This document shows positions 1 to 32,000 of a stretch of 32,000 bases of DNA, piece by piece. Source of the stretch: Candidatus Hermodarchaeota archaeon (GTDB taxonomy: Archaea > Asgardarchaeota > Heimdallarchaeia > Hodarchaeales > Hodarchaeaceae); assembly GCA_048886185.1 (NCBI GenBank), contig JBHLKY010000004.1, forward strand, positions 150,001 to 182,000, read 5' to 3'. A program made the position numbers and the translations under genes. The stretch's first letter is position 1, and the number at the start of each line of letters is the position of its first letter. The notes under the pieces are model-generated. The model worked only from the letters and a program-made list of their open reading frames with translations, had not been told where the DNA came from and searched no databases.

Positions 1-3000
1 TTACCATAATTTGGATCTGAAGATATAAGTTCAACCCGAATAAAATTCAAAATAGGAGATTCTTGGGCTTCCCAGATATCAATTCCATGACCATGTCCAA
101 TTATTAATTCTAAACATCCATCGAAATCACTATCACTTGTTGCTAGAGTATTAACCCGAGTACTCATGGGTGGAAAATCGTAGATGGTATGAATATTACC
201 AAATTCAGATTGGAGAGCTAAAAGAAATCCTGTATTTTTCTCGACAAAGGCCTTCTCTTTCTCCCATTCACAGATGTAATAAACTGAAGCAGATCCTGCG
301 ACATCATTCCAGCCCCCTTGAGCTTCTGGATAGGTACAATAAGGATAAACTCCATACGTTCCACCGTACATCCATACATGATCCTGATTGGCATAGTTAT
401 TGGGATTTGGACAAAGCCAATTTGAATAGGTAAAGGGTTCCCCCGTAACCCATTGCCACTGTCCTTCAACAAGCTCATCAGTCAATCCAATCCAAAATTG
501 ATCCACATCAGCTGCTAGATTCGCTACAAACTCATTTTCTTCTAGATCAGCTATTGTGACTAAATGGCCTCCTAAGCTTTCGCAGAGAGCTTTAGCTTCA
601 CTCCAAGTCTTTGCCTCAGTAAAAAGTTTATACTCATTACCCTTGAAAAAAATCCCACCATGAGTAGAAAAGCTCTGATTAATTCCACCTATCCATAATT
701 CGGTTGCGTGGTCTTGATTTATATCAGCGAAAAGAATTGTTTGAATATCAAGAGTAGGGTGAAATTTGGGATTTCCAGGTTGGTCATAGAAACCTGTACC
801 ACTGATGGATTGAAAACTTTCCAACCAACCAATTTCTGGATCCCAGCGAAGTAAGAATAACTGTCTACCGGCACCAAGTGCAATCATACTTCCACGTCCA
901 TCAAAATCAGGAGTAATCGCTAAAGCTGAAAATTGGGTTGTATCGTAATCTAGCACCATATTTCTATAATCTATCTCAAAAATTAGTTTAAATTCGTCGT
1001 TGAAACCTGTTGCTTCAAAAATATATACTTGAAGGCCTGCTGTGATGATAAATTCTTCATTTCCATTACCATTATAATCAAAACCTGCTGTGAGTAGATT
1101 ACCATGGTCGTAGATTGTCCTTTGAAATGTACCTGATACTCCAGGAAACTCTTGGAATGCATAGGGTGAAAAGTTTGTTATTTCAGTATGATTGAGGTCA
1201 TGAGTCTTAAAGGCACGTTTATATGTATTTTCAATTAAGTGTTCGAAGACATAGACATTATTATCGTAGTCACTAACGATGATTTCAGCATCAGTGTCAC
1301 CGTCCAAACTGTAACTCGTGGTTAATGTTAATGTCCAATCCTCAACCTCTTTAAGGTTGGACCATGATTTAACCATTGCATAGCCAAAATTAATGGCATT
1401 TGGAGGAGATTGTTTTAAATTTACTTCTAATTTTAATAATTCTGGATTTGTCCCAATAATATACGAGTTTTGTTGATCTGTCTCAGCATGAAGTTCTCTT
1501 AAGTAGTTCTGATCCCCATTCCAAACCCAAATGGATTCTGCGGAGTTTTCACTCGAATTTGAAGGGATAATGACTCCAGAAGTGAAATTATTAAATCGTA
1601 AAGATCCATCAGTAGTTGGGTTTTTCATCAAATAGGCATTTCTAACCCACAGAGGATCTGTTGGAGAACCATGATTTTCAAAAAAGTCCATACCATACCG
1701 TAACTCCCCAGAACCTCGTCCATATGAATATGCGATGTCATAATCATCATCATGATCGTAATCCCAAGCATTAGGTGAAAAAATGGGATTAACAGAAGCT
1801 CGCTCATTTAATTCTTGGAAAAATTCGAAATCAGATTTAAACTGTGGACTAGCTGTAGTTCCAATATTCCACAAGAGAGCTAAGCGACCATTCGATAGAA
1901 TTATGTCATCTAGCATGTCATTATCAATGTCTACAATGGTAGCTGAAGGATAGGTGGTGGACTCAGCAAGAAAATTATACAAATGGCCATCAATGTCCGT
2001 TAGAATTTCTGAAAATTCATATTGATCAGTTTCCCAATTCCATTTCCATATCCCAGGTAGAAGTGATGAATCATAAGCAGTTGGTCTTCTAAAAGGTTCT
2101 GGATACCAAGGGAATACAATAACCTCTTCTTTTAGGTTTCCTTGATCGAAATCACCGAAAGCGAGAGTAAGTAGTCTACCTGCGTACTGTGGATAACTTT
2201 CAATAAGATCTGTGGCGGGGTAGGCAGCAGGATTAAGAAATCCTCCATTAAAACTTTCATAGATCAGGATATTATTTGTAGAGTCAATTCGTGTAACCAG
2301 AAGTTCTGATCCCGAAGTATCTGCGACATCAGCAATACTCAAGTGATGTAAATTTGTAAGAGATGTAGAGGTTCCAGCATCAAATTCTTTTGTTTCATCT
2401 TTAATATATCTCCATGAAGGAATTAGGGATTTTTTAGGTGTTCCTTGAATACTCCAAATGGTTTCTCCAAGGTTGAAATAAGCATCTGTATAAGAATCCC
2501 AGTCTTGAGTATAAGCTGATAGCGTTATTCCAAAACTATCTGCTGGAATCTCGGTTAAAATTGCTTCACGGGTTCGATATTTTCTATAATAAGTTATATT
2601 ATTTAATTCACGATGAAAAGCAAGAAGTCGACCATCGGATCCACCGAAAACTAGTTTTTTGGTGGCTTCAGCTTCATTATATGAGAGTGATAATGTGTCA
2701 ATTGTAACAGAGGTTGCAATTGTTAAGGGTCTTGCGACAAACGGAAACACAACCGCGTCGACTCTACGTTCTTTAAATTCACTCGATGTGGTTAGTGTGA
2801 TACGAATATATTGCGCTGACATCATCTTTTTCTTAGCAAATAGTGGATCAACATCAATTGCTAATCCCTTTCCAGCCCCCATTGTCCAGATATCATTGTT
2901 ATCAACTTGGTGCCAATCCATGAGGTTGTTCCCAAAAGATACATTCCATTCATCTGTTCGGATTATGGTTTCAGAATCATCGAAGATAATGTATATATCA

Positions 3001-4859
3001 GGATCAGGATTGCCATTGGATGCTAATTCCTCTCCTACTCCTAGGTTCCAAGTACCCGTAGCGTTCCTGTGACTGTTATTTACACTGAAAACCGTGAATT
3101 TATTTTCCCATGCCTCCCATTCACAAACATACGCCATTCTCATGTTATAAATATCATTCCATTTACCATCAGTACGCATATGTCCATAATCTTCATAACC
3201 ACCATAATTGTTGGGTTCGCCTGTGTTCCAATTAGTATAGTCAATACCCCTGACACAAGATTCGCCTGTTATCCATTGATCCCAATTTCCTTCTTCCAAT
3301 GCATCTGAAAAACCAAGCCAAATGTACCTGGGTCCTGCTAAATTATGAACGAAAGTGTTCTCTCCGGCACTAGTTATGGTCACTAAATGTCCCCCACGAG
3401 CCTCACAATCCGCTTTTGCCTCTTCCCAAGTTTTCGCATCAGTTATTAACAAGTATTCATGTTCATTGTATTGAGTTCCCCCATGATAACTGAGTGGGGC
3501 ACCTGTAACAGCAGAATTACTAAAAATGTCAAGAGAATTTTGCGTGTCAAAATCCCACGGTTCTGGATACTTGTTTCCATAAATATCTTGAGTAAAGACT
3601 TGCCAGTTCATTTCTTTACTCCGAATCATCCAATCAGCAAAATTATCTAGGGGGTAAGCTCCTTGTATTTGCCAATCTTCAAAATCTTGAATCAGCTGCT
3701 CCAAATAGAAATCTCGCTCTTCTGTATAGTGTAATCCCCACGCACCTTGTCCATATGCGAGAATAATTGCATCAGTAGGATGGGTTAAAACTCCATTAGT
3801 GGTTATAACCTCATCCAATTCACCTGTAACAATTTGACCAATGGGATTCCAAATTGGTTGATAGAGGCCACTAATATTCCATATAAGACGATAGTTATTA
3901 TCATTGGGAAACGGAAATTCAATACCTTGAGGAGATAATACCACTCCATCATTTTCAAAGATATAAATTGATCCCGAAAGTGTTCCAACAATTATATCTG
4001 GTAAACCATTCTCATTAAAATCCCCTACACCGAGTGATTGGATTTTTTCATCCATTTCTGTTGAATTCCATCGTTCAGTAAGCTCTATCCAATGTTCAAC
4101 ATCAAACGGATAACCAGAGTGATCAGTATATTCAAACACATGGATCTTTTTATCCCACGAACCCACAACTAAATCTTGTATTCCATCTAGGTCTAGATCA
4201 TAAAATTCAACAGATGTAGCTTGGAAAAAATTACCCGAATTCCATACAAAATCAAAACGATTTTCAAGATTTGCTATTGGATCATAGATGTGTGCTTGTT
4301 CAAAGAGGTAAACACTACCATCCGAACACGCTGCAGCAATCTCTATTAAATTATTGTTATCAGAATCACCAAAGGCTACATCATAGACATCACGAGTTAT
4401 GATTCCTGATCCTGCTTCCCAAACTTTGATGTATTGTCGTTCATCACTATTCCACCGATAAATATGTAGCTCTGTATCAAGGAGATATCCTCCTCCAATT
4501 ACTAGAAATTCTCCGTCGTCGGAAACTTTCGCTACATGAATAGCAGCTCTAGATAACCAAGGTGTCCAAACCTGTTGGTACGTATTGTCATTATCTCGGA
4601 GTTTTCCCAACACATTATATTCAGGGGAGGGAATTACTTCTTCTTGTGGATTAATACCGAGATCTTCATACACCTTTTGAAAGGGATCATTCGTTTTTGG
4701 TGTTACCCTCTCCTTCAATTGAGGGATTTCATATTTCTCACTTTGGCTAAAGCTATTTAGTTCAATCATTTCGTTAATATGCATACTTCCGCATATGAAT
4801 ATTATTGATACTAATAATACAATACTTTTTCTACCTATTTTATCTAGCTGATTGCTCAT
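1..4859 (-). CDS. Giant secreted FG-GAP beta-propeller protein with two inserted C-type lectin domains and a galactose-binding-like jelly roll; paralogue of 8046..17513; 3'-truncated by the window edge (at least 1619 aa)
   Basis: Manual translation of the minus strand from ATG 4859 (MSNQLDKIGRKSIVLLVSIIFICGS..., N-terminal hydrophobic segment) stays open to position 3. It is absent from the ORF track, presumably because no stop lies in the window. It has repeated D-x-[DN]-x-[DN]-G..[DE]-hydrophobic motifs (DLDLDGIQDL, DFNENGLPDI, DIDNDMLDDI, DYDHDDDYDI, DYNGNGNEEF, DSDFDGCLEL). It is colinear with the 3155-aa protein: 25 of 44 residues are identical in the block YQQVWTPWL...YRWN vs YQKVWEPWL...YRWN, and SWDKKIHVFEYTDHSGYPF matches AWDKKVHVYEYTNHSGYPF. 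Confidence 0.9.
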   Translation of the reverse strand, partial: MSNQLDKIGRKSIVLLVSIIFICGSMHINEMIELNSFSQSEKYEIPQLKERVTPKTNDPFQKVYEDLGINPQEEVIPSPEYNVLGKLRDNDNTYQQVWTPWLSRAAIHVAKVSDDGEFLVIGGGYLLDTELHIYRWNSDERQYIKVWEAGSGIITRDVYDVAFGDSDNNNLIEIAAACSDGSVYLFEQAHIYDPIANLENRFDFVWNSGNFFQATSVEFYDLDLDGIQDLVVGSWDKKIHVFEYTDHSGYPFDVEHWIELTERWNSTEMDEKIQSLGVGDFNENGLPDIIVGTLSGSIYIFENDGVVLSPQGIEFPFPNDNNYRLIWNISGLYQPIWNPIGQIVTGELDEVITTNGVLTHPTDAIILAYGQGAWGLHYTEERDFYLEQLIQDFEDWQIQGAYPLDNFADWMIRSKEMNWQVFTQDIYGNKYPEPWDFDTQNSLDIFSNSAVTGAPLSYHGGTQYNEHEYLLITDAKTWEEAKADCEARGGHLVTITSAGENTFVHNLAGPRYIWLGFSDALEEGNWDQWITGESCVRGIDYTNWNTGEPNNYGGYEDYGHMRTDGKWNDIYNMRMAYVCEWEAWENKFTVFSVNNSHRNATGTWNLGVGEELASNGNPDPDIYIIFDDSETIIRTDEWNVSFGNNLMDWHQVDNNDIWTMGAGKGLAIDVDPLFAKKKMMSAQYIRITLTTSSEFKERRVDAVVFPFVARPLTIATSVTIDTLSLSYNEAEATKKLVFGGSDGRLLAFHRELNNITYYRKYRTREAILTEIPADSFGITLSAYTQDWDSYTDAYFNLGETIWSIQGTPKKSLIPSWRYIKDETKEFDAGTSTSLTNLHHLSIADVADTSGSELLVTRIDSTNNILIYESFNGGFLNPAAYPATDLIESYPQYAGRLLTLAFGDFDQGNLKEEVIVFPWYPEPFRRPTAYDSSLLPGIWKWNWETDQYEFSEILTDIDGHLYNFLAESTTYPSATIVDIDNDMLDDIILSNGRLALLWNIGTTASPQFKSDFEFFQELNERASVNPIFSPNAWDYDHDDDYDIAYSYGRGSGELRYGMDFFENHGSPTDPLWVRNAYLMKNPTTDGSLRFNNFTSGVIIPSNSSENSAESIWVWNGDQNYLRELHAETDQQNSYIIGTNPELLKLEVNLKQSPPNAINFGYAMVKSWSNLKEVEDWTLTLTTSYSLDGDTDAEIIVSDYDNNVYVFEHLIENTYKRAFKTHDLNHTEITNFSPYAFQEFPGVSGTFQRTIYDHGNLLTAGFDYNGNGNEEFIITAGLQVYIFEATGFNDEFKLIFEIDYRNMVLDYDTTQFSALAITPDFDGRGSMIALGAGRQLFLLRWDPEIGWLESFQSISGTGFYDQPGNPKFHPTLDIQTILFADINQDHATELWIGGINQSFSTHGGIFFKGNEYKLFTEAKTWSEAKALCESLGGHLVTIADLEENEFVANLAADVDQFWIGLTDELVEGQWQWVTGEPFTYSNWLCPNPNNYANQDHVWMYGGTYGVYPYCTYPEAQGGWNDVAGSASVYYICEWEKEKAFVEKNTGFLLALQSEFGNIHTIYDFPPMSTRVNTLATSDSDFDGCLELIIGHGHGIDIWEAQESPILNFIRVELISSDPNYG
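261..659 (-). other. C-type lectin domain 2 (within CDS 1..4859)
   Basis: Translation GNEYKLFTEAKTWSEAKALCESLGGHLVTIADLEENEFV...FWIGLTD...EGQWQWVTGEPFTYSNW...NPNN...WND...YICEW. Canonical CTLD hallmarks: W-x-x-A-x-x-x-C, GGHLVTI, WIGL, WND (303..311) and terminal CE. Confidence 0.9.
3114..3482 (-). other. C-type lectin domain 1 with EPN and WND motifs (within CDS 1..4859)
   Basis: Translation HEYLLITDAKTWEEAKADCEARGGHLVTITSAGENTFV...YIWLGFSDALEEGNWDQWITGE...YTNWNTGEPNNYGGYEDY...GKWNDI...YVCEW. EPN at 3210..3218 and WND at 3153..3161. Confidence 0.9.
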
Positions 4860-5228
4860 AGTGATTATCAACTCATTTTAATAAATATTAGGAAAAAAGA
4901 GAAAGAATACCGTGATGTAAGTAAGAAAAATTCATTTAGATTCTCTTTACGTATTTTAATCAAAATAAGGGTAGATTATCTCATGAAATTAATTAATCTT
5001 TGGTAAAAGAAAAGGAATTAATCAAAAATTAATATAAATTCTATTTATTCTATTTTTATTTTTAAATCTCATACCCATCAAAGAGAATCATTATTGGCAA
5101 GGAGTTAAATCATTTACTCAATTTAGTATTTTCCTATTAAAGTCATTAGATAATGAAAAGAAATACTGCTTTTAATTCAAATATGAGTAATGAAGTAAAT
5201 AGATATCTTTATTTTATAATAGTCCCGT

Positions 5229-5251
5229 GAAAGAAAAAGTGAGGGGAAGAG
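5229..5251 (-). terminator. Possible archaeal-type pyrimidine/oligo(U) terminator after the PPC-repeat gene
   Basis: The minus strand reads CTCTTCCCCTCACTTTTTCTTTC about 20 nt after the tandem stops TAA TGA (5274..5269), followed by a very AT-rich spacer. Confidence 0.35.
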
Positions 5252-5271
5252 CTGGTCACTAGAATGAATCA

Positions 5272-8046
5272 TTAACTTGGTGGTTTCTTTAATTCACCTG
5301 AACCATCTTCAGGTTTTCTCCCAAATCGATCTCTGAACTTTTCACCTACTTTATCTAGGGCACCAGTCTTCTTTGCTCCATATAACCCAAGTGCAGTTCC
5401 TCCTCCAATGATAATTCCACCTACAACTAGTGGAATTAACACTTGAAAAGGATTAAAGGGTTTACTTAACGTTTTACCTTCTGAAAACGGTGGGACGGTT
5501 TTTAGAGGGATCAATACATCTTCTGGGCCAATCGTAACATTCAAAAAATAACTTGTACTCAGCCCAGTGGTCATAGACACACGGAAGTAGATATCAGTTC
5601 CAGCAAATAGTTTTGTATATGAAGAATTTATCGGAAAAGGACCAGTCTGTTCCGCATAACCCGCATCACGAGTACTAAGATCAATAATGCTACCATTCAT
5701 ACTTAAGAGTTCGAGATCAAGATTCTCTGATCCAAATTGCGATATTTTAACTATTATCGCGAGTCCAGCTGGAACATTAACAACAAAGTAGTCATCATCC
5801 TTGATTCGGATCCGAGGAGTTTCAGTGTGTATAACGGTTTCTCGCGATACTTTATCAACTACAGATAATCGCGTAGCTTCATCAAATACGTCATTATCTT
5901 CATGGGGATCATCTGTTTCCAGAATATCAATAGTCAGGTTATACAAATTTGATGTTTCACCTTCTAAGAGGTTACAAAAAATGAAATATTTTCCACTTTC
6001 ACTGGCATTGTAGGAGAGTGATTCATTAAATACAGTCATACTGTGAGCGACTCTTGGATATACTTGGCCATCATGATCTGCATATAATTCCAGATCTATA
6101 TCATTGGTCTCAACTTGGATATAATCCAAGAAAATGGTGATTATATCATTTTCATGAAGATAGACATAATAATAATCATAAAAATCGTCTCGGAGGATGA
6201 GATTCGGGTAACTACCTTCTGCAATAGGTGCAGCGGTACCAAAATCATTATTTGGTAGTTCAAATTCATCATCAAAGACAACAATATTCACACTTATATT
6301 GTAGTCAACTGCTTCATAACCTAGCGGTCCAATTCCAAGAATGAGAAGAAGATACACATCAGCTTTGATAATGTTATAAACAATCGTTTCAGAACTAGAA
6401 CCTGACAATGTGGAATCATCAAGGATGTTTCCATCTCCATCTGCAAAAAACATATTTAGATCCGCAAGAGATCCGTTAAAATCAATTCTTACTGAAATCC
6501 AATCCCCTGGGAGTAAATAAATACGGAACCAATCCATATTACCCTCCAATGAGATGAGACCACCATCAGGGTTCGTTTCTGTGGGTTTATATTCTTTGGA
6601 TTGAGTTGGTAAAGGATATGCAGATAAGATTCCATCATTTGGTTCAGCCCAGTCGTCTTTTCCTTGGATCACAACAGTTAGATTATAGTAGAGTGGATAT
6701 GGATTATTGGAAGATACTAGGAAATAAAAAGATGAATCGGTTTGCGCTCGGTAAGGTCCGAATCGAAGGCCATCCAGAATTGGTTTGGCATCATCAAGAA
6801 TTGATGATATCGATTGATTTTCATATACTGTAAGATTTAGGTCTAATCTACTGCCACCAGCTAATTTAATGGGTTTCCAGTGAACATCTACTCGTAATCT
6901 TTCAAACTTTTCTACATCGACACGATACCAATCAGGATTATCTTCTGACACTACCATTCCTGGAAGAGTTCCAAAGTTTTTAATCTCTGTTGGGTTCGTG
7001 TTTACATTATTTGGCCCACTTTCAACTTCATATGCGTCTTCAAGCGAAATATCTAGAGTATAATAATTTGTGGCTCCTACTCGATCATAAATTCTCAAAT
7101 AGTACCATCTACTAAACTTAATGCTAGTAATAAAAGTTTCTACGTGTGAAGAAAGATCATTATCTTCCTGAAAGTCACAAATTGTTTTGTTTGGGAAGTA
7201 AAGGTATATATCTGGCCCAGAGTATTGCAATTGGCCAGTTTCTAGGTAGGAACTTACAGTAATATTCAGTTCAGAACCTGCGTACAATAAGATCCAATAA
7301 GTGTCGTTTTCTCTATAAAGTGTGTTCGTATCCGATGAAAGACGAAGCTTCTCGTAATGTCCAGGTACAATTTCATCATCACTCCCACCTGGGTAGTCTG
7401 GAGGTGTGAGATCATCAAAATTATCATTCGGATAAAGTTTTTCCCATTTATCCTCATAAACCAAACTCATGTTGTATGTAGTCGAATATTGAATTGATTC
7501 GTATCCAAGCGGATTAGAACATGTTACATTAAAAATAAATGTGTCTGACGCATTAACTAATAGAGGCCCAATTGCTTCTTCGTAACCAGAGTAATTACTG
7601 TATCCAAGCAGATAAGGATCTGTACCATTCTCCGCCCAAAGATATAAGTCTAAATCAGCATAGAATGGTGGATCTAAATCTATAAAAGGATGAGTTCCAA
7701 ATCCAGTGGCATTCCAGACATTTGTTTGGTTGAACGATATTGAAACCGAGAAGTAAGATCCTGGTGTAACATCAAATGAGTAATAATCGGGATCAGATGA
7801 ACTAACATTCAATAAAGCGGGGTTTGTAATTGATTCACTCCCTAAAGGATAGGCCCATGCCCATATATTATTATTTGGAAATGCATGGTCATCTTCCCAA
7901 ACATTATCATCATTTGTTGGAGGTAAGGCGGTAGCACTTCGAAAGATTTGAGGGGTCATGAGAATTGGGATCATTAAAGCCATGAAACAGAATTGAAATA
8001 TCAGGAATTTGCTTAGAGAATATTTAATGAAACTATTTGTCTTCAT
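5272..8046 (-). CDS. Membrane-anchored surface protein with six PPC-like (pre-peptidase C-terminal) beta-sandwich repeats, 924 aa
   Basis: The true start is probably ATG 8046, not 8082: AGGAGG lies at 8060..8055 with an 8-nt spacer, and the ATG overlaps the upstream TAA (TAATG). Signal peptide ends ...FRSATA|LP. Six repeats of the form D-x-x-E-x-N...D-[YW]-[YF]-x-[VI]...D-L-D-L-x-L-Y...E-x-I...Y-N-x-[ST]-V. C-terminal TM (VLIPLVVGGIIIGGGTALGLYGA) then a basic tail. No protease catalytic domain seen. Confidence 0.85.
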   Translation of the reverse strand: MKTNSFIKYSLSKFLIFQFCFMALMIPILMTPQIFRSATALPPTNDDNVWEDDHAFPNNNIWAWAYPLGSESITNPALLNVSSSDPDYYSFDVTPGSYFSVSISFNQTNVWNATGFGTHPFIDLDPPFYADLDLYLWAENGTDPYLLGYSNYSGYEEAIGPLLVNASDTFIFNVTCSNPLGYESIQYSTTYNMSLVYEDKWEKLYPNDNFDDLTPPDYPGGSDDEIVPGHYEKLRLSSDTNTLYRENDTYWILLYAGSELNITVSSYLETGQLQYSGPDIYLYFPNKTICDFQEDNDLSSHVETFITSIKFSRWYYLRIYDRVGATNYYTLDISLEDAYEVESGPNNVNTNPTEIKNFGTLPGMVVSEDNPDWYRVDVEKFERLRVDVHWKPIKLAGGSRLDLNLTVYENQSISSILDDAKPILDGLRFGPYRAQTDSSFYFLVSSNNPYPLYYNLTVVIQGKDDWAEPNDGILSAYPLPTQSKEYKPTETNPDGGLISLEGNMDWFRIYLLPGDWISVRIDFNGSLADLNMFFADGDGNILDDSTLSGSSSETIVYNIIKADVYLLLILGIGPLGYEAVDYNISVNIVVFDDEFELPNNDFGTAAPIAEGSYPNLILRDDFYDYYYVYLHENDIITIFLDYIQVETNDIDLELYADHDGQVYPRVAHSMTVFNESLSYNASESGKYFIFCNLLEGETSNLYNLTIDILETDDPHEDNDVFDEATRLSVVDKVSRETVIHTETPRIRIKDDDYFVVNVPAGLAIIVKISQFGSENLDLELLSMNGSIIDLSTRDAGYAEQTGPFPINSSYTKLFAGTDIYFRVSMTTGLSTSYFLNVTIGPEDVLIPLKTVPPFSEGKTLSKPFNPFQVLIPLVVGGIIIGGGTALGLYGAKKTGALDKVGEKFRDRFGRKPEDGSGELKKPPS

Positions 8047-24846: not shown

Positions 24847-27800
24847 ATGAACCTTTCTCTCAGAAAAGCTATTGGTGTCAGAAAGCGACAAATTGGGCTC
24901 ATTTTTAGCTTAGCTAGAAGGAATGCAACCCGTTCTCCATATCGAAGCTCTTTATTAATACTTGGAATTGTATTGACAGTTGCGTTAGAAACTGGAATTG
25001 TTATTTCTGTGGATACTCTTTATGATGATTTTATATTTAGTAATCGGAACAATAATTATACCGATATATCCGTAATCCCTAAGACCTGGGTTAATTTATC
25101 CTCTCTTCGATCAATTACCAGAGAAGTTGCTTCTGTAGCAGGTGTAACTAAAGCAAGCCCTGTTTATACCATCCCTGTTAATCGGCTTGTTAAGGAAGAA
25201 TTCCCTGAATCAAATATTTTAATTTACGGTCTTGATCCTAAAACACATCCAGATTTTTCTAATATCAATATAACTACAGGAAAACGTGAAGTTAAAGGAA
25301 ATACTGTTATTATTTCTAAGAAACTTTTCATTGATTCTGGTCTTCGTGTTGGTGATGTTGTTGATCTAGCTGAAATTGGTACTGATTTCTTAGAACCAAA
25401 TTTATTGACATCCACTAAATTCAAGATAGGAGGAGTAATGAATGACCCTTCTTTCTTTGGAAATAATGTTGGATACCTTTTCATTATGATCAATATCCAA
25501 ACATTATATGAAATTTTTCCAAAAGCTGATCGTGCCTCGATCCTGAGAGGGAAAATCGATGTTCATGTTGAAAATTTATTAGATATTAAAAAAATCAACG
25601 AAAACATTAAAGATAAGGTTGGCCTTGGATCCTATGTATGGACAGAAAAAGATATTTCTGAAATCAGAGTCACTGGGATTCGAGCATATCAAACAGCTAT
25701 GAATTTGGTAATTCTAGCTTCTTTTGTAGTTGAATTTTTATTTATCACAAATATTTTAGCTATAGCAATTCGAGATCGTTCGCAAGAATTTGGTGTTTTA
25801 CGGGCTGTAGGTAGTAGTTCTAGACAGCTTATAGCTATTATCTCAATAGAGATTTTAATTTATTCAATAATTGGGAGTTTCTTGGGTATCGTGGGTGGTA
25901 TTGCGTTCGCAAGTGTTATTGTTGGTCTTATGCAGTCTTTTTACCCAACTTTGGAATTTCAGGCTCTTTCATTATATCCCTCTTCTCTCCTTGCTACTTT
26001 ATCATCTGGTATCGTTGTTGCTTTAATTTCTGGTTTATATCCTATTATCATTGCTCTATCTATGCCCGTTGTTCGAAATATTCATTCAGAAGCACGCGCT
26101 GGGAGATCATCTACTATTTTATTAGAAAATTGGAAACAAACAGTGATTATGGGAGTTCTTCTTGCTTTAACTGGATTTATCATGCAATTTTTTATTGGTC
26201 CTTCACGATTTCTTGATTTTGAAATACTATCTTTGCATTTTTTCATTATCTTACTAATTTTTATTGGAACAGTATTAGTAGAAATCGGATTTCTCATCTT
26301 CCTACCTAAAGTTGCTTTTATTTTTTTATCACCTATCTTTGGTGAAATAACCCGTACTATCTCCATGCGAAATATAGCCAGAGAGTTCAGGAAATCTCTT
26401 TTCACAATTATAACTACTGCCTTGGCATTAACATTTATCATTGTTGTCGGATTAGTGTCCGCTGCAGTTATCACTGGTTTTCCAGTCTTTTTTCAGGAGG
26501 AATGGGGAAAGATTGACTTAGTAGCTGAGGCCAGAGATGATCAACTTCCACATTTAAATTTTAGTTCATCACTTGAGGATAATTTACCCATAGCTAGAGC
26601 ATCTTTCATTCAAGAAGAGCGGACAGAAATTCAAGGAGTTTCGAGCTATGTCTTTGGAGTTGATCCTCTACAGTACTCCTTTTTTGCAGAGGATGTTATC
26701 GATTCGATAAATAATGGTAATTCCTCATCTTTTCTTTCACGTACTCAGCTGGAGGGAGAGAATGTCACATTTGGTCTTATCTCAAGACTCCTTTTCGAAA
26801 GAATCCTTTCACCAGTGGGTTCACAAATTACTGTTAAAATTGCTAATAACAATTCTGTAAATGTAACCATTGCTGCTGTTATTAAACCAAATATCTTTTT
26901 AGGTAATGGAGAATACCTTTATATATCTGCCGAGAATTTTAAAAACTTTTTCGAAACAACTCAAGCTAAATGGTTTGTATGTGATGTAGAAGGGAATGTT
27001 CGAACTGTTCAAACGATGATAGAAGTTACTTTTCCTCAATTCAAAGAAGTTATTGGTATAGATTTCTTTGTGAAAAGAATAGAGAGGACTTTAATCTTTC
27101 AATCTGCTATTTTCCAACTCTTATTCATAGAATCATTCATTCTTGCCGCTATTGCACAATTTGTATGCATTCTTGTGTCTACTCTTAGGATGGAGCGAGA
27201 AATGGGTATTATGAGAGCGATTGGACTGTCTAGAAGGGGTGTTTTTGATATTTTTATGTCCGAGTCGGTTGCACTAGGCTTGGCTGCACTTGTTATTGGC
27301 TTACTTGATGGATTGCTAGGTTCACTTTTGTTAGCTTGGTATATAAACCTTTCAATTCCTATCGATGTCAGATTTCCTTTAGATAGGATAAATACATGGG
27401 TACTCTTCACCTTTATAATAACATTAATTAGTACAATATTACCTTCTTATCGTTCCAGTAGGAAAAGTATTGTCAATACAATCGCAAGAAGACCCTTTAG
27501 AAAAAGATATACTGATGAACCATCTCTAATACAGGCTTTTTATCCGTTATGGCAATCCTCAGATACAAAAGCAACAGTTGCTACCTCAGAACAACAACGA
27601 AAATCAGAAATTGCTTTAGAAGAAATGAAAGCAGCATTATCCTATCCATCCACCTCATTATGGCGTTTTTTAAACAACCACCGACTTAGAATTCAGATAA
27701 TATTTATCATTTTACTTGTTATTGTTTCCATGATTACACTTTTAGATAGTTATGTGATCATTCGGGGTCTTTTACCTTTTGATTTCATATGGCGATTGTT

Positions 27801-28590
27801 TTTCTCTTTCATGCCTTTTCAAGATACATTTAGCGAATACTACCCAATTACTTTCCTTTTTATTAATCCTATTTTTCTTATGGTTGGTTTAACTGCTGTT
27901 AGCCCGATATCATATTATCTTGTCCATGAGTCTCCGCGTGCTAATCCTATTGTTTTTTTTGCTAAAAGTTTCTTCTTGGGAATTGTGGGAGTTATCACTT
28001 TAATAATCACACCATTTCTTATATCAATTTTCCTTATTTTGATAATCGCACCTTTATTATTGTTTCTTGGTGGTATTTCTTTTCAGAACATTAGTGGTGA
28101 GATCATTTTTTATTTTACATTAACTATTGTAACTCTTGGTCTTGAATTAGTTTTGTTTCAGAGACTATGGGTTATACTTGTTTTTCATGGATTGGGATTC
28201 GAGCTTGATTTTAGCCAAAAAATTTTTTGGCTAGAAAAAATAATTTCAAGGGGTCAGATTAAATTCTTTGGTCTTATCTTTCTTCAAATCATAATCCAAT
28301 TTATCTTATTCTTATTTTCTCAATCAATACCAACAGCAATTTTAGCTGAGGAATCTGTCCAATTTCCATTTAGTATTCCATTTCTATTCTCATTATTTCC
28401 TGTAAATCCTGTGGTATTCATAGTTTTAGCAACTTTTGAGATCGGATTCTTCCTCTTGCTTATAATATATCAAATTGTTCAATCTCAAAACCATATAAAT
28501 CAAATTTATCCAGAGATTCTTGCTGAGCGTATTGAAAAACGATCTATTTTTTCAGCTATACCTGAAAAGAGAGATAAATTTGGATATTGA
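24847..28590 (+). CDS. FtsX/MacB-family (type VII) ABC transporter permease with two FtsX-type modules and an additional C-terminal multi-TM domain, 1247 aa
   Basis: RSSLLILGIVLTVAL first TM; a large extracellular domain; RDRSQEFGVLRAVGSS and RMEREMGIMRAIGLSR (the R-x-x-E-x-G-x-x-RA-x-G coupling motifs); the module ends YPIIIALSMPVV and LPSYRSSRKSIV; then about 300 further, mostly hydrophobic, residues. Confidence 0.88.
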   Translation: MNLSLRKAIGVRKRQIGLIFSLARRNATRSPYRSSLLILGIVLTVALETGIVISVDTLYDDFIFSNRNNNYTDISVIPKTWVNLSSLRSITREVASVAGVTKASPVYTIPVNRLVKEEFPESNILIYGLDPKTHPDFSNINITTGKREVKGNTVIISKKLFIDSGLRVGDVVDLAEIGTDFLEPNLLTSTKFKIGGVMNDPSFFGNNVGYLFIMINIQTLYEIFPKADRASILRGKIDVHVENLLDIKKINENIKDKVGLGSYVWTEKDISEIRVTGIRAYQTAMNLVILASFVVEFLFITNILAIAIRDRSQEFGVLRAVGSSSRQLIAIISIEILIYSIIGSFLGIVGGIAFASVIVGLMQSFYPTLEFQALSLYPSSLLATLSSGIVVALISGLYPIIIALSMPVVRNIHSEARAGRSSTILLENWKQTVIMGVLLALTGFIMQFFIGPSRFLDFEILSLHFFIILLIFIGTVLVEIGFLIFLPKVAFIFLSPIFGEITRTISMRNIAREFRKSLFTIITTALALTFIIVVGLVSAAVITGFPVFFQEEWGKIDLVAEARDDQLPHLNFSSSLEDNLPIARASFIQEERTEIQGVSSYVFGVDPLQYSFFAEDVIDSINNGNSSSFLSRTQLEGENVTFGLISRLLFERILSPVGSQITVKIANNNSVNVTIAAVIKPNIFLGNGEYLYISAENFKNFFETTQAKWFVCDVEGNVRTVQTMIEVTFPQFKEVIGIDFFVKRIERTLIFQSAIFQLLFIESFILAAIAQFVCILVSTLRMEREMGIMRAIGLSRRGVFDIFMSESVALGLAALVIGLLDGLLGSLLLAWYINLSIPIDVRFPLDRINTWVLFTFIITLISTILPSYRSSRKSIVNTIARRPFRKRYTDEPSLIQAFYPLWQSSDTKATVATSEQQRKSEIALEEMKAALSYPSTSLWRFLNNHRLRIQIIFIILLVIVSMITLLDSYVIIRGLLPFDFIWRLFFSFMPFQDTFSEYYPITFLFINPIFLMVGLTAVSPISYYLVHESPRANPIVFFAKSFFLGIVGVITLIITPFLISIFLILIIAPLLLFLGGISFQNISGEIIFYFTLTIVTLGLELVLFQRLWVILVFHGLGFELDFSQKIFWLEKIISRGQIKFFGLIFLQIIIQFILFLFSQSIPTAILAEESVQFPFSIPFLFSLFPVNPVVFIVLATFEIGFFLLLIIYQIVQSQNHINQIYPEILAERIEKRSIFSAIPEKRDKFGY

Positions 28591-28607
28591 AAAAATAAGT
28601 TTTAGGA

Positions 28608-29015
28608 TTATTTAATTTCCTTAATAATTTGTGAGATTTTGTCCCTCTGATTCTCAAGTTGAGGGAAAATGTATTGTGCTCGTTCAGGTAATTCAACAAT
28701 GCGTTCAGCCATATCAAATAAGTCAGGATCAAGTAATTGTCGGATTGTTTGTGTTAATGGATGATCACGTTCCTCAAGAACTTCCACCATTTCCTTTAAT
28801 CGGGCGCCAATGTTTATTAATATTGCGGCTGCTGCTTTTGCTGTCGACTTTTGCTGCATGAATTGTCCTGCTGGAAAAATAAGACGCCAAAAAACGGTTC
28901 CAGTTTTAGGTCTAAGAATCTCATCCATTTTATCCAAACTTTCGTCTATAAGATCCTGAATGTATTTTAGCTCCTTTAAAATAGGATTATCTCCCAAGAA
29001 GAATTCACCAAGCAA
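28608..29015 (-). CDS. Small hypothetical helical protein at the end of the dpp operon
   Basis: 135-codon ORF 11 nt downstream of the dppF stop, on the same strand, filling the gap to the convergent permease. The start shown is TTG and is uncertain. No motif recognised. Confidence 0.6.
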   Translation of the reverse strand: MLGEFFLGDNPILKELKYIQDLIDESLDKMDEILRPKTGTVFWRLIFPAGQFMQQKSTAKAAAAILINIGARLKEMVEVLEERDHPLTQTIRQLLDPDLFDMAERIVELPERAQYIFPQLENQRDKISQIIKEIK

Positions 29016-29026
29016 ATGGGTGATGA

Positions 29027-30103
29027 TTAGCTAGATTCTCGGGCAGCATGTCGGATTACATCAGCAGGATCCCTACCAATATCAAGGGGGGGTCTTGGGA
29101 ACCAACATGATGCAAAATGTCCTTTCTCGACTTCTTCTAAGGGAGGCTCTTGGTCTTTACATTTCTTTTGGACATATTTACATCGTGATGCAAAAAGACA
29201 ACCTGGAGGTGGATTAATTGGAGTACCAGGTTCTCCTGGTAGGATTTCACGCTTTCGCATACTAGTAGGATCAGGAGTAGGTACCGCGGAGATCAATGCT
29301 CTACTGTAGGGATGTACTGCTCCGTGGATTATTTGTTTAATGGTACCTTTTTCCATAACCTTCCCAAGATACATGATAGCTATCTTATCACCGATATAGC
29401 TAGCAACAGAAAGATCATGAGTGATATAGATATAAGCAATGTGGAATTTTCGTCTAATACTCTCTAAGAGATTCAAGATCTCAGACCTTATTGAAACATC
29501 CAGCATTGAAACAGGTTCATCGGCTACTACAAAAGTAGGATCAACGACAATTGCTCGAGCTATAGCAACTCGTTGACGTTGGCCCCCACTGAGTTCATGG
29601 GGGTAACGAAACGTGAACTCTTCTGCCGGAACGAGTTGTACAGCCTCGAAAGCTCTCACAACACGTTCTTCTTCATCAGATGGAGATTCTGCGAGATTAT
29701 TTAGACGTATAGGTTCAGCTACGGTATCATATAGACTTAAACGGGGATTTAAAGAAGAGTAAGGGTCTTGAAAAATAGTCTGAACCTTTGCTCTAAGCCT
29801 ACGAAGTTGTGTTCTACTAATTTTCGCGAGATCTTGCCCCCCGATTGTTACAGACCCACTAGGAACTCGGCCATCCGTTTTGGGTTTTAATAATCCAATT
29901 AGTAATTTACCAATTGTGGTTTTCCCACAACCCGATTCTCCAGCGAGACAATACATATCTTCTGGATAGATGTCAAGATCTACTCCATCCACAGCTTTAA
30001 GCCAAATTTCTCCTCTCCGAAGTTGAGAGAAAAAGCCAGTACTTACTGGAAACCATTTCCTAAGGCCTCGACATGAAACCAAGGGCTTACCGTTTATACT
30101 CAT
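29027..30103 (-). CDS. dppF: Oligopeptide/dipeptide ABC transporter ATP-binding protein (DppF/OppF family)
   Basis: LKAVDGV, Walker A GESGCGKTT, Q-loop QTIFQDPYSSLNPR, signature YPHELSGGQRQR, Walker B VVADEP, H-loop ITHDL, HPYS, and the C-terminal Cys cluster GCLFASRC...KKC...ASC. Confidence 0.93.
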   Translation of the reverse strand: MSINGKPLVSCRGLRKWFPVSTGFFSQLRRGEIWLKAVDGVDLDIYPEDMYCLAGESGCGKTTIGKLLIGLLKPKTDGRVPSGSVTIGGQDLAKISRTQLRRLRAKVQTIFQDPYSSLNPRLSLYDTVAEPIRLNNLAESPSDEEERVVRAFEAVQLVPAEEFTFRYPHELSGGQRQRVAIARAIVVDPTFVVADEPVSMLDVSIRSEILNLLESIRRKFHIAYIYITHDLSVASYIGDKIAIMYLGKVMEKGTIKQIIHGAVHPYSRALISAVPTPDPTSMRKREILPGEPGTPINPPPGCLFASRCKYVQKKCKDQEPPLEEVEKGHFASCWFPRPPLDIGRDPADVIRHAARESS

Positions 30104-30105
30104 GG

Positions 30106-31104
30106 CTATACCTTCCTACCAATACTATAACCTTCGCTTGTTATTCTTCCTGCCGCAAGATGGCATGCTACAAAGTGATTATCCTTCAATTCCTCAGCTG
30201 GCGGATCATCAGTTCGACACATGCTTTGAGCATAATCACATCTCGGATGAAAACGACAACCAGAAGGAGGATCCAATAGATTTGGTGGTTGACCAGGAAT
30301 CGAAGCCAATGTTTGGTTGTGAGATTTTTCAATTGATGGAATCGAAGCGATTAATCCTTGAGAATAAGGATGCATTGGTCGTTCAAAGATTTCAACTACT
30401 GTACCAGATTCAACTATTTTTCCGGCATACATGATTATAACCTTTTCACAGGTCTCTGCTACAACAGAAAGATCATGCGTAATAAGTAAAAGAGTAATAT
30501 TTAGCTCCTTTACAAGCAATCGGAGAAGATCCATTATCTGAGCCTGTACTGTGACGTCTAAGGCTGTTGTAGGTTCATCAGCGATAATAAATTTAGGATT
30601 ACAAGCCAATGCCATCACTATCATTGAACGCTGCTTCATTCCTCCACTAAACTCGAAAGGATAATGATCCACTCGACCAGGATCAATCCCAACCATCTTA
30701 AAAAGCTCTCGTACTCTTTTTAGAGCTTCTTTTTTTGAAATTTCCATATCATGTTGCATAATGGCTTCAGTAATTTGATCCTTGACCTTAATGATGGGAT
30801 TGAGGGCGTTCATCGCACCCTGAAAGACCATGGACATCTGTTTCCAGCGGAATTTTCTCATCTCCTCCTCAGAAAATTCCACTAAATCTTGATCATCATA
30901 GTAGATGTGACCTCCCATGATCTGCCCTGGGAAAGGTAACATCCGGAGGAGAGCAAAAGCAACGGTGCTCTTACCGCATCCTGATTCGCCAACGAGGCCA
31001 ACTGAGTCACCTTGTCCAATAGTAAAGGAGATATCTTCAACAGCTCGACAATCTCCTCGTTTCATACAATAATATACTTTAAGATCCTCAACGCGTAATG
31101 ACAT
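30106..31104 (-). CDS. dppD: Oligopeptide/dipeptide ABC transporter ATP-binding protein (DppD/OppD family)
   Basis: Walker A GESGCGKS, SMVFQGAMNALNP, YPFEFSGGMKQR, IIADEPTTALDV, ITHDL, HPYS, and GCRFHPRC...MC...ACH. The start is probably ATG 31104, with GGTGA (31117..31113) at an 8-nt spacer; the track's 31116 is a GTG inside that RBS. Confidence 0.93.
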   Translation of the reverse strand: MSLRVEDLKVYYCMKRGDCRAVEDISFTIGQGDSVGLVGESGCGKSTVAFALLRMLPFPGQIMGGHIYYDDQDLVEFSEEEMRKFRWKQMSMVFQGAMNALNPIIKVKDQITEAIMQHDMEISKKEALKRVRELFKMVGIDPGRVDHYPFEFSGGMKQRSMIVMALACNPKFIIADEPTTALDVTVQAQIMDLLRLLVKELNITLLLITHDLSVVAETCEKVIIMYAGKIVESGTVVEIFERPMHPYSQGLIASIPSIEKSHNQTLASIPGQPPNLLDPPSGCRFHPRCDYAQSMCRTDDPPAEELKDNHFVACHLAAGRITSEGYSIGRKV

Positions 31105-31116
31105 TTCTGTTTTCAC

Positions 31117-32000
31117 CTATAGTTTTCGTTGTCGTGGATTCATTGCTTTATCTGTAGCATATCCGATGAATACAAAACCCATCGATAGCAGTACAATCAT
31201 AAGCCCAGGTGGCACAACAAACCACCATGCCATATTTTGTAGTGCTGCGGCATTGTAACCCGCTTGAAGCATACGTCCCCATGATACAAGGCCTTGTGGA
31301 GTTAAGGCGAGAAAACTCAAAGCTGCTTCTGAAAGAATTGCTCCAGAAACGCCAGTAGCGAGTTGGACAAAGACTAAAGTTAAGACATTTGGAAATACAT
31401 GCTTGAAGATAAGATAAACATCGCCTGCACCAGCTGCTTTTGCGGCTTCAACATAAGACTTCTCCTTCTCAACAAGGACTTGAGACCGTATGACCCGAGA
31501 GACGCCAGGCCATGCAAACAGTGCAATAATAATTGTTGTAATTTCTAGACTGGGGCTGAAAAGAGCAGCTAGAATCATCATAATTGGCAACCCAGGCATA
31601 ATTAAGAAAAAGTCGACGATTCGCATTAGAATCTCATCGATATAACCACCAAAATACCCTGATACCAAGCCAACCATAAGTCCTACGAAAACACCAATAA
31701 AAGTCGCAACTAGGCCAATGAATAATGAAACCTGAGCTCCCCACATTAACTGGGACATTACATCTTGACCCGCATCAGTAGTTCCTAATAAACCATAATA
31801 GCTAGGATGAACAATGATCCTAACATTGTCAAACCAAGCAATAGCAGTCCCATTCTCATTCTGGGGGACTGGGGGATTATAAGGATTTATTATCGTATTG
31901 GACCACTCTAATCCAAATTCAATTTCTACAATATTATCTTTCTGAAATGCATAATGATATCCAAGAAGAGAGATATTTCGTGTATATGTTTTCCAAATGT
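31117..32000 (-). CDS. dppC: Peptide ABC transporter permease DppC/OppC, 5'-truncated by the window edge, with an extracellular insert
   Basis: The frame is open from 31998 (IWKTYTRNISLLGYHY...AWFDNVRIIVHPSYYGLLGTTDAGQDVMSQLMWGA), so the track's start at 31758 is internal. LLGTxxxGxDxxSxL, the EAA motif YVEAAKAAGA, HVFPNV, ILSEAALSFL and WGRML are all typical of OppC. Confidence 0.9.
   Translation of the reverse strand, partial: IWKTYTRNISLLGYHYAFQKDNIVEIEFGLEWSNTIINPYNPPVPQNENGTAIAWFDNVRIIVHPSYYGLLGTTDAGQDVMSQLMWGAQVSLFIGLVATFIGVFVGLMVGLVSGYFGGYIDEILMRIVDFFLIMPGLPIMMILAALFSPSLEITTIIIALFAWPGVSRVIRSQVLVEKEKSYVEAAKAAGAGDVYLIFKHVFPNVLTLVFVQLATGVSGAILSEAALSFLALTPQGLVSWGRMLQAGYNAAALQNMAWWFVVPPGLMIVLLSMGFVFIGYATDKAMNPRQRKL

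Follow-up and report, generated by a model that had tools for sequence, protein, structure and literature searches.

Genes A and B of the Hodarchaeales (Asgard) genome G000 are full-length, old paralogues, and only the first of them contains C-type lectin domains (CTLDs). It is fairly probable that an ancient paralogue scaffold has here received CTLD cassettes which were inserted, multiplied, deleted and recombined, and which likely serve as a glycan-binding display. Architecture, insertion sites, gain, loss and duplication of cassettes and their mosaic history can be read directly from the comparisons described below. Hodarchaeales are among the closest archaeal relatives of eukaryotes. The recognition and holding of partner cells by Asgard archaea is central to ideas on eukaryote origin and their surface proteins are little known; our searches of the literature on Asgard C-type lectins, integrin, FG-GAP, VCBS and lamin tail domains yielded no description of this protein family or its CTLDs.

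Genes A and B encode ancient paralogues on a common scaffold

In the window, i.e. the whole stretch of 32,000 nucleotides that was analysed, gene A resides on the minus strand at 3..4859 (residues 1-1619 of 3158; ORF listing and translation, Pfam Lectin_C, FG-GAP_3 and LTD). This copy is truncated by the window edge. The whole ORF of 3158 aa spans G000:C4:145386-154859, with the part outside the window (G000:C4:145386-150000) located before the window start. Gene B (8046..17513, minus strand) encodes a CTLD-free paralogue of 3155 aa, which is built on the scaffold of A and has a TM helix at its C-terminus. A first-pass annotation of this DNA had described the two proteins as colinear, and three aligned blocks at 24-39% identity bear this out (39% for A4-411/B6-407, 24% for A588-917/B516-807 and 38% for A955-1427/B905-1386). 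It had also aligned the protein encoded at 1..4859 with roughly the N-terminal 1450 aa of B; the colinearity holds, but the size of ~1620 aa is that of the truncated copy, and the complete gene A parallels gene B as far as the C-terminal membrane anchor. In the scaffold tree, the g1 A-type proteins cluster with A-like proteins of family f5 (SH-aLRT 100), separate from the B types. The A/B duplication is older than the split of two families.

In both proteins, an N-terminal signal or anchor is followed by several propellers and, at the C-terminus, by a membrane helix. They belong to an Asgard-archaeal family of 2600-4900 aa, the scaffold of which is present from Lokiarchaeia to Heimdallarchaeia, such that the notion of a conserved chassis is borne out across Asgard archaea. 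From their sequences, the family members are predicted to be cell-surface proteins in which FG-GAP-type beta-propellers are strung together and combined with a beta-sandwich and a sialidase-like segment; the membrane helix is followed by a short basic tail. Assignment of A and B to the FG-GAP/VCBS beta-propellers is based on profile matches (FG-GAP_3 with 126.5 bits and FG-GAP with 66.9 bits in B, FG-GAP_3 with 50.2 bits in A), on the blades in AlphaFold2 (AF2) models and on Foldseek, which against the PDB returned generic WD40, DDB1-like and other propellers only, with low TM scores. The best-conserved part of the scaffold is the N-terminal propeller of A (~residues 75-420; 3600..4637, minus strand), which is 39% identical to B, is modelled with repeated strand blades at a pLDDT of ~90 (AF2 model maefddd8161de) and has Foldseek matches that are all propellers. 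A 'jelly-roll'-like beta-sandwich follows CTLD1 (A598-720; 2700..3068, minus strand; AF2 strands at pLDDT 85-94). It has no Pfam match, aligns to B at 24% identity and is thus common to both paralogues.

The later parts diverge in content. An extra Lamin Tail Domain (LTD) is found in A (residues 1705-1814). For B, the first-pass annotation had listed a jelly roll and a G/S/T-rich stretch as further inserts. The latter exists as a low-complexity segment missing from A (B1847-1976; 11586..11975, minus strand), with 46% G/S/T vs 24% for the entire protein and a length that differs among B orthologues. The jelly roll was not recovered: B1390-1860 gave a weak BNR_2 match (E 0.003) and one Asp-box only.

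Two CTLD cassettes sit in a linker and in a blade hairpin

The two complete C-type lectin domains reported for A are confirmed by Pfam Lectin_C (PF00059; whole-protein E 9e-36), with 60.9 bits for CTLD1 and 79.1 bits for CTLD2 in a genome-wide profile search (cut-off 22.6; model positions 2-106 of 107). CTLD1 (A455-597; 3069..3497, minus strand) occupies site 454 and carries an EPN...E-D...WND sugar/Ca motif (alpha type), while CTLD2 (A1396-1544; 228..674, minus strand) occupies site 1395 and carries NPN...Q-D...WND together with a loop longer by ~14 aa (beta type). Across 48 cassettes, the WIGL-type motif and the outer Cys pair were found in 44; most hold only two Cys, the inner pair generally being missing.

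Both CTLDs had been placed in propeller loops. This is correct for CTLD2, which interrupts the beta-hairpin turn joining two neighbouring strands within one propeller blade (AF2 flanking strands, model 798-806 and 953-963). CTLD1, on the other hand, lies in the linker joining the N-terminal propeller region to the beta-sandwich, and alignment shows it to be cleanly missing from f5 A-like and B-type proteins. As had been noted, B has short linkers where A holds CTLDs: the counterpart of site 1 (B484-520; 15954..16064, minus strand) comprises 24 aa between the anchors NTSMAI and ENYTTFN, and the counterpart of site 2 (B1347-1372; 13398..13475, minus strand) is an unbroken blade hairpin of 8-10 residues vs ~150 aa in A. 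The same turn measures 7-9 aa in orthologues without CTLD2 at site 1395. A further site of A, 1046, is empty and consists of a short blade hairpin turn (A1044-1056; 1692..1730, minus strand; alignment and AF2 strands, model 452-459 and 464-473). It is filled by a CTLD in G003/P0014, P0015 and P0020, with loop lengths of 6 vs 131-148 aa. Additional insertion sites at ~1373, 1706, 1868 and 2821 bring the number to seven.

Loop lengths were measured with anchor HMMs in 72 homologues of the family that span the Asgard archaea. Cassette-free loops comprise 4-48 aa at site 454, 1-13 aa at site 1046 and 7-25 aa at site 1395, and cassette-bearing loops, restricted to the CTLD-bearing A clade, comprise 142-556, 131-148 and 140-155 aa, respectively. 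The idea that these loops accept interchangeable binding modules is therefore correct insofar as a whole binding domain with clean boundaries is accommodated, but variety of modules was not encountered, the only type present in these loops among the 72 homologues being the CTLD.

In the AF2 models, sites 1395 and 1046 fall between adjacent strands of one blade with confident flanks (pLDDT 77-92). The CTLDs themselves have low pLDDT (26-69 for CTLD1, 23-54 for CTLD2) because few alignment rows include them. Of the AlphaFold check that had been proposed, the blade flanks of site 1395 thus come out as expected, while the model does not depict the CTLDs projecting from intact propellers; flanking strands and empty-site orthologues nevertheless suggest that they do so.

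Gain, multiplication and loss of cassettes

Lectin_C domains occur in ten of the 22 genomes of the host genus (G000 included), in no further genus of the class within a set of 83 genomes, and in 12 of 400 genomes sampled from the phylum. No B-type orthologue examined contains a CTLD. The difference between A and B is accordingly a late gain of CTLDs in the A lineage of one genus and not the result of module exchange. Loop content within the A lineage is by no means invariant, invariance being what the annotation had named as speaking against its reading: A-type orthologues hold 0-6 CTLDs spread over the seven sites. Tandem CTLD arrays are found at site 1, and P0018-P0020 carry tandem arrays. 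In P0012, the pre-cassette linker and the first cassette residue are kept and the rest is deleted. The near relative P0013 (flanks 87-89% identical) retains the entire cassette, and judged by this sequence scar P0012 represents a precise cassette deletion.

Searches in the Protein Atlas and protein databases revealed CTLDs to be widespread in bacteria, with ~40-50% identity in many of them, and to occur in some other archaea, with no clear donor; the GC content of the cassettes (0.41-0.42 vs 0.37) is slightly elevated and does not indicate one either. Because of such relatives in many bacteria and the occurrence in only 12 of 400 Asgard genomes, the CTLDs look like a lateral acquisition rather than a trait passed on to eukaryotes. 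The best PDB sequence matches of CTLD1 are metazoan CTLDs (PLA2R, DEC-205, mannose receptor; E 5e-31 to 6e-26). Since similar CTLDs occur in many bacteria, this likeness is no evidence of common descent with animals.

Most orthologues stem from contigs of MAGs, and CTLD arrays in tandem resemble repeats, so that variable cassette content might in principle arise from metagenome assembly or binning, by chimeric contigs or collapsed or expanded repeats. This is extremely improbable, as the two-cassette arrangement is also present in the single-contig chromosome record CP070695.1 (G010) and in three other assemblies. A 42-kb contig from a sediment run, possibly the source of this DNA, spans the entire stretch without any difference, and both cassettes are also represented in estuary contigs (94-99% identity). 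Sediment as well as estuary metagenomes hence contain near-identical strains; no joints were seen across the cassettes in these contigs. Furthermore, DNA identity between cassettes of the same protein does not exceed 72%, a divergence too great for assembler collapse or misjoin, and all reading frames are open.

The ligand-binding part is exchanged between cassettes

The first-pass annotation regarded whole domains as exchangeable cassettes. Exchange is indeed apparent, but its clearest unit is the ligand-binding two-thirds and not the domain in its entirety. Where the flanks of orthologues agree at 87-92%, the initial ~40 residues of the CTLD track the site and the ligand-binding ~85 residues swap between sites and lineages. 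G014 and P0011 have 92% identical flanks but only 61% identical site-1 CTLDs, and for G010 and P0011 the corresponding values are 88% for the flanks and only 58% for the site-2 CTLDs. Identity falls directly after a GGHLVTI motif and recovers at CEWE. The N-part of the G017 site-2 cassette is 89% identical to that of the G010 site-2 cassette. In its C-part, the G017 cassette matches the G000 site-1 cassette at 84% identity and has a 4-residue indel in common with it; the two group together in the C-part tree (support 99/95). The G014 site-1 C-part is nearest to P0016, the scaffold of which is only 71% identical.

Incongruence between scaffold and CTLD trees, put forward earlier as a check, was found in AU tests. 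For the C-part, site-2 monophyly was rejected (p 1.4e-4), as was a grouping of G014_s1 with its scaffold sisters (p 2e-8), both p values being optimistic because the partition was chosen after seeing the identity pattern. On the whole domain, grouping of G010_s2 with G014_s2 was rejected (p 0.0014), while site-1 and site-2 monophyly (p 0.26 and 0.19) and the grouping of G010_s1 with G014_s1 (p 0.21) were not. The latter tests, the N-terminal 40 residues that track the site, the filling of site 454 in nearly all g1 A orthologues, compatible with a single gain, and the one clear loss in P0012 would also suit a strictly vertical history, in which an ancestor with cassettes underwent differential loss and the ligand-binding half evolved fast under positive selection without any exchange. 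We consider this quite unlikely. It demands an ancestor with cassettes at seven sites, yet loops are short in all outgroups, and it is at odds with the C-parts of G017 site 2 and G014 site 1 and with the rejection of vertical groupings by the C-part AU tests.

A diversity-generating retroelement (DGR) mutating the CTLDs would be a further option, as it is the C-terminal portion of a CLec-type fold that varies. This is the usual position of DGR variable regions. A blastn search of the entire genome with both cassettes, however, detected no template-like copy, the matches being limited to other CTLD genes (71-76% over 71-121 bases), and the differences consist of indels and whole-segment replacements and not of adenine-specific substitutions. 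We therefore reject the involvement of a DGR as exceedingly improbable. Recent copy-paste of cassettes was likewise rejected: among all cassette pairs compared, none exceeds 80% nucleotide identity, so that no recent event, donor or DNA-level breakpoint was caught, and no conserved synonymous-site blocks were seen at the cassette ends.

For the history of the cassettes, we propose the following scenario. In one Hodarchaeales genus, the A lineage would have acquired a canonical CTLD, a domain rare in Asgard archaea. The N- and C-terminal ends of the CTLD fold are adjacent to each other, and for this reason the domain may be tolerated in a tight turn or linker, leaving the host fold undisturbed. 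Copies of the cassette then presumably reached at least seven permissive sites, with tandem amplification at the first of these and later deletion in some lineages. The ligand-binding part, flanked by the strongly conserved GGHLVTI and CEWE motifs, has probably been replaced by recombination between cassettes, across sites of one gene and across lineages, with gene conversion as the most likely mechanism. The outcome would be a fixed scaffold showing a species-specific array of lectin heads with differing sugar-site motifs.

Sugar-site motifs suggest glycan binding

Ca-site-2 ligands of sugar-binding CTLDs are EPN or QPD, an acidic residue and WND. CTLD1 contains the full set (EPN, E-D, WND), and CTLD2 is a variant with NPN, Q-D, WND and a longer loop. 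Complete EPN or QPD motifs with acidic residue and WND occur in about half of the 48 cassettes, and others feature NPN with a long loop or degenerate sites (TPS/WAD, GPN/WDG, EPN/LNN). The cassettes may thus bind glycans, and the EPN, QPD and NPN motifs are suggestive of diversified ligand specificity. Many metazoan CTLDs bind proteins or minerals or serve only as spacers. The same could apply to the cassettes, the variation then being neutral or structural, and the missing inner disulfide, the degenerate sites and the departure of CTLD2 from EPN/E-D fit such a role. It is nonetheless rather unlikely in view of the many cassettes with intact sites and of the concentration of variation in the ligand-site half of the domain.

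If the cassettes do bind glycans, a likely role would be Ca-dependent attachment to glycans on partner cells, particles or matrix, and the A-type proteins would probably function in adhesion. One may go further and envisage a standing diversification of surface lectins in Hodarchaeales by segmental gene conversion at junction motifs, providing a species- or strain-specific glycan code for partner choice. This is a conceivable though doubtful extension; if true, its function would resemble that of receptor diversification by recombination in eukaryotes. The locus makes up a testable candidate for partner recognition by Asgard archaea, with a conserved giant scaffold that was turned into a lectin display platform in one genus and binding halves that are re-assorted. 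It also shows where, in nature, beta-propellers tolerate an insert, and it exemplifies recombination below the domain level in the CTLD fold; protein engineering can make use of both.

Comparison with known systems

In the adhesin Bap1, a propeller blade harbours an inserted beta-prism lectin. Bap1 and RbmC of Vibrio cholerae are paralogous biofilm adhesins with a conserved FG-GAP/VCBS-type beta-propeller in common and differing outward lectin modules (PMC10102183), and they resemble A and B in combining a constant propeller with variable lectin content. Bap1/RbmC are secreted matrix proteins of ~700-950 aa with a single eight-bladed propeller and beta-prism lectins, whereas A and B are membrane-anchored, have ~3150 aa and several propellers, and A carries CTLDs; they are not of the Bap1/RbmC type. 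Seven insertion sites, 0-6 copies and sub-domain exchange are undescribed for Bap1/RbmC. The design principle is common, the family different.

Integrin alpha chains are type I membrane proteins with an FG-GAP propeller, in which the ligand-binding alpha-I (vWFA) domain is inserted between blades, and paralogues with and without the insert exist. This parallels A and B, but thigh/calf legs and a GFFKR tail are lacking, the insert is a CTLD and not vWFA, and FG-GAP Pfam is the sole common sequence feature. Pfam scans of A and B gave no match to integrin-alpha leg families, the window contains no beta-subunit-like gene, and the tails are basic and unrelated. A/B is an analogue of integrin alpha, not a member.

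Mannose receptor, DEC-205 and PLA2R combine tandem CTLDs with differing sugar motifs in one membrane protein, as do P0018-P0020; there, however, the CTLDs are arranged as beads on a string, are not propeller inserts, and have both disulfides. DGR proteins with a C-type-lectin fold (Mtd, TvpA, archaeal DGR targets) are likewise prokaryotic surface proteins with a diversified ligand-binding CLec-type face. A differs from them by canonical Pfam Lectin_C domains, by the lack of a template repeat and by between-species diversity that stems from replaced segments and indels. Polymorphic toxin and adhesin loci, which diversify by recombination with cassettes (PMC3482391), have in common with A a constant chassis, exchangeable cassette-encoded parts and recombination at conserved junction motifs. 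In these loci, silent cassettes located downstream supply new C-terminal tips, whereas the cassettes of gene A are internal and all in frame, and a store of silent cassettes was not encountered.

Neighbouring genes and further modules

Between B and A, a membrane-anchored protein of 936 aa with a PPC (pre-peptidase C-terminal) domain is encoded (5272..8082, minus strand). Gene B is adjoined by a gene for a 2201-aa TSP3-repeat giant (17515..24120, minus strand), a paralogue (33% identity, full length) of a 2258-aa gene adjoining A outside the window. In more distant relatives, modules elsewhere in the proteins include extra LTDs, PA14/GLEYA, a ConA-like GH43_C2 domain and fused TSP3 repeats, and fusion proteins of propeller and TSP3 occur in other Asgard lineages.

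Scaffold and lectin inserts of genes A and B

Genes A and B encode giant FG-GAP multi-propeller paralogues that are colinear over their first ~1430 residues (39%, 24% and 38% identity in three blocks) and align weakly beyond. The first-pass annotation held that the two scaffolds differ by inserted C-type lectin domains (CTLDs, Pfam Lectin_C), and this is indeed so: A contains two CTLDs as well as one Lamin Tail Domain, and B has neither. The protein it had placed at 1..4859 is a fragment created by the window edge; with the DNA beyond added, gene A is a complete ORF of 3158 aa. Its junction for CTLD2 (site 1395 of A) is exact. For CTLD1 (site 454), the motifs it quoted are present in B, where the intervening linker measures 24 aa. 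A G/S/T-rich segment in the later part of B was found as described; the supposed jelly roll there was not confirmed, just a weak BNR_2 match and one Asp-box being present. Both proteins feature a hydrophobic N-terminal segment, a C-terminal hydrophobic helix plus basic tail and 34-36 N-glycosylation sequons each, which points at type I surface proteins. Residues 851-950 of A (window about 2010-2309, minus strand) form a second hypervariable patch that lacks a CTLD; identity is 27-49% to the proteins of genomes G010, G014, G003, G008 and G012 (flanks 60-85%) and stays at 65-88% for G017.

A and B are the only scaffold paralogues in the genome under study (G000), that of a Hodarchaeales-type Asgard archaeon. 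Homologues of the N-terminal propeller occur in 30 of the 83 genomes of the class, and 73 proteins of 1736-5527 aa match at E <= 1e-20, including records named Lokiarchaeum ossiferum, Thorarchaeota, Lokiarchaeota, Hermodarchaeota and Kariarchaeaceae; orthologues bear the NCBI name Hodarchaeales. In a maximum-likelihood tree (quick search) of the N-terminal ~1500 residues with CTLDs masked, the A-like proteins of family f5 form one clade with the A proteins of the host genus, ((G008,G012),(G003,((G010,G014),(G017,G000)))), and the B types of families f1, f2, f3 and f5 form a separate one. The A/B duplication therefore predates the split of f1 and f5.

Genome G017 harbors two A-type fragments in one bin (G017:C36, L069, and G017:C78, L032), 69-70% and 79-86% identical to A, whose site-1 cassettes are mutually closest relatives (80%); either A has a further paralogue in this genome or the bin mixes two strains. 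Another study's estuary metagenomes (window 1-4871, runs X5-X7) yielded contigs 94-99% identical to gene A with both CTLDs covered. The full stretch is present in four sediment runs, which may be the DNA's own source.

Distribution and insertion sites of the CTLD cassettes

A CTLD profile built from A and then iterated matched exclusively A-type proteins of the host genus; neither B types nor the f5 A-like proteins gave a match. Whole-genome searches detected Lectin_C in 10 of 22 genomes of the genus (G000 included); across the class (83 genomes) no other genus has it, and of 400 genomes sampled from the phylum 12 do. The sole other matches in the latter sample, G205:C236 and G261:C31 of another Asgard family (f20), measure 830-957 aa and contain two or three CTLDs in tandem.

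When the cassettes of 20 A-type orthologues were placed on A coordinates, seven insertion sites emerged. Site 454 holds one to four tandem copies; site 1046 is occupied in G003/P0014, P0015 and P0020, site ~1373 in P0020, site 1395 in G000, G010, G014, G017 and P0011, site 1706 in G012, site ~1868 in P0023 and P0024 and site ~2821 in P0023. With none (P0012, P0022) to six cassettes (P0020) per orthologue, domain content at the loops is not invariant, and the proposal of a scaffold diversified by insertion survives. The loops do accept inserts; the interchangeable binding modules envisaged for them come down to a single type, the CTLD. A-like relatives of other Hodarchaeales carry other carbohydrate-binding-type modules elsewhere on this scaffold, namely PA14/GLEYA near the C-terminus plus three Lamin Tail Domains in P0027 and a ConA-like GH43_C2 domain ahead of the first propeller in P0026.

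Loop lengths between anchor profiles, taken for the three best-sampled loops in 72 homologues, are short except in cassette carriers: 4-48 versus 142-556 aa at site 454, 1-13 versus 131-148 aa at site 1046 and 7-25 versus 140-155 aa at site 1395. In every case the cassette is the complete domain, with an HGG motif at one end and CEWE at the other. In P0012, whose flanks are 87-89% identical to those of P0013, the linker and a single residue, the first of the cassette, are all that is left; this is a precise secondary deletion. Complete B-type orthologues in the genus (3083-3181 aa) are free of cassettes.

AF2 models of the scaffold (37-38 family rows; pLDDT 71 and 76) are usable for the scaffold itself. 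They place site 1395 between strands 798-806 and 953-963 (model numbering) of one blade, with flanking blocks at pLDDT 77-92, and site 1046 between strands 452-459 and 464-473; site 454 is preceded by the N-terminal propeller region and followed by a well-predicted beta-sandwich. Both CTLDs are poorly predicted because few alignment rows contain them, and the picture of lectins probably projecting from intact propellers therefore draws on the site flanks and the orthologues with empty sites. Foldseek returned generic propeller and multi-propeller (DDB1-like) matches only.

CTLDs of the same genus also reside on ~1500-aa, 1329-aa and small proteins. The 1329-aa ORF (G008:C49, L078), located ~20 kb away from the A orthologue of that genome, has two CTLDs, one of which is of the beta type whose other members occupy site 1395 in G000, G014 and P0011 (support 100/99). 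This locus, distinct from the A gene, may have donated a cassette or received one.

Exchange between cassettes

Whole-domain CTLD identities track neither site nor scaffold. The whole-domain tree unites the site-2 (1395) cassettes of G000 and G014 with a CTLD from another gene of G008 (100/99). Less well supported (85/98) is a cluster in which the G017 site-2 cassette falls among the site-1 (454) cassettes from G000, G010 and G003. AU tests on this tree did not reject monophyly by site; a sister relationship of the site-2 cassettes of G010 and G014, which are scaffold sisters, was rejected (p 0.0014). At site 1, the cassettes of G014 and P0011 are 61% identical between flanks of 92%, and at site 2 those of G010 and P0011 58% between flanks of 88%.

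Along the domain, identity is high up to GGHLVTI, collapses with indels over the WIGL-EPN-WND part and is high again at CEWE. By nearest neighbour, the G017 site-2 cassette is a mosaic, its N-part (first ~40 residues) being 89% identical to G010 site 2 and its C-part (the ligand-binding ~85 residues) 84% to G000 site 1; in the G014 site-1 cassette the N-part is nearest to positional orthologues and the C-part to P0016. The C-part tree supports these groupings (99/95 and 95/90), and AU tests on the C-part, a partition chosen after the pattern had been seen, rejected grouping by position or by vertical descent (p 1.4e-4 and 2e-8). The histories of scaffold and CTLDs are incongruent. The signal is sub-domain: the exchanged unit is mainly the binding half of the CTLD and not the whole domain. 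No cassette pair exceeds 80% nucleotide identity, so none is recent, and the DNA of both cassettes found no DGR-type template in the whole genome.

Sugar-site motifs and origin of the CTLDs

CTLD1 exhibits WIGL, EPN, E-D and WND motifs, CTLD2 NPN, Q-D and WND with a longer loop. EPN/WND, the mannose-type signature, occurs in about half of the cassettes, and QPD, the galactose-type signature, in G003 site 1b and in a separate gene, G000:C16. Beta-type cassettes have NPN and a loop ~14 residues longer; the remaining ones have degenerate sugar-site motifs. These motifs fit cassettes that differ in specificity, and from them we infer a putative lectin function.

CTLD1 matches solved metazoan CTLDs (PLA2R, DEC-205, mannose receptor, DC-SIGN, MBP). 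In bacteria, CTLDs 40-50% identical are found in numerous proteins that also carry dockerin, ricin, CHAP or T9SS domains; for animal mannose receptors the value is 35-37%. The Atlas lists prokaryotic CTLD clusters, and neither protein nor Atlas searches yielded a nameable donor. Lateral acquisition by the host genus would be the simplest reading. The closest known design is that of Bap1/RbmC from Vibrio cholerae, which share a common propeller and differ in lectin modules (PMC10102183); the A/B family is likened to them in design and is not a member. Insertion of the integrin I-domain is a further analogue, again without membership.

Gene order

All large genes of window 1-24120 (the window being G000:C4:150001-182000) reside on the minus strand. 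Read in the direction of transcription, the first (17515-24120) encodes 2201 aa with bacterial TSP3 repeats; gene B (8046-17513; 3155 aa) comes second, a gene for a PPC-domain protein of 936 aa (5272-8082) third, and gene A, which begins at 4859 and continues past the window edge, last. Gene A is followed by genes for a 2258-aa TSP3-repeat protein and an 846-aa beta-helix/TPR protein. The 2201-aa and 2258-aa giants are paralogues (33% identity over full length), so the pairing of propeller giant and TSP3 giant occurs twice. Some relatives of 4300-4900 aa unite TSP3 repeats and propellers in one protein. Since such fusions exist in other Asgard lineages, the arrangement suggests that a propeller giant and its neighboring TSP3 giant work together in the same apparatus.

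Propeller-TSP3 fusions are found in Thorarchaeota and other Asgard lineages (P0041, P0043, P0045, P0072, P0077). The TSP3 giants (window 17515-24120 and L005:3703-10476, both minus strand; ~2200 aa) are helical in their N-terminal half and also contain a hydrophobic beta region and numerous TSP3 repeats. A gene divergent to those of the surface proteins (window 24847-28590, plus strand) encodes a 1247-aa polytopic membrane protein, FtsX/MacB-type ABC permease in appearance, whose C-terminus is extended by a long hydrophobic segment. An Opp/Dpp-type permease gene (31117-31998, minus strand), its product extended in the N-terminal region, adjoins two oligopeptide ABC ATPase genes (29027-31116).
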